Source: Alphaproteobacteria bacterium (lineage in GTDB: Bacteria; Pseudomonadota; Alphaproteobacteria; GCA-2731375). Taken from it: DNA of 64,000 nt. Below the pieces are notes generated by a model. The model made no database searches, was not told the origin of the DNA, and worked only from the letters and a program-made list of their open reading frames with translations. Below are positions 1 through 64,000 of this stretch, one piece after another. The stretch spans positions 5,888,001-5,952,000 of the forward strand of contig CBDDPY010000002.1 of the NCBI GenBank assembly GCA_965232515.1, read 5' to 3'. How positions within the stretch are numbered: the first letter of the stretch is position 1; each line of letters begins with the position of its first letter. The translations under genes and the position numbers were made by a program.

Positions 1-2
1 CC

Positions 3-779
3 AAGCAGCGCAATGGCGCTGCCAACGGCCATCACGGCACGAACGGCCACCGCCACGTCAACGGCATCAAAGCCGTCAACGGCGGCGCGAACGGGCATGC
101 CAACGGCCACGCGAACGGCACGGCGAACGGGCACCAGCGCGAGCGCGCCTACGTGGTCTGCGGGCGGCCGCTGCCCGGTCATCGGGTCGAGGTGCGTGGC
201 ACCGACGGCAGCCGTCTGCCGGACCGCCAGATCGGCCGTGTTTTCGTGCAGGGCCCGAGCGTCATGGCCGGTTATTTCGACGATCCCGACGGCACCGCCG
301 AAGTGCTCGACAATAAGGGATGGTTGAACACCGGCGATATGGGCTACCTGATCGACGGCGATCTGGTGGTCACGGGGCGCAGCAAGGACCTGATCATCCT
401 GAACGGCCGCAACATCTGGCCGCAGGACGTGGAGTGGGCGGTCGAGCAGCTGCCGACCGTGCGTACCGGCGACGTGGCCGCGTTTTCCATTGCCGACGAC
501 CTGGTTGGCGAGGCCGTTGTCGTCGCCGTGCAATGCCGGGTGACTGAACCGGAAGCCCGGCGCGCGCTGCAGCGCGAAATATCGGCCGTGGTGCGGATTT
601 CGGCCGGCGTCGATTGCACCGTGGTTTTGGTGCCGCCGCATGGTCTGCCGCACACCTCGTCGGGCAAGCTCAGCCGGACACAGACCCGTTCGAATTACCT
701 CGCCGGCGAATACGACGCGCCCGCCGTGATCCGTCGCGACCCGGCCGAGAGAGCCCCGGCGGCCATCGCCGGGAAATAG
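3..779 (+). CDS. Fatty acyl-AMP ligase / acyl-ACP synthetase (5' truncated by window)
   Basis: Frame open from window start into ORF 153..779; ANL-family motifs GWLNTGDMG, VTGRSKDLII and LPHTSSGKL; adjacent to ACP and SPT. Confidence 0.88.
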   Translation, partial: KQRNGAANGHHGTNGHRHVNGIKAVNGGANGHANGHANGTANGHQRERAYVVCGRPLPGHRVEVRGTDGSRLPDRQIGRVFVQGPSVMAGYFDDPDGTAEVLDNKGWLNTGDMGYLIDGDLVVTGRSKDLIILNGRNIWPQDVEWAVEQLPTVRTGDVAAFSIADDLVGEAVVVAVQCRVTEPEARRALQREISAVVRISAGVDCTVVLVPPHGLPHTSSGKLSRTQTRSNYLAGEYDAPAVIRRDPAERAPAAIAGK

Positions 780-794
780 CTTCTCGCGGCGACG

Positions 795-1769
795 ATGCCG
801 CCAGACCCGATATCACCAGTTGATCCGACGCCCGGTCTCGTCGCCGTGACAGGGGCAGGCGGATTCGTCGGCGGTCATATCGTTCGGCATCTGACCGCCG
901 CCGGCTGGCGGGTACGCGCCCTGCAGCGGCGTAGCCCGGCGCCGGACGGACTGACCGGCCTGTCAACGATCGTGGGATCGCTGCACGACCGTGCCAGCCT
1001 CGAGACGTTGGTCGACGGAGTCGACGCGGTGGTGCACTGCGCCGGGCTGGTCGCCGCCCGCCGCCGGCGGGACTTTTTCGACACCAATGTCGGCGGTACC
1101 CGCGCTCTTGTCGAAACGGCCGTCGCCCGGTCGAAGCCACCAAAATTCGTCCTGGTCTCGTCGATGGCCGCGCGCCTGCCGGCGATCTCGGCCTATGCCG
1201 AGAGCAAGCGCGCGGCGGAACGGGTATTGGCCGATCGCGCTGGGGACATGGCCTGGACCGTGCTGCGGCCATCGGCCGTCTATGGGCCGGGCGATCGCGC
1301 GACATTGAGCCTGTTCCGCGCCTTTGCGCGGGGTTTCGCGCCGTCGCCAACCGTCGCGGGCGCCCGGTTCTCGCTGATTTTCGCGGACGATGTGGCGACT
1401 GGCGTGCTCGTCCTGCTGCGGTCCGACGCGCCGGTCGGCGAGGTGTTCGAAATGGACGACGGACACGCCCATGGATATTCCTGGCCGCAGATCGCGGCCG
1501 TTGCCGAATCCCAACTCGGCCGCCGGGTCAGGCGTCTGCCCATGCACCGCGGTGTAACCTTGCTGGCGGCATACGTCATCGAAGGTTTGACCAAGGCCAC
1601 GGGCCGGGTTTCTGTCTTCGCGCCGGATAAGGTCCGCGAGATGTTCCATCCGGACTGGGTCTGCCGCGATCAGCGCCTCGGCCGCCTAACGGGTTGGCGT
1701 CCGGCGGTGGGTATCGCGGAAGGTTTCGAGCGAACGTTCGACTGGTATCGGGCTCAGGGCTGGCTTTAG
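795..1769 (+). CDS. cerR: NAD-dependent epimerase/dehydratase family protein, probable ceramide reductase
   Basis: Rossmann VTGAGGFVG and YAESK catalytic motif; position between acyl ligase and acp-spt matches the Caulobacter sphingolipid locus (symbol assigned by synteny). Confidence 0.7.
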   Translation: MPPDPISPVDPTPGLVAVTGAGGFVGGHIVRHLTAAGWRVRALQRRSPAPDGLTGLSTIVGSLHDRASLETLVDGVDAVVHCAGLVAARRRRDFFDTNVGGTRALVETAVARSKPPKFVLVSSMAARLPAISAYAESKRAAERVLADRAGDMAWTVLRPSAVYGPGDRATLSLFRAFARGFAPSPTVAGARFSLIFADDVATGVLVLLRSDAPVGEVFEMDDGHAHGYSWPQIAAVAESQLGRRVRRLPMHRGVTLLAAYVIEGLTKATGRVSVFAPDKVREMFHPDWVCRDQRLGRLTGWRPAVGIAEGFERTFDWYRAQGWL

Positions 1770-1837
1770 TCCGTGCCGGGTATGGATTTTTTGCGACAGG
1801 TGGCTTATTGCACGAACGCAACCAACGATTATCCCAG

Positions 1838-2089
1838 ATGACGATCGACCGAGATCAGATATTCGCCGACCTGCGGCAGCGTCTTGAGGCCTTCAACAAG
1901 GCCGGCCTCACGCTGACGGAATCGACCGACATCGCGGCCGATCTCAGCATCGACTCGGTCGCCGTCATGGACCTGATCATGGAGATCGAAGACAAATACG
2001 ACATCTCCATCCCCATGAATGCCTTATCCGAAATGCGCACGATCGGCGACCTCGTCCAGGCCATCGTCGCCTCAATCGAAGGCAGCTAA
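1838..2089 (+). CDS. Acyl carrier protein (SPT-dedicated)
   Basis: 83-aa acidic protein with IDSVAVMDL phosphopantetheine site; ATG at 1838. Confidence 0.9.
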   Translation: MTIDRDQIFADLRQRLEAFNKAGLTLTESTDIAADLSIDSVAVMDLIMEIEDKYDISIPMNALSEMRTIGDLVQAIVASIEGS

Positions 2090-2093
2090 CCCC

Positions 2094-3311
2094 ATGGATC
2101 TACTAGACAAGTTCGACGGCGTTGCCGAACTGCACGCCGAAATCGCGGCGGCTGGAGAATTCCCGTTCGGCCTGTGCATGGAGCGGGTGCTGTCGGCCAC
2201 CGAGGCGGTCGTCGGCGGGCGCAAGGTCATCCTGGCCGGCACCAACAACTATCTCGGCCTGACCTTCGATCCGGACTGCGTGGCCGCAGCAGCGGCGGCG
2301 GTGCGGGAACACGGTACCGGCACGACCGGCTCGCGCGTCGCCAATGGCACCTATGCCGGCCATCTGGAGTTGAGCCGCGATCTCGCCGCCTTCCTCGGCC
2401 GACGCACGGCGATCGTGTTCACGACGGGCTACCAGGCCGTGCTGGGCGCGTTGTCGGGGTTAGCGGGTCCGGACGACGTCATCCTGCTCGACGCCGATGC
2501 GCATGCCAGCATGTATGACGGCTGCCGGCTCAGCGGCGCCACGGTGATCCGCTTCCGGCACAACGACGCGGGCGATCTGGATCGGCGGCTGAAGCGCCTC
2601 GACAATCCGAACTCGAACAAGCTGATCGTCGTCGAGGGTCTCTACAGCATGCTGGGCGACCAGGCGCCGCTGGCCGAAATCGCCGAGGTCAAGCGCCGGC
2701 ACAACGCCTATCTGATGGTCGACGAGGCCCATTCGCTCGGCATCTACGGCCAGAACCGCCGGGGCGTGGCCGAGGCCGCCGGCGTCGAGGCCGATGTCGA
2801 TTTCGTCGTCGGCACGTTCAGCAAGAGTCTCGGCGCCATCGGAGGCTTCTGCGCCTCCGACCATCCGAAGTTCGAGTTTCTGCAGTTCGGTACGCGGGCC
2901 TACATGTTCACCGCCTCGCTGTCGCCGTCGAACGTCGCCTCCGTCACCGCGGCATTGGAGAAGATCCGCGCGACGCCGGCGCTGACCGAACAATTGTGGA
3001 AGAACGCGCGGCATCTGCACGATGGCTTGGGTCGGCTCGGCTTCGACCTCTGCGCCGACGTCGGTCCCGTTGTTGCCGTGAAGATGCCTGACCGCGAAAC
3101 CGCCGTCGAGATGTGGAACCGCCTGCTGCAGGCTGGCGTCTACGTCAATCTGGCGATCCCCCCGGGCACGCCGGGCGGTCTGGCGCTGCTGCGCTGCAGC
3201 CTGTCGGCCGGTCACAGCGAGACCCAGATTGCGCAGATCATCGACATGTTCGCGCGCGCCGACGCCGACATGCGGTCGGGACCTCAACGGGCCGCCGGCA
3301 CCGGGGACTGA
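2094..3311 (+). CDS. spt: Serine palmitoyltransferase (alpha-oxoamine synthase)
   Basis: GTNNYLGL, GTTGSRVANG, DEAHS and GTFSKS (PLP lysine) motifs; directly downstream of ACP. Confidence 0.88.
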   Translation: MDLLDKFDGVAELHAEIAAAGEFPFGLCMERVLSATEAVVGGRKVILAGTNNYLGLTFDPDCVAAAAAAVREHGTGTTGSRVANGTYAGHLELSRDLAAFLGRRTAIVFTTGYQAVLGALSGLAGPDDVILLDADAHASMYDGCRLSGATVIRFRHNDAGDLDRRLKRLDNPNSNKLIVVEGLYSMLGDQAPLAEIAEVKRRHNAYLMVDEAHSLGIYGQNRRGVAEAAGVEADVDFVVGTFSKSLGAIGGFCASDHPKFEFLQFGTRAYMFTASLSPSNVASVTAALEKIRATPALTEQLWKNARHLHDGLGRLGFDLCADVGPVVAVKMPDRETAVEMWNRLLQAGVYVNLAIPPGTPGGLALLRCSLSAGHSETQIAQIIDMFARADADMRSGPQRAAGTGD

Positions 3312-4205
3312 TCAGCGAAAGCCGCCGCGTCGATAGAGCCGATAGGCAAGCACCGGCGCGGCCAGGATCGGATGCCGGCGCTGCCACGGCGTCGGCGTCA
3401 GCGTTGCCCCGGAATGGCGGCCAATCTTCCAAAGGATATAGTCGAGACCGTCGGTAAAGGTGAAAGCCGCCTTGAGCAGGCGCAGCATCGATAACAGCTT
3501 GCCGCTGACCCGCCGCCCGCGCCACCGCCATCGCGCGCGCCGGGCGGACCACTTTGCGGGACTGCCTGCAACCGCGGCGGTTAGCGCGTCGTAGCGTTCG
3601 CGATTGGCGAGGTAGAGGTCGCGGCCGCGCTGCGACTGCTCGGCTCTGAGCTCACTGCGATAGCTCTCGGTAAAGGCACGGGTCCAGAGCGCCTCGGAAC
3701 CGGACTGCGGCGGCAATAGCGGCCGCGTCTCGCCCATCATTGTGGCCGCGGCATTGGCGACGGCCTGCTCGATCCGGGCCGTCACGGCATCGTCGCGCGC
3801 GAATGCCAAGGCGCAGGGCTGGGCAAAGCGCGCCCAGAATGTCGGCTGGAAGGCGGCACTTGATGTGCCATGCTCGAACGCCGCAAGCGACATGACCGCG
3901 TACTTCAGCCGTACCGTCCGGTTCTGAAACGCCACCTCCAGATAGAACACGTTGGGCGGCAGGATGGTGTTCAGGATCGCGGCCAGATGGCTTGCATAGA
4001 CGTCGCGATATCGATCGACCAACACGTAGAAATCGAGAATGCGATCGTCCCGCCAGCCGTCGCGTAGGCAGGAACCGTAATAGAGAATGGCGTTGATCGA
4101 CTCGCCATGCCGCTTGCGCATGGCGTCGGCGGCCGCCAGCACCGCCGGCTCGACGGGCTGTCGAAGCTCCCTCGCAATGCGTTCGCGATGGGGGGCGTTC
4201 AGCAT
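3312..4205 (-). CDS. cpgC: Nucleotidyltransferase-fold protein, CpgC-like (putative ceramide-phosphate cytidylyltransferase)
   Basis: LYYGSCLR...LDFYVLVD nucleotidyltransferase signature and PPNVFY; lies between spt and the lipid kinase as in Caulobacter (symbol by synteny). Confidence 0.62.
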   Translation of the reverse strand: MLNAPHRERIARELRQPVEPAVLAAADAMRKRHGESINAILYYGSCLRDGWRDDRILDFYVLVDRYRDVYASHLAAILNTILPPNVFYLEVAFQNRTVRLKYAVMSLAAFEHGTSSAAFQPTFWARFAQPCALAFARDDAVTARIEQAVANAAATMMGETRPLLPPQSGSEALWTRAFTESYRSELRAEQSQRGRDLYLANRERYDALTAAVAGSPAKWSARRARWRWRGRRVSGKLLSMLRLLKAAFTFTDGLDYILWKIGRHSGATLTPTPWQRRHPILAAPVLAYRLYRRGGFR

Positions 4206-5143
4206 GGTTGGAAACGAATTTCAGGTCCGCTGCTCAGACGCACGGGCTGCCCCGGTGTCGCCTCGAACAGCTCGCCATCCAGCGTGTAGGGGCAGGCCAT
4301 GTCGAGCAGCACGTCGTCGACATTGACGCTGACGTAGTCGTCCGGCGGCAGAGTCCGCGCCTCGCCCCCATAGAGGAAAGCCGGCAGCCGGCGCCACATC
4401 TGCCCGGGCGGATAACGCAGGGCGGTGTAGCGCAAACCGCCGGCGCCACTGCCCCAAAACGGACGAGTGCGCATGACCAGCCGGTTCAGCGTGGTCACCA
4501 GAACGATCAGGTAGGTGCCGCATTGCGGTGCCGCGCCGTCGAGGCCCACGGAAACCCTGTCGCCGCGAAACACCTTGTCCTCCGTCCCGCGCCGCCAGAT
4601 CCGCGTTGCCAGCAGGCCCGCCAGCGCAGCGCCGGCCGCGGTCGAGGATTCCAGTTTCAACGGATGCACCGCCCGACGGCAGTATTCGATGCCGCGAACG
4701 ATGGCCGCGGTGCCGAAGAACATGCCGTAGATCGGCGCCTCGCCGTCGCGTTGCAGCCGAATGACGCGCCGACTGGCGGTCGTCGGTCGGCGACCCGACA
4801 GCAAACGTCGAAGCGCCGTCGTGGGGCGCCGCGGGGCGCCAATATCGTGGGCAATCATGTTGGTCATGCCGCCTGGCAGCACGGCGAGCGTCGGCAGCTG
4901 CCCGAATATGCCGTCATTCAGCAGCGTGGTGATGACGGCCTGCACCGTGCCGTCGCCGCCGTTGATCACGATCAGGTCGACGCCTTTGCCGGCGAAGGCT
5001 GTCAGTGCCTGCCGCAGCCCGTCGATGCCGTTCAGTTCGGCATGGGCGATCTCCGGATGCGCGGCGAGTTGCGTTCGCAGTCTTGACAGGCCCGTTCGAT
5101 TTCGCTGGCTGGCCCGGTTGCTGATCACGCCGATCTTGCTCAT
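4199..5143 (-). CDS. cpgB: Diacylglycerol/ceramide kinase family protein, CpgB-like
   Basis: INGGDGTV, LPGGMTNMIA and YTLDGE DAGK motifs; start MSKIG overlaps lptG stop. Confidence 0.72.
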   Translation of the reverse strand: MSKIGVISNRASQRNRTGLSRLRTQLAAHPEIAHAELNGIDGLRQALTAFAGKGVDLIVINGGDGTVQAVITTLLNDGIFGQLPTLAVLPGGMTNMIAHDIGAPRRPTTALRRLLSGRRPTTASRRVIRLQRDGEAPIYGMFFGTAAIVRGIEYCRRAVHPLKLESSTAAGAALAGLLATRIWRRGTEDKVFRGDRVSVGLDGAAPQCGTYLIVLVTTLNRLVMRTRPFWGSGAGGLRYTALRYPPGQMWRRLPAFLYGGEARTLPPDDYVSVNVDDVLLDMACPYTLDGELFEATPGQPVRLSSGPEIRFQPC

Positions 5144-6222
5144 GCCCCTGCCGGCCGGTTGGGCCGCCGCCGCTCGAACTGCACGGCGATCGAGGCGCCG
5201 ACCAGCGCCAGCGCCACCGGCGGCGCCCATCCCGCGACGGCCGCCGGCAGCAGACCGGCCTCGCCCACCGTCAGTGTCAGGCCTTCGAAGACGAAGTAGA
5301 GGAACCCGATGCCGATGCCGGCAATCATCGGCAGTGCCATGCCGCCTTGACGTTGGAAGCGTTGCGCCAGCGGCACCGCCAGGAAAATCAGCAACAGCGT
5401 CGCGACCGGCGCCGCCGCGCGGCGGTGCAGCCAGGTGCTGTAGACGTAGTCCGGCCGGCTGGCCGCCGCGTTCTCCAGGAGGGCCCGCATCTCGGCGAAC
5501 GACAGCTCGTTCGGTTGCGCCGACAGGATGGCCATGCGTTCCGGCTCCAGACGGCTCTGCCATTCCAGGGATTCCGCCGATGTCACGCCGCCGTCAGCAA
5601 CGTTGAGCCTTTGCACAGACCGCAAGGTCCAGACCCCGTCGGCGTAAGTTGCGCTATCGGCGCTGAGACGCGCGCGCAGTCGGTCTTCGCCGTCGCGCTC
5701 GAAGACGGTGACGCCGGCAAGGCGCGTGCCGTCCGCGGCGATGTGCCGGATACGCACGATCTGATTGCCATCGCGTAGCCAGGTCATGATCGTCGATCCG
5801 GCCTCGCCGTATTCGCCGACGCCCCAGGCACGCAAGGCGCCGGTGGCCGACGGCACTGCCTGATCTTCGAGCCAGAACTGCGGCAGCGCCGCCAGCAATG
5901 CCGCCGGCAGCAGCGCCAGAGCCAGGCGTCCCTGCGACAGGCCGGCCGAGATCATGGCGACCAGCTCGTGATGGCGAACCAGAAACGACAGCGTCAGCAG
6001 CGCCGCCAACAGCGCCGACAGCGGCAGCAGGTCGGCGGCGATCAACGGCAGGCGAAGGCCGGCGTAGCGCAACAATCCATTCGACGTCGATTGCGCCGCG
6101 TCGATCACGTCGTCGGCGTTCGCCAACAGATCGAGCAGCATGATCAGCGCCGTCAGGCCGGCGAGCAAAAGCAGAAACCGGCCAAGGAACAGGCGCGCCA
6201 GATAACGGTCGAGGATCCGCAT
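5140..6222 (-). CDS. lptG: LptG-family permease (second copy, putative sphingolipid export)
   Basis: MRILDRYLAR start, ELVAMISAGLS motif, three TM helices + periplasmic domain + three TM helices. Confidence 0.85.
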   Translation of the reverse strand: MRILDRYLARLFLGRFLLLLAGLTALIMLLDLLANADDVIDAAQSTSNGLLRYAGLRLPLIAADLLPLSALLAALLTLSFLVRHHELVAMISAGLSQGRLALALLPAALLAALPQFWLEDQAVPSATGALRAWGVGEYGEAGSTIMTWLRDGNQIVRIRHIAADGTRLAGVTVFERDGEDRLRARLSADSATYADGVWTLRSVQRLNVADGGVTSAESLEWQSRLEPERMAILSAQPNELSFAEMRALLENAAASRPDYVYSTWLHRRAAAPVATLLLIFLAVPLAQRFQRQGGMALPMIAGIGIGFLYFVFEGLTLTVGEAGLLPAAVAGWAPPVALALVGASIAVQFERRRPNRPAGA

Positions 6223-7406
6223 TACGTTTCTGCACGCCGGCCGATAATCGTGGTGCGCAACCGCTCCCCAAGGTCGGCAAGCGTATTCACCGCGCGGCCC
6301 AGCGGATCGGCGCCAACGCCAAAACAGGCTCTGAAGAACGTATAGCTGCTGACGGCGACGAAAATCAGGAATGTTGGCCAGATGCCAAGCCAAACCGAAA
6401 GCTGGCCGCGTTCGGCCAGCGATTCTCCGAGCTGCAGGCACTTGTGGTAGACGACCAGGATCACGAGTCCCAGCACAATGCCGTAGCCACGTTCGACCCT
6501 GCCGCTGACCAGGCCCAACGGCACCGCCAGGAACGGCAGCACAAGGATCGACAGGATGCGCACCAACCGCGCATGCAGCTCGGCCGTCGCCACGTCGGTG
6601 TCGATGCCGGGCGGCGGCGCCGCGCGCGAGCGCCAGAGCTCGGCCAGGGTCAATTCCCGCTCGTCGCCGCCGCGCGTCCGGAACGCGGCCTGCCCGTCTT
6701 CGCCGATGGGCCAGCGAAAGCTGTCGAAGCCGACGACGCCGTCGAGGGCGCCGTCGCTGCCGATGCTGACGCGTTCGCCGCGGTCGAGGTAGAGCACGCT
6801 GCGCAGGTCCTCGACGCCGGTCGTCAGACCGCCTTCGTCGGCGATCGTCACCACGCTGTCGCCGTCCGACTTGGCCTCGTGCACGAAGATCCTGCGCAGC
6901 CGGCTGCCGTCGGCGCTGGCCTCCTCGGTCATGAAGGTCAGGCCGTCGGTCTGCACGAAGGCGCCGCTCTGAACGGCCGCGCGCAGCGACTCGTGGGTCG
7001 CGTTGTAGACCAGCGCCCGGTAGGCGTAGCGGCCATAAGGCTGAAGCTGGCCAAAGATCAGCGTGGCAAGGGCCGTCAGCGCCAGAGCCAGGCCGAAGAC
7101 CGGCAGCGCCAGTCGGTGCAGGCCGACGCCTGATGCCTGCAAGCTGGCGATTTCGCTATCGCGGCTCAGGCGATTGAAGGCCAGCAGGATGCCGATGAAG
7201 AAGGCGGCCGGCAGCGCCAGCCCGAGATAGTGCGGCACCAGATTGATCACCATCTCGAACATGAACTGGAAGGCGCGTTCGGAATTGACGGTGATCTCGA
7301 GCAGCCGCAGCAACCGTTCCAGGATCATCGCCGCCAGCGAAATCGCGATCGCCGCCAGCAGCGGCGTGAGCGTGTTTCGCAGCACGTACCGACTGAGGAT
7401 GGACAT
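6222..7406 (-). CDS. lptF: LptF-family permease (second copy)
   Basis: MSILSRYVLR start, RLSRDSEIASLQASGVG motif; coupled to lptG. Confidence 0.85.
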   Translation of the reverse strand: MSILSRYVLRNTLTPLLAAIAISLAAMILERLLRLLEITVNSERAFQFMFEMVINLVPHYLGLALPAAFFIGILLAFNRLSRDSEIASLQASGVGLHRLALPVFGLALALTALATLIFGQLQPYGRYAYRALVYNATHESLRAAVQSGAFVQTDGLTFMTEEASADGSRLRRIFVHEAKSDGDSVVTIADEGGLTTGVEDLRSVLYLDRGERVSIGSDGALDGVVGFDSFRWPIGEDGQAAFRTRGGDERELTLAELWRSRAAPPPGIDTDVATAELHARLVRILSILVLPFLAVPLGLVSGRVERGYGIVLGLVILVVYHKCLQLGESLAERGQLSVWLGIWPTFLIFVAVSSYTFFRACFGVGADPLGRAVNTLADLGERLRTTIIGRRAET

Positions 7407-7417
7407 CGGCAAGACGG

Positions 7418-8812
7418 TCAAGCGGACGTCCCGGCGGGTTCCGGCGCCACCGACGGCGTGCGCCCCGCCAGCAGGCGAACCGTCGCGATCGTGCTGACGA
7501 TCAGGGTTGCCGTTGCCGCGCCCACCATCGCGATGCCGCCACCGACGGTGCCCAGCAGATGCAGGAGCAGCAGAAAGCCTGGAAAGTAGAGCAGCGTCAC
7601 ACAAACGTTGATCCGCAACGGGATGTCCGGCCGCCCCAGCACGAACATCGCCGGATCCAGGGCGAATCCGCCCAGGCCGAGCGCGGCGCCCAGCACCAGC
7701 AGGATCATCACCGGATAGGCCTCGAGGAACGCCGAGCCGACGGTCAGTGTCAGGATTGGCTGGCCCAGCAGCGCGGTCAGCAGCACAACGCCCGTGGCGC
7801 CGGCGGCGGTCACCAGTCCGGCGCGGCGCACGATGCCGCCGATCCTGGCGCTGTCGCCGCTGCTGGCGAGTTTCGCCAGCTCCGGATAGACGGTCTGGTT
7901 CAGCAGGGCCGTCGGTTTGACCAGCAGGTTCGCGAACTCGGCGGCGATCTTGAAGATGCCGGCCGCCGCGGGGCCGAGGACCCAGCCGACCGCCAGTGTC
8001 GTGGCGTGGGTCTTGACCAGCGCCAGAGTGGTGTGCAGGTTGCTGGTCCAAATGAACCGCCAGAGGCCGGGGTGCGGTGCGATCAGGCCGCGTAGGCGCG
8101 GTCGGAAGCCGGCCAACATCCGTTGCCGTGCCAGCTCGCGCCAGGCATACGCCATCAGCGACAGATTCGCGGCGAGGCTCGCGACGAACCAGGTCAGCAG
8201 AAAGGCCCACAGGCCCGCGCCGGATGCGAAGGCCAATACCACACCTGTCAGCCGGACAGTCGGTGAAACGAGCTGGATGTTGGCCAGCAGGTCGAAGCGG
8301 TCGAACAGTCGTAGCACGCCGTTGGGCACGGCCCGCAGCATGAACAGCGCCAGTACGGCATAGAGCTGTGCCATCGCGACAACGTCAGGACCCAGACCCA
8401 GTTGCGGGCCGACCCAAGGCATGGCGGTGACGGCGATCGCCGCGCCGATGGCCGAGCTGCCGACATCGAGCCACAGCGAAAAGGTCAACAGGCCCTGCAG
8501 GTCGGTTCGGCGCTCGGGCGCCAGGCAATCGGCGCCATAGCGGACGACGGCCTGCCAGGACTGGAACGAGGTGACCCGGCTGATCACCACGACATAGGCG
8601 TGGACCAGCACCAGCGCGCCGAAGGTTTCCGGACCCAGCGCCTTGGCCGCCAGCGCGAGATAGGCGAGACCCATCAAGGCCGCGACGGCGCGACGGCTCA
8701 ACAGCAGTCCGGCATTGGAGAAGATGCGCCGGAACAGGCTGTCCTCGAACCAGCGGAAGATGCCGCCGAACGCCGGCGCCGCCGGGCGCCGGCCGGAACT
8801 GCCCTGTGCCAT
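7418..8812 (-). CDS. Wzx/MOP-family polysaccharide or lipid flippase
   Basis: About 12 hydrophobic segments; ALGPETFG and LGPAAAGIFKIA motifs; start uncertain (8812 or 8875). Confidence 0.75.
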   Translation of the reverse strand: MAQGSSGRRPAAPAFGGIFRWFEDSLFRRIFSNAGLLLSRRAVAALMGLAYLALAAKALGPETFGALVLVHAYVVVISRVTSFQSWQAVVRYGADCLAPERRTDLQGLLTFSLWLDVGSSAIGAAIAVTAMPWVGPQLGLGPDVVAMAQLYAVLALFMLRAVPNGVLRLFDRFDLLANIQLVSPTVRLTGVVLAFASGAGLWAFLLTWFVASLAANLSLMAYAWRELARQRMLAGFRPRLRGLIAPHPGLWRFIWTSNLHTTLALVKTHATTLAVGWVLGPAAAGIFKIAAEFANLLVKPTALLNQTVYPELAKLASSGDSARIGGIVRRAGLVTAAGATGVVLLTALLGQPILTLTVGSAFLEAYPVMILLVLGAALGLGGFALDPAMFVLGRPDIPLRINVCVTLLYFPGFLLLLHLLGTVGGGIAMVGAATATLIVSTIATVRLLAGRTPSVAPEPAGTSA

Positions 8813-8967
8813 ACGCGATCGTGATCCTGGCCTTAATGCAGGGCTTGTGTAGCGCACCCGGTTCGCCGCGCACAAGTCCGCCGGCGGTTGCGCCGTGGGC
8901 CGCGCATGGGTAGGTTGGCCGGCTGACGGGCGCGGAAATTCGCGCCGGAGATGGAACCGACTGCTTC

Positions 8968-9714
8968 GTGATCTTCAGATCGAAACTCTGGGACGGCCGC
9001 AAGCACTATCTCGACAAGATGAGCTTGCGGGATCTGGTCCGCGCCTACGTCGCCTATCCGGCCATCCGGGCCTATGCGCTGCTGGCGGTGCTGTCGGGCG
9101 GGATCGCCATCTATTCGGCGTCGAACCCCTGGCCCGTGCTGATCGCGGTCGTCGCGGCCGGGCTGATCTACGCGCCGGTCTGGTATCTGCTGCACCGGTT
9201 CGTGCTGCACGGCCGCTTCCTTTACCGCTCGTCACGGACGGCGGCGATCTGGAAGCGGGTGCATTTCGACCATCATCAGGACCCGAACGACCTCGGCGTG
9301 CTGTTTGGCGCGCTCTACACCACGCTGCCGACCATCGTCGTCGTGACTTTGCCGCTGGGCTGGCTGATTGGCGGCCTCGCCGGCAGCATGGCGGCGCTTT
9401 CTTCGGCGCTGGCCGTCACCTGCTTCTACGAGTTTTGCCACTGCATTCAGCATCTGGCCTACACACCCAAATCGGCCTTTCTGCGACGGATCAAGAAGCT
9501 GCATCTGGCGCATCATTTCCACAACGAGACCGGTAATTTCGGCATCACCAACTTCGCCTGTGACCGGCTGCTCGGCACGTTTTATCCGCATCCGCGCCAA
9601 GTGCCGCGCAGCGCTACCGTCTTCGACCTTGGCTACAACGGCGACGAGATCGAGAAGTTTCCCTGGGTCGCCCGGATGAGCGCACCGGCCGCGAAGCAGG
9701 CCGGCGGGGACTAG
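8968..9714 (+). CDS. Fatty acid hydroxylase / sterol desaturase family protein
   Basis: His boxes HRFVLH, HFDHH, HCIQH and HLAHH. Confidence 0.88.
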   Translation: MIFRSKLWDGRKHYLDKMSLRDLVRAYVAYPAIRAYALLAVLSGGIAIYSASNPWPVLIAVVAAGLIYAPVWYLLHRFVLHGRFLYRSSRTAAIWKRVHFDHHQDPNDLGVLFGALYTTLPTIVVVTLPLGWLIGGLAGSMAALSSALAVTCFYEFCHCIQHLAYTPKSAFLRRIKKLHLAHHFHNETGNFGITNFACDRLLGTFYPHPRQVPRSATVFDLGYNGDEIEKFPWVARMSAPAAKQAGGD

Positions 9715-9738
9715 CTTCCCATCGCCGCGACGGCTGCC

Positions 9739-10896
9739 ATGGCGGGACGGGACGCCCGGACGAGTGTGCGTGTCGAGCGCGTCGACAGGCGGGCCGACAT
9801 GGCGCGGTTTCTGCGTTTGCCCTGGTCGATCTACGCCGGCGATCCGTACTGGGTGCCGCCGCTGCTGGCCGAGCGGCGCGGCCATTTAGACCGGAAGGCC
9901 AATCCGTTCTTTCAGCATGCGGACGTCGGCTTCTGGCTGGCCTGGCGCGATGGCCGGCCGGTCGGCCGGATCAGCGCTCAGGTCAACCATCTGCACCTCG
10001 AACGTTATGACGACGCGACCGGTCATTTCGGCCTGCTCGAGGCCGAGGACGATCCCGAAACCTTCGCCGCCCTGTTCGCCGCCGCGGAGGGCTTCCTGCG
10101 CGATCGCGGCATGCGGCGGGTGGTGGGACCGTTCAGTCTGTCGATCAACGATGAATCCGGTCTGCTGGTCGACGGCGCGGACACGCCGCCGTCGATGCTG
10201 ATGGGCCATGCGCCGGCCTACTACGGGCGACGATTATCTGCGCAAGGTTTCGCGAAGGCCAAAGACCTGCTGGCCTACGCCTATGACCTGACGGCGCCGA
10301 TGCCGGCGGCCGCGGCGCGGTTCGTCGAACGCCTGGCGGACGATCCATCCGTGCGGTTCCGCGGCTTGCGCAAGAACAGCTACGCCGAGGACCTGGCCAT
10401 CGTGATCGACATCTTCAACGATGCCTGGTCGGAGAACTGGGGCTATGTGCCGTTCACCGAGGCCGAGATCGCGCATTTCGCCAAGGAGCTGAAGCCGCTG
10501 GTGCGGGCGGAATCGCTCTGCCTCGCCGAGGTGGACGGCGAGCCGGTGGCGATGGCGATCTGCCTGCCGAACCTGAACGAGGCGATCGCCGATCTCGACG
10601 GCCGGCTGCTGCCGTTCGGCTGGGCGAAACTGCTCTGGCGCCTGAAGGTCGGGCCGATGCGCAGCGCCCGCGTGCCGCTGTTCGGCGTGCGCGGGCGTTA
10701 CCACGGCAGCCCCATGGGCGCGGCGCTGGCCTATGGCGTCATCGACCGCCTGCGCCGCGAACATGCGGCGCTGGGGTTCCAAGAGGCCGAGCTGTCCTGG
10801 GTCCTGGAAGACAACATAGCCATGCGGCGGATGATCGAAGCTGTGGGCGGGCGGGCCTACAAGACCTATCGATTATTCGAGAAGGCGCTGGCGTGA
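9739..10896 (+). CDS. bcerS: GNAT-fold protein, probable bacterial ceramide synthase
   Basis: WVPPL, GRISAQ, GPFSLSINDESGLLV and ELSWVLEDN motifs; within spt cluster (symbol by family and synteny). Confidence 0.72.
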   Translation: MAGRDARTSVRVERVDRRADMARFLRLPWSIYAGDPYWVPPLLAERRGHLDRKANPFFQHADVGFWLAWRDGRPVGRISAQVNHLHLERYDDATGHFGLLEAEDDPETFAALFAAAEGFLRDRGMRRVVGPFSLSINDESGLLVDGADTPPSMLMGHAPAYYGRRLSAQGFAKAKDLLAYAYDLTAPMPAAAARFVERLADDPSVRFRGLRKNSYAEDLAIVIDIFNDAWSENWGYVPFTEAEIAHFAKELKPLVRAESLCLAEVDGEPVAMAICLPNLNEAIADLDGRLLPFGWAKLLWRLKVGPMRSARVPLFGVRGRYHGSPMGAALAYGVIDRLRREHAALGFQEAELSWVLEDNIAMRRMIEAVGGRAYKTYRLFEKALA

Positions 10897-11678
10897 GCGG
10901 CGCGGCGGCCGGACCCTTCACGGCCGTCATCCTGGCGGCGAGCCGTGGTGCGCATGATCCCGTCGCGGCGGCCGAGGGCGTCAGCCACAAGTGCCTCGTG
11001 GATATCGGCGGCAAGCCGATGTTGCAGCGGGTGATCGACGCGCTCGGTCAGGCGGCGTCGGTCGGCCGCATCGTCGTCTGTATCGACGATCGCGCGGTGC
11101 TGGAGGCCGTCGACGGACATGACGATGTCGTCGCCAGCACGGCGACGCCGGCCTTGAGCGTGATGCGCGCGGTCGAGGCGCTGGGCGCGGCCTGGCCGCT
11201 GCTGATCACCACGGCCGATCACGCGCTGCTGACGCCAAACCTGGTGGACGCCTTCTGCAGCCAATCATTGGCAGTAGACGCCGATGTCACGGCCGGGCTC
11301 GCCGCCGCCGCGGTGGTGCGGGCCGGCCATCCCGAGGCGAAGCGGACCTTTCTGCCGTTCCGCGACGACGGCTATTCCGGCTGCAACCTTTTCGCGTTGC
11401 TGAGTGAGGACGGCCTGCGGGCGGTGGACTTCTGGCGACGGGCGGAGCGGCACCGAAAGCGGCCGTGGCGGCTGATTGGGGTCTTCGGGCCGGTGGCGCT
11501 GCTGCTGTTCGCGCTGCGGCGGCTGACGCTCGATCAGGCCTTCGCCCGCGCCTCGCGCCGGTTCGGCGCCCGCGCCGCGGCGATCAAGCTGACCACGGCC
11601 GAGGCCGCGATCGACGTCGACAAGCCGGCCGACCTCGCGCTGGTGCGGCGGATCTGGGCGGCGCGTTCCGTCAGCTAA
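10893..11678 (+). CDS. cpgD: MobA-like nucleotidyltransferase, CpgD-like
   Basis: AVILAASRG, KCLVDIGGKPM and IDVDKPADL motifs; overlaps bcerS stop. Confidence 0.62.
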   Translation: MSGAAAGPFTAVILAASRGAHDPVAAAEGVSHKCLVDIGGKPMLQRVIDALGQAASVGRIVVCIDDRAVLEAVDGHDDVVASTATPALSVMRAVEALGAAWPLLITTADHALLTPNLVDAFCSQSLAVDADVTAGLAAAAVVRAGHPEAKRTFLPFRDDGYSGCNLFALLSEDGLRAVDFWRRAERHRKRPWRLIGVFGPVALLLFALRRLTLDQAFARASRRFGARAAAIKLTTAEAAIDVDKPADLALVRRIWAARSVS

Positions 11679-12153
11679 CGACGCTGTCCGCGACGACGAA
11701 CGGCTCGGGCAGCGTCAGGAACTCAGTGTCACCGTCGCTGCCGTCGTTCCACATGAAGATGGCGAAATGACCCGGCCGGTCGAGCACGGTCATGCCGTGG
11801 TGCCAGGTGTCGGCATTGTAGCTGATACCCTGTCCGGCGCCGGCGATAAACGCCCGCACGCCAGCCAGGTCCGGACCGCCGTCGGCGGTGTGCGGCGCGA
11901 CGACGACCAGATAGCGCGCGACGTCCATCGGCACGAAGGTCTGCGACGAATAGGGATGACGCTCCATCACCGTCGCGTTGAGCGGCAGCGTCGCCGGCGG
12001 CACATGCACCGTCGACAGCATGACGGCGGCGTCGGCCCGCCGGTTCTCCAGCCGCGCCAGGTCGTCCACGCGTCCCGCCGCGTCGAGCCGGCCGAACACC
12101 TGGCCGAACGGCGCGAAGGCCTCTGGCGTCAACGGTTGCGCGGTGATTTTCAT
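11671..12153 (-). CDS. allA: Ureidoglycolate lyase
   Basis: PLTPEAFAPFG, MERHPYSSQTF and TWHH motifs; downstream of puuE. Confidence 0.85.
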   Translation of the reverse strand: MKITAQPLTPEAFAPFGQVFGRLDAAGRVDDLARLENRRADAAVMLSTVHVPPATLPLNATVMERHPYSSQTFVPMDVARYLVVVAPHTADGGPDLAGVRAFIAGAGQGISYNADTWHHGMTVLDRPGHFAIFMWNDGSDGDTEFLTLPEPFVVADSVVS

Positions 12154-12163
12154 GCCGTTCTTC

Positions 12164-13075
12164 CTATTGTGCGTAGGGGTGATGTTCGGCCCAGTGGCGG
12201 GCGATGTCGATCCGCCGGCAGATCCAGACATCGTCGAAGTCGGCGACGTAGTCCAACAGGCGGGCCAGCGCCGCGGCCCGGGCGGGATGGCCGATGACGC
12301 GGTTGTGCAGGCCGACCGACATCATCTTCGGCTGCGTCGCGCCCTCGGCGTAGAGCACGTCGAAGGCGTCCTTGACGTGTTGGAAGAACTCCTCGCCCGT
12401 GCCCAGCAGGCCGCGGCCGAACTTGGCGTCGTTGTTGGTGAGCGTGTAGGGCACCACCAGGTGGCCCTTGCCGTCGACCGTGACCCAGTAGGGCAGCTCG
12501 TCGTTATAGGCATCCGAGTCGTAGAGGAAGCCGCCGTCCTCGACCAGCAGCCGGCGGGTGTTGACGCTGGGTCCGGTGCGGCAATACCAGCCGAGCGGCC
12601 GCTCGCCGATGGTTTCCTGCAGCGAGGCGACGGCCCGGGCGATATGGTCGCGCTCCTCGGCTTCGCTCAGCTTGTAATGCTCGATCCAGCGCCAGCCGTG
12701 GCAGCAGACGTCGTGGCCGGCCTTGCGGATCGCCTCTGCCGCGGCGGGGTTGCGCTCCAGCGCCAGCGCGCAGCCGAAGACGGTGAGGGGCAGCCAGCGT
12801 TCCTCGAACAGGCGCATGAGCCGCCAGAAGCCGACCCGGCTGCCATATTCGAACATGGACTCGGCCGCGAGGTCGCGCTCGCCGCGCGGCACGGTCGAGG
12901 CCATGCTCTCGGTCAATGTCACCTCGGAAAAGCCGTCGCCGTCGGGCACGGAGTATTCCGAGCCCTCCTCGTAATTGACGACGAAGTTCAGTGCCAGCCG
13001 CGCGCCGTTCGGCCAGCGCGGGTCCGGCGGCTGGCCGCCATAGCCGACGAGATCGCGGGGGTAGTCGTCGCTCAT
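12164..13075 (-). CDS. puuE: Allantoinase PuuE (polysaccharide deacetylase fold)
   Basis: YPRDLVGYG, FVVNYEEG, ESMFEYGSRVG and MMSVGLH motifs. Confidence 0.88.
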   Translation of the reverse strand: MSDDYPRDLVGYGGQPPDPRWPNGARLALNFVVNYEEGSEYSVPDGDGFSEVTLTESMASTVPRGERDLAAESMFEYGSRVGFWRLMRLFEERWLPLTVFGCALALERNPAAAEAIRKAGHDVCCHGWRWIEHYKLSEAEERDHIARAVASLQETIGERPLGWYCRTGPSVNTRRLLVEDGGFLYDSDAYNDELPYWVTVDGKGHLVVPYTLTNNDAKFGRGLLGTGEEFFQHVKDAFDVLYAEGATQPKMMSVGLHNRVIGHPARAAALARLLDYVADFDDVWICRRIDIARHWAEHHPYAQ

Positions 13076-13842
13076 CGCGCCGTGAAACCGCCGTCGACGG
13101 GCAGCGCCACGCCGGTCACGTAGGAGGCGTCGTCGGAGGCCAGGAACAGGGCCGCCGCCGCCACCTCCTCCGGCTCGCCGGTGCGGCCGAGCGGCACGAA
13201 GGCGCGCATGTTCTTAAGGTTCGTCTCGGCGTCGGTCTGCTGGTCCGGCCGGCCCATGAACACCGCCAGCATCGGCGTCTCGATGGGCCCGGGGCAGACC
13301 ACGTTGACGCGGATCTTGTCGGGCGCGACGCGGATCGCCAGCGATTGAGTCAGGCCGACGACGCCGTATTTGGCGGCCGAATAGACCGGGCTGAAGGCCG
13401 AGCCGGCGAGACCGGCGACCGACGCCGTGAAGACGATGCTGCCGCCGCCGCGCGCCCGCATCTCGGGGATCGCCGCCATGGCGCAGCGCAGGGCCGAGCG
13501 CACGTTGAGGTCCATGGCGATCTCGTAGTCCTGCATGTCGAGCCCCTCGACCGAGGCCGGGCCCGGATGGCCGGCATGCGCCCAGAGGATATCGAGGCCG
13601 CCGAAGGCCGCGACCGCGTCGCGGGTCAGCCGGTCGCAGTCCTCGTCTTTCAGCATGTCGCCGACCGACGCCATGGCCTCGCCGCCCGCGGCCGTCACCA
13701 TGCGCACGGTCTCTTCGGCCGCGGCCGCGTCGATGTCGCCGACCACCACCTTGGCGCCTTCGCGCGCGAACATGACCGCGCCGGCCCGGCCCATGCCCGA
13801 GCCCGCCGCCGTGATCGCCGCCACCTTGCCGTTCAGCCGCAT
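13072..13842 (-). CDS. Short-chain dehydrogenase/reductase
   Basis: TAAGSGMG and YSAAK motifs; GGAGGG RBS before MRLNGK. Confidence 0.88.
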   Translation of the reverse strand: MRLNGKVAAITAAGSGMGRAGAVMFAREGAKVVVGDIDAAAAEETVRMVTAAGGEAMASVGDMLKDEDCDRLTRDAVAAFGGLDILWAHAGHPGPASVEGLDMQDYEIAMDLNVRSALRCAMAAIPEMRARGGGSIVFTASVAGLAGSAFSPVYSAAKYGVVGLTQSLAIRVAPDKIRVNVVCPGPIETPMLAVFMGRPDQQTDAETNLKNMRAFVPLGRTGEPEEVAAAALFLASDDASYVTGVALPVDGGFTAR

Positions 13843-14101
13843 GTCCATCCCTCCCGTTCCGATGATCGTTGCCGTTCCAAGTCTGCGGCCCGGCCGGGGC
13901 CGTGGCAAGCGGAGGGGCCCGCCGTCGCTCGGCGAGCTATGGCGGGCAAGGGGGGGGTGTCGCGCGGGGGAAACGCCGGAACAACCCCATGCACAGGAAC
14001 GTCGAGGAAAATGAATCGTGTGGATTCAATGCTTTGTGTCATTTCGATAAGTGTCGAAATGTCGCGCTTCCACGGTGCTCTCGTCGCCGCTCTTGTGGTT
14101 C

Positions 14102-14215
14102 ACCGCCAAGGCGCCAAGACACCAAGAACAGGCGGCACGATCGCCAGACAGCCCGCGCGGCGGCATCGCGTCGTCGGTGCGCATGAGTATCTTGGCGCGT
14201 TGGCGTCTTGGCGGT
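14102..14215. repeat. Palindromic element with 9-bp-periodic arms (ACCGCCAAG variant)
   Basis: accgccaaggcgccaagacaccaaga (14102-14127) is an imperfect inverted repeat of tcttggcgcgttggcgtcttggcggt (14190-14215). Confidence 0.75.
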
Positions 14216-14251
14216 TCCAACAGCCCGCCGCGATGGGGTAACACTGTCGCC

Positions 14252-15049
14252 ATGCACATCACGCGCCCGCCCCGTCTTCGCCACCTGCGCCGGTTCGTCG
14301 AGCGGCTGTGGGTTGTGCGCGGGGCGCCGGGCCATGCCTATGAGCGTGTGCTGCCGAGCGGGCGCATGCAGCTGCTGGTGAACTTGGCCGGCGGGGGTTT
14401 GGGCGATTTCGACCTCTCGGGCGCGCCGCTGAGCCGGACCGGGGCGCTGGCGCTGCAGGGCCCGACGACGAGCCCGCGCATGCTGGACGCACGCCAGCAG
14501 GAGGCGGTTTGCGGCGTCAGCTTCCGGCCCGGCGGCGCGGCGTTCCTCGCGAGCGTGGCGGATGAACTGAGCGATCGGGTCGTGGACCTGGATCATTTCT
14601 GGCCGGGATGTGCGGGGCGGCTGTTCGACGAGCTCTGCGGCGCGGACGATCCGCACAAGCTGCTCGACCGACTGGAGCAGGCGCTCGCCTGGCGGCTGGG
14701 CGCGGCGGCGCCCGCCCCGGCATTCACGCGGGCTGCCGCGATGCTCACGCGCGGTCACCGGGTCGCCGACGTCCAGGCGGCGCTTGATTTCTCGCCGCAC
14801 CGTTTGCGCCGGCTGTTCCGCGCGCAGGCGGGCGTCGGACCGAAGACGTTCGCGCGCATCGAACGCTTCCGCCGGCTGGTGCGGCGGCTGCCGGGCCGTG
14901 CGTCCTGGGCGGCGCTGGCGCTGGAGACGGGTTATGTCGACCAGGCCCACATGATCCGCGAGTTCAGGGCGTTTTCCGGCACGTCGCCCGCCCGCTACCG
15001 GGCCGTGGCGCCCGACATGCCGACGCACTACCGGACGCCGTCGCGTTAG
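14252..15049 (+). CDS. AraC-family transcriptional regulator
   Basis: ERVLPSG N-terminal domain; C-terminal HTH WAALALETGYVDQAHMIREFR; precedes a VOC gene. Confidence 0.85.
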   Translation: MHITRPPRLRHLRRFVERLWVVRGAPGHAYERVLPSGRMQLLVNLAGGGLGDFDLSGAPLSRTGALALQGPTTSPRMLDARQQEAVCGVSFRPGGAAFLASVADELSDRVVDLDHFWPGCAGRLFDELCGADDPHKLLDRLEQALAWRLGAAAPAPAFTRAAAMLTRGHRVADVQAALDFSPHRLRRLFRAQAGVGPKTFARIERFRRLVRRLPGRASWAALALETGYVDQAHMIREFRAFSGTSPARYRAVAPDMPTHYRTPSR

Positions 15050-15126
15050 GGTCAGCTTTCGTACAATACGGGCCGCCCGCCGGGCTGCCAGTCTCCGGCT
15101 TTTCGACTTGGCATGGAGACCCCGCG

Positions 15127-15558
15127 ATGACGCAATCCGAACCCGCCACCGAGCTTCACCCCCGCCTCGTCGTCGAGGACGCGGACAAGGCCATCGCCTA
15201 TTACGAGACAACGCTCGACGCCGAGCTGATCGAGCGTTTCACGGACGACAAAGGCCGCGTCGTGCACGCCCGCCTCGGCATCGGCAACGGCGAGATCTCG
15301 ATGACGGAGCAGGAACGCGACTGGGGCCTGCTCGGCCCGGGCGCGCTCGGCGGCTCGGCCGTGCTGCTCCACTTGACGGTCGCGAATTGCGACGCGGTCG
15401 GCGCCCGCATGACCGAACACGGCGGCGAGGTGGTGATCCCGATTGCCGACCGGCCCTACGGCAAGCGCGAGGGCCGCATCCGCGATCCGTTCGGCCATCT
15501 GTGGATCGTCAGCACGCACCTGTTCGATTTGCCCGATAAATTCGGCACGCTGGCCTGA
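15127..15558 (+). CDS. VOC/glyoxalase (PhnB-like) protein
   Basis: AIAYY...VHARLGIG and YGKREGRIRDPFGHLW motifs. Confidence 0.85.
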   Translation: MTQSEPATELHPRLVVEDADKAIAYYETTLDAELIERFTDDKGRVVHARLGIGNGEISMTEQERDWGLLGPGALGGSAVLLHLTVANCDAVGARMTEHGGEVVIPIADRPYGKREGRIRDPFGHLWIVSTHLFDLPDKFGTLA

Positions 15559-15604
15559 GCATCTCTGGTCCGCCGGCATCGTGTGGCCGCCACTGCTGAG
15601 GGTT

Positions 15605-15693
15605 TCACCACAGAGGACACAGAGAAACAAGAAAGTTGGTTGGCGCGAAGCGCCGAAAACAAACCTCTGTGTGCTCTGTGTCCTCTGTGGTGA
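15605..15693. repeat. Palindromic element (CCACAGAG family), copy 1
   Basis: Perfect 20-bp IR tcaccacagaggacacagag / ctctgtgtcctctgtggtga around core ttggcgcgaagcgccgaaaa. Confidence 0.85.
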
Positions 15694-15737
15694 GTCCATT
15701 TTTCGGCGCCAGGGTCGGGTCGCGGCCGTTTGGGTTC

Positions 15738-15838
15738 ACCACAAAGACGCGAAGACACAAAGGAACAAACAATAAGACTAATTGGCGCGGAGCGCCGAAA
15801 AACGAAGCTGGTTCTTCGTGTCTTTGCGTCTTTGTGGT
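15738..15838. repeat. Palindromic element (CCACAAAG variant)
   Basis: 25-bp IR with 2 mismatches around core ttggcgcggagcgccgaaaa. Confidence 0.8.
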
Positions 15839-15934
15839 TCAAAACTGATTTGACGCAAGGATCGGATAGCGGCCGGGCGGGCGGCGGACTAGGGTGCGCG
15901 CTCGATCGACATACACGACACCGGAGATGACGCC

Positions 15935-16852
15935 ATGCCGTCGCCCGTGATGGGCCCGCGCGAGTGGGTGCTGCTGGTCACGCTGTCCGTGCTCTGGGGC
16001 GGCTCGTTCTTCTTCGCCGAGGTGGCACTCGTGGACATGCCGCCGCTGACGGTCGTCGTCGGCCGGGTCGCCATCGCGGCGCTGGCGTTGACGTTGGGGA
16101 TCTATGCGACGGGCGGCCGGCTGCCGGGCGGGCTCGGCCTCTGGGGCGCGTTCCTGGTGATGGGCGCGCTCAACAACGCCATTCCGTTCAGCCTGATCGT
16201 CTGGGGCCAGGTGCATATCGACAGCGGCCTGGCGGCGATCCTGAACGCGACGACGCCGTTGTTCACGGTGCTGCTGGCGCATGTGCTGACGGCGGACGAG
16301 CGCCTGACGCCGGCCCGCCTCGCGGGCGTGCTGATCGGCCTCGCCGGCGTCGCCGTGCTGATCGGCCCGGATGCGCTGCAAGGCCTCGGCGCCCAGGCGC
16401 TGGCCCAGTTCGCCGTCGTCGCCGCCGCCGTCTCCTACGCCTTCGCCGGCATCTTTGGGCGCCGCTTCAAGACCGTGACCTCGGCGCAGGCATCCGCCGG
16501 CATGCTGATCGGCGCCACCGTCTGGATGCTGCCGCTGGCGCTCGTCGTGGAGCAGCCCTGGACCCTCGCCCCGAGCCCCCTCAGCCTCGCCGCCGTCGCC
16601 GCCATGGCGCTGCTCTGCACGGCGCTCGCCTACCTGCTCTACTTCAAGATCCTCGCCGCCGCCGGCGCCACCAACCTGCTCCTCGTCACCTTCCTGATCC
16701 CGGTCTCGGCGCTCCTGCTGGGCGTCTTCATCCTCGGCGAAGACCCGTCCTGGACCGCCTACGCCGGCATGGCCCTCATCTTTGCCGGCCTCGCCGCGAT
16801 TGACGGGCGGTTGTGGCGCAGGTTGCGGCGGCGTCGGCTGCGTGCGGCGTAA
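15935..16852 (+). CDS. EamA/DMT-family transporter
   Basis: LWGGSFFF, two EamA repeats, about 10 TM segments. Confidence 0.9.
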   Translation: MPSPVMGPREWVLLVTLSVLWGGSFFFAEVALVDMPPLTVVVGRVAIAALALTLGIYATGGRLPGGLGLWGAFLVMGALNNAIPFSLIVWGQVHIDSGLAAILNATTPLFTVLLAHVLTADERLTPARLAGVLIGLAGVAVLIGPDALQGLGAQALAQFAVVAAAVSYAFAGIFGRRFKTVTSAQASAGMLIGATVWMLPLALVVEQPWTLAPSPLSLAAVAAMALLCTALAYLLYFKILAAAGATNLLLVTFLIPVSALLLGVFILGEDPSWTAYAGMALIFAGLAAIDGRLWRRLRRRRLRAA

Positions 16853-17049
16853 GGAATAGCGGCCGACCCAGGCTCATCAGATAGTAGATGGCGGCGAGGA
16901 ACGGCTTTTCAATAAAGTGCACTGGCACAGCAAGTCTCACAGACCGCCAGCTCAGTACACAAATCATTTGCCCGCAATGTCATGTACATGCTCATGGCCT
17001 ATTTGCGACGGCGATATCGCTTTCATTGGACATTCAACCGTCAGGTTAG

Positions 17050-18597
17050 ATGGTATTCTATCCTCTGATTCGCGTCATGATTGACGACGAAGCGAGCACT
17101 TCGGACAAAGGACGCAAGAAGGCTGTGAGCTTATTTCAATCTATCGTGGAATCGCTTGATTCCCTTAAATCAGCGAGAGACAGCCTCGTGCCTGAACTAC
17201 AGTCAATTACAGGCGCAAATGGAGAGAGATTCGATTTAAATAAAAATATCCCTGCGACCCCAAATTCTATATTGGAAATCGATTTTCGTGTAGAATCTCT
17301 AGTCGAATTAGCATCTTGTATTAAACCAGATCAAAATGATTTGCTCTTCCCTCACAGTCAGTCGGCAAAGCTTAAAACCTCTATTGATCAAATTACTTCT
17401 TACTACAATTCTATCACCGAGGCCATTCATAATATCGAGAGTCAGGGCGGAGGTGTTGGTGCTCTCGATCCAGAGGCAATAATGTTAACTAGCAGCAACG
17501 GTAGTATTACATTAAAACTGGGGAGTTATTTTGAGAACATTTGGAGTTCATCGGATCAAGCGCTGTCTAATCTGTATCCCGTAATAAATATCTTGCGCGC
17601 TGATGGTTTTGGAGATTTTTCATCAACCCATTCGACTTTTTCTAAGATTGTTGAGGTTGTGCAAGATGAGTACACGAATCTTGTAAATACTACTGCGAAA
17701 GCTAGGAGATCTGCTGAAAATATCGAAAATATTAATGAAAATGCAAATTCAATATTAAACGAGATTTCTCGGTTGAATTCGGAAGGCGAAAAATCTCGCA
17801 AGAATCTTGCCGAGTACGAAGCTGAAGGCACTGAAAAAATCTCGGCAATTCGACAAATTCATGAAAACGCCGATCAGGTTAAACAAACTGTGAATAGTTA
17901 TAAGTCCCAGTTCGAGAACTTTCGAAATCAATTAGATGAGCGCGAAAAATCTCTCAAATCTGGGACCGAAAGCCAACAAGATCTCTTAAAGAAATTGGAA
18001 GAAAACGAAACTCAAATTAGCGACATCAATCAACGAGCAGAGAAGATGCTCTCTGGCGCTACTGTCGCAGGGCTTGCAAGTTCCTTCGGCAGGCTCCGCG
18101 ATGATCTGACCCATGAGCTTCGATATGCTCGTTGGGTTTTCTACTTTTCGATTGTTGTCTTGTTTGCTTCGGTTATCCCTCTTCTGGCATATGTGTTTCC
18201 AAGTCCGTTCGTGGCGCTAGGGCTAATATCGATGAGCTTGACCCAAGGTGCCGGGGACGTGTCGGCGCTTGAGTTCTTGGGTCAGGTCGTCACGCGGGCT
18301 CTCCTTCTTATTCCGGCTGCCTGGTTTGCCAAATTTACCGCTGCACGTCATGCGGCTCTGTTTCGGCTGAAGGAGCACTACGCCTTCAAATACTCGGTCG
18401 CTTCTTCTGTTGATGGTTTCAAACAGCAAGCTGTCCCCTACGAAGATGAGATTGCTGCTGCGACTTTCTTTGAATTGACCTTCAACCCAGCTGATCGAAT
18501 GGAGGGCAAGGGAGTTGAAGAACGTCACCCCAATCCGATCATGGACAAGGTGATGGAAAAGCTAGGTTTCACGCATGATGGAAAGGAAAAGAATTAG
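17050..18597 (+). CDS. Low-GC hypothetical protein: long coiled coil plus two C-terminal TM helices
   Basis: 515-aa ORF in an AT-rich segment; start may be GTG at 17125. Confidence 0.75.
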   Translation: MVFYPLIRVMIDDEASTSDKGRKKAVSLFQSIVESLDSLKSARDSLVPELQSITGANGERFDLNKNIPATPNSILEIDFRVESLVELASCIKPDQNDLLFPHSQSAKLKTSIDQITSYYNSITEAIHNIESQGGGVGALDPEAIMLTSSNGSITLKLGSYFENIWSSSDQALSNLYPVINILRADGFGDFSSTHSTFSKIVEVVQDEYTNLVNTTAKARRSAENIENINENANSILNEISRLNSEGEKSRKNLAEYEAEGTEKISAIRQIHENADQVKQTVNSYKSQFENFRNQLDEREKSLKSGTESQQDLLKKLEENETQISDINQRAEKMLSGATVAGLASSFGRLRDDLTHELRYARWVFYFSIVVLFASVIPLLAYVFPSPFVALGLISMSLTQGAGDVSALEFLGQVVTRALLLIPAAWFAKFTAARHAALFRLKEHYAFKYSVASSVDGFKQQAVPYEDEIAAATFFELTFNPADRMEGKGVEERHPNPIMDKVMEKLGFTHDGKEKN

Positions 18598-18775
18598 GAT
18601 CAGCATTGGCAGACCCTACCGTCGAATTTTTCAAGAACGCCGAAATTCCCGTCGCATACACCGGATTACGGGATCACGGTGACAGTGCACCTATTTGGTT
18701 CAGCCGCGAAGGTACCGTGGCGTCGTGCGTAATGAACGCACTGGTTGCCGCCGCCTGGCCAGAGCGTTTCCCGAT

Positions 18776-19096
18776 CTACCGCGCCTCGAGCGAGCGGATG
18801 TAGGCGACGAGGTGGGCGACGTTGAAGGGGGTTAGTTCGCTGCCGATTTCGGGCATGCCGGCGTGGAGCGGGGGGAACATGATGCGGGCGAAGATCTGCT
18901 CGTCCGTGCGGTAGACGGCGACGGCGGCGAAGCTGGGGGGCATCAGCTTGAACGGGCCGCCCGGCTCGACGTTGTGGCAGCGGACGCAGAGCTCGCGGGC
19001 GATCTTGCCGCCCTTGGCCGGGTCGGCTTCCGCGACGGCGGTGGTGGCCGAGGCCATGAAGATGGCGCTGCAGATGGCGAGCGATGTCAGGCGCAT
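18776..19096 (-). CDS. Class I cytochrome c (periplasmic)
   Basis: Signal peptide MRLTSLAIC...AVAEA, CVRCH heme motif, distal GMP; AAGGAGG RBS. Confidence 0.85.
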   Translation of the reverse strand: MRLTSLAICSAIFMASATTAVAEADPAKGGKIARELCVRCHNVEPGGPFKLMPPSFAAVAVYRTDEQIFARIMFPPLHAGMPEIGSELTPFNVAHLVAYIRSLEAR

Positions 19097-19208
19097 GCGA
19101 CCCTCCTTTTGATACCGACAAGAGTCGGCAACAAAGCCTAAGCCCGGCTTAACGCCGTTTCGCACTGATCCGGGTCAATCCGGTTGGTCGGTGATCTGAC
19201 AAGCCGGT

Positions 19209-19293
19209 GTCATGCTGGCGGCGGCCAGCATCCAGCGGCGGCGTAAGATATTGAAAAACAACGGACATGGATCCTGGCCTGCGCCAGGATGAC
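19209..19293. repeat. Inverted pair of REP-like palindromes (GTCAT...ATCCA type)
   Basis: gtcatgctggcggcggccagcatcca (19209-19234) and tggatcctggcctgcgccaggatgac (19268-19293). Confidence 0.7.
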
Positions 19294-19381
19294 GGGCGGG
19301 GCGGGGTCGGTGCGGCTTGTTCGAGAACGCCGCGACCGTGGCCAGGGATCGGGCGGTGGTGGCTTGACTCTCGTCCAGTTT

Positions 19382-19396
19382 GTTCTTTTTATGTTC
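19382..19396 (+). promoter_or_regulatory. LexA (SOS) box, alphaproteobacterial type
   Basis: GTTC-tttttat-GTTC = GTTC-N7-GTTC upstream of dinB; TTGACT -35-like hexamer at 19364. Confidence 0.85.
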
Positions 19397-19467
19397 TCAT
19401 GATGAGCGACTTCGAAATCAGACCGCGGCCGGGCGTGTCCCGGCGCGCATTGGGCTGAGCCGGCGGC

Positions 19468-20715
19468 ATGGCGGCTGAGGCGTCGATCCTGCATGCGGAT
19501 CTCGATGCGTTTTATGCGTCGGTGGAGCAGCTGCTCGATCCGGCGTTGCGGGGGCGGCCGATCGCGGTGGGGGGTGGCGTGGTGCTGGCGGCGTCGTATG
19601 AAGCGAAGGCGTTCGGGGTGCGGAGCGGCATGGCCGGGCGGCGGGCGCGGGCGCTGTGTCCGGAGCTGCATTTCGTGCCGGGGCGGTTCAAGGAGTATCA
19701 GCGGCTGGGCGATGCGGCGATCGGCGTGCTGGGGGATTTCACGCCTGATGTGGAGCGGATCTCGATCGACGAGGCCTTTGCCGACGTGGCGGGCTCGGTG
19801 CATCTGTTCGGGGCGCCGGAAGCGATGGCGGCGGCGATCCGTCGGCGCGTGCGGGTGGAGGTGGGGCTGCCGATCTCGCTCGGCGTGGCGGCGACCAAGC
19901 ACCTGGCGAAGATCGCCTCGCAGGTGGCGAAGCCTGACGGGCTGGTCGTGGTGCCGGCCGGGACGGAGCGGGACTTTCTGCGCGACTTGCCGGTCGAGCT
20001 GATGTGGGGCGTGGGGCCGGTGGTGCGGGCGCGCCTCGCCGAGATGGGTGTCACCACCATCGGCGAGCTGGCGGCGACGCCGGGCTGGTCACTGGAACGC
20101 ATCCTCGGCCGGGCCGTCGGCGCTAAGCTGGCGGCGCTGGCGGTGAACCGGGATCCGCGCGCCGTCGTGACGCGACATCGCGCGCGGTCGGTCGGCGCGC
20201 AGTCGGCGCTCGGCCGCAAGCCCGCTGTTCAACACGTGATCCGGCCAACGTTGCTGCACCTCGCCGACCGCGTCACCTCGCGCCTGCGGGCGAAGTCGCG
20301 GGCCGGGCGGACGGTGACGGTCCGGGTCCGGTTCGCGGATCTGCACGCCGTGACGCGCGCCATCACGCTGCCCGCGGCGGTCTCGGCGACGGCGAGCCTC
20401 GCCGAGATCTCGGAAGACCTGGTGCGCGCGGCGCTGGCGGATCATCCCGAGGAGCGTGTCATCTCGCTCTTGGCGGTCTCGGTGTCGCATCTCGAACGCG
20501 ACCCGATGCTGCAGTTGGAGCTGCCGCTGCAGCTTGCCGACCGCAAGCGCCGGCCCGGCACCGCGCCCGGCGCCGCGCGGCTGACGGCCGACCGCGCCAT
20601 CGATGCGATCCGCGACCGCTTCGGGCGCGGGGCGATCGGCTATGGCTCGGTGGTGCTGGGCGACCGCCGCGCCGTGCCGGACGCGTTCCGCGAACTGGCC
20701 GAGAAGGCGCTGTGA
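19468..20715 (+). CDS. dinB: DNA polymerase IV
   Basis: ILHADLDAFYASVE, AASYEAK, SIDEAF and KPDG Y-family motifs. Confidence 0.93.
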   Translation: MAAEASILHADLDAFYASVEQLLDPALRGRPIAVGGGVVLAASYEAKAFGVRSGMAGRRARALCPELHFVPGRFKEYQRLGDAAIGVLGDFTPDVERISIDEAFADVAGSVHLFGAPEAMAAAIRRRVRVEVGLPISLGVAATKHLAKIASQVAKPDGLVVVPAGTERDFLRDLPVELMWGVGPVVRARLAEMGVTTIGELAATPGWSLERILGRAVGAKLAALAVNRDPRAVVTRHRARSVGAQSALGRKPAVQHVIRPTLLHLADRVTSRLRAKSRAGRTVTVRVRFADLHAVTRAITLPAAVSATASLAEISEDLVRAALADHPEERVISLLAVSVSHLERDPMLQLELPLQLADRKRRPGTAPGAARLTADRAIDAIRDRFGRGAIGYGSVVLGDRRAVPDAFRELAEKAL

Positions 20716-20766
20716 GCGCGGCGGCCGATATCGGGCGGGACCGTATCATTCGGCCGGGCGCAGCAA

Positions 20767-20780
20767 TTAACAATTGTCAA
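20767..20780 (+). promoter_or_regulatory. NNR/DNR (FNR-type) box
   Basis: TTAAC-aatt-GTCAA about 70 bp upstream of the norC start. Confidence 0.75.
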
Positions 20781-20848
20781 GGATTGGACGCCCGCGACGG
20801 CACATCCTGAGGCACCCAACAAGGGAAGCGCGGGATGGAGAGACGGTC

Positions 20849-21301
20849 ATGGGCGAAGGGCTGACCAAGTCGCAAGCGCGCAATATTTTCTACGGCGGCT
20901 CGTTGTTCTTCCTCGTCGTGTTCGTGGCCCTGACGGCGCACAGCCATCTCTATATCGTCAACGAGTCGACCGACAGCGCCGGCCTGACCGACGCGGTCGC
21001 GCGCGGCAAGGGCATCTGGGAAGAGCATTCCTGCATCAACTGCCACACGTTGCTCGGCGAGGGCGCCTATTTCGCGCCCGAGGTGGGCAACGTCTGGGTG
21101 CGCTATGGCGGGCCGGATGACCCCGAGGGCGCGCGAGAGGCCCTGAAGGCGTGGATGCAGTCGCAACCCACGGGCATCGAGGGCCGGCGCCAGATGCCGC
21201 AGTTCAACCTGAGCGACCGGGAACTTGACGACCTGATCGATTTCTTCGAGTGGACCAGCCGGATCGACACCCAGGGCTGGCCGCCCAACGACGCCGGCTG
21301 A
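20849..21301 (+). CDS. norC: Nitric oxide reductase subunit C
   Basis: ARNIFYGGS anchor, CINCH, GEGAYFAPE and RRQMPQF motifs. Confidence 0.96.
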   Translation: MGEGLTKSQARNIFYGGSLFFLVVFVALTAHSHLYIVNESTDSAGLTDAVARGKGIWEEHSCINCHTLLGEGAYFAPEVGNVWVRYGGPDDPEGAREALKAWMQSQPTGIEGRRQMPQFNLSDRELDDLIDFFEWTSRIDTQGWPPNDAG

Positions 21302-21314
21302 GGGGGTGACGGAC

Positions 21315-22658
21315 ATGAAATACGAAAGCCAGAAGATCGCTTTCTACTACTTCCTGGCGGCGATGATCCTGTTCGTGGCGCAGGTCACGTTCGGGCTGGT
21401 CGCGGGCTACATCTATATCGACCCGAATTTCCTCAGCGAGATCCTGCCCTTCAACATCGTGCGCATGATCCACACCAACTCGCTGATCGTGTGGCTGCTG
21501 CTCGGGTTTTTCGGGGCCGCGTATTACCTGATTCCGGACGAGGCGGAGCGCGACATCCACAGTCCGCTGCTGGCCTATGTGCAGCTCGCCATTCTGCTGG
21601 TTGGCGCCGCCGGCGCCGTGATCGGCTATCTGTTCGGCATTCACGAGGGCCGCGAGTTTCTCGAGCAGCCGCTCTGGGTCAAGCTCGGCATCGTGGTCGC
21701 CGCCCTGATCTTCCTGTTCAACGTCACCATGACCTTCCTGAAGGGCCGCAAGACCGCCATCACCAACATCCTGCTGCTTGGCCTCTGGGGCATCGCGCTG
21801 TTCTTCCTGTTCGCGCTCTACACCCCGGTCAACCTGGGCCTCGACAAGCTCTACTGGTGGTACGTGGTCCATATCTGGGTCGAAGGCGTGTGGGAGCTGG
21901 TGATGGCCTCGATCCTGGCCTATCTGATGCTGAAGCTGACCGGCGTCGACCGCGAGGTCGTCGAGAAGTGGCTCTACGTGATCGTCGCCAGCGCGCTGTT
22001 CAGCGGTTTGCTGGGCACCGGGCACCACTACTACTGGATCGGCACGCCCGCCTACTGGCAATGGCTCGGCTCGATCTTCTCGACCCTCGAGGTGGTGCCG
22101 TTTTTCCTGATGGTGGTCTTCGTCTTCACCATGGTCTGGAAGGGCGGCCGGGACCATCCGAACAAGGCGGCGCTGCTGTGGGCGCTCGGCTGCGCGACCC
22201 TGGCGTTCTTCGGGGCCGGCGTCTGGGGCTTCATGCACACCATTTCGACGATCAACTATTACACGCACGGCACCCAGGTGACGGCCGCCCACGGTCACCT
22301 CGCGTTCTTCGGCGCCTATGTGTCGCTGAACCTGGCGATCTTCACCTACGCCATGCCGTATCTGCGCGGACGCGAACCCTACAATCAGGTGCTCAACATG
22401 GTCAGCTTCTGGCTGATGTCGGGGGGCATGGCGTTCATGACCTTCACGCTGACCTTCGCCGGCGTGCTGCAGACGCATCTGCAGCGGGTCAACGGCGAAT
22501 ACTTCATGGACGTCCAGGATCAGCTGCATCTGTTCTATCAGATGCGGCTCGGCTCGGGCGTGGTGGTGGTTCTGGGCGCCCTGATCTTCCTCTACGCCAT
22601 CCTGGTGCCGCATTCGCGCGAGGTGATCGCGGCGCGGCGGCCGGCCGAACAGGTCTGA
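21315..22658 (+). CDS. norB: Nitric oxide reductase subunit B
   Basis: RMIHTN, VVHIWVEGVWEL, GTGHHYYW and AAHGHLAF motifs. Confidence 0.97.
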   Translation: MKYESQKIAFYYFLAAMILFVAQVTFGLVAGYIYIDPNFLSEILPFNIVRMIHTNSLIVWLLLGFFGAAYYLIPDEAERDIHSPLLAYVQLAILLVGAAGAVIGYLFGIHEGREFLEQPLWVKLGIVVAALIFLFNVTMTFLKGRKTAITNILLLGLWGIALFFLFALYTPVNLGLDKLYWWYVVHIWVEGVWELVMASILAYLMLKLTGVDREVVEKWLYVIVASALFSGLLGTGHHYYWIGTPAYWQWLGSIFSTLEVVPFFLMVVFVFTMVWKGGRDHPNKAALLWALGCATLAFFGAGVWGFMHTISTINYYTHGTQVTAAHGHLAFFGAYVSLNLAIFTYAMPYLRGREPYNQVLNMVSFWLMSGGMAFMTFTLTFAGVLQTHLQRVNGEYFMDVQDQLHLFYQMRLGSGVVVVLGALIFLYAILVPHSREVIAARRPAEQV

Positions 22659-22686
22659 ACCGCAGCGCCAGGCACGGAGCCCGGTC

Positions 22687-23490
22687 ATGCCTCTCTCCGA
22701 CCGCGCGGCGAATGCGGCGCCGCCCTTCTACCTGCCGATCGGCGACGAATGCGAGGTCTTCGAGCGCGCCTATGAGATGCGCCTGCCGTTGCTGCTGAAG
22801 GGACCGACGGGCTGCGGCAAGACCCGCTTCGTCGCCCACATGGCGGCCCGGCTGGGGTTGCCGCTGGGCACGGTCGCCTGCCATGACGACCTGACCGCCG
22901 CCGATCTGACCGGCCGTTACCTGCTGCAGGGCGGCGAGACCGTGTGGATCGACGGCCCACTGACCCGGGCCGTGCGCAACGGCGGCATCTGCTATCTCGA
23001 CGAGGTGGTCGAGGCGCGCAAGGACGTGACCGTCGTGCTGCATCCCCTGACCGACGACCGGCGAATGCTGCCGCTGGACCGCACCGGCGAGGTGCTGCAG
23101 GCGCCGCCCGACTTCATGCTCGTGGTGTCCTATAACCCGGGCTACCAGAGCATCCTGAAGACCCTGAAGCCGAGCACGCGGCAGCGGTTCCTGGCGCTCG
23201 AATTCGACTTCCCGCCGCCCGAGCACGAGGCCGCGATCGTCGCCGACGAGAGCGGCCTGAAGTTGGAACGCTGCCGGCCGCTGGTGCAACTGGCCGGGCG
23301 GCTGCGCGCGCTCAAGGGGCAGGACCTGGAGGAAGGCGTCTCCACCCGCCTGCTGATCTACTGCGCCAGCCTGATCGCCCAGGGCATGAAGCCCGAGCTG
23401 GCCGTCCGCGCCGCCCTGATCGAGCCGATGACCGACGATCCGGACGTCAAGGCCGGTCTCGTCGATCTGGTGGTCGCGGTGCTTGGCTGA
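22687..23490 (+). CDS. norQ: NorQ (CbbQ/NirQ) AAA ATPase
   Basis: GPTGCGKT, YLDEVVEAR and KPSTRQRF motifs. Confidence 0.96.
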   Translation: MPLSDRAANAAPPFYLPIGDECEVFERAYEMRLPLLLKGPTGCGKTRFVAHMAARLGLPLGTVACHDDLTAADLTGRYLLQGGETVWIDGPLTRAVRNGGICYLDEVVEARKDVTVVLHPLTDDRRMLPLDRTGEVLQAPPDFMLVVSYNPGYQSILKTLKPSTRQRFLALEFDFPPPEHEAAIVADESGLKLERCRPLVQLAGRLRALKGQDLEEGVSTRLLIYCASLIAQGMKPELAVRAALIEPMTDDPDVKAGLVDLVVAVLG

Positions 23491-23505
23491 CGGGAAACCG
23501 CGCCG

Positions 23506-25437
23506 ATGCCTTCGTTCAGGATCTTCGAACCGGAGGAAACGGTCGGGACGTTCTGGCATCGCGTGGCGGGCGACCTCGACGCCGCGCCGACCTTCCCCGA
23601 CGCCGAGATCACGCTGGACGCGGTGCGCGACCGGCTCGCGGTTACCTTCCGCGGCCTCGGCGGCAGTGCGCTCGCCGAGTTGCGGCCGGTGCCGCTGGAA
23701 ACCTCGCAGCATCGCCTGTCCTGGCGCCGCCAGCTCGGCCGCGCCCACGAGCGCCAGGCGACGGCGCGGTTCGACGGCGAGATCCTGTTCCTGCCGCCGA
23801 GCCTCGCGGTCTTCCCGGATCCGGACCTGAACCGCCGGCTCTACCTTTGGCTGATCGCCTGGTGCGTTTGCGCCAAGGCGCAGCGGTCGCCTGCCGGCGA
23901 TCCGCTGCAGGCCGATGTCTTTCGGATCCGCCGCGCCTGGGTCACGACGGCGCGCTGCCTCCGCCGCTTCCCCGGTCTGCGGCCGATCTATCGGTCGCTG
24001 GCCGACGCCTATCTGCCGTTGCGACCGCGGCGTCGGTTGCCGGCGGCCGAGAGCCGTATCGAGGCTGGAGTGCGGGACCTGCTCGGCCAGCACCCTTTCG
24101 CGGGCGACGCGCCGGGCCGCCGGTCGCCGGCCGGATCGCCGTGGCCGCGCGTCGCCGCCGCGCCCGGTTATCGCCCTTTCCTGCCGGTGCCGCTATGGGC
24201 GGAACGGTGCGAACGGCCGGCGCTCGACCGCAACCGACGCCAGGAGCAGGCGGACGACTCCGCGGCCGGTGGCGCGCAAGATGGCGAGGCCGCGGTCAAG
24301 GCGAAGCGGCAGAACGGCGACGAGGCCGAGCGCAAGGACTCGCTGATCCTGCACCGCTTCGAGTCGATCCTGTCGTGGGCCGAATTCCTGAACCTGAACC
24401 GCGCGGTCGAGGACGACGACGCGGCGAACGCCAAGCGGGCGGCCGAGGATCAGGACGAACTGAGCCTGGTCGTGCAGCGCCGGCGCCCGGCCACGCGGCT
24501 GGCGTTCGATCTGGATTTGGCGCCGCAGGATGTCGAGCGGGAACGGCTCGCCGGCGCCGAGGTCTATCCCGAGTGGGATTATCGCGCGGGCGCCTATCTG
24601 CCCGATCACGCCCGGGTTCTCGTCAGCGACGTGGCGGACGCCGAAAGCACCGACATCGTGCCCTTCGATGCGGCGGCGCGCCGGCGCATCGCCGCGGTCC
24701 GGCGTCGTTTCGAGGCGCTGCGCCCGCGACGTCAGATGCGGCCGCGCCAGCTCGATGGCGACGAGCTTGACCTCGACGCCGTCGTGCGGGCCCGAAGCGA
24801 CTATCTGGCGACCGGCGAGATCAGCAATCGCCTCTACCGTCAGGCCCGAACCGAAGACCGGGATCTGGCGGTTCAGGTCCTGCTCGACGCCTCGCGGTCG
24901 ACCGAGAGCTACATCGACAACCGGCAGGTCCTGGACATCGAGAAGGAGGCGCTGGCCGCGTTCGCCCATGGCCTGGAGGCGTGCGGCGACGACGTGGCGA
25001 TTTGCGCCTTCTCGTCATTGAAGCGTCAGCGCGTGTTCCTGCAGACCGTGAAGCGTTTCGATCAGGCCATGGATCGGCGGGTGGAGGCGCGCATCGCCGC
25101 CCTGCGTCCGGGCTTCTACACGCGGCTGGGCGCCGCCCTGCGCCATGCCACGACGGCGTTGAGCCTGCGCGCCAAGCAGAAGCGGCTGCTGCTGGTGCTG
25201 ACCGACGGCAAGCCCAACGACCTCGACCATTACGAGGGCCGGTACGGCGTCGAGGACACGCGCCGGGCGGTCCTGGAGGCGCGGCGGGCGGGGCATGCGG
25301 TCTTCGCCGTCACGGTCGACGGCAAGGCCCGCGGCTATATCCCCCGCATATTCGGCCGCGGCGGCTTCACGATCGTCGGCCATCCGGACCGGCTGACCAG
25401 CGCGCTACCGGCGATCTACCGGCAACTGGTCGATTGA
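23506..25437 (+). CDS. norD: NorD VWA-domain protein
   Basis: YPEWDY, LLDASRST (MIDAS) and LTDGKPNDLDHYEGRYG motifs. Confidence 0.95.
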   Translation: MPSFRIFEPEETVGTFWHRVAGDLDAAPTFPDAEITLDAVRDRLAVTFRGLGGSALAELRPVPLETSQHRLSWRRQLGRAHERQATARFDGEILFLPPSLAVFPDPDLNRRLYLWLIAWCVCAKAQRSPAGDPLQADVFRIRRAWVTTARCLRRFPGLRPIYRSLADAYLPLRPRRRLPAAESRIEAGVRDLLGQHPFAGDAPGRRSPAGSPWPRVAAAPGYRPFLPVPLWAERCERPALDRNRRQEQADDSAAGGAQDGEAAVKAKRQNGDEAERKDSLILHRFESILSWAEFLNLNRAVEDDDAANAKRAAEDQDELSLVVQRRRPATRLAFDLDLAPQDVERERLAGAEVYPEWDYRAGAYLPDHARVLVSDVADAESTDIVPFDAAARRRIAAVRRRFEALRPRRQMRPRQLDGDELDLDAVVRARSDYLATGEISNRLYRQARTEDRDLAVQVLLDASRSTESYIDNRQVLDIEKEALAAFAHGLEACGDDVAICAFSSLKRQRVFLQTVKRFDQAMDRRVEARIAALRPGFYTRLGAALRHATTALSLRAKQKRLLLVLTDGKPNDLDHYEGRYGVEDTRRAVLEARRAGHAVFAVTVDGKARGYIPRIFGRGGFTIVGHPDRLTSALPAIYRQLVD

Positions 25438-25603
25438 CCATCGGCCCGCCCGCTGACATGGCGGCGTTCTAATTGAGAGGAAAACGCGGCAAGGCGACGT
25501 AAGATAGCCGCCGCCGTCGAGGTTGTTGGGGGAGCCCGGCGCCGTTCCCCGAAGAGGGCAGACAACGGTAATTGTAGGCGTGCCGGTCCATGGCCGGCCC
25601 TAA

Positions 25604-26680
25604 ATGGGGGAGGAAGTGGTGAAGATCGAAACTTTGTTGCCGCTGGGCAAGGTCGATCCGGGGCTGCGGGCGGCGGAACAGCCGTTGGATCTGGATGCGA
25701 TCGGGCGCGACGCCGAGCTCGTCGAGAGCCTGGGTTACGACCGCCTGGTGACGGAAGAGACGAAGGACGATCCGTTCGTGATCATGGGGCTCGCCGCCGC
25801 GGCGACGACGACGCTCGGCCTCGGCACGTCGGTCGCCATCGCCTTTCCGCGCAGCCCGGCGATCACGGCGATGTCTGCCTGGACGTTGCAGAAGCTGTCG
25901 AAGGGGCGGTTCTGCCTGGGCCTCGGGCCGCAGGTGCGCGGGCATATACAGCGCCGCTACGGCCTGACCTGGTCGCCGCCGGGGCCGTGGATGCGCGACT
26001 ATATCGGCGCGGTGCGGGCCATCTGGGACTGCTGGCAGAACGGCACGGCGCTGGATTATCAAAGCCAGCACTACAACATCAACCTGATGGTGCCGCTGTT
26101 CAATCCGGGACCGATCGCGCATCCGGAGATCCCGATCGTCGTCGCCGCCGTGGGCCCGCGGATGTGCGAGGCGGGCGGCGAGGTGGCCGACGGTATCAGA
26201 CCGCATCCGGTGTGCACGCCGAAATACATCGACGAGGTCATGCTGCCGGCCGTGCGCGCCGGCGCGGCGCGGTCGGGCCGGTCGCTCGACGGCTTCGAGA
26301 TCGCCATGAAGCCGCTGATCGCGACGGCGCCGACGGAGGAGATCCTGGCCGACCGCGTGCGCGATGCCCGCGCCCGCATCGCCTTCTACTGCTCGACGCC
26401 CGCTTATCGGAAGGCGTTCGAGATCCACGGATTGGGGGAACTCGCGGCCGAGCTCGCGGTGCTGTCGAAGGCCGGCCGCTGGGAGGAGATGCCGGACCGC
26501 ATCAGCGACGACGTGCTGCACGAATACGTCACGGTCGGCACCTATGACGAGATCGGCGACAAGCTGATCGAGCGCTTCGAGAACGTCGTCACCAGCGTCG
26601 AATTCTCGATCGCCGTCACCGGCGACGACGACAGGTCACGGCTGGCGGATCTGGTCGAGCGGCTGCACAGCGCGGCCTGA
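25604..26680 (+). CDS. LLM-class (putative F420-dependent) oxidoreductase
   Basis: GTSVAIAFPRSP, GRFCLGLGPQV and FYCSTPAY motifs; start may be GTG at 25616 or 25619. Confidence 0.82.
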   Translation: MGEEVVKIETLLPLGKVDPGLRAAEQPLDLDAIGRDAELVESLGYDRLVTEETKDDPFVIMGLAAAATTTLGLGTSVAIAFPRSPAITAMSAWTLQKLSKGRFCLGLGPQVRGHIQRRYGLTWSPPGPWMRDYIGAVRAIWDCWQNGTALDYQSQHYNINLMVPLFNPGPIAHPEIPIVVAAVGPRMCEAGGEVADGIRPHPVCTPKYIDEVMLPAVRAGAARSGRSLDGFEIAMKPLIATAPTEEILADRVRDARARIAFYCSTPAYRKAFEIHGLGELAAELAVLSKAGRWEEMPDRISDDVLHEYVTVGTYDEIGDKLIERFENVVTSVEFSIAVTGDDDRSRLADLVERLHSAA

Positions 26681-26712
26681 CGTTGCCGATTACGCACGTT
26701 GACGGACAAGCG

Positions 26713-27306
26713 CTATGCGCTGAGATGGCGAAGAAACAATTGCGCAGCCGGTGCGTCAGGCCAGGCGAGTAGTTCACCCTTGCAGGTGGGCTCTGTCCCG
26801 TAAACGAGCCATGGGTCGACGACTTCGCCAATCGTTTCCTCTACGCGGAACCTGTCCGGGTGCGCTTCCGCGTACCACAAGAGGGTGAGCCCGGAATCGT
26901 ATTTGCCGTTAAGCAGACCCTGCGCCACGGCAATCGTCGACGGTTCGGATACAAGCGCCTGCCAACGCGACGTATCCACGTACTCGCGCGTAGCCAGCTG
27001 CAGCCCTAGGCTCCTCGGCGCATCGACCTCCGAGCGTGTCAGAACCGCCATGGGCTGGCTGGGCGATATGAAGGTATCGATGATATGCGCCCGGCCACGA
27101 TAGCGCGCCACCGAACCGGTGACCGACGGATGAACGGCGACCTGGATCACGTGATGCGCATCCCCGCGCAGCATGGCGTCGAAGGCCGCGTCGAAATCCG
27201 CGAACAGCTCGACACGCGCCTCGTCGAGACCGTGGAACTCAAGATAGCGTTTGGCGACCCAGTCGTGATTGCTTCCCGCGGGTCCAAGGGTTCCGAAGAT
27301 CAACAT
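26713..27306 (-). CDS. Prephenate dehydratase-like catalytic domain without ACT domain (BacA-like)
   Basis: N-terminal GTLGPAGSNH resembles the PDT/BacA TLGP motif; 197 aa. Confidence 0.5.
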   Translation of the reverse strand: MLIFGTLGPAGSNHDWVAKRYLEFHGLDEARVELFADFDAAFDAMLRGDAHHVIQVAVHPSVTGSVARYRGRAHIIDTFISPSQPMAVLTRSEVDAPRSLGLQLATREYVDTSRWQALVSEPSTIAVAQGLLNGKYDSGLTLLWYAEAHPDRFRVEETIGEVVDPWLVYGTEPTCKGELLAWPDAPAAQLFLRHLSA

Positions 27307-27487
27307 GGATTGCGCCGCTCCTTCGTCGAGGTTCGACCCTACATCATGTCGTGCTGGCCGCTATAGGCGATACCGTGCGGACCTGCCTCTCGGCGTTTTT
27401 GCCGGGGACGTTTATTCTGGGTCGACGTTCGGGCCGGTTGGTAGGTCCTGGCCTCGACCGAACGAACGGAGCCAATGGGGAGCGATC

Positions 27488-28888
27488 ATGGCTGAGAGCT
27501 TGACAACACGGAACCTGCGCGAGGATTTGGCGTTTCGGCGCGGCGGTCTGCGCGAGGAGGAATTCGCGCAGGTCGATCCGTACGTGCGGGAGGCGTTGAG
27601 CGAGAACAAGCGGAACGGGCTGCTGCTGGCGGTGCGGGCGCGCTGGATCGCGCTTGCGATCACGGCGGTGATGATTCCCTTCATCAATCAGACCTGGGGC
27701 GTGCTCTACTATGAGGCGGCACTGCTCGGCTTTGCACTGATCGGCTGGGCGCAGTTGCGCGCCGGCCAGGTGACGCAGTCGCGGCGCGAGCTGTTGCTGA
27801 TCTTCTGCGACCTGGCGCTGATGACCTTCGTCATGGTCGTGCCCAATCCGTTCCGCGGCGACGACTGGCCCACGGCGTTCCAGTATCAATTGGCCGAATT
27901 CAGCTATTTCTACGTGCTGCTGGCGGCGGGTGCGCTCGCCTTCAGCTGGCGGACGTTATTCGCCTTCGGCACCTGGACCGCGGGCCTATGGCTGTCAGCC
28001 CTGGGGCTGGTCGCCGTGTTCGGCCGCGAGTTCCCCGAACTGTCGGAAAAGGCGGCGGTGGCGTTCGAAGGCTATGAGACGATCTTGGCGGTTCTCGACC
28101 CCAACGATCCGGGCACCCCCGCGCGCATCCAGGAAATCGTCATCTTCCTGATCGTCGCCGGTATCCTGGCGGTGATCGGGCGGCGCAACAATCAGCTGAT
28201 CTTCCGGCAGGCTGATGTCGCGCGGGAGCGGGCGAACCTCGCCCGGCACTTCCCGCCCAACATCGTCGACCGCATGGCCGAGCAGGACCAGCCGCTGGGC
28301 GCGGTGCGGTCGCAGAACGTCGCGGCGCTGTTCGTCGACATCGTCGGCTTCACGCGCATGGCCGAGCGGCAGTCGCCGGAGGCGGTGGTCGATATGCTGC
28401 GGGAATTCCATGCCCGCCTGGAAGCCCAGGTCTTCGAGCACGAAGGCACGCTCGACAAGTTCCTGGGCGATGGGCTGATGGCGACGTTCGGCACGCCGGA
28501 GCCCGGGCCGCGGGACGCCCGCAACGCGCTGCGCTGCGCCCGGGCCATGCTGGCCGACATCAACGACTGGAACGCCGAGCGTGAGGCCGCCGGCAACGCG
28601 CCGATCCGGGTCTCGATCGGCGTGCATTTCGGTCCGGTGGTGCTGGGCGATATCGGCTCGCACCGGCGGCTGGAATACGCGGTGCTGGGCGATACCGTGA
28701 ATGTCGCCAGCCGGCTGGAATATCTCACCCGCGAACTCGGCGTCCGCATGGCAGTGAGCGACGACCTGGTCACGGCCGTTCGCAATGGCGGCGAGGCGGA
28801 GACCGAGGCCGCGCTGTCGGATCTGCACCAGTCGGGACCGCAACAATTGCGCGGCCGCGACGAGCCCATCACCGTATGGACGCTGTAA
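27488..28888 (+). CDS. Membrane class III adenylate/guanylate cyclase (paralog 1)
   Basis: About 6 TM; FVDIVGFT, DKFLGDG and GDTVNVASRLE motifs. Confidence 0.9.
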   Translation: MAESLTTRNLREDLAFRRGGLREEEFAQVDPYVREALSENKRNGLLLAVRARWIALAITAVMIPFINQTWGVLYYEAALLGFALIGWAQLRAGQVTQSRRELLLIFCDLALMTFVMVVPNPFRGDDWPTAFQYQLAEFSYFYVLLAAGALAFSWRTLFAFGTWTAGLWLSALGLVAVFGREFPELSEKAAVAFEGYETILAVLDPNDPGTPARIQEIVIFLIVAGILAVIGRRNNQLIFRQADVARERANLARHFPPNIVDRMAEQDQPLGAVRSQNVAALFVDIVGFTRMAERQSPEAVVDMLREFHARLEAQVFEHEGTLDKFLGDGLMATFGTPEPGPRDARNALRCARAMLADINDWNAEREAAGNAPIRVSIGVHFGPVVLGDIGSHRRLEYAVLGDTVNVASRLEYLTRELGVRMAVSDDLVTAVRNGGEAETEAALSDLHQSGPQQLRGRDEPITVWTL

Positions 28889-28928
28889 GGCGACTGCCAG
28901 CGCCTTGAGCGCATGTTTGGGGCGGCGC

Positions 28929-29423
28929 GTGACAGAGAACATTACGTTTCGGTCATTTGAACCGGGCGATTTGCCCAGGCTGCAGGCGATCCGGGAAGCC
29001 GCTTTCAAGCCGGTGTTCCGGTCGTTCCGGGCCATCGTCGGCGAGGCGATCGCAAAGGTCGCGTTCGCCAGCGCGGAGCGGGAGCAGGCCGATCGGCTCG
29101 ACCGGGTCTGCGCCGCGGGCGCGTCGCACGACGTGTTCGTCGCCGTGCGCGGCGGGGAGATCGTGGCGTTCTGCGCGGTGTCTCTGGACCGGGACACCAT
29201 GGTCGGCGAGATCGATCTGAACGCGGTCCATCCCGATCACCAGGGCGATGGCATCGGCACCGCGATGTACGCCCTGGCGCTGGACCGCATGCGCGAGGCC
29301 GGCATGCGCGTCGCGACCGTGGGCACGGGCGGCGATGCAAGCCACGCGCCCGCGCGCCGCGCCTACGAGAAGGCCGGCTTCGGCCCGGCCATCCCCAGCC
29401 TCTATTTGTATCGGATGCTCTGA
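28929..29423 (+). CDS. GNAT-family N-acetyltransferase
   Basis: AVHPDHQGDGIG and ARRAYEKAGF motifs. Confidence 0.85.
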   Translation: MTENITFRSFEPGDLPRLQAIREAAFKPVFRSFRAIVGEAIAKVAFASAEREQADRLDRVCAAGASHDVFVAVRGGEIVAFCAVSLDRDTMVGEIDLNAVHPDHQGDGIGTAMYALALDRMREAGMRVATVGTGGDASHAPARRAYEKAGFGPAIPSLYLYRML

Positions 29424-29459
29424 GTCTATGGACGTGCCGGCGGGGGCCTGACGCGATGG

Positions 29460-29488
29460 TTGACGGGGCCGGCGAACGCGCTTAGCGT
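29460..29488 (+). promoter_or_regulatory. Putative sigma70 promoter for leader and MFS gene
   Basis: TTGACG-17 bp-TAGCGT. Confidence 0.5.
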
Positions 29489-29517
29489 GCGGGCCGAAAA
29501 CGCGGGAACACCTCAAA

Positions 29518-29565
29518 ATGAACACGACCATCATCGTAGTAGGAGATTGGCGCTTGGACCGGTAA
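29518..29565 (+). CDS. Putative attenuator leader peptide MNTTIIVVGDWRLDR
   Basis: 15-codon ORF between promoter and terminator upstream of Bcr/CflA gene. Confidence 0.6.
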   Translation: MNTTIIVVGDWRLDR

Positions 29566-29589
29566 CGGGCTCCAGACCGACTCCTTTGC

Positions 29590-29617
29590 GCCTCCGATCC
29601 ATTCGGGGGCTTTTTTT
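29590..29617 (+). terminator. Intrinsic terminator (attenuator) upstream of MFS gene
   Basis: gcctccga-tccat-tcgggggc hairpin followed by T7. Confidence 0.75.
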
Positions 29618-29662
29618 GTGCTTTTTTCAGAGGCCGCCGGGCATGCCGGCGGATGAATTCGG

Positions 29663-30865
29663 ATGCCGCCTTACGCCACGACGCCGCCGACACTGTTCAC
29701 GCTCATTCTGCTGAGCGGTCTGTCGGTGGTATCGCTGAACATGTTTCTGCCGTCGCTCACGAACATCGCGGCGACGTTCGAGGCCGACTATGCGCTGGTG
29801 AACCTGTCGATCGCCGGCTATGCCATGGCGATGGCGGTGCTGCAGCTCGTCCTGGGGCCGCTGTCGGACCGGTTCGGCCGGCGGCCGGTGATCCTGGCGG
29901 GGCTGGCGCTGTTCAGCCTGGCATCGCTCGGCTGTCTGCTGGCGACCGACGTCTGGACCTTTCTCGCGTTCCGCATGCTGCAGGCCGCGATCGCCTCGGG
30001 CTTTGCCGTGTCGCGCGCGGTGATCCGGGATCAGGTGGGCGCGCAGGAGGCGGCGAGCCTGATGGGCTATCTGGCGATGGCCTGGGCGCTGGCGCCGATG
30101 CTGGGGCCGATGTTCGGCGGCGCGCTCGATCAGTTCTTCGGCTGGCGCGCCAGCTTCTGGGCGTTTCTCGGTTTCGGCGTCGCCGTTTTCGCGCTGTGCT
30201 GGGTCGATCTCGGCGAGACCAACAAGCAGCCGTCGGCGACCTTCCGGCAGCAGTTTCGAACCTATCCGGCGCTGCTTCGCTCGGCCCGGTTCTGGGGCTA
30301 CGCGCTGTGCATGGGCTTTTCGGTCGGCGCGTTCTACGTCTTCATCAGCGGCGTCCCGCTGGTGGCGGTGACGCTGTTTGACATGGGCACGGCGACGCTC
30401 GGGATCGGCATGGGCTCGATCACGGCCGGATTCGTCTTCGGCAGCTTCCTCGCCGGCCGCTTCGCCGCGGGGCGAGCGTTGACCACCATGATGATAACAG
30501 GGCGCGTCGTCGCCTGCGGCGGGCTGACGCTGGGGTTGATCGTGCTGCTGAGCGGCGTCGTGCACGTGGTGACGCTGTTCGGCGCCTGCATGTGCGTTGG
30601 CATCGGCAACGGCCTGACCATGCCAAGCAGCAACGCCGGCGCCATGTCCGTGCGTCCCGACCTGGCGGGCAGCGCCTCGGGCCTGTCGGGCGCGCTGACG
30701 GTGGCGGGCGGCGCCGCGATGTCGGCGCTTACCGGCGCGGTCCTGACCGAAGCGAACGCGGCGTACGCGCTCTTGGGGCTGATGCTATTGGCCTCATTCC
30801 TCGGCCTCGTCGCCGCGCTCGCCGTCCTGTGGCTCGACCGGCGCGCCTTGGCGGCGCCGGCCTGA
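29663..30865 (+). CDS. Bcr/CflA-family MFS multidrug efflux transporter
   Basis: NMFLPSL, GPLSDRFGRRPV and PMLGPMFGG motifs; 12 TM. Confidence 0.9.
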   Translation: MPPYATTPPTLFTLILLSGLSVVSLNMFLPSLTNIAATFEADYALVNLSIAGYAMAMAVLQLVLGPLSDRFGRRPVILAGLALFSLASLGCLLATDVWTFLAFRMLQAAIASGFAVSRAVIRDQVGAQEAASLMGYLAMAWALAPMLGPMFGGALDQFFGWRASFWAFLGFGVAVFALCWVDLGETNKQPSATFRQQFRTYPALLRSARFWGYALCMGFSVGAFYVFISGVPLVAVTLFDMGTATLGIGMGSITAGFVFGSFLAGRFAAGRALTTMMITGRVVACGGLTLGLIVLLSGVVHVVTLFGACMCVGIGNGLTMPSSNAGAMSVRPDLAGSASGLSGALTVAGGAAMSALTGAVLTEANAAYALLGLMLLASFLGLVAALAVLWLDRRALAAPA

Positions 30866-30905
30866 CGGTTGCACCGCATTGCGTTGGTCGCGGCGCGGTG
30901 GCCGA

Positions 30906-31011
30906 CCCTTCGAGACGGCCGCTGCGCGGCCTCCTCAGGGTGAGGGCTGAATTTGATATCAAATTCCGACCTCATGTTGAGGAGGACCCGCAGGGTCCGT
31001 CTCGAAACATG
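30906..31011. repeat. Composite palindromic repeat (TTCGAGAC...CCTCCTCAG / CCTCAT..TGAGGAG...GTCTCGAA), copy 1
   Basis: Two inverted half-elements around perfect 18-bp palindrome gaatttgatatcaaattc; between convergent genes. Confidence 0.78.
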
Positions 31012-31046
31012 CGATATCGGTTCCGGGCATCGCCGGACGGCGTTCA

Positions 31047-32099
31047 TCAGGCCGACAGTTTGACTTCGCGGCCGGTGGCGGCGGATTGGGTGACGGCCAG
31101 CGTCGCCTCGAGGGTGCGGGCGGCGTCGCGGGCGGTGATCAACGGCTCGGCGCGGCCGCGGATGACGGCGGCGAAGTGGGCGATCTGGGCGTCGATGGGA
31201 TCGGCGGCTTGGACCGCAATGGTTTCCTGGCTGAGCGATGTCTGCCAGTGCGGCGGGCCGTCGGGTCGCCAGAGGCGGAGCGAGGGAACTGCGAGCGACG
31301 CTTTGGTGCCGGCGATGAGGTAGCAGTCCTGACCGGTATGGGGAAAGTCGTAGGACGTGCGTTCGCCCGCGGTCAGCTCCCAGGCCCAGGGCGACGATGC
31401 GCCATCGGAGAGCATGACCGTGGCGAGCGGGCCGTCGCGGAAACGCAGCAGCAGGGCGGCGGTGTCCTCGACGGCGAAGCCGCGCCGCGTGTTCGACGTC
31501 ATGCTCTGCACCGCGGCGATCTCGCCGACAATGAAGCGCAGGCTGTCGATGTCGTGGATCAGGTTGATCAGCACCGGGCCGCCGCCGGATTCGCGCCGCC
31601 AGGCGACCTCAAAATAGTCGTCGGGCTTGCGGGCGAGCCAGACCGCGGAGACCGCGACCAACTGGCCGAGCGCGCCCGACCGCACGACGTCGCGGGCTTT
31701 TTGCACGACCGGATTGTGCCGGCGGTGGTGGCCGACCAGAACGGGGACACCGGCCGCTTCCGATGCCTCGGCGAGCGACAGCGCCGCCGCCAGTGTGTCG
31801 GCAATCGGCTTTTCGACCAGTGTTGGGATGCCGCGTTCAACGCAAGCGAGCGCCAGCGGCACGTGCAGGGCGTTCGGCGTCGCGACGATCACGCCGTCGG
31901 GCGCGTTCGCATCGAGCATGGCCGCGAGATCCGCATAATGCGCCAGGTCGTGCGCGGCTGCGGCCTCGGCACCTTCGGGCGCGGGATCGACAACGGCGAC
32001 AGCCTGGCAGGCCGGCTCGGCCGCGATGGCGTCGAGATGTCGCCGGCCGATCGGACCGGCGCCGACGACGGCCAGGCGGACCGGCATTCCATTCGACAT
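31047..32099 (-). CDS. Gfo/Idh/MocA-family oxidoreductase
   Basis: VVGAGPIG, LVEKPIA, VGHHRRH and INLIHDID motifs. Confidence 0.9.
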   Translation of the reverse strand: MSNGMPVRLAVVGAGPIGRRHLDAIAAEPACQAVAVVDPAPEGAEAAAAHDLAHYADLAAMLDANAPDGVIVATPNALHVPLALACVERGIPTLVEKPIADTLAAALSLAEASEAAGVPVLVGHHRRHNPVVQKARDVVRSGALGQLVAVSAVWLARKPDDYFEVAWRRESGGGPVLINLIHDIDSLRFIVGEIAAVQSMTSNTRRGFAVEDTAALLLRFRDGPLATVMLSDGASSPWAWELTAGERTSYDFPHTGQDCYLIAGTKASLAVPSLRLWRPDGPPHWQTSLSQETIAVQAADPIDAQIAHFAAVIRGRAEPLITARDAARTLEATLAVTQSAATGREVKLSA

Positions 32100-32344
32100 G
32101 CCCATCCTCCTTGATTCCTGTGCCCGGCTGCCTGCTTGAGCCGGTCTCTGAAGGACAGCATGGCAGGTCCCGTGCGTCCATAGCGGCGCCGATAGGGGTG
32201 TTGCAGCCACTTGCGAATTGCGCCAAGTCTATAACGGAAAGTGCCATCGGACAGTTCGCGCCTCGACGACGTTGTTCGAGACCGCCGCCGGGGCGAATAT
32301 CGGCAGGTCCGTTTGTTGGGTCGGCCGTTGCGCGAGAAGAGGCG

Positions 32345-33343
32345 ATGTTTCGGAAAGACAGATACCGCATCGCCAAATCCACGCAGCGGATTTGCGCGAT
32401 CCTGAAAATAGCGCCGGCGCGCGTGTTGCGGCGCGCCGGCCTGCCGACGGACTATCTGGCGCACGAAGGTCGGGGCCTCGACGCCAAAGCGTGCTTCGAT
32501 GTTTGGAACGCGGTCGTCGCCGAGGCCAAGCGTCCGGACTTGGCGCTGTTCCTGGGCAAAACGGCTGCGCACGGCCCGTTCAATTCCGCCGTTTTCGCGT
32601 TTTCCTGCAGTCCGGATATCGAGACCGGGCTGACGCGTCTCGCCCTCTTCAAACCGTTGGCCGGCCCGATCGCCCTGGCCGTCGAACGGCGCGACGAGGC
32701 CCTCGAAATGTCGCTGTCGTCGGTCGACGCGGATGCGCCGATGCCGCCGAGCCTGGCTGCGTTGGAGCTGGCGTTCTTTATCGAGCTGGCACGGACCTGC
32801 ACGGCCGAGCATATCGTGCCGCTGGCCGTCGGCATGCCGGGCGATCCGGACGATCGGGCCGGTCTCGAGGCGCATTTCGGTGTCGCGGCCGCGACCGCCG
32901 AACATGCGACGATCCGGCTGTCGATCGCGGACGCCGAACGCCCGCTGGTGTCCGAGAACGAGGCGTTGTGGCCCGGGATCGAACGAGACCTCCGCCGCCA
33001 GCTCCTGGACCGCGACCGGGACGCGCCGATCAGCGCGCGGGTCAAGAACGCGCTGCTGGACATGCTGCCGAGCGGCCAATCTTCCGCCGAGGCGGTCTGC
33101 GATCGCCTGCACATCAGCAAGCGCAGCCTGTACCGATACCTCAGGAATGAGGGGCATTCCTTCCAGGCGCTGTTGGACGACACGCGCACGGAGCTGTCGC
33201 TGCACTATTTGTCCAAGAAGGACATCAGCGTCGAGGAGATCTCGTATCTGCTCGCCTTCCGCGACCCGAACTCGTTCTATCGGGCCTTCCGCGGCTGGAC
33301 CGGCATGACGCCGGCGGAAGCGCGGACGCGGCAAGGCCGTTAG
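32345..33343 (+). CDS. AraC-family transcriptional regulator
   Basis: C-terminal double HTH EISYLLAFRDPNSFYRAFRGWTGMTP. Confidence 0.9.
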   Translation: MFRKDRYRIAKSTQRICAILKIAPARVLRRAGLPTDYLAHEGRGLDAKACFDVWNAVVAEAKRPDLALFLGKTAAHGPFNSAVFAFSCSPDIETGLTRLALFKPLAGPIALAVERRDEALEMSLSSVDADAPMPPSLAALELAFFIELARTCTAEHIVPLAVGMPGDPDDRAGLEAHFGVAAATAEHATIRLSIADAERPLVSENEALWPGIERDLRRQLLDRDRDAPISARVKNALLDMLPSGQSSAEAVCDRLHISKRSLYRYLRNEGHSFQALLDDTRTELSLHYLSKKDISVEEISYLLAFRDPNSFYRAFRGWTGMTPAEARTRQGR

Positions 33344-33463
33344 CCTGCGGAAACCGCGTTCAAGGTTGGCAGTATTCGCGAGTGATTTGGCACGATCCGC
33401 TTTTGAGCCGATCGCGGCCTCTCCCCACCTAAAAGGCAATTGCCGACAATGGGGAGACCGAAC

Positions 33464-34444
33464 ATGACCACCGACCATCGGGACGAATTCGAGACGACGG
33501 CCGACCGCGAGCCGCGAGACCGGCAGCGACGGCAACTGCTGGCCGGCGCCGCCGGGTTGGGGCTTGCCGCAGGTCTGTCGACGGCGGCCCGCGCCGACTC
33601 GCACGAAGCGGCGTCAGGCGAATTCGCCGGCCGCACCGCCTTCATCACCGGCGGCGCACGCGGCATCGGTCTGAGCTGTGCCGAGGCGCTGGCCCAAGCC
33701 GGCGCCGATATCGTGCTCTATGACGTCGCCGGTCAGATCGAGCATGTGAAGTATCCGTTGGCCACGGCCGAGGACCTGGCGACCGCCAAGGCCAAGATCG
33801 AGGCCATGGGCGTGAAATGCATCGCCGTTCAGGGCGACGTGCGCGACGGCGCCAAACAAAAGGCGGCGATGCAGGAAGCGGTTGAAACCTTCGGCAGCGT
33901 GGATTTCGTCATCGCCAATGCCGGCATCACGCAAGTCGGTCCGCTGGACATCTTCAGCGACGCCGAGATCGACGTCGTCCTGGACGTAAACCTGGCTGGC
34001 GCGATGAAGACCCTGCAAGCCGCCATTCCGATCATGCGCGAACAGAATGCTGGCCGCATCGTCCTCATGTCCTCGATCACCGGCCGGCGCGGCAGCGAGT
34101 ATTTCCCGGTCTACGCGGCCTCGAAATGGGGCATGATCGGCCTCGCCAAGAGCACGGCGCGGCTGCTGGCGAAGTCGAACGTAACCTGCAACGCCGTGTG
34201 CCCGTCGCTGGTGCGGACCAAGCTTTTGGACAACGACTACATCCTGGGCGCGATGCTGCCGAACAACCCGACCATCGAGGCGGCCGACGCCGGCGCCAAA
34301 CAGATGCACCTGCTGCCGGTCGGCCTGTACGGGCCGGAGCATGTCGCGAATACGGTAAAGTTCATCTGCAGCGACGCGGCCGCCTATATCTCCGGCGACG
34401 TCTTCGATATCGCCGCGGGCAGCAACACGGAGTTCCCCGCCTAG
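33464..34444 (+). CDS. SDR oxidoreductase, mycofactocin-SDR-like, with Tat-type signal
   Basis: QRRQLLAG...AARA leader; TGGARGIG; YPLATAEDL insertion; YAASK. Confidence 0.82.
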   Translation: MTTDHRDEFETTADREPRDRQRRQLLAGAAGLGLAAGLSTAARADSHEAASGEFAGRTAFITGGARGIGLSCAEALAQAGADIVLYDVAGQIEHVKYPLATAEDLATAKAKIEAMGVKCIAVQGDVRDGAKQKAAMQEAVETFGSVDFVIANAGITQVGPLDIFSDAEIDVVLDVNLAGAMKTLQAAIPIMREQNAGRIVLMSSITGRRGSEYFPVYAASKWGMIGLAKSTARLLAKSNVTCNAVCPSLVRTKLLDNDYILGAMLPNNPTIEAADAGAKQMHLLPVGLYGPEHVANTVKFICSDAAAYISGDVFDIAAGSNTEFPA

Positions 34445-34575
34445 GCAGCAACTCTCGCTCCCAACACGGTCTGTATCGCGCACGGGCGTCCGACCCGCCG
34501 GTGGCGGGCGGAAAGGCGTCGCTTGGACTAAAGTCGAGGTGCGTGACGCCGGACAGATCATGAGGGAGGTGAGAC

Positions 34576-35952
34576 ATGCCCGCTGAAGCCGTGGTCATGG
34601 CGGACGAGAGGAGCGGCGCGGACAAGGCCGAAAACCGGTTCGCCGAAGCCGCCCTCGAACGTCACAAACGAGAGGGGGTCGAGCTTGCCGTCCGCGCCCG
34701 CTGGATCGCCATGGCGGTCATCGCCGTCATGCTGCCGCTGATCGATCCCAGGCCCGAGGTCGTCTATTACGTCGCGCTGGTGCTGGCTCTGGCCCTGATC
34801 GGTTGGGCGCAATTGCGGGTCGCGCGCGTCGGCCGGTCGAGGGCCGAGCTCGCGCTCATGTTCTGCGACCTGGCGATCATGACGATCGCCATCGTTGTGC
34901 CGAATCCGCTCGGCGTCACCGACTGGCCGCTGGCCATGGAGTACCGTTCCGAGGCCTTCCGGTATTTCTATGTCCTGCTGGCGTTCGGCGTGCTCGCCTA
35001 TTCCTGGCGCACGGTGATGACGATGGGTGTCTGGACGACCGGTATCTGGCTCCTCGCCTTTGGCATCGTCTGGGCCATCTCGGTCGAGAACGAGGCGCTG
35101 ACCGCCGCCGCCGCCGCGGCATTCGGGGCCGACACGGAATTGGCGTCACTGATGAATCCCAACAACCTGCTGTTCTATATGCGGACGCAGGAGGTCGTCG
35201 TCTTTCTGATCGTGGCGGCGACGCTGGCCGTGTCCGTGCGCCGCTACAACCGGCTGCTGCTGGGTCACGCGGCGCTCGAGCGCGAGCGGGAGAACCTGGC
35301 GCGCTACTTCTCGCCGAACGTGGTCGACGAGCTCTCGCACAATGACGAGCCGCTGAAGCAGATCCGCACGCAGAATATCGCCGTGCTGTTCGTCGATATC
35401 GTCGGCTTCACCCGCTATGCCGCCGACCGGGCGCCGCAGGACGTCATCGCGACCCTGCGGCAGTTTCACCAGCGCATGGAGACCGAGGTCTTCCGGCACA
35501 ACGGCACGCTCGACAAATATCTGGGCGACGGATTGATGGCGACCTTCGGCACGCCGGTCGCCAGCGATGTCGACGCGCTGAACGCGCTGCGCTGCGCCCG
35601 GGCGATGATGCACGCGATGGCGGCCTGGAACGCCGAACGCGTTGAAGCGGGCGAACCTCCGATCCGGGCCAGCTTCGGCCTGCACTACGGCCCCGCGGTT
35701 CTGGGCGATATCGGCGCAAACCGGCTGGAGTTCGCGGTGATCGGCAACACGGTCAATGTGGCCAGCCGCGTCGAAGCCCTGACCCGGGGACTGTCCGTCG
35801 AGTTGGCGGCCACCGACGATCTGGTCGAACGCGTGCGACGCGAGGCCGGCGGCGACGATCGGGCAACGTCCGATCTCAGCCGATATGGCGAACTGGAGAT
35901 CCGCGGGCTCGATACGAAGATGACGCTCTGGACGCTGTCGTCGGCAGCCTAG
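34576..35952 (+). CDS. Membrane class III adenylate/guanylate cyclase (paralog 2)
   Basis: About 6 TM; FVDIVGFT, DKYLGDG and GNTVNVASRVE motifs; GGAGG RBS. Confidence 0.9.
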   Translation: MPAEAVVMADERSGADKAENRFAEAALERHKREGVELAVRARWIAMAVIAVMLPLIDPRPEVVYYVALVLALALIGWAQLRVARVGRSRAELALMFCDLAIMTIAIVVPNPLGVTDWPLAMEYRSEAFRYFYVLLAFGVLAYSWRTVMTMGVWTTGIWLLAFGIVWAISVENEALTAAAAAAFGADTELASLMNPNNLLFYMRTQEVVVFLIVAATLAVSVRRYNRLLLGHAALERERENLARYFSPNVVDELSHNDEPLKQIRTQNIAVLFVDIVGFTRYAADRAPQDVIATLRQFHQRMETEVFRHNGTLDKYLGDGLMATFGTPVASDVDALNALRCARAMMHAMAAWNAERVEAGEPPIRASFGLHYGPAVLGDIGANRLEFAVIGNTVNVASRVEALTRGLSVELAATDDLVERVRREAGGDDRATSDLSRYGELEIRGLDTKMTLWTLSSAA

Positions 35953-36080
35953 GACTCTGGCGCGCCTTTGTGAGCTCTTGAAGGACGTGAAGTGTATGAG
36001 AAACGCCGGCCGGGACTGCTATGATCGATCCGTTCGCCATTTCGAAGACACGCGACACAGATGAGGGAGTGGGTGGGTCC

Positions 36081-37091
36081 ATGAATGCGGCAACAGACGC
36101 AGGCGCAACGGCAGCGGCCGACGATACCCGGGTCGGCGCGTTCAGATACCTGAAACCATCGGTCGAGCACTCGCTCTATCGTAACGGCAAGGTCTATACG
36201 CGCCGCGACGTGGACGGCAGCGATGACGAATTCATCGGCGTCGACCTGGAGTCGCGGGACATGCCGGTCCATGACGCGCGGCGGCTGGAGGCGGGCGCCG
36301 GGCGGCGTACGCTGCGGGACAATGGGTTCGAGATGCTGCCCCGGCCGCTCGCCGATCCGGATCTCGATTTCTTCGATCATGAGCAGGTGGTGCGAGCCTA
36401 CTATCCGCAATGCGTCGAGATCGTGCGCGTGGCGAGCGGCGCCAGCATCGCCGCGGCGTTTGACCACAATGTCCGTTCGGCGTCCGGTAAGAAAACCAAG
36501 CGCCGCATCGAGGGCGGCCAGCAGGTGCAGGGGCCGGCGCACCTGGTGCACGGCGACTACACGCTGACGAGCGCGCCGCAGCGTTTGCGCGATCTGGCGA
36601 AGCCGCCGGCCGTCAACGACACCTACCGGACGGCGCTGGCCGCGGGTGAGACGCTGCTGGACGGTGATGCGGTCGAGCGCGCGATTGCCGAGGGCCGGTT
36701 CGCGATCATCAATGTCTGGCGCAATATCGTGGCCGAGCCGGTGGCGACGCATCCGCTGGCGTTGTGCGACGCGGCGAGCGTGCGGCCGCAGGATCTGGTC
36801 GTGTTCGAGATCCACTACAGCGACCGCATTGGCGAGAACTACTTCGCCAAGCATGCCGACGAGCACCAGTGGTACTTCTATCCCGAGCTGACCCGCGACG
36901 AGGCGCTGCTGATCAAGCAGTGGGATTCGGACGGGGAGCTGGCGCGCTCGAAGGGCGCGAACGCGGATGCGGTGAACGCGGACGCGCCCTGCACCTTCAG
37001 CTTCCACAGCGCCTTCGAGGACCCGACCACGCCGGAGGACGCGCCCGACCGCTGGAGCATCGAGGTGCGCTGCGTGGCGCTCTACGACTGA
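36081..37091 (+). CDS. CmcJ/NvfI (AsaB-like) family oxidoreductase
   Basis: FDHNVR, VHGDYT, INVWR, PLALCDA, FHSAF and SIEVR motifs. Confidence 0.78.
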   Translation: MNAATDAGATAAADDTRVGAFRYLKPSVEHSLYRNGKVYTRRDVDGSDDEFIGVDLESRDMPVHDARRLEAGAGRRTLRDNGFEMLPRPLADPDLDFFDHEQVVRAYYPQCVEIVRVASGASIAAAFDHNVRSASGKKTKRRIEGGQQVQGPAHLVHGDYTLTSAPQRLRDLAKPPAVNDTYRTALAAGETLLDGDAVERAIAEGRFAIINVWRNIVAEPVATHPLALCDAASVRPQDLVVFEIHYSDRIGENYFAKHADEHQWYFYPELTRDEALLIKQWDSDGELARSKGANADAVNADAPCTFSFHSAFEDPTTPEDAPDRWSIEVRCVALYD

Positions 37092-37098
37092 CGCAGGT

Positions 37099-38622
37099 TC
37101 AAAGGCCGAACACGAGGGGCGCGAGGAGGTACATCGCGCCGAACGCCACGGCGATGGCGATAATGTTGAGCCAGAAGCCGGCCTTGACCATGTCGCCGAG
37201 CTGCATCCGGTCGTAAGCGAACACGATCGCGTTGGGTGGCGTCGCCACCGGCATCATGAAGGCCATGGAGGCGCCGAGCGCGACGGGAATCGCGAGCAGG
37301 CGCGGATCTATGGCGAGGCCGACCGCGACCGCGCCGAGGATCGGCAGGAAGGTCGCGGTCGAGGCCGTGTTGGAGGTGATCTCGGTCAGATAGACGATCG
37401 CCGCCGTGACGATGAAGACCAGCATCCAGGTGCCGACGTCGAACCCCGACACGCGCCCGCCGATCCATTCGGCGAGACCCGTCGCGCGGAATCCGGCAGC
37501 GAGCGCGAGGCCGCCGCCGAACAGCAGCAGCACGCCCCAGGGAATGGCGCGCGCCGCCTGCCAGTCGACGGCGAAGTGGCCCTGCTGGCGAGAGATCGGC
37601 CAGGCGAAAAGCGCGATCGCGGCGATGAGCGCGATCATGGTGTCGTTGATCGGCAGGCCGGTCGAGCCGGCGAGCTGCTTGCGCAGGATCCATCCCAGCG
37701 CCGCGCAGAGGAAGACGATCGCCACAGCCCGTTCGCCTTTCGACATCACGCCGAGTGCCGCCAGCTCGCGCTTGATGACGCCGCCGGCGTCGCCGATCGT
37801 CAGCGCGCGCGCCGGAAAAACCACCTTCGTCAGCAGCAGCCAGGCGATCGGCAGCATCACCAGCACGACGGGCACGCCGAACTGCATCCAGGTGAAGAAG
37901 TCGATCTGGATGCCGTAACTGCTTTGCAGGAAGCTCGCGAGCAGCGCGTTGGGCGGCGTGCCGATCAGCGTGCCGACGCCGCCGATCGAGGCCGCATAGG
38001 CGATGCCCAGCATCAGCGCGACGCCGAAGTTGCGGACCACCGCGCGATCGGGCGTCTTCAGGGCGACGAACTCGATCACCGACAGACCGACGGCGAACAT
38101 CATGATCGTCGTCGCCGTGTTGGAGATCCACATGGAGAGGAAGGCCGTCGCCGCCATGAAGCCGAGGATGATGCCGCCGGGGCTAGTGCCGATCATGCCG
38201 ACGATGGTCAGCGCGATGCGCCGGTGCAGCCCCCAGCGCTGCATCGCCGCGGCGAGCACGAAGCCGCCGAGAAACAGAAAGATCAGCGGGTGGGCGTAAT
38301 TCGCCGCGACCGGCGTCATGGTCTCGATCTCAAGCAGCGGCATCATGGGGATCGGCAGCAGCGCCGTGGCGGGGATCGGCACGGCCTCGCCGAGCCACCA
38401 CACGACCATCCAGACCGCCAGCGCCACCAGCCGCCACGCTTCTGATGTCATATCCGCCGGCGCCGGCAGCAACAGCAACACCAACGCCAGCGCGGGCCCG
38501 GCAATCAACGCGATCAGACGCCGGGGCGGCAGTTGGCGCGGCGGTTCAGGTTCTCCGCCGTCGCTCGCTACGGCGTCGTCTTCGCCCACCGCATCGTGAT
38601 GGTCGCGCTCACTCTGCGTCAT
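37099..38622 (-). CDS. DASS/SLC13 anion:sodium symporter
   Basis: SMWISNTAT, TLIGTPPN, TEITSNTA and PVATPPNA motifs. Confidence 0.92.
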   Translation of the reverse strand: MTQSERDHHDAVGEDDAVASDGGEPEPPRQLPPRRLIALIAGPALALVLLLLPAPADMTSEAWRLVALAVWMVVWWLGEAVPIPATALLPIPMMPLLEIETMTPVAANYAHPLIFLFLGGFVLAAAMQRWGLHRRIALTIVGMIGTSPGGIILGFMAATAFLSMWISNTATTIMMFAVGLSVIEFVALKTPDRAVVRNFGVALMLGIAYAASIGGVGTLIGTPPNALLASFLQSSYGIQIDFFTWMQFGVPVVLVMLPIAWLLLTKVVFPARALTIGDAGGVIKRELAALGVMSKGERAVAIVFLCAALGWILRKQLAGSTGLPINDTMIALIAAIALFAWPISRQQGHFAVDWQAARAIPWGVLLLFGGGLALAAGFRATGLAEWIGGRVSGFDVGTWMLVFIVTAAIVYLTEITSNTASTATFLPILGAVAVGLAIDPRLLAIPVALGASMAFMMPVATPPNAIVFAYDRMQLGDMVKAGFWLNIIAIAVAFGAMYLLAPLVFGL

Positions 38623-39005
38623 GACCGACGTTTCAGGTCCGTTCGATTTTCCGCGCTGTGGTGCACGCCGTGAGTTGACGGCGACGACTGCCGTTCAACG
38701 TTATTCGGGCTCGCCGATCCTCGCAATCGAACAACCATATGACGATCCGAAATGCTGACCAATGCGCCGTTTTCGTGTGGCGCCAGTTGAGCTGGAACGG
38801 ATAGTTCGGTCGCCAAAGGGCGATATCAGCATGATGCCGGCGAAGGTCCATTTTCTGCTCGATAGCGGTCGCACATAACGGCTTAGCAGCTTGTCCGAAT
38901 ATGACCCAGAGCGGCCATTCTACGGATAACTGCATGATCCGACTGAGCCGCCTTGGCAGCGTTTGGTTTGATCAGAAAAGTCAAGTGGATGTAGCCTGCC
39001 CCTGT

Positions 39006-39857
39006 TCAGTGGTCCAGTTGCTGTGAGAGAATCCGGACGGTTTCAGGGTATGGCGACTTGACCGTTGGCGCCAAGATCGCAGCTGGCGCTGGCGGTCTGT
39101 AACCGAGCGAACTGTGCGGCCTGATGGTGTTGTAGTGCTGGCGCCACCGTTCGATCAGCACCTTTGCCTCCTGCAGCGTGTAGAAGATCTCCCCATTGAG
39201 CAGCTCGTCGCGCAGCTTGCCGTTGAAGCTCTCGTTGTAGCCGTTCTCCCGGGGTGATCCGGGCGCGATGAATAACGTCTTCACACCGACCCGCGGCAGC
39301 CACTCGCGGACGGCGATGGCAGTGAACTCGCTGCCATTGTCGGACTGGATGTGATCCGGTGGTCTGTGCCGGGTGAACAGGTCGGCCAGCACATGCAGGA
39401 CATCGTCGTGCCGCAGGCTGCGGGCGACTTCGATTGCCAAGCACTCACGGGTGAACTCGTCAATCACCGTCAGCATCCGGATCGTTCGGCCGTCATACGT
39501 GCGATCCTGCACGAAGTCGTAGGCCCAGACATGGTGCGGCCAGTTCGGCCTGAGACGAATACACGATCCGTCGTTGAGCCACAGCCGACCCCGCTTCGGC
39601 TGTTTCGTCGGCACCTTCAGCCCCTCACACCGCCAGATCCGCCAGACCCGCTTGACGTTCACGTCCCAGCCCTGCGCGCGCAGCAGTGCCGTGATCCGTC
39701 GATAGCCATAGCGGCCATACTCGGATGCCAGCGCCACAATGGCAGACGTCAGGATCGCCTCGTCGTCACGCTCAACCGAACATCGGCGTTGCGTCGAGCG
39801 GTGCTGGCCAATCACTCGGCACGCCCGACGCTGCGACACGTCGAACCTGGTCTGCAC
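39006..39857 (-). CDS. IS3 transposase OrfB (DDE)
   Basis: RYGYRRI, WAYDFV, SDNGSEF and ESFNG; fused to OrfA by -1 frameshift. Confidence 0.9.
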
Positions 39858-39889
39858 GTGATCGACCGCATCCCGGCGGCGCGCGGGGC

Positions 39890-40168
39890 TTAGAAGTTTC
39901 CCTCCGCGACTTCCTTAAGGATCAGCTTGTCGAGCGTCAGATCGGCCACGGCCCGCTTGAGCCGGGCATTCTCCTTCTCCAACTCCTTCAGGCGTTTCGC
40001 CTGGTCGACCTTCAGACCGCCATACTCCCGGCGCCAGCGATAGTAACTCTGCTCCGATATGCCCAACACACGGCAGATCGTGCCAATCTTCTCGCCCTGC
40101 GACAGGCGAACTTCGACTTCACGCAGCAGGCCAATAATCTTTTCGGGTGTGTAACGTTTCCGGCTCAT
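39890..40168 (-). CDS. IS3 transposase OrfA (HTH + leucine zipper)
   Basis: [16 protein letters not shown] and [13 protein letters not shown] motifs. Confidence 0.9.
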
Positions 40169-40476
40169 CTCTTCCTCCTAATCAGAGTTCAGATTAGCCG
40201 GACTCTCTCTTTCAAACTGGACCAGGTTTCGGGGGGCAGATCACTGCTGCTTCGCCTGGATCCAACTCACCAAGCAGCCGTGGAGGATCATGTCCATCGG
40301 ACTACGAGATTGGGCTCATCAATGATTCTTTTTGCAGCTTGGTGTTACAAGGTGTCCGAGCATTGGCCAGGCCGCGAGTTGGGATGTTAAGTGATATAGC
40401 ATAAATATCCGTCTTTACAACCGAAGAAGCTAGTTGATATGATCGATACGACGTAAGATAGAAACGGGGAGATTCA

Positions 40477-40665
40477 ATGTTTAGATCAAACACACTCGAT
40501 GACCTGGTAGAGAGCTATAAAGCTGCAAGGAAGAGCGGCGATAGCAATACAATTTTGTCGGCGGAAGCTGCGATCAACAGTTTCGCGCAAGGCGAAGCTA
40601 TGATGATGACAATGAGGGTAAATGAAGCGGTTGCGGCCCGTATTTCGGGCTTTAATGCGGCGTAA
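40477..40665 (+). CDS. 62-aa hypothetical peptide, first gene of low-GC operon
   Basis: Strong RBS GGGGAG; directly upstream of PaaK-like gene. Confidence 0.6.
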   Translation: MFRSNTLDDLVESYKAARKSGDSNTILSAEAAINSFAQGEAMMMTMRVNEAVAARISGFNAA

Positions 40666-40677
40666 CACACGCACACG

Positions 40678-42051
40678 TTGGCCCACATGGGTCCACACGA
40701 TTCCGCCGATCAATTTAGGGAGCGAGTGATCGAACTTACAGTTCGATCAGCTCGCCGAAGAAGCAGTTACTACCGCGACAAATGGGGCGGGGTGGCGATT
40801 GGCCGAGGCTTTTGCTTAGCTGATTTGGCAAGCTTGCCAATCACCACAAAGGCTGCAATCCAAGGCAACGAGGCCGAGTGGGCCTCAGCGCGTGACGTGA
40901 TCGCAATCCAGAATACGTCCGGCTCGACGGGTTTGCCACTATTCGTCTACCGAACAGAACGCGAATTCCGTTTCATTGAGCGCTTCTTTCCCGCCGTAGA
41001 AGGCGAGAATCGGGGGCGGTATCCGCTTAGCCTCCACTTATCCATTCCCCAGCACGGATGTCCCACGCCTATCCCAGGGCAAATGTTTACGCTCCAAGCT
41101 GCTGCATACAATGACAAACTGATTGAGTATTCGGTTTCTCTTCTGAAAAAAAGATTTTCCGTGCCGCATCTTCAAGAGCGCGTTTCTCTTATAGGCGGCG
41201 ATCACAATTCGATTCTTCTATTGACCCGTTTCCTCCAAGAGACCAAGGACCATGCGGCGTCAGAATCGATCCGGGCTCTGGGACTCACAGGACGATTGCT
41301 AACAGACCGCTGGCGCAAGGTCATAGAGAGAACCTGGTCTGCGAAAGTCTATGACAGGTATTCCCTGTCCGAGATCTTTGGCGGAGCAAGCCATTGCGGA
41401 GATTGTGGAGGTTACCATTTTGATCCACATGTAGTCGCAGAAATAGTTCCAAATTTGAACGAACCGGACCGTCCAGTTCATGAGGGCTCTGGGTCTCTCC
41501 TCCTGACGACACTTGCACCTTTTGTAACCAATCAACCCTTTATTCGTTACCTCACCGGTGATCTGTTTCGCGCGGTTAAAGGAGACTGTCGCGACCGGTC
41601 TTTTTTTTATCTTGGTCGTCGCTCTCACACGCTTTTCCGTGGCCAGATTACCGGCAAGACAGACGATGAGACCGTTTTAATTGAAGCGGAAAAGCTTATA
41701 AATGTCGTCGATAGCATCCCCGGCGTACGGCGACCAGGAGCCTTCCGGGATGTCACAAGGGTCGCGGATCGGTCTGATATCAATCTGCCGTTTCTTCGCG
41801 GCGGCGTTGAGCGACGCGCCTCTTCCACATGTATTGCTCTAGATCTTGCGATCGACGATTTAGCAACGGGGCCCTATAACGCGCCGCTGGCTGCGCAAAC
41901 TCCGAAGCTCCGACCGCTGGCGGAGTTCTTGGGACGATCAATTAAGCAGGGGGGAGTCTCCTGCGACTTCGTCATTCGCATTCGGCCGGAATCAGAATTT
42001 AAAAATCTAGAGAAGAAATCCGATCTTTGGATCGATTCTCCGCAAAAATAG
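40678..42051 (+). CDS. Phenylacetate-CoA ligase (PaaK)/F390 synthetase-like adenylating enzyme
   Basis: LPITTK, NTSGSTGLP, DRYSLSE, PFIRYLTGD and YLGR motifs. Confidence 0.75.
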   Translation: MAHMGPHDSADQFRERVIELTVRSARRRSSYYRDKWGGVAIGRGFCLADLASLPITTKAAIQGNEAEWASARDVIAIQNTSGSTGLPLFVYRTEREFRFIERFFPAVEGENRGRYPLSLHLSIPQHGCPTPIPGQMFTLQAAAYNDKLIEYSVSLLKKRFSVPHLQERVSLIGGDHNSILLLTRFLQETKDHAASESIRALGLTGRLLTDRWRKVIERTWSAKVYDRYSLSEIFGGASHCGDCGGYHFDPHVVAEIVPNLNEPDRPVHEGSGSLLLTTLAPFVTNQPFIRYLTGDLFRAVKGDCRDRSFFYLGRRSHTLFRGQITGKTDDETVLIEAEKLINVVDSIPGVRRPGAFRDVTRVADRSDINLPFLRGGVERRASSTCIALDLAIDDLATGPYNAPLAAQTPKLRPLAEFLGRSIKQGGVSCDFVIRIRPESEFKNLEKKSDLWIDSPQK

Positions 42052-43100
42052 GCCGGTCACCATCAAACCGATTTGATGTGTGTGTTTTGGGCGCTGGCCT
42101 GAGTGGCTTGCTGGCGGCCACGGAACTTCAACGCGCAGGATTTCGCACTTGCGTCGTACAAAAAGGCGACTGGTGGTCAAGCCAGTCTGCAGTATCGCAA
42201 GGTTTCATCCATTGCGGACTAAAGTACTTCGACGTGGCACCAAAAACTGAGTTTAAGCGCGGCCTAGCACGAGGACGCGTCGCTTGGAACCGTTTCCTTA
42301 GTCGCAGGACGCAATCGCCAATACAACACACTCGTATCAACTATCTCTTCACGGCACGTTCAAGCTTAGCGCAATCATTTCAGTCAGTGGCGCGCGAACA
42401 CCATATTACGGCTACCGAAACGACGGGTTCCGACAAGGTCGGTGGATTTCGAGGCCGGATATTTGAGACTGATGAATTTGCAATTGACTTCGCCGACTTG
42501 CTGGAAATGCTCCGCAGTCGGCTTGCTCATAAGCTATCGGGCCCAGCTTGGAATCTTAGTCGCGGCAGAGGCGGGTATGTGGTGCGATCGGATGAGCGGC
42601 AAGTGGTGCATGCCGATTGTGTCGTGTTAGCAGCGGCTCAGGGAATACCTGAATTGGCGTCGAGGACGGCAATAGGTGATTTCGTCGTGAAACGCAGACC
42701 TCTTGCATTAGCGACACTTACCGGCATGAAGCAACCGATAACCGCTCATTTGTTCCATGAGGGGCTCCGGCCATTCCTGACACTGTCCAGCCGGCAGAAT
42801 CGAGAAGGCGATTGGCAGTGGAGTGTCGGAGGTGACGTGGGCGAAGGGATGCCACACAAGACACAATTCGAAGACATGGTTGCCGAGGCGCTTACAAAGT
42901 ACTTCCCTGAATTGAGCGTGGGGCGAGTGACATCGAGACAGCTATGTCGTATTGAACCGGCGGACGGCCGTAACGATGTGAGCGTATCTGGCGAGTTGAT
43001 CCTCCAAGACCGGGTCGCGCTTATGTTGCCCAACAAAGCGACGAACATTCCGAAAATGGTTGAAGCAGTCGTAACACACCTATCGCGCCGAAGCGGCTGA
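42027..43100 (+). CDS. FAD-dependent oxidoreductase
   Basis: FDVCVLGAGLSG and QSAVSQGFIHCGLKY motifs; start uncertain. Confidence 0.75.
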   Translation: MDRFSAKIGRSPSNRFDVCVLGAGLSGLLAATELQRAGFRTCVVQKGDWWSSQSAVSQGFIHCGLKYFDVAPKTEFKRGLARGRVAWNRFLSRRTQSPIQHTRINYLFTARSSLAQSFQSVAREHHITATETTGSDKVGGFRGRIFETDEFAIDFADLLEMLRSRLAHKLSGPAWNLSRGRGGYVVRSDERQVVHADCVVLAAAQGIPELASRTAIGDFVVKRRPLALATLTGMKQPITAHLFHEGLRPFLTLSSRQNREGDWQWSVGGDVGEGMPHKTQFEDMVAEALTKYFPELSVGRVTSRQLCRIEPADGRNDVSVSGELILQDRVALMLPNKATNIPKMVEAVVTHLSRRSG

Positions 43101-43111
43101 GGATTGCAAGC

Positions 43112-43945
43112 TTGAAACCCGAAGTCCAATTTCCGTTGGCCCACATGCGAAAGACGCGGTTTGGAATGCGGTTGAGCCGAATCGGCCTCGGAGCGGTGAA
43201 GTGGGGGCGCGTAAAAGGGTTGAAGTATCCGTCCCATGAGATCTTGCCCGAGTTTGAGAATGTCGCAAGCCTCGTCGAGATGGGTCGTCGCCTGGGTTTG
43301 AATTGGATCGACACCGCCGTGGCCTATGGTGAGGCAAATCTGCGGATTGGCCAATTGGAGTTGGGAAAGGATCCTTACTGGAAAATTTGCCTGAAGCTTG
43401 GTGAACGCTTCGATGGTGAGAATTCGGAATATGATTTCCAAGAGGCAGCGCTACGCCAGGATTTCGACCGCGCGCTCGAGCAACTCCAAACGGAACAAGT
43501 GGACGTGACGCTGCTGCATCTTCCGTCAGGACCGGGCGAAGTCAGAGCCTATGAGTCCGGCCAAGAAGCCTTGCGGAGCATGAAATCGAGAGGCATAACG
43601 AAAGCTATTGGCGCGTCCACTCACAGTGTAGAAGTCACCGCGCGAGCCCTTGCGGATATGGATGTCGCTATGGTCGAATTGAGCCGAGCGCATCGCAAGT
43701 TGGAGAGTATTGTCCGCGGCGCGCCCGCCGGCAGCATACTTGTCAAGAAACCGTTTTCGAACGGCTGGCTAGTACCACCATTTGGCGATGTATCTGTGAT
43801 TGATGCATTAGCTTACTGCTTTGGTCCTCCATCCGTGGCCGCGGTCGCCGTGGGCACGATATCTCCCGAGCACCTCTCTCAGTGCGTTGGCGCTACGACT
43901 GAATTCCAACCGGATCAGTTTTACACCAAACTGCAGAAAGCGTGA
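43112..43945 (+). CDS. Aldo/keto reductase
   Basis: LSRIGLGAVKWG, WIDTAVAYG and TLLH motifs. Confidence 0.82.
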   Translation: MKPEVQFPLAHMRKTRFGMRLSRIGLGAVKWGRVKGLKYPSHEILPEFENVASLVEMGRRLGLNWIDTAVAYGEANLRIGQLELGKDPYWKICLKLGERFDGENSEYDFQEAALRQDFDRALEQLQTEQVDVTLLHLPSGPGEVRAYESGQEALRSMKSRGITKAIGASTHSVEVTARALADMDVAMVELSRAHRKLESIVRGAPAGSILVKKPFSNGWLVPPFGDVSVIDALAYCFGPPSVAAVAVGTISPEHLSQCVGATTEFQPDQFYTKLQKA

Positions 43946-44003
43946 CTCGTTAAATGTCTGTTAGGCTAGCGGTGATTCAACATGGAAAAATGAGGAGTTT
44001 TCC

Positions 44004-44453
44004 ATGGCCCGCGGTATCCCCCTTCGACCTGATTACAACGGAGATACGCTTCGCGCCCTGGCCCGCTCGACGGGTGATGCTAAGCAGGCCTGACGCATGT
44101 TGTCGCTGTCACTGATCTACGATGGTGGGTCCCGCCCGGCGGCGGCGCGGCACGCCGATGTCAGCATTCAAACGGTGCGGGACTGGGGGTTGCGTTTCAA
44201 CGCCGCGGGTCCGGACGACTTGGTCGATGGCAAATCGACGGGCGCGCCGCCACGCCTGAACGCGGCCCAGTGCGAGGCCCTGGCCGAGGTGGTCGAGGCG
44301 GGGCCAACCCCGTACCTCGATGGCGTGGTGCGGTGGCGCTTGAGCGATCTCGTGGCCTGGGTCCACGATGAGTTCGACGTCACCCTGGATGAAACGACGG
44401 TCGGCCGGACCTTGCGCACGATGGGCTACCGCAAGCTCACGGCGCGGCCACGC
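44004..44453 (+). pseudogene. IS630-family transposase N-terminal remnant
   Basis: MARGIPLRPDY...; internal TGA at 44091; DGVVRWRLSDL and MGYRKLTARP, then truncated by an IS3 end. Confidence 0.82.
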
Positions 44454-44481
44454 TGGCCTGCCCCTGTTCAGTGGTCCAGTT
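44454..44481. mobile_element. Isolated IS3 terminal repeat
   Basis: tggcctgcccctgttcagtggtccagtt matches 38992-39019 with 1 mismatch. Confidence 0.8.
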
Positions 44482-44553
44482 AGAATACAGTTAGAATCAG
44501 GGGACACGATATCTATTTGACAGACTAATCTGTCTGTTCCAGGCTTCTCCCTC

Positions 44554-45142
44554 ATGGCACGGCTTGCGAGAGTGGTGGCGCCCGGGGTGCCGCATCATGT
44601 GACGCAGCGTGGCGGTCTGGGCCTATTGCCTGATGCCGAACCATGTGCACCTGATCCTGGTGCCGCGGGACTCGACGGGACTTCAGCGGGCCCTGGGCGA
44701 GGCGCATCGGCGCTATACCCGACAGGTCAACTTTCGCGAGGGCTGGCGCGGCTATCTCTGGCAGGGCCGCTTCGCCTCCTTTCCGCTGGACGAAACGCAC
44801 CTGCACGCGGCGGGCCGCTATGTCGAGTTGAACCCAGTGCGCGCCGGCCTGGTGACGCGGGCCGCCGCCTGGCCCTGGTCGAGCGCGGCGGCGCACCTGG
44901 CGGGCAATGACGACGACCTGGTGACGGTGGCGCCGCTGCTGGAACGGATCGCGGATTGGCCCGCCTATCTGGCCGCCGGTCTGACGGACGACGAACGCGA
45001 ACGCCTGCGCCAGCACGAGCGCACCGGCCGGCCGCTGGGCGCGGCGACCCTCATCGAGGCGCTGGAAAGCCAGCTGGGCCGCCGCTTGACGAAGCGCAAG
45101 GCCGGCCGGCCCAAGAGCCGCCACGGCGATGCGCCCCGATGA
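44554..45142 (+). pseudogene. RAYT-like Y1 HUH transposase with internal deletion/frameshift
   Basis: MARLARVVAPGVPHHVTQRG in one frame; WAYCLMPNHVHL, WQGRF, YVELNPVRAG and WSS in another; flanked by GGGGACA/TGTCCCC inverted repeats. Confidence 0.85.
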
Positions 45143-45317
45143 CCACGACACCCCTCCCTAACAGCTGTCCTATGCACCGAAAATTGGTATTATGTCCCCT
45201 TATTAATCGAAAATGTCGAAATAAGGTCAGGTCAGGTCCAACCTCGGCGATCACGTTGACACGGCATCGGGGCCGCGGAAACCTGATGCGTCACCCGATG
45301 CGAATGGGTGACATGCA

Positions 45318-45500
45318 ATGCTCGCGGCGCAAGGTCCGGTGCCGCTGATCGACAGCGGCATCTCGGGTTATTTCTGGACGGGCCCGCGCTTCTTCTCGAT
45401 CCTGCTGTACACCCGCAAGGGCTTCGATGCCGACGCAGCGATCGCGCAATGCCGCGACGTGCTGGGCGTCGAGGGCGAGGGCGTCACGCATTCGTTCTGA
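45318..45500 (+). pseudogene. Possible C-terminal fragment of an S-adenosylmethionine decarboxylase-like gene
   Basis: VPLIDSGIS...LYTRKGFD recalls that family; no N-terminal part visible. Confidence 0.3.
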
Positions 45501-46041
45501 CGGCCACGGACCTGCGGTGGATGGATCGTCGCGCGCGTGAAGCCGAATGTCGTCGCTTAGCAATGGTTGGATGTCGGATCATATGCTGGCAGAGGTCTGC
45601 CTTCAGCTAAGAAGCGGACATACGGGGCCGATTAGCGCCTCGACCGTTTCTGACCCATTGCCGACGTCCTCATCACTGAAGCAGGCGCGGTAGACCGCCG
45701 CCGCAAGCCCGAGCCTTAACGTAGATCTTGTTACATCACATCGCCGACGTTGTTGAGCAGCGCTCGACGCGGCACGAACTTCGCCGCTGCGCATCGCGCC
45801 GGGCGATGACTCGATCGATCGTCTGCTGAACAAGGTGGAGGCCCAACTTGCTGAGTTCAAGCGCCGGGAACCCCTGACGCGCTTCATCGCATTCGGGTGA
45901 TTGCGCGCGCCTGCGCCTCTCGCTCAGTTTGAACTGCGGCAGGCATTGAGGGCTGGCGCAGACCATGATGGCGGTGAGAAATGCGGGCTAGGTGTTCTGC
46001 GCCGCCGGCAAACGCCGCGGGGCGCAGTACCAAGGCTGAGT

Positions 46042-46458
46042 TCAGCGGCCCCGAGCTCCCTCTGCCGGGTTCGCGCAGAAGATCGCGACCTTGTTGCCCA
46101 GGGGATCGCGGAGATATCCGACATAGAAGCGATCGCTGTACTTGGCCCGCAAGCCGGGAGCGCCCTCGTCGGAGCCGCCCGCCTGAAGACCAGCGGCGTG
46201 AAGGTTACGGACCATCTCATGCGTCTCGGCTTGGAAGGCCGTCATAGAGCCGTTGCCAACGGTCGCCTCCTTCCCGTCGTATGGCTTCGCCACGTAAACC
46301 GCCGCGGGGCCGGGGGACCGGCCGGGCACGTCCGGAAAGGTGAATTCGATGCCGTTCGGCACTTCCTTCTTCCTGTAACCGAGCGGGGTCAGGATGGCCG
46401 TGTAGAAACGCCCCGAGAGCGGGATATCGTTGGAACCAACCCTGATGTAGCTCAGCAT
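46042..46458 (-). CDS. VOC/glyoxalase family protein
   Basis: MLSYIRVGSND, ATVGNGSM, GGSDEGAPG and YLRDPLGNK motifs. Confidence 0.88.
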   Translation of the reverse strand: MLSYIRVGSNDIPLSGRFYTAILTPLGYRKKEVPNGIEFTFPDVPGRSPGPAAVYVAKPYDGKEATVGNGSMTAFQAETHEMVRNLHAAGLQAGGSDEGAPGLRAKYSDRFYVGYLRDPLGNKVAIFCANPAEGARGR

Positions 46459-47063
46459 GCAGTCGCTCCTGTCTGAAACGTGCCTCCCCCCGGGAAGGCT
46501 CGAAGCGCGCCTCCGTTCCGGGCAACTGTACTTACCAGAACCTGGACGGTCATTCATGCACCCCGACCGAAGCTGCGCGACATGTGTGAGGGCCGTGTCG
46601 CAGAGCCAGCCATCGTGGGGTGCCGCGTTCCCTATGCCGTCACGGCTTCGCTGGATGGGCTCAGACCGGACACGTCCGTACCACGTTGTTACTTCGCCGC
46701 ACTAGACGGATCGTACGATCCGCGTTCGGCCTGCAACGGCGCCGACCACGTCCGGCCAGCCCCCGGCCATGATCGCCACCGCACTGCAGGCGCACTAGAC
46801 CGGGACGGCATGTCTGCTCCGCGTCGATACGTATGATGTGAATGCATCGGCCAAACTTCGCCTATTGGCTAATTCCCGACCTTTCGAGCGCCATATCACA
46901 GAGTCCGGTTTGGATTGGACTCCCGCCGGTCCTAGGGGTGGCGCGGCGGACGTCGGAGGATTAAAGCCGAGCAGATGTTGATGGTCTCGGTTTCCTCATG
47001 CGCCAACGGTGACGCGCAGGCGTGACCAATGGCGATTCGGCGCGGCCCGAGTGCAGTAGCCCC

Positions 47064-48398
47064 CTAATTCACCTGGAACAGGTAGTTCGGGAGCCAGAGG
47101 GCGATGGCGGGGAAGAGGACGATGAGGAACAGGCCCGCGAGCTCGACGATGGTGTAGGGGCCGACGGACCAGTAGATGTCCTTCATGGTGACGTCCGGTG
47201 GGGCGACTGATCGGAGATAGAACAGGTTGAAGCCGAACGGCGGCGTCATGTAGCTGATCTCCATCATCACCACGAACAGGATGCCGAACCAGATCGGGTC
47301 GAAGCCGTGGCTGGCCACCAGCGGCAGGAACACCGGGAGCGTGATGAGCATGATGCCGACCGGATCGAGCACCATGCCGAGCACGAACAGGACGGCCATC
47401 ATGAAGCCGAGCGCGCCCCACTTGCCGCCGGGGATCTGCTCGGTGAGGCCGGTGATGAAGGCTTCGGCGCCCATGGCCGTGTAGGCCGTGGAATAGGCGT
47501 GCGCGGCGAAGACGATCCAGGTGATGATCGTCGTGAGCCGGAACGTGCGCAGCGCGGCTTCCGAGATCACGGGCCAGGACAGCTTGCGGTTGACGGCGCT
47601 GGCGACGAGCGCGCCGAAGACGCCGACGGCGGCGGCTTCCGTGACCGTGGCGAAGCCGCCGAAGATCGCGCCCAGCACGATGAAGATGATGAAGATCGGC
47701 AGGACCACCGATTTCAGCGCATTCAGCTTCTCGCCCCAGTCGGCGCGCTCGTCGGCCGGCAGCGCGGGCCCGAGCTGCGGCTGGAACCAGCAGCGCACGC
47801 CGATATAGATCGAGACCAGCACGAACAGCAGCAGGCCCGGGCCGACGCCGGCGGCGAACAGCTTGCCGACCGAAACCTCGGTGATGAGCGCGTAGAGCAC
47901 CATCAGGATCGACGGCGGGATCAGGATGCCCCAGCCGCCGCCGGCGTTGATCGCGCCCAGCGCCAGGCGCTTGTCATAGCCGCGCGCAAGCATCTGCGGC
48001 AGGGCGATGGTGCCCATGGTGACGACGGCGGCGCCGGAAATGCCGGACATGGCCGCGAAGATGGTGCAGATGGCGACGGTGCCGATGGCGAGGCCGCCGC
48101 GGATGCCGCCCCACCACAAGTGCATCATGCGGTAGAGATCGTGGGCGACGCCGCTGCGTTCCAAGAGCATGGCCATGAAGACATAAAGCGGGATCGCGAT
48201 CAGCGACGACGTCTCCATCAGGTCCCACATCTTCGAGGCGATGAGATAGAAGGCGACGGGGCCCTTCTCGAAGTAGAGGAAGATCACGGACAGGCCGCCG
48301 AGCACGAAGGTCAGCGCCACGCCCAGCATGATGAAGCCGAACAGCAGGCCGAAGAACAGGACCGTCAGGACGCCGATCGAGATGGACTCGTACATCAA
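47064..48398 (-). CDS. dctM: TRAP transporter large permease
   Basis: LIAIPLYVFM, GILIPPS and MTPPFG motifs. Confidence 0.92.
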   Translation of the reverse strand: MMYESISIGVLTVLFFGLLFGFIMLGVALTFVLGGLSVIFLYFEKGPVAFYLIASKMWDLMETSSLIAIPLYVFMAMLLERSGVAHDLYRMMHLWWGGIRGGLAIGTVAICTIFAAMSGISGAAVVTMGTIALPQMLARGYDKRLALGAINAGGGWGILIPPSILMVLYALITEVSVGKLFAAGVGPGLLLFVLVSIYIGVRCWFQPQLGPALPADERADWGEKLNALKSVVLPIFIIFIVLGAIFGGFATVTEAAAVGVFGALVASAVNRKLSWPVISEAALRTFRLTTIITWIVFAAHAYSTAYTAMGAEAFITGLTEQIPGGKWGALGFMMAVLFVLGMVLDPVGIMLITLPVFLPLVASHGFDPIWFGILFVVMMEISYMTPPFGFNLFYLRSVAPPDVTMKDIYWSVGPYTIVELAGLFLIVLFPAIALWLPNYLFQVN

Positions 48399-48961
48399 AC
48401 GGTTTCCTTCTCGTCGGTCTCACCGTCGCGCAACGGGCCGTAGGCGGTCTCGTCCACCTCCAGCCCCATGACGATCATGATGTCGGCGATCAGCTTGACC
48501 ACGCCCTGCAGGAACAGGAGCGCGGCGGCGACGACGATCATCGATTTCGACGGCCAGATCCACGGCCGCCAGGTGGTCTCGTAGCTGACCTCGAGCCGGG
48601 AAACGCTGTCGTAGGCGAGCGAGTAGCTTTCTTTCAGCAGAATGATCAGAAACAGGAAGAACAGGAACGACGTGGCGATATCGACGATGGCCTTCTTGCG
48701 CCGCGAGAAATTGCCGTAGAACAGGTCGACGTTCACATGGTCGCGCCGGGCCAGCAGATAGCCGCCGCCGATGATGGCGTAGACGCCGAAGATCAGCTTG
48801 GACGCCTGGGCCGACCAGGAGATCGGGCTCTCGGTCAGATAACGCATGATCACGTCGCCGAGCAGCAGGACGAACAGGATCAGCACGACGTAGCTGACGA
48901 CCCGCCCGATCCAGGCGTTGACGGATGTGACCGCGCGCGCGAATGCGGTGATGGCGCCCAT
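48395..48961 (-). CDS. dctQ: TRAP transporter small permease
   Basis: 4 TM; HVNVDL motif. Confidence 0.9.
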   Translation of the reverse strand: MGAITAFARAVTSVNAWIGRVVSYVVLILFVLLLGDVIMRYLTESPISWSAQASKLIFGVYAIIGGGYLLARRDHVNVDLFYGNFSRRKKAIVDIATSFLFFLFLIILLKESYSLAYDSVSRLEVSYETTWRPWIWPSKSMIVVAAALLFLQGVVKLIADIMIVMGLEVDETAYGPLRDGETDEKETV

Positions 48962-49077
48962 GGGATTCCTATTCGCCGTTCGGAGTCAGGCGTTGGTGCG
49001 CGCCGTTTCCCAGGACCGCTTGCCCGACATGGCAAGCGGTCCCGGGTTGACGCATGGTTTTAGTGTTGGCCGTCGTC

Positions 49078-50127
49078 TCAGGCGGTGTCGGTGTAGCCGA
49101 GATCGTTCAGGAAGCCGAGCAGCATGTCGGTCGCCTTTTCGGCATTGCCGCCCTTGGCGCGCTCTTCCTTCAGGATCGCGCCCGAGGCCTCGGCGAACTT
49201 CGACAGCACGGCGTCGGGGAACTGCGCCACCTTGACGTTCTGCTCGGCCACGCCGGACGACAGCGCGACCCGCTCCTTGAACTGGTACTCGGCGTTGCGC
49301 TTCCAGAAACGCACCTCGAGCAGGTGGAAGAACTCCTTGCGCAGGTCGTCGGGCAGGTCGTCGACCGCGCTCTGGTTCATGATCAGCGTGTCCATGGCGA
49401 GGCCCATGGTCGGCTTCATGTGGAACTTGGCGACTTCCCACAGGCTCATGGACTTGGCGCCCTGCGCCGCGCCCCAGTGCGCGCCGTCGACGACGCCGCT
49501 GGCGAGGCTCTGATACAGCTCGGGCCCGGCGATGTATTGCGGCGAGCCGCCGGCGGCCTCGAGATACTTCAGATAGCTGCCGGATGAGCGCAGCTTCAGC
49601 TTGGAGAAGTCGTCGAGCGAGTTGACGGGCTTGGTCAGCACCAGCTCGGTCGGATAGACCTTCTCGGCCCGGCTGACGACGCCATGCTTGGCGAGATCGT
49701 CGTTGAACATGGCTTCCAGGCCCATGTTCTTGAGGAAATGCGCGAACTCCCACGGCTCGCGCAGCGTGCCGGGCACGCCGAAGGCAAGGCCGGCGGTCGA
49801 CGCTTCGCCCAGGATGTAGCCCGGCGAGATGGTGCCCATCTCGACGACGCCGCGGCGGACGATGTTGAAGATCTCGGCGCCCTTGGCGAACTCGCCGGCG
49901 CCGTGCAGTTCCAGCTTGAAGCGGCCCTCGGTGACCTCCTCCAGCTCCTTGGCGATGACGGCGAGGCTGTCGCCGTAAGAGGCCGACGCCTTCGGCCAGT
50001 GCGACTGCACCTTCCAGGTGACGCTCTCGGCCGCCTCGGCCCGGCCGATCACCGCCGGCGCGGCGGCGATCGCCACCCCGCCGGCAAGCGCGGCGCGCCG
50101 GGTGATGTTGGATTTATCGACTGTCAT
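49078..50127 (-). CDS. dctP: TRAP substrate-binding protein (Tat signal)
   Basis: ITRRAAL leader, WKVQSHWP, LKLRS and ELYQSLASGVVDG motifs. Confidence 0.9.
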   Translation of the reverse strand: MTVDKSNITRRAALAGGVAIAAAPAVIGRAEAAESVTWKVQSHWPKASASYGDSLAVIAKELEEVTEGRFKLELHGAGEFAKGAEIFNIVRRGVVEMGTISPGYILGEASTAGLAFGVPGTLREPWEFAHFLKNMGLEAMFNDDLAKHGVVSRAEKVYPTELVLTKPVNSLDDFSKLKLRSSGSYLKYLEAAGGSPQYIAGPELYQSLASGVVDGAHWGAAQGAKSMSLWEVAKFHMKPTMGLAMDTLIMNQSAVDDLPDDLRKEFFHLLEVRFWKRNAEYQFKERVALSSGVAEQNVKVAQFPDAVLSKFAEASGAILKEERAKGGNAEKATDMLLGFLNDLGYTDTA

Positions 50128-50332
50128 GGCACTACTCCCTTGTGCGCTCGGTTCTCTTGCCCTCGGTGTCGTCGCGGTGGCTTGTCGCGGCCGGTTGCCG
50201 GCCCGCCACGGCCCCGCAGCTTTCGTCGCCGCTATAGTAGACAATCGGCCTGCGATTGCCAGAGCGGGTAAGGAAATTCAGACGACTGGCAACGTGCGAA
50301 CCAGGTGTCGACGCCGCAAACCGATATCGCCT

Positions 50333-50437
50333 GCTTCGAGACGGCTCCTGCGGAGCCTCCTCAGCATGAGGCAGTGCATTGATATCAGGCGCAAACCTTA
50401 TCCTGAGGAACGCCCGTCAGGGCGTGTCTCGAAGGAT
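50333..50437. repeat. Composite palindromic repeat, copy 2
   Basis: cttcgagacggctcctgcggagcctcctcagcatgagg...ccttatcctgaggaa...gtctcgaagga, homologous to 30906-31011; the centre again contains ttgatatca. Confidence 0.78.
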
Positions 50438-50471
50438 CGGCCATCGATCTCCGGTGTCGGCAGACCTTACC

Positions 50472-52097
50472 CTACCGTCGTTTGAGCTCGTAGCCGGCTG
50501 CGTCGCGGTCCCAGGTCTTGGGCGTGATGCCGGCGTCGCGGAGGTGATGTTTCTGCAGCTTGCCTGTGGCGGTCTTCGGCAGCGCCTCGAGGACCTCGAC
50601 AAAGCGCGGGACGGCGTAGCGCGGCATGCGTTCGGCGCAATAGTCGAGGAGCGCCGTCTCGACCACGGCGGCGCCCGCGGCCGGCACGAGGCAGGCCTTG
50701 ACTTCTTCCTCGCCGCCGGCATCGGCCGTCCTGACCCCGACGACGGCGCTCTCGGCGATGGCGGGGTGGGCGTTCAGGACCTGCTCGACCTCGAACGAGG
50801 AGATGTTCTCGCCGCGGCGGCGGATGCAGTCCTTGATGCGGTCGACGAAGTGGTAGCGGCCGAGCCCGTCGCGATAGCCCGCATCGCCCGTGTGGAACCA
50901 GAGATTGCGCCAGGCCTCGACGGTTTTGTCCGGCATCTGGTGATAGCCGGCCATGAAGGCGCCGGGCACCTTGGGCCGGACCACCATCTCGCCGACCATA
51001 TTGTCGCCCAGTGGCCTGTCGGTCTCGGGATCGACGATGTCCATCTCGAAGAACTCGTCCAGCAGGTGGCCGGCGCAGCCCGGGATCAGCGGATCCTCCG
51101 GCCGGCCGTAGAGCGGCATGCCGCATTCGGTCATACCGAAGAGCTGGATGATCTTGACACCGAAGCGGGCCTCGAAGGCCTCGCCCCAGGCGCCGATGGG
51201 CACGGCGCAGATGAAGCGCAAGCCGTGGTCGCGGTCGCGCGGCGTCTCCGGCTGCTGGAAGATGAACTCGGACATGACGCCGAGCGCGTTGGTCATGGTG
51301 GCGCCGCAGCCGCGCAGCTCGTCGAGCCAGCGGCGCGGGCTGAAGCGCTCGACCACGTGCGCCCGGCCGCCGGCGACCAGCGTGCCGAGCGCCTGGATCA
51401 ACAACGCGTTCGCGTGGAACAGCGGCATGCAGACGTAATAGACGTCGTCCCCGGTCAGGGCGACAGCTTCGGTCAGCGTCAGCGCGCTCAGATAACAGTG
51501 CGCGTGCGGCATCAGCACGCCCTTGGCCGGGCCCGTGGTGCCCGAGGTGTACATGATGCACGCGACGTCGCCCGGCGACGGCGTGACCAGGACGTCGGCC
51601 GGCGCCGGCGCGGCCGCTAGCAGGTCCGGCCAGGCGAGCGTTTCGGACGCCGCCAGCACGGCCGGCGGCGCTGCCGGCGCGTCGCCGCCGACAAAGACGG
51701 TGTGCGTCTGGCTCGCCGCATCAGCGTCTATTTTGGCGAAGGCATCGTCGAGCAGACTCTCGCAGAAGATCAGCTTGGGCGCCGAATTGCGTAGCTGATG
51801 TTCGAGAAAGGCGCCTTTGAGTTCCGTGTTGATGGTCACGAAAACGGCGCCCAGCTTCTGCACGGCCAGCATCGCCGGCATGAATTCAGGCCGGTTCTTC
51901 AACAGCGCCATCACTCTGTCGCCGGGCCCGACGCCGAGGCTGGCAAGGCGGCGGGCAAGGTCGTCGGACTGGGCATCGAGGTCGGCGAACGTCAGCCGTG
52001 TGCCATCCTCGAAGCTCAGGAATTCCCGCGCACCCAGCCGCGCCGCCTGCCGGCGAACCAGGTGCACCAGGGTCCAGTTCTGATAATCGTCCCGCAT
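50472..52097 (-). CDS. Acyl-CoA ligase (CaiC-like)
   Basis: YTSGTTGPAKG, FGMTE, WFHTGD, RRRGENISS and PKTATGK motifs. Confidence 0.9.
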   Translation of the reverse strand: MRDDYQNWTLVHLVRRQAARLGAREFLSFEDGTRLTFADLDAQSDDLARRLASLGVGPGDRVMALLKNRPEFMPAMLAVQKLGAVFVTINTELKGAFLEHQLRNSAPKLIFCESLLDDAFAKIDADAASQTHTVFVGGDAPAAPPAVLAASETLAWPDLLAAAPAPADVLVTPSPGDVACIMYTSGTTGPAKGVLMPHAHCYLSALTLTEAVALTGDDVYYVCMPLFHANALLIQALGTLVAGGRAHVVERFSPRRWLDELRGCGATMTNALGVMSEFIFQQPETPRDRDHGLRFICAVPIGAWGEAFEARFGVKIIQLFGMTECGMPLYGRPEDPLIPGCAGHLLDEFFEMDIVDPETDRPLGDNMVGEMVVRPKVPGAFMAGYHQMPDKTVEAWRNLWFHTGDAGYRDGLGRYHFVDRIKDCIRRRGENISSFEVEQVLNAHPAIAESAVVGVRTADAGGEEEVKACLVPAAGAAVVETALLDYCAERMPRYAVPRFVEVLEALPKTATGKLQKHHLRDAGITPKTWDRDAAGYELKRR

Positions 52098-52159
52098 CGC
52101 TCCGCGCTCATCTTAGGGCGCGGGGGAACGCGTCGCCAGATCGCGGCCTGCCTTAATGC

Positions 52160-52178
52160 AATAGGGACTGTCCCTATT
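52160..52178. repeat. 19-bp palindrome AATAGGGACTGTCCCTATT, copy 1
   Basis: Identical copy at 55769; degenerate copy at 58061. Confidence 0.8.
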
Positions 52179-52377
52179 TCGGCAGGTGTTGGCGGGGCTC
52201 GCCGCAAATCCGAGTTGGATCGAAAGGCAGATCGGCGAGTTGGGCCAGGGTCATCTGCTGCAGGGCGGGGTGGGCGAGGGGGTCGCGGCACCAGGTCTGC
52301 CGGTGGTGAGCCGCGACGGCGGCACGGCCGGACTCGCGGCGGAGATGGTGAATCAGGTGTTTAAGTAGATTTAGCAT
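52174..52377 (-). CDS. Small hypothetical protein divergent from LysR (DUF1127-like C-terminal motif)
   Basis: DPLAHPALQQMTLAQLADLPF; divergent arrangement typical of a LysR target. Confidence 0.55.
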   Translation of the reverse strand: MLNLLKHLIHHLRRESGRAAVAAHHRQTWCRDPLAHPALQQMTLAQLADLPFDPTRICGEPRQHLPK

Positions 52378-52415
52378 ACCTAGAAGGTATGCAGGCCCTA
52401 CCATGGTTGGTATGG

Positions 52416-52439
52416 ACTAAAATTGGACGATTGTTTAGT
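52416..52439. promoter_or_regulatory. Putative LysR operator
   Basis: ACTAAA-N12-TTTAGT inverted repeat in AT-rich divergent spacer. Confidence 0.4.
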
Positions 52440-52447
52440 ACGACTAT

Positions 52448-53377
52448 ATGCGGAATCTGAACCGGGTGAACCTTGGCGGCTTGCGGGCGGTGGAGGCGGT
52501 GGGGCGGCTCGGTGGGCTCAAGGCGGCGGCGGACGAGCTTGGCGTGACGGTGGGCGCCGTGAGCCAGCAGGTCCAGAAGACCGAGCGGCAGCTCGGCCGG
52601 GCGCTGTTCGAGCGGCGGCCGAAAGGGCTGCGGCTGACGGCGCACGGGGAGGCGGTGCTGCGGCATCTGACGAGCGGGCTGTCGGAGCTGTCGGCGGCCG
52701 TGGCGCTCGCGGCGCGCGCGCGGGAGGACACGCTGACTGTCTCGGTGCCGCCGGTGTTCGCGGGCAAATGGCTGGTCTGGCGGCTGGCGGACTTTCACGA
52801 CAAGCATCCCGACATCCGCATCCGCGTCGACGCTTCGACGACGCTGGTCGATCCCAACGTCTCCGACGTCGATGTCTGCATCCGCGTCGGTCGCGGGACC
52901 TGGCCGGACGTGCAGGCCGAGGAGCTGTTGCCGCAGCGGGTGTTCCCGGTCTGCAGCCCGGCGCTGGCGGCCGAACTCGAAACGCCTGCCGATCTCGGTC
53001 GGGTGCCGATCGTCCGCGATGGGCACGCCATGTTCGAATGGCGGGTCTGGCTCGGGCCGAACGGGCTCGACGAGGCCATTCTCGGCGACGGGCCGACCTT
53101 TTCCGATGCGTCCTTATGCCTCGATGCGGCGATCGTCGGGCAGGGCGTGTTCCTCGCCTGGGAGACGCTCGCGGTCGACGCGCTGACGGCCGGTACGCTG
53201 GTGGCGCCGTTTCCCGGCCGCTTCCCGACGGGCGACGCCTACTGGTCCATCGTCGGCCGCCATGGCCGTAAGACACCCGCCGTGCGCGCCTTCGAGGCCT
53301 GGCTGCGCGAGCAACTGGAACTGGCCCTCCCGGCCCGGACCGGGGACGGGTCGGTTGCTGTGACGGAGGGAGCATAG
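52448..53377 (+). CDS. LysR-family regulator (GcvA-like)
   Basis: AAADELGVTVGAVSQQV HTH; FAGKWLVWRL. Confidence 0.92.
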   Translation: MRNLNRVNLGGLRAVEAVGRLGGLKAAADELGVTVGAVSQQVQKTERQLGRALFERRPKGLRLTAHGEAVLRHLTSGLSELSAAVALAARAREDTLTVSVPPVFAGKWLVWRLADFHDKHPDIRIRVDASTTLVDPNVSDVDVCIRVGRGTWPDVQAEELLPQRVFPVCSPALAAELETPADLGRVPIVRDGHAMFEWRVWLGPNGLDEAILGDGPTFSDASLCLDAAIVGQGVFLAWETLAVDALTAGTLVAPFPGRFPTGDAYWSIVGRHGRKTPAVRAFEAWLREQLELALPARTGDGSVAVTEGA

Positions 53378-53415
53378 TTGTCGGTTTGCGCGGCAGGCGG
53401 GACGGCCGGATTTTC

Positions 53416-53498
53416 ACCACAGAGCACACAGAGATTTTTTATCGGCGCTTCGCGCCAACAAACCTTTGGTTCTCTGTGTCCTCTGTGTCCTCTGTGGT
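53416..53498. repeat. Palindromic element (CCACAGAG family), copy 2, inverted
   Basis: accacagagcacacagag / ctctgtgtcctctgtggt arms; core tcggcgcttcgcgccaac. Confidence 0.85.
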
Positions 53499-53537
53499 TA
53501 AACTTGGTGTCTGTTGTTGAGTAGGAAAGGACGCAGC

Positions 53538-54002
53538 GTGCAGGTTTCGATTCGGGAAGACGATTTGCGGGGGCCGGAGATCGCGACGCTGCTGGGCGCG
53601 CATCTCGACCAGATGGCGGACCAGTCGCCGCCCGAGAGCCGGCATGCCCTCGACCTCGATGGCCTGCGCGTGCCCGATGTGACGTTCTGGTGCGCCTGGG
53701 AGGGTCCGGACCTGCTCGGTTGCGGCGCACTGAAGGAGCTCGATCCGCAGCACGGCGAGATCAAGTCCATGCACACGTCGCAAGCCCATCGCGGCCGCGG
53801 CGTCGCCGCCCAGATCCTCACCCACATCATCGACACCGCCCGCGGCCGCGGCTACCGCCGCCTCAGCCTCGAGACAGGTTCCATGGCCGCCTTCGCCCCC
53901 GCCCGCGCCCTCTACGAACGCTTCGGCTTCACCTACTGCCCGCCTTTCGCCGGCTACCGCGAAGATCCTCACAGCGTGTTCATGATGCTCGAACTGACCT
54001 AG
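53538..54002 (+). CDS. GNAT acetyltransferase (YedL-like)
   Basis: SPPESRHALD, GEIKSMHT, LSLETGS and DPHSVFM motifs. Confidence 0.88.
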   Translation: MQVSIREDDLRGPEIATLLGAHLDQMADQSPPESRHALDLDGLRVPDVTFWCAWEGPDLLGCGALKELDPQHGEIKSMHTSQAHRGRGVAAQILTHIIDTARGRGYRRLSLETGSMAAFAPARALYERFGFTYCPPFAGYREDPHSVFMMLELT

Positions 54003-54117
54003 ATCGAAGAATCCGGACCCGTTTTCGGAGTATCCCGGTCTTGGTTTGCCGGGTTGCGCTGCTGTTGCTGCGCGGAGCCGGCTGGTATCTTTCCACGGCG
54101 AGGACGGGAGGATGGGC

Positions 54118-55770
54118 ATGAGCGTTGTGGCAGCCCATGAAAGAGAGCGCGAACCGGATAGCGGGGTCGGCGAGCGCTATGAGGTCATCATCATCGGCGC
54201 GGGGTTGTCGGGGATGTATCAGCTTCACAAGCTGCGGGGGCTGGGGGTTTCCGTGCGGGTGTTCGAGGCCGGCGATGGGGTTGGGGGGACGTGGTATTGG
54301 AACCGGTATCCGGGGGCGCGGTTCGATTCCGAGAGCTGGACGTATGGGTTTTCGTTTTCGCAGGACCTGCTGGACGGGTGGGACTGGTCGGAGCATTTCT
54401 CGGCGCAGCCGGAGACGTTGCGGTACTGCAATTACGTGGCCGACGAGCTGGATGTGCGGCGGGACATTACTTTCGAAAGTCGGGTCGAGGCGGCGGTCTA
54501 TGACGAGGACGCCAACGCGTGGGAATTGATGTTTACCGATGGGCGGCGGGCGCGCTGCCGGTTTCTGATTACCGCGATCGGGCCGTTGTCGGCGCCGACC
54601 ATGCCGGTGATCCCGGGCGTCGGGGAGTTCGAGGGCGAGGCGTATCACACCGGGTTGTGGCCGCATGAGCCGGTGAGCTTCGCGGGCAAGCGGGTCACGG
54701 TGATCGGCACGGGCGCGACGGGCGTGCAGGCGATTACCGAGATCGCCAAGACAGTGGGCGAGCTGACCGTGTTTCAGCGCACGCCGAACTGGTGCGCGCC
54801 CTTGCACAACAGTCCGATCGACGCCGAGACGCAGGCGGAGATCCACGCCAGATATCCGGAGATCTTCGAGACGTGCCGGGAGTCGTTTGGGTGCTTCATC
54901 CATGCGGCCGATCCGCGCAACGCGCTCGAGGTCTCGGCCGAGGAGCGCGAGGCGACCTTTCAGAGGCTCTACGACTCGCCGGGCTTCGGCATCTGGATGG
55001 GGAACTTCCGCGACCTGCTGATCGACGAGACCGCGAACGCCACCATCACCGAGTTCATGACGCGGAAGATCCGCGAGCGGGTCAACGATCCCGAGCTGGC
55101 CGAGAAGCTGATCCCGACGAACCACGGTTTCGGCACGCGGCGGGTGCCGCTGGAGAGCGGCTATTACGAGGTCTTCAACCAGCCGAACGTGCGGCTGGTC
55201 GATATTCGAGAAACGCCGATTGAGCGGATCACGCCGACCGGCATCCGGACCTCGGACGCCGACTATGCGTTCGACATGATCGTCTACGCCACCGGCTTCG
55301 ACGCCATCACCGGCGCGTTCGACCGCATCGACATCACCGGGCGGGGCGGGCGGAAGCTGAAGGACAAGTGGGCCGAGGGTCCGCGCACGTATCTGGGGCT
55401 GCAGATCGCCGGCTTTCCGAACATGCTGACGTTGGTCGGGCCGCACAACGCCGCCACGTTCTGCAACATACCCCGGTGTATCGAGCAGAACGTCGAGTGG
55501 GTGACCGACCTGTTGCGGCACATGCGGGCAAAGGATCTGACGCGGGTCGAGGCGACGGTCGCGGCCGAGGACGAATGGACGGGCCATGTGCACGAAACGG
55601 CCGAGCGCATGCTGCTGATGAAGGCGGATTCCTGGATGACCGGCATCAACCGCAACGTGCCCGGCCGGCAGACGCGGACCTTCATGGCCTATGCCGGCGG
55701 CGCGCCGAAGTACCGCGAGAAATGCGACGAGGTCGCCGCCAGCGGCTACGCGGGCTTCGAACTGAGCTAA
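54118..55770 (+). CDS. Baeyer-Villiger monooxygenase (type I)
   Basis: GAGLSG, GGTWYWNRYPG and FEGEAYHTGLWP fingerprint. Confidence 0.93.
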   Translation: MSVVAAHEREREPDSGVGERYEVIIIGAGLSGMYQLHKLRGLGVSVRVFEAGDGVGGTWYWNRYPGARFDSESWTYGFSFSQDLLDGWDWSEHFSAQPETLRYCNYVADELDVRRDITFESRVEAAVYDEDANAWELMFTDGRRARCRFLITAIGPLSAPTMPVIPGVGEFEGEAYHTGLWPHEPVSFAGKRVTVIGTGATGVQAITEIAKTVGELTVFQRTPNWCAPLHNSPIDAETQAEIHARYPEIFETCRESFGCFIHAADPRNALEVSAEEREATFQRLYDSPGFGIWMGNFRDLLIDETANATITEFMTRKIRERVNDPELAEKLIPTNHGFGTRRVPLESGYYEVFNQPNVRLVDIRETPIERITPTGIRTSDADYAFDMIVYATGFDAITGAFDRIDITGRGGRKLKDKWAEGPRTYLGLQIAGFPNMLTLVGPHNAATFCNIPRCIEQNVEWVTDLLRHMRAKDLTRVEATVAAEDEWTGHVHETAERMLLMKADSWMTGINRNVPGRQTRTFMAYAGGAPKYREKCDEVAASGYAGFELS

Positions 55771-55787
55771 TAGGGACTGTCCCTATT
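55769..55787. repeat. 19-bp palindrome AATAGGGACTGTCCCTATT, copy 2
   Basis: Overlaps BVMO stop codon. Confidence 0.8.
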
Positions 55788-55808
55788 TTCTTCGGCAGTC
55801 GGGTTTAG

Positions 55809-55890
55809 CCACAGAGAACACAGAGTTCACAGAGAACCATAGTTGGTTGGCGCGAAGCGCCGAAAAACAAACCTCTGTGCTCTCTGTGGT
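55809..55890. repeat. Palindromic element (CCACAGAG family), copy 3
   Basis: ccacagagaacacagagttcacagag...gttggttggcgcgaagcgccgaaaaacaaacctctgtgctctctgtggt. Confidence 0.85.
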
Positions 55891-55920
55891 TGGTCCCTTT
55901 TCGCTCCGGCGCGGGCCGGT

Positions 55921-57207
55921 TCAGGCGAGGTTCTTGCCGCCGTAGCGGCGGACGCGGAGGTCGGCCTGCTCCTTGTGGCCGGCGAAGTTCTCGATGGCGC
56001 AGAGGCGCGAGCAGTATTCGCCGATCTCGACGCTGGCCTCCTCGGTGCAGCGCTGGTAGGTGCAGGTCTTCAGGAACTTGCCGACCCAGAGGCCGCCGGT
56101 ATAGCGGGCGGCGCCCTTGGTCGGCAGCGTGTGGTTGGTGCCGATGACCTTGTCGCCGTAGGAGACGTTGGTCTCGGGCCCCAGGAACAGCGCGCCGTAG
56201 TTGCGCATGTTGTCCAGAAAGTATTGCGGGTCAGACGTCAGGATCTGCACGTGCTCGGCGGCGACGCGGTCGCCTTCGCGCAGCATCTCAGCATCGTCCT
56301 CGCAGAGGATGATCTCGCCATAGTCCCGCCAGGCGGCGCCCGCGACCTCGGCGGTGGCGAGACGGCCGAGCTGGCGGTCGATCTCGGCTTGAAGCTCGTG
56401 CGCGAGCTTGTCGGACGTGGTGATCAGCGTCGCCGGCGAGGTCGGACCGTGCTCGGCCTGGCCGAGCAGGTCGGTCGCGACCATCTCGACGTCGGCGGTG
56501 TCGTCGGCGATGACCAGGACCTCGGTGGGGCCGGCGAACAGGTCGATGCCGACGCGGCCGTAGAGCTGGCGCTTGGCCTCGGCGACGAAGGCGTTGCCGG
56601 GACCGACCAGCATATCGACGGGATCGATTAAGTCGGTGCCGAGCGCCATGGCGGCGACGGCCTGCACGCCGCCGAGGCAATAGATCTCGTCGGCGCCGGC
56701 GAGCGCCATGGCGGCGATGGTGGCGGGGTGCGGTTCGCCCTGGTTCGGCGGCGTGCAGGCGGCGACGCGCTCGACGCCCGCGACCTTGGCCGTGACCACG
56801 CTCATGTGCGCGGACGCCACCATGGGGTAGCGGCCGCCCGGCACATAGCAGCCGACGCTGCCCACGGGGATGTTCTTGTGGCCGAGGATGACGCCGGGCC
56901 GGGTCTCGACCTCGATGTCCTGCAGCGCCGCGCGCTGGGCTTCGGCGAAGTTGCGGATCTGCGTCTGGGCGAACTTGATGTCGTCGACGGTCTGCTGCGG
57001 CAGGCTGGCGATCAGCGCGTCGATCTGGGCCCGGTCCAGGCGGAAGCTGTCGGGCGACCAGTTGTCGAACTTGACGGAGAGGTCGCGCACGGCGGCGTCG
57101 CCGCGGGCCGTGATGTCAGCGATAATGTCCTCGACGGCGCGCCGGACTTTCAGGTCCTCGTCGGCCTTCGCGTCGGCGTCCTTGCCGCGTTTGATGTAAG
57201 TCGCCAT
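55921..57207 (-). CDS. hisD: Histidinol dehydrogenase-family paralog (non-canonical, outside a his operon)
   Basis: GCYVPGG, GGVQA, GPGNAFV, QAEH and GTNHTLPT motifs. Confidence 0.8.
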
Positions 57208-57288
57208 CGTTTCCGCCTCGCTTTCGATGTCCCCGCTTTTGCGCGATTGTGTGGGGCAGATCTGCGGGATGCAAGGGGAGGCGATGGA

Positions 57289-58053
57289 ATGGCGATGGCG
57301 CAGCAGCAGGGATTTCGGCTCGACGGCAAGACAGCGGTGGTGACCGGCGCGGGGCGGGGCATCGGGCGCGCCTGTGCGCTGGCGCTGGCGGCGGCCGGCG
57401 CCGAGGTGGTGGCGATGAGCCGGACGGAAAGCGAGCTCGCGACACTGACGGACGAGGCGGCGGAGAGCGGCGGCGTCTGCCGGGCGGAGGTCTGCGACGT
57501 CACCGACATCGACGTGGTCACGGCCGTGTTCGGCGCCCTGCCGCGCCTCGACGTGCTGGTGAACAATGCCGGCAGCAATCAGCCGCAGCCGTTTCTCGAG
57601 GTTGAGACGGATGTGCTCGACCGGTTGCTGGACCTCAATCTCAGGGCCGCGTTCCTGGTGGCGCAGGTGGCGGCGCGGGTGATGGTGCGCCAGGACGAGG
57701 GCGGCGTCATCGTCAACATGTCCTCGCAGATGGGCCATGTGGGCGGACCGACGCGCAGCGTCTATTGCGCCACCAAGCACGCGCTGGAAGGCATGACCAA
57801 GGCGGCGGCGATCGAGCTGGCGCCGCTCGGCGTGCGCATGGTGACGGTCGGGCCGACCTTCGTCGAGACGCCGCTGGCGCAACGCTTTCTGGCTGATCCC
57901 GATTTCAAGATCGACGTGCTCGACCGCATTCCGATGGGCCGTATCGGCCGGGCCGAAGAGGTGGCGAACGCCGTCCTGTTCCTGGCCTCGCCCGCCGCCA
58001 GCCTGATCACCGGCACGCATCTGCTGGTCGACGGCGGCTGGACGGCGCGCTAA
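57289..58053 (+). CDS. Short-chain dehydrogenase/reductase
   Basis: [20 protein letters not shown] and YCATK motifs. Confidence 0.88.
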
Positions 58054-58076
58054 CCGCGAAAATAGGGCCTGTCCTA

Positions 58077-58661
58077 TTAATCGGTGTGGTGGTCGCTCGG
58101 CGGCAGGCGGTAGCGGTTGAAATGGAAGCTGGCAGAGTCGGCGGCGAGGCGGTCGACCAACTCGCCGAAATGGATGTCGTAGTGGACCGTGTGGAAGCGT
58201 TGCATCACGGCGAGCATGGCGATCTCGTCGTCGCCGTGACGCAGCGGCAGGTTCAGGCGCTCGACCAGCAGGTGGTCGCGGTCGGGGTGCAGATAGTTGG
58301 TGAAGGAGTAGATGGGCTGGCGCGCCCGAATGGTGTCGCGGAACAGGCTCAGGATTGCTTCGAGATAAATGCCCGACGTCATTTCCGAGATCTTCTGGCC
58401 GGTTCGATCCCGACCGTAATGCGCGACGATCTGGGTGCCGATCAGCCGGGCGCGGAAGTCGGCGCCGCCATCGATCACGTCCAACAGAAAGACATGCGGC
58501 ACGAGGTCGGGGATCTCGATCAGCGGATCGAGATCGGCGCGATCCGGCACGACGTCATGCAGCGCCCATTTCGACCACCAGTAGTCGGCGAAGGCCTGGA
58601 TCAGCCGATCGACCCGCGCCGAGGCCGGCAGCGCCATCAGGTCGAACGGCGGCTCTTTCAT
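58077..58661 (-). CDS. PAS-domain (PAS_5-like) protein
   Basis: [16 protein letters not shown] and ERLNLPL motifs. Confidence 0.75.
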
Positions 58662-58896
58662 TCGGCTATCCCTCGTTGCCGAAGACCCCCAACACGAACC
58701 GATGACGGACAACCTGCCCCCAAGCAGTGACGCCTAGACTATCACGAATTCGCCCGCGCGCCCGCGCCTGCGAACGATTTCGTGACGTAATTCACATCTT
58801 TCGGGTCGACCTGAGACCAAAATCGCCACCGCATCGACGCCGCCGCGCCGGTGTAGAGTGGGACATTCCGAAACCGGGGGTCGTGAGGAGGGCAGC

Positions 58897-59985
58897 ATGG
58901 CCAAAGCGAAACGAAAGAGTACGAAGAGGACGTCGAACTACGATCCCATCCAGGACGGCATCTGCCGGGTGCCGGAAGCGGCGGCGCGCACGTTCGGTCC
59001 GGAGATCGATCCGGTCCGGGCCGCGGCAATTTTGAGCACCGACAAGAAGTGGGTGAACGGCACCAAGATTCATTACTACCTTTACAAGTCCGGGCCCTGG
59101 AGGGGCGCCAACGACCAGTACGCCGCCGTGCGCCGTGCGTTCAAGGCCTGGAAGGATATCGGCATCGGCCTGGAGTTCGCCGAGGTCAGCACGCCCGAAG
59201 AGTCGGAGGTGCGCATCGGCTTCCTGCGCGGCGACGGCTCGTGGTCTTACGTGGGCCGCGACGTGCTGCAACGGCCGTTGAACGAGCGGACGATGAATTT
59301 CGGCTGGAACGTCGCCAGCACGAGCGGCTTCGACACCGCGTTGCACGAGATCGGTCATACGCTCGGCCGGCCGCACGAGCACCAGAATCCGAACGCCGGC
59401 ATCGACTGGGACGAGGAGGCGGTCTACGCGGCGCTGGCGAAGCCGCCGAACCGCTGGTCGCGGCAACAGACCTTCCACAACATTATTCGAAAGATCGATC
59501 CGGACAGCGTGCAGGGCTCGGCCTGGGATCCGAAGTCGATCATGCACTATCCGTTCGAGGCCGCGCTGATCGACGGGCCGGCCCCCTACAGCAACACCGG
59601 CATCTTCCCGCCGGGCGGCCTGTCGCCGGTCGACAAGAAATGGATGAAGGTCTTCTACCCGCCGCTGAAGCCGGCCGACCATCCGGAGCTGAAGCCGTTC
59701 CGCTCGGCCATGCTGTCGCTGGCGCCGGGCGCGCAGGCGAACTTCCTGATCAAGCCGACCTACACGCGGCGCTACGACTTCCGCACCTTCGGCGCGTCGG
59801 ACACCGTGATGGTGCTGTTCGAACGCGCGAGCGGCGAGCTGCGTTACCGCACGGCCGACGACGACAGCGGCCAGGACCGCAACGCCAGCTTCAGCTACCG
59901 GCTGACCCGCGGCCGCGAATACGTGCTGCGCATCCGGCTCTATTACAGCTGGTCGTCGGGCGAGACCGCGGTGATGTACTGGTAG
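58897..59985 (+). CDS. M12 (astacin-like) zinc metalloprotease with C-terminal beta domain
   Basis: HEIGHTLGRPHEH zinc motif and SIMHY Met-turn; no signal peptide; GAGGAG RBS. Confidence 0.88.
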   Translation: MAKAKRKSTKRTSNYDPIQDGICRVPEAAARTFGPEIDPVRAAAILSTDKKWVNGTKIHYYLYKSGPWRGANDQYAAVRRAFKAWKDIGIGLEFAEVSTPEESEVRIGFLRGDGSWSYVGRDVLQRPLNERTMNFGWNVASTSGFDTALHEIGHTLGRPHEHQNPNAGIDWDEEAVYAALAKPPNRWSRQQTFHNIIRKIDPDSVQGSAWDPKSIMHYPFEAALIDGPAPYSNTGIFPPGGLSPVDKKWMKVFYPPLKPADHPELKPFRSAMLSLAPGAQANFLIKPTYTRRYDFRTFGASDTVMVLFERASGELRYRTADDDSGQDRNASFSYRLTRGREYVLRIRLYYSWSSGETAVMYW

Positions 59986-59992
59986 GCGGGAT

Positions 59993-60043
59993 TTTGCGCT
60001 CACGGCAGCGGACCCTTTCGGGTCCCCGCCTGCGCGGGCGCGC
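59993..60043. repeat. 51-bp hairpin repeat, copy 1
   Basis: tttgcgctcacggcagcggaccctttcgggtccccgcctgcgcgggcgcgc; near-identical copy at 63487. Confidence 0.85.
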
Positions 60044-60504
60044 TAACGGCGGCGGAACAGGACGGCGTGGACCTCGGCGTCGGTCCAACGACGTTCCTCC
60101 GGCGTCAGGTGCTGGCCAACGCCGTCGGCGATGCTCCCGGCGTCGGGATGTCCGTTGGCGATCGCCATCCGGCACCAGAAATAGGCCCGCCGATGTCTGG
60201 GCCGCACGCCCTGACCGGTGAGGTAGCAGCGCGCGAGCCAATATTGCGCGCGGGCGTCGTCCTGTTCGGCGGCCATGCGGAACCAGTGCATGGCATGGGC
60301 CGGGTCTTGCGGCAGGCCGTCGCCCATGAGATAGCGCAGACCCAGCACCAGCTGCGCCGCTGCATGGCCCTCGCCGGCAGCGAAAATCAGCCGCGCGACG
60401 CTTGTCTCGGTCTCGGTCCCTTCCTCGGTCTCGGCGCGCAGGATGGTCGCGCCCAGATCGATTGGCGCGGCGGGAGCCGGTTCTTTCATGACAGCCTGCA
60501 ACAT
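60043..60504 (-). CDS. Sel1-repeat protein, paralog 1
   Basis: AQLVLGLRYLMGDG...WFRMAAEQ...AQYWLARCYLTGQG. Confidence 0.85.
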   Translation of the reverse strand: MLQAVMKEPAPAAPIDLGATILRAETEEGTETETSVARLIFAAGEGHAAAQLVLGLRYLMGDGLPQDPAHAMHWFRMAAEQDDARAQYWLARCYLTGQGVRPRHRRAYFWCRMAIANGHPDAGSIADGVGQHLTPEERRWTDAEVHAVLFRRR

Positions 60505-60536
60505 CCTTCGTCCCTCATGCCGGTGTCCGGCAGGCC

Positions 60537-60640
60537 AAAAAAGGGTGCCGCCAAATCAGGTCCGGCGGCGCCATTGGCACTTTTCCCCGACGCCTCAGCC
60601 GGGAGAGAAGAAGGTGGGTCTGCGGCGGCGGCGAATGTTT
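60537..60640 (-). ncRNA. Putative two-hairpin structured RNA, copy 1 (most diverged)
   Basis: Hairpin with pyrimidine-rich loop, then GGCGCCGCC/GGCGGCACC hairpin plus U6; boundaries approximate. Confidence 0.45.
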
Positions 60641-60751
60641 TTCTTTGAAAACTAGCGAATCTGTGCGCCGCCGTCGTTGCATGAGCGTCTCAACTTTGTT
60701 GTGCGGATGTCTCAGCCGGTGACGCAGCGGGGGCCACGATGCGGCGGAGAC

Positions 60752-61028
60752 ATGCCATCTACCGGCGCCGGCCGCGCAGGCGAACTTCCTGATCAAGCCG
60801 ACCTACACGCGGCGCTGCGATTTCCGCACCTTCGGCGGGTCGGACACCGTGATGGTGTTGTTCGAATGCAGCGACGGCGACCTGCGCTGCCGCATGGCCG
60901 ATGACGACAGCGGCCAGGACCGCAACGCCAGCTTCAGCTACCGGCTGACGCGCGGCCGCGAATACGTGCTGCGCATCCGGCTGTATTACAGCTGGTCGTC
61001 GGGCGAGACCGCGGTGATGTACTGGTAA
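60752..61028 (+). pseudogene. Duplicated 3' fragment of the M12 protease gene
   Basis: Near-identical to 59710-59985 (ANFLIKPTYTRR...GETAVMYW*); no 5' part. Confidence 0.88.
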
Positions 61029-61043
61029 GCGCCTGCCTTCTTG

Positions 61044-61478
61044 TCAGTGGCAGTGGCGGGGGACAGCGTGGAGTTCGGCCTCGGCCGAGCGGCGCGCCTT
61101 CCGCGCCAGATGCTGGCCGAGGCTGTCGGCGATGCCGTTGGTATCGGGATGACCATTGGCCATCGCGATCCGGCACCAGAAGTAAGCGCGAAAGTGGTCG
61201 GGCTGTAGGCCGAGCCCGTTGAGGTAACAGTGGGCGAGCAGATACTGCGCGCGCACGTCATCCCGTTCGGCGGCCAAGCGAATCCACTGCACGGTGCGTC
61301 GCCGGTCCTCCGGCACGCCGTTGCCCGTGAGATAGAGCAGATCCAATGTGAGCGGTGTCGCGGCATGGCCGCCACCGGCCGCGGTCTCGGCCCTGTTTTG
61401 GGACTCAGCGCGAAACAAGGTCGCATCGAGATCGGCAGACCTGGCGGTTACCGGTTGTTTCAGGGCGGTTTGCGACAT
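61044..61478 (-). CDS. Sel1-repeat protein, paralog 2 (degenerate first repeat)
   Basis: LLYLTGNG...WIRLAAER...AQYLLAHCYLNGLG...AYFWCRIA. Confidence 0.8.
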   Translation of the reverse strand: MSQTALKQPVTARSADLDATLFRAESQNRAETAAGGGHAATPLTLDLLYLTGNGVPEDRRRTVQWIRLAAERDDVRAQYLLAHCYLNGLGLQPDHFRAYFWCRIAMANGHPDTNGIADSLGQHLARKARRSAEAELHAVPRHCH

Positions 61479-61506
61479 GGTTCGGCCAATTCCTACGACA
61501 TCCGAC

Positions 61507-61612
61507 AAAGAGGAGGTGCCGCCGAGACATTGCTCGACGGCGCCAGTGGAAAACCTGGCGCCCCCGCCGCGAGGGAGAGGTCAGCCGGGGCGCCAGGCGG
61601 AATGACGAATAT
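61507..61612 (-). ncRNA. Putative two-hairpin structured RNA, copy 2
   Basis: CCUGGCGCCCC stem with ACCUCUCCCUC loop, then GGCGCCGUCGAG/CUCGGCGGCACC hairpin plus pyrimidine tail. Confidence 0.5.
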
Positions 61613-61695
61613 CTAGTGGGACGAGCGGTCCTGGCGTTCGGACGAAATCTTGAATTTCTCGGACGGTGATCTTCGCGCGCCGGCGGCTCGACCGG

Positions 61696-62157
61696 CTACC
61701 TTCGGCGGAAGCGGACGGTGCGGACCTCGGCGTCGGTCCAGCGGCGTTCATCCGGCGTTAGATGCTGGCCGGCGCCGTCGCGAATGCAGCCGGGATCGGC
61801 ATGGCCGTTTGCGATCGCCGTTTGGCACCAGAAATAGGCCCGGCGGTAGCTGTGCCGTACGCCCTGGCCGGCGAGGTAACAGCGGGCGAGCCAGTACTGT
61901 GCGCGGGCGTTGTCCTGTTCGGCGGCGATGCTGAACCAGTGCACGGCGCGGATCTCGTCCTTCGCCACGCCGTCGCCGTCGAGATAGCGCAAGCCCAGCA
62001 CGAGCTGGGCAGCCGCTTGACCTTCGCCGGCCGCGAAGGTCAACAACGTGACGGCCGTTTCGGTTTCGACACCGGCGTCAGTCTCGGCGCGAAACATCGT
62101 CGCATCGAGATCGGGCGGCATGACGGATGCCGGTCGTTTCATCGCTGTTCGCAACAC
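61696..62157 (-). CDS. Sel1-repeat protein, paralog 3
   Basis: AQLVLGLRYLDGDG...WFSIAAEQ...AQYWLARCY; GTG start inferred by alignment to paralogs. Confidence 0.85.
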   Translation of the reverse strand: MLRTAMKRPASVMPPDLDATMFRAETDAGVETETAVTLLTFAAGEGQAAAQLVLGLRYLDGDGVAKDEIRAVHWFSIAAEQDNARAQYWLARCYLAGQGVRHSYRRAYFWCQTAIANGHADPGCIRDGAGQHLTPDERRWTDAEVRTVRFRRR

Positions 62158-62185
62158 TGTTCGCCCCTTTGCGCCGGCATCCGGC

Positions 62186-62292
62186 AAAAAAATTGGTGCC
62201 GCCGACACGACGGTCGACGGCGCCAGTTGGGGGTACGACGCTCCGGCTGGGAGGGAGGATTCAGCCGAAGCGTCAGGCGGGAGTGAGGAATA
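62186..62292 (-). ncRNA. Putative two-hairpin structured RNA, copy 3
   Basis: 13-bp stem with AAUCCUCCCUCC loop, then 13-bp stem plus U7. Confidence 0.55.
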
Positions 62293-62489
62293 CGTAGTGC
62301 GATAAGCGGTCTTGGTATTCGGACGAAAATCTTATGTTTGTCGGGCAATGGATTTTGAGCGTGGCGGCGGCTCGCTCGGCCGGCGCGGATTTCTTACCGC
62401 CATCACGGAGTGCGTCGCGCATATGCGCCCAATCCACCAGGAGCGGGCCGCGGCGCCGCGCAGACCATGATCGTGGTGAGAATTCCGGG

Positions 62490-62945
62490 CTAGCGGCGTC
62501 GCGCGAGGACGGCGCGGACCTCGGCCTCGGTCCAGCGCCGCTCTTCCGGCGTCAGGTGCTGGCCGGCGCCGGCGGCGATGCTGCCGCTGTCGGCCTGGCC
62601 GTTGGCGCAGGCGAGCCGGCACCAGAAGTAGGCGCGTTTGTGGCTCTGCCGCACGCCCTCGCCGGTCAGGTGGCAGCGGGCGATCCAGTACTGTGCGCGC
62701 GGCTCGTTCTGCTCGGCGGCCTTGCGGAACCAGTGCACGGCCTGGCCCGGGTCCTTGGTCAGACCGTCGCCCGCGAGATAGCGCAGGCCCAGCACGAGCT
62801 GGGCCGCCGGGTCGCCGTCGCCGGCCGCGAAGATCAGCCGCGCCACGCTCGTGTCGGATCCGTCGCCGCTCTCGGTGCACATGGCCGCCGCGTCGAGGCT
62901 GCTTGTCGCGCTCGGAAACGCCAGTTTCAGGGCCGCGTTTGGCAT
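62490..62945 (-). CDS. Sel1-repeat protein, paralog 4
   Basis: AQLVLGLRYLAGDG...WFRKAAEQ...AQYWIARCH; start MPNAALK. Confidence 0.85.
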   Translation of the reverse strand: MPNAALKLAFPSATSSLDAAAMCTESGDGSDTSVARLIFAAGDGDPAAQLVLGLRYLAGDGLTKDPGQAVHWFRKAAEQNEPRAQYWIARCHLTGEGVRQSHKRAYFWCRLACANGQADSGSIAAGAGQHLTPEERRWTEAEVRAVLARRR

Positions 62946-63134
62946 CGGAGGGTCCTTTCGCCGCATGCTCTGGGCGACAGATGGCGCTTGGTTCCCGGCA
63001 TCGAAATTGCCGAAACGCGCATAGGGGTCGAAAAGAAATGCATAGGTCGTCGGCCGATTGGCGGCGCGCCCACGGCATGCGACCATGGCCGGGATCGGAA
63101 AAATCCTTTGTTTTCGCGCAACCGGGAGGGAACC

Positions 63135-63452
63135 GTGGCGATCTACGAGCTCAGGACCTATGACATCTATGTCGGCAAGATTGGCGAGGCGGTGGCGCTT
63201 TATCGCGACGAGGGCTGGCCGGCGCTGGAGAAACACAGCGACAAGCTGGTCGGCTATTTCACCGGCGATATCGGCGCCATGAACCAGATCGTGCATCTCT
63301 GGAAGTTCGAGGACGACGCCGACCGGCGGGCGCACTGGGCTCGTGTCTTCGGCGACGACGAATTCATGGCCTTCGCCGGCAAGCTCAGGCCACTGGTGCA
63401 GAAGCAGCAGAACAAATTGCTGATGAACGCGCCGTTCGGACCCAGGCCTTAG
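63135..63452 (+). CDS. NIPSNAP-family protein
   Basis: IYELRTY and NQIVHLW motifs; GGGAGG RBS before GTG. Confidence 0.88.
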   Translation: MAIYELRTYDIYVGKIGEAVALYRDEGWPALEKHSDKLVGYFTGDIGAMNQIVHLWKFEDDADRRAHWARVFGDDEFMAFAGKLRPLVQKQQNKLLMNAPFGPRP

Positions 63453-63484
63453 AACGCTTCCCAAAGACGGGAAGCGTTCTAAGG
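63447..63484. repeat. Perfect 16-bp inverted repeat
   Basis: ccttagaacgcttccc-aaagac-gggaagcgttctaagg; contains NIPSNAP stop. Confidence 0.75.
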
Positions 63485-63486
63485 GC

Positions 63487-63537
63487 TTTGCGCTCACGGC
63501 AGCGGACCCTTTCGGGTCCGCGCCTGCGCGGGCGCGC
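63487..63537. repeat. 51-bp hairpin repeat, copy 2
   Basis: 1 mismatch versus 59993-60043. Confidence 0.85.
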
Positions 63538-63660
63538 CGGATAAGCCGGCGGGCCGCAGTCGCGGCCTGGAACGGCTCCCGTCAATCTGAAGTGCCTCGA
63601 ATTCCCGGTACCTCCGGTGTTTGCTATGCTCCGCGCCAGCAGGGAACAGGGAGCGCCGGC

Positions 63661-64000
63661 ATGAGTACGCAGACCATTCGCATGGATGACGAGTTGGAGA
63701 CCTATCTGTGGTCGGCCTCGGGGCGCGAGCCGCCGGTGCTGGCGGAACTGCGCGAGGAAACGCAGGCGAATCCGCGGCGCGGCATGCAGGTCTCGCCCAT
63801 GCAGGGCCAGTTCATGGGCGTACTGGTGAAGGCGGTGGGCGCGCGCAAGATCCTCGAGGTCGGGGTCTTTACCGGCTATTCGTCGCTGTCGATGGTGCTG
63901 GCGCTGCCCGACGACGGCCGGCTGATCGCGCTCGACATCTCCGAGGACTACACGGCGCTGGCGCGGAAATACTGGGATAAGGCCGGCGTCGCCCACAAGG
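63661..64000 (+). CDS. Class I SAM-dependent O-methyltransferase (CCoAOMT-like), 3' truncated by window
   Basis: Translated by hand: MSTQTIRMD...ARKILEVGVFTGYS...LPDDGRLIALD. Confidence 0.88.
   Translation, partial: MSTQTIRMDDELETYLWSASGREPPVLAELREETQANPRRGMQVSPMQGQFMGVLVKAVGARKILEVGVFTGYSSLSMVLALPDDGRLIALDISEDYTALARKYWDKAGVAHK

Follow-up and report, generated by a model that had tools for sequence, protein, structure and literature searches.

Paired hairpins, one with a C/U-rich, anti-Shine-Dalgarno-like loop, recur between paralogous Sel1-repeat genes of an alphaproteobacterium

The alphaproteobacterial cuckoo/CcsR RNAs carry anti-Shine-Dalgarno (anti-SD) loops and, in the excerpts of the published accounts used here, are made from the 3' or 5' untranslated region (UTR) of a small protein gene (PMC4615179, PMC8034643). 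The same excerpts describe 2 to 4 adjacent hairpins in the cuckoo/CcsR/ar14 family, each with the loop motif CCUCCUCCC (PMC4615179), and, at the CIN1 loci of CcsR, an adjacent DUF1127 gene whose protein, CcaF1, binds its co-transcribed CcsR RNAs (PMC8034643). We analyzed a 64-kb stretch of an alphaproteobacterial genome (the window), in which the initial annotation had set three copies of an RNA element beside such anti-SD small RNAs; the copies do resemble single modules of these. The ar14 model (RF02344, gathering score 58.8 bits) gave no match on the three copies at E ≤10 and none over its cut-off anywhere in the genome, and no match to DUF1127 was found among the seven neighborhood proteins scanned. 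The module is cuckoo/CcsR-like in its logic but is not a member of that family.

The three copies lie within a tandem array of four small Sel1-repeat genes on the minus strand. Sel1A (62490..62945; 151 aa; Pfam PF08238, E = 2.6e-20) is the first of the four and has no RNA module upstream. It is followed by Sel1B (61696..62157; 153 aa, GTG start at 62157; E = 3.2e-18), Sel1C (61044..61478; 144 aa, ATG at 61478; E = 9.5e-14), and Sel1D (60043..60504; 153 aa, ATG at 60504; E = 7.6e-19), which has the ribosome-binding site (RBS) GAGGGACGAAGG. Each protein contains two repeats, and the four score 51.7 to 72.5 bits against PF08238, for a cut-off of 30.7. Sel1C is the most diverged copy, at 44 to 54% identity to the others, and the alignment shows a 9-residue gap in its first repeat together with a weak SD. 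The paralogs are old, with an identity at fourfold sites of 58 to 74%. Sel1B and Sel1D share 70% identity at the protein level versus 58% at fourfold sites, which indicates that both are under purifying selection.

Of the four genes, only Sel1A has an ortholog in G001, a genome of the same genus, where it stands alone, flanked by a NIPSNAP-like gene and a PAS_5 gene (locus L002). Relatives of the Sel1 proteins were found at 28 loci in the genome collection, only one of them above 44% identity (63%); the genome that holds this one is a MAG, apparently of the same genus. In metagenomes, none of the best 80 of 122 relatives exceeded 51% identity. The array also contains a duplicated 3' fragment of a metalloprotease gene (268 nt; 60764..61031, plus strand), joined to the remnant of a Sel1 stop codon. 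Read off the sequence, the remnant at the junction is CGGTAG on the minus strand, with the stop at 60759-60761. The fragment is 93 to 94% identical to 59721-59988, has 90% protein identity with protease residues 276-362, and represents a recent rearrangement at the Sel1 locus.

Three minus-strand intergenic regions hold the copies. Region 1 (62158..62489) runs from the Sel1A stop to the Sel1B start, region 2 (61479..61695) from the Sel1B stop to the Sel1C start, and region 3 (60505..60758) from the Sel1 stop remnant to the Sel1D start. They are collinear over their whole length, each running from the stop codon of one Sel1 gene to the start of the following one, so that the module is intercistronic and a 3'-UTR-derived or read-through reading is as good as that of a unit made of an RNA and the Sel1 gene behind it. 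The initial annotation had proposed such a unit, with paralogous elements duplicated along with the Sel1 genes; the paralogy and the joint duplication are supported, but the unit is better described as the intercistronic region from Sel1 stop to Sel1 start. A related arrangement was seen in a diverged relative (run X5), in which one contig joins the 3' end of Sel1A, 57 nt, a stretch resembling the unit 3 RNA, and a Sel1D-like gene; the RNA-like stretch shows 28 differences over 166 nt, plus 7 gaps, a match no closer than that of the coding sequence on its flanks.

Each region contains a GC-rich hairpin A with a C/U-rich loop and then a nearly invariant hairpin B followed by a U or pyrimidine tract, all on the minus strand. 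In unit 1, hairpin A1 (62236-62275) has a 14-bp stem and the loop AAUCCUCCCUCC at 62250-62261, and hairpin B1 (62194-62225) is followed by U7 (U-tract 62186-62192). In unit 2, hairpin A2 (61553-61598) has 16 bp and the loop ACCUCUCCCUCG at 61570-61581, and hairpin B2 (61515-61544) is followed by the weak tract UCCUCUUUGU at 61505-61514. The stem of hairpin A3 in unit 3 (60583-60635) is interrupted and carries a 16-nt loop, CCACCUUCUUCUCUCC, at 60601-60616; hairpin B3 (60547-60569) is followed by U6 (U-tract 60537-60542). Hairpin B has the pattern UGGCGCCGYCG...YGGCGGCACC, with the loops CCGUCGU, GCAAUGU or CCUGA. The distance from tract to start codon is 28 nt for Sel1B (GTG), 26 nt for Sel1C and 32 nt for Sel1D, which confirms for all three units the spacing of about 30 nt given in the initial annotation; the order of elements is confirmed as well.

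Folding of 116-nt windows gave z-scores against dinucleotide shuffles of -6.4, -4.6, and -1.6 for units 1, 2, and 3, with fold energies of -46.9 kcal/mol for unit 1 and -55.4 kcal/mol for unit 2. Sequence identity between the RNA units ranges from 57/96 to 70/102 (59 to 69%). As had been claimed, the stems differ and keep pairing: standard pairs occupy 93.6% of 78 pair cells, compared with 36 to 64% when the partners are slid by 1 to 3 columns, and 4 of 26 pairs are changed on both sides across the three units. In the shuffle control, 9 of 500 shuffles matched the covariation score and 25 of 500 the paired percentage, figures that come from three sequences, all paralogs. The structure of the module has been retained although its sequence drifted to the level of synonymous sites.

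Conservation is uneven within the module. The hairpin B stems are its best conserved part, with 9 to 11 of 12 positions identical per arm (11 of 12 between units 1 and 2) and a C-A mismatch conserved in all three units. The hairpin A loops are not conserved in sequence between copies (8 of 12 identical), and their C/U-rich composition over 12 to 16 nt is retained in all three old paralogs. Such a pattern, in which the loop that would be the seed varies and the hairpin B stems are best conserved, is unusual both in a trans-acting seed and in a plain terminator. The copies differ by indels of 1, 3, 4, and 6 nt, which is incompatible with a conserved reading frame; a small ORF in the modules, sense or antisense, was ruled out on this ground.

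A generic genome-wide repeat, which would have spoken against a Sel1-linked element, was not found: the hairpin B pattern occurs three times in the whole 7.4-Mb genome, which indicates that it is not such a repeat. A covariance model built from the three copies (R1) scored units 1, 2, and 3 at 101.7, 110.1, and 79.9 bits and the next best site in the same genome at 24 bits, in a search that scored 150 of about 2100 first-look candidates. Among 33 genomes of the order, 21 had R1 matches at E ≤0.1, and outside the window's own genome (G000) all scored ≤30.3 bits. The eight such alignments that we inspected lay in GC-rich sequence and had neither a C/U loop nor a U tract, and we therefore read these matches as chance. 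The hairpin B pattern was present in 1 of the 33 genomes, the window's own. R1 gave no match at E ≤0.01 in 100 of 108 loci around other Sel1 genes (L050-L149; L150-L157 were left out) and none at three protease loci. Sixteen viral contigs with the hairpin B pattern were set aside as chance hits (R1 ≤21.4 bits; the three alignments shown had neither hairpin A nor the U tract). Two further similarities, one at G000:C2:6312430-6312470 and the other an identity of 19 nt located 4 kb away, likewise look coincidental, involving unrelated intergenic and coding sequence. Thus neither the other 32 genomes of the order nor the 100 other Sel1 loci nor the viral contigs yielded a relative of the module. 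Upstream of five other small Sel1 genes, from this genome and relatives, minimum free energy folds judged by eye and R1 revealed no comparable pair of hairpin and terminator. The distribution is extremely narrow: in all the material searched, the element came up in one species and in near strains represented in sequencing runs, and it looks specific to this lineage.

The element also looks undescribed, as had been proposed. An Rfam cmscan of 58000-64000 at E ≤10 returned seven weak, unrelated matches, none on the strand of the three copies, and the whole window gave no match at gathering score. A single Rfam match overlapped the modules; it scored 17 bits, lay on the opposite strand, and was to an lncRNA model that has no structure. 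We found no literature linking Sel1 to an anti-SD small RNA.

The hairpins might have no function as RNA and be a DNA-level repeat or a leftover of duplication, kept by gene conversion. The presence of the element in this genome alone, out of 33 from the order, and the recent rearrangement at the locus (the 268-nt protease fragment, 93 to 94% identical to its source) would fit such an origin, but we consider it highly improbable: pairing has been kept with double changes despite divergence to 59 to 69%, no further copies of the element occur in the genome, and the flanks and hairpin A stand at the same 59 to 69% identity, which argues that conversion is not homogenizing the units.

A GC-rich stem followed by a U run, as expected of an intrinsic (Rho-independent) terminator, is present in two of the three units. 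The terminator scan called unit 1 (62221..62198, 9 pairs then U7) and unit 3 (60569..60547, 9 pairs then U6); it did not call unit 2, which has the same stem but a poor U tract, UCCUCUUUGU. A scan of 59900-63200 for sigma-70-type promoters returned no sites, and no consistent sigma-54 or ECF-type motif was apparent by eye. The initial annotation had described a promoter-like block upstream of two copies. The shared block is real: on the minus strand, 62280-62340 in intergenic region 1 (aligned part 62280-62328) and 61599-61660 in intergenic region 2 (aligned part 61599-61647) are 80% identical over 49 nt. Its promoter character did not hold up, however, since there is no sigma-70 match and the block is absent from the 60.6k copy (unit 3). 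The motif CTA(G/C)NT(A/T)TTC is common to units 1 and 2 only and occurs 33 times in the genome. Four sequencing runs gave no usable evidence of transcription: raw RNA run X14 contributed no reads, and run X4, labelled RNA, is probably DNA because its depth is flat at about 4 to 8 and it yields a contig of 175,787 nt.

The predicted transcript ends lie 26 to 32 nt before a start codon, a position that would fit a leader terminator, with no promoter match downstream or elsewhere in the region. So short a distance leaves too little space for a promoter between the terminator and the start codon, and the intercistronic position then implies that the downstream Sel1 genes can be reached only via read-through. 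Sel1B and Sel1D, being under purifying selection, must be expressed, and transcripts must therefore cross the module.

We weighed this against plain operon punctuation, in which hairpin B ends the transcript of the upstream Sel1 gene, hairpin A stabilizes the 3' end against exonucleases, and the C/U loop has no pairing role and gives no independent small RNA. A Sel1 gene precedes each of the modules, and the variable loop sequence (8/12) would be expected on this account. Another gene of this genome ends in a terminator hairpin with the loop ACCUCCUCCCA (L158 734-811), from which it follows that C/U-rich terminator loops occur here without Sel1 genes. A crude genome scan also found 59 hairpins with C/U-rich loops, a poor measure given that the scan recovered one of the three known copies. 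We nevertheless regard punctuation as somewhat unlikely: an intact, selected gene stands 26 to 32 nt past the terminator with no promoter between, so that read-through is needed anyway, and simple termination needs neither a C/U-rich loop of 12 to 16 nt in three old paralogs nor the conserved C-A mismatch.

Read-through might instead be set by a factor, a protein (possibly Sel1) or another RNA, acting on hairpin A or B. The predicted terminator lies inside what would be the leader of Sel1B to Sel1D, and the B stems are conserved far beyond the needs of a terminator (11/12 per arm between units 1 and 2, the mismatch in all three); the excerpted account of CcaF1 acting on CcsR offers a precedent for a small protein that acts on a neighboring RNA (PMC8034643). 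We think a factor-dependent attenuator unlikely all the same. Constrained and nascent-transcript folds of the three units contained no conserved antiterminator: when the 3' arm of B was kept from pairing, the folds lost 12 to 15 kcal/mol, hairpin A still closed, and the 5' arm of B paired differently in each copy. Sel1 repeats are not, to our knowledge, RNA binders; the Sel1 proteins are near neutral (pI 6.4 to 8.6), and the link between protein and RNA at this locus is one of adjacency only.

The same near-neutral charge weighs on the RNA-protein pair raised in the initial annotation, for which we found no evidence. Such a pair, in which a small cytoplasmic Sel1 protein would bind the near-invariant hairpin B with its C-A mismatch, or the C/U loop, and control termination, maturation or stability of an anti-SD RNA made from its own operon, is in our view very unlikely. 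If true, it would parallel CcaF1-CcsR, but with a repeat fold that has no known role in RNA handling, and it would explain the three joint duplications of RNA and gene.

Sites of at least 9 nt with perfect complementarity to loop 1 number 102 in the genome, of which 53 lie within 18 nt upstream of the start of an ORF of at least 60 aa; for loop 2 the corresponding figures are 148 and 52. RBS complementarity at many sites is expected for any C/U-rich loop. Among the Sel1 genes, the Sel1D RBS GAGGGACGAAGG is the sole one strongly complementary to all three loops, with duplex energies of -13.5 to -16.2 kcal/mol, compared with -4.0 to -8.5 kcal/mol for the other RBSs.

This pairing raises the possibility of translational control in cis, in which loop A of the read-through transcript would mask the SD of the Sel1 gene just downstream. 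Unit 3 fits: its loop and the Sel1D RBS pair at 11 of 12 positions by eye (-16.2 kcal/mol), and the full-length fold of the unit contains this pairing. Even so, 8% of shuffled RBSs do as well, and in units 1 and 2 the loop pairs with its own RBS at only -7.8 and -5.7 kcal/mol, values equalled by 67% and 59% of shuffled RBSs. Pairing of loop and SD in cis is thus good for one of three downstream genes, no conserved pairing was found across the units, and we judge control of this kind to be very improbable.

We tentatively favor, with somewhat less than even confidence, a short RNA that ends at the terminator and bears an anti-SD loop, combined with read-through expression of Sel1. The observations that bear on this reading are structures retained in old paralogs, terminator features in two of three units, an intercistronic position, and uniqueness in the genome. 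In the proposed scheme, the very stable stem-loop A would display a C/U-rich loop resembling the 3' end of 16S rRNA (anti-SD), with the intrinsic terminator next to it. Transcripts from the upstream Sel1 gene, or ones that start inside the intergenic region, would mostly stop at hairpin B, leaving a stable RNA 3' end of roughly 90 to 100 nt (hairpin A, linker, hairpin B, and U tail). The role of this product could be that of a UTR-derived small RNA whose loop pairs in trans with SD regions, and the downstream Sel1 paralog would be made only from the read-through fraction of transcripts. We infer termination at hairpin B, accumulation of the short RNA, and pairing of its loop with RBSs in trans from the features of the locus.

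If the short RNAs exist, they would be a new anti-SD-loop RNA, with a single seed hairpin, situated between paralogous protein genes and duplicated along with them. They would offer a compact natural case for the origin and diversification of UTR-derived small RNAs, and the differences among the three loops mean that the copies could have different target sets. The array would also be a case in which terminator read-through grades the expression of gene copies.

Three kinds of described system can be set beside the locus. Intercistronic hairpins in the puf operon of Rhodobacter reportedly set differential expression; here too, stable hairpins lie between cistrons of what would be one transcription unit, and more upstream than downstream product would be expected. 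Unlike the case of puf, the cistrons are paralogs of each other, and the hairpin shows a conserved C/U-rich loop, with a canonical terminator behind it. Riboswitch- or attenuator-derived small RNAs form a second group, in which a leader RNA stops at an intrinsic terminator close before the start codon and also gives a short RNA; examples are rnTrpL of Sinorhizobium and SreA of Listeria. The modules resemble these in having a terminator 26 to 32 nt before a start codon, a downstream gene that would depend on read-through, and a terminated short RNA as a possible product; they differ in that no alternative antiterminator fold was found, that the frame-breaking indels leave no frame for a leader peptide, and that there is no known ligand-binding fold, with nothing from Rfam.

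From the cuckoo/CcsR RNAs, as the excerpts describe them, the modules differ in having one C/U-loop hairpin out of two, compared with 2 to 4 in the family. The exact motif CCUCCUCCC is in no copy, the corresponding loops being CCUCCCUCC, CCUCUCCCUC, and CCUUCUUCUCUCC; a whole gene separates one module from the next; and the neighbor is a Sel1-repeat protein (PF08238) rather than DUF1127. The resemblance lies in GC-rich hairpins that present a C/U-rich, anti-SD-like loop, as in RSs0680 and ar14/SmelC397 (PMC4615179, PMC8034643), in stems that vary while loop character is retained and copies are multiplied in tandem, and in placement beside a small protein gene, within its 5' or 3' UTR and co-transcribed with it, with a terminator-like hairpin at the end, an arrangement that is predicted for the Sel1 array.

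The right end of the window carries four tandem small-protein genes (144 to 153 residues) on the minus strand: Sel1A (62945..62490), Sel1B (62157..61696), Sel1C (61478..61044), and Sel1D (60504..60043). Each encodes two Sel1 repeats (PF08238), and the four proteins score 51.7 to 72.5 bits against this family (cut-off, 30.7). A convergent gene for an astacin/matrixin-like metalloprotease (58897..59985, plus strand) lies downstream of the array, with a PAS_5 gene beyond it. The paralogs share 44 to 70% protein identity, with only 58 to 74% identity at four-fold degenerate sites, and are old; for Sel1B and Sel1D, 70% protein identity against 58% four-fold identity indicates purifying selection on both. 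Because their pI values are near neutral (6.4 to 8.6), the Sel1 proteins give no hint of RNA binding.

The initial annotation placed a structured RNA ahead of Sel1B, Sel1C, and Sel1D (units 1, 2, and 3). Its coordinates and loop sequences are correct, and the elements it described are present in all three Sel1 intergenic spaces. Each module consists of a GC-rich hairpin A with a C/U-rich loop of 12 to 16 nt (AAUCCUCCCUCC, ACCUCUCCCUCG, or CCACCUUCUUCUCUCC), a roughly 10-nt linker, hairpin B (UGGCGCCGYCG-loop-YGGCGGCACC), and a tail that reads, by copy, U7, UCCUCUUUGU, or U6. Conservation is highest in hairpin B, where 9 to 11 of 12 positions per arm are identical and all three copies keep a C-A mismatch. 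Sel1C is the most diverged paralog (61044-61478), with a 9-residue gap in the first repeat, a different C terminus, and a weak SD, and the module ahead of it (tract at 61505-61514) is the sole one of the three with a poor U tract; this unit may be decaying.

The three complete spacers align collinearly from one Sel1 stop codon to the next Sel1 start codon, so every module is flanked by Sel1 genes on both sides, one ending before it and one beginning after it. The proposed duplication of an [RNA + Sel1] unit holds as far as linkage to Sel1 goes, but the same anatomy suits a [Sel1 + 3′-UTR RNA] unit equally well. At the start of the third spacer, CGGTAG, left over from a Sel1 stop, is joined to a copied 268-nt piece of the protease 3′ end; this duplicate (60764-61031) is 93 to 94% identical to the original (59721-59988), and 90% at the protein level. 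The junction was formed by microhomology and the duplication is recent; unequal or illegitimate recombination seems to have shaped the locus and added the unit 3-Sel1D pair. A 51-nt hairpin element (core GCGGACCC-GAAA-GGGTCCGC) occurs exactly twice in the genome, at 59993-60043 and 63487-63537; the copies are 98% identical, in the same orientation, and 3494 nt apart, bracketing a NIPSNAP-like gene and the entire Sel1 array. It is missing from the equivalent spacer between Sel1C and the protease fragment, and so was either inserted after that duplication or lost there.

An upstream block common to two copies (80% identity over 49 nt) had been called promoter-like. A scan of 59900-63200 found no sigma-70-type promoter, by-eye inspection revealed no consistent sigma-54 or ECF motif, and the block belongs to the general spacer homology. 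An intergenic stretch elsewhere in the genome (G000:C2:6312430-6312470; about 1935-1975 of locus L189) reads GGACCGCTC..CTAGATTTTCCGGATGCCG and resembles a fusion of this block with the segment that follows the terminator in units 1 and 2, but lacks the hairpins; 4 kb away, 19 nt are identical to unit 3. Both resemblances are probably coincidence.

The RNA stretches are 59 to 69% identical between copies, a divergence close to that of silent sites. Folding energies of 116-nt windows were 6.4, 4.6, and 1.6 standard deviations lower than those of dinucleotide shuffles. Standard pairs fill 93.6% of the 78 pair cells, compared with 36 to 64% when the 3′ partners were slid by 1 to 3 columns, and both partners had changed in 4 of 26 pairs. 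In 9 of 500 shuffles the covariation score was matched or beaten, as was the paired percentage in 25 of 500. Coming from three related sequences, the retained pairing, double changes included, suggests but does not prove a structure held despite silent-site-level divergence, and likewise suggests selection on the module. The copies are separated by indels of 1, 3, 4, and 6 nt, which excludes a reading frame conserved on either strand.

Across the 7.39-Mb genome, exactly three sites fit the hairpin-B pattern. A covariance model built from the three copies scored them at 80 to 110 bits and the next best place at 24 bits, among 150 scored of about 2100 first-look candidates. These counts rule out a generic genome-wide repeat, and that the modules are functionless repeat DNA seems very improbable. 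No known family falls on the elements: Rfam 15 at E values up to 10 gave seven weak matches in 58000-64000, none on their strand, and none at gathering scores across the whole window. The ar14 model, which represents three-hairpin anti-SD RNAs in Rfam, had no match above its cut-off anywhere in the genome. A sub-threshold ar14 match (28.9 to 30.8 bits; cut-off, 58.8) is a terminator hairpin with loop ACCUCCUCCCA and a U6 tail directly after a gene's stop codon (G000:C2:732433-732508; 734-811 of locus L158, plus strand), a candidate 3′-UTR anti-SD RNA unrelated to Sel1 genes.

We compared 33 genomes of the order and family, including this one. Elsewhere among them the model gave no match above 30.3 bits, the eight alignments inspected being GC-rich and without a C/U loop or U tract, and the hairpin-B pattern was found in none of the other 32. 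A same-genus genome (81% complete) has a Sel1A ortholog alone, directly between the NIPSNAP-like and PAS_5 genes; the module, Sel1B to Sel1D, and the protease are all absent from that assembly. A Sel1 protein search of 185,579 species' genomes returned a single relative above 44% identity (63%), apparently from the same MAG lineage as the same-genus genome, and none exceeded 51% among at least 80 loci listed from JGI metagenomes; the model matched none of 100 of the 108 loci from these searches. By sequence comparison, the module is lineage-specific and very narrowly distributed. Public sequencing runs contain near-identical and somewhat diverged strains. One contig (run X5) has the Sel1A 3′ end, 57 nt, a unit 3-like stretch (differing at 28 positions, with 7 gaps, over 166 nt), and a Sel1D-like gene, an order that gives this diverged strain just one module, flanked by two Sel1 genes. 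Run X4, labelled RNA-Seq, covers most of the locus (59900-63200) at a flat depth of about 4 to 8, and one of its contigs is 175,787 nt long; the run is probably genomic DNA of a ~98% identical strain and hence no evidence of expression.

A terminator scan picked out units 1 and 3, where hairpin B and its U7 or U6 tail have canonical intrinsic-terminator shape; unit 2 is weaker. Since only 26 to 32 nt separate the tail from the next Sel1 start codon, and Sel1B and Sel1D are under selection, transcription must cross the module, and their expression would depend on read-through. Folds with the hairpin B 3′ arm blocked, or of nascent transcripts, gave no switch or alternative fold: hairpin A stayed closed, and the hairpin B 5′ arm had weak partners that differed in each copy. 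A factor-dependent attenuator is considered rather unlikely. Masking in cis, with the loop covering the downstream Sel1 ribosome binding site, is plausible for Sel1D (-16.2 kcal/mol), but units 1 and 2 (-7.8 and -5.7 kcal/mol) did no better than shuffles, and we give this reading very little credence. Terminator shape, the need for read-through, the lack of a switch, and masking plausible for Sel1D only together lead us to favor, tentatively and at a little under even confidence, a module that doubles as a terminated RNA 3′ end with an anti-SD loop and a throttle on the downstream paralog. Transcripts, initiated upstream with the preceding Sel1 gene or inside the spacer itself, would end at the module, leaving an RNA 3′ end of about 90 to 100 nt with the loop exposed; the module would also throttle the following Sel1 gene. 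The main rival, plain operon punctuation with no role in trans, is a less likely but serious reading. Many ribosome binding sites are complementary to the loops over at least 9 nt: loop 1 has 102 sites with such complementarity, 53 of them just upstream of ORF starts, and loop 2 has 148, with 52 so placed. The same would be expected of any C/U-rich loop.

The closest known system is the cuckoo/CcsR group. In the published accounts, these RNAs have two to four hairpins, each with the loop CCUCCUCCC (PMC4615179), and derive from a UTR of a gene for a small DUF1127 protein, in Rhodobacter the 3′ UTR and in Sinorhizobium apparently the 5′ UTR; the gene's product, CcaF1, binds them and aids maturation (PMC8034643). 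The two systems share an anti-SD loop, a UTR location beside a small-protein gene, and multiplication. The Sel1 modules differ in having one motif hairpin rather than two to four, in lacking the exact loop motif and any ar14 match, and in neighboring a Sel1 rather than a DUF1127 gene; membership in the group thus failed on each defining feature tested. Our literature search found no link between Sel1 genes and anti-SD-loop small RNAs. By this analogy, the module is a putative UTR RNA of a small-protein gene, with an anti-SD loop.
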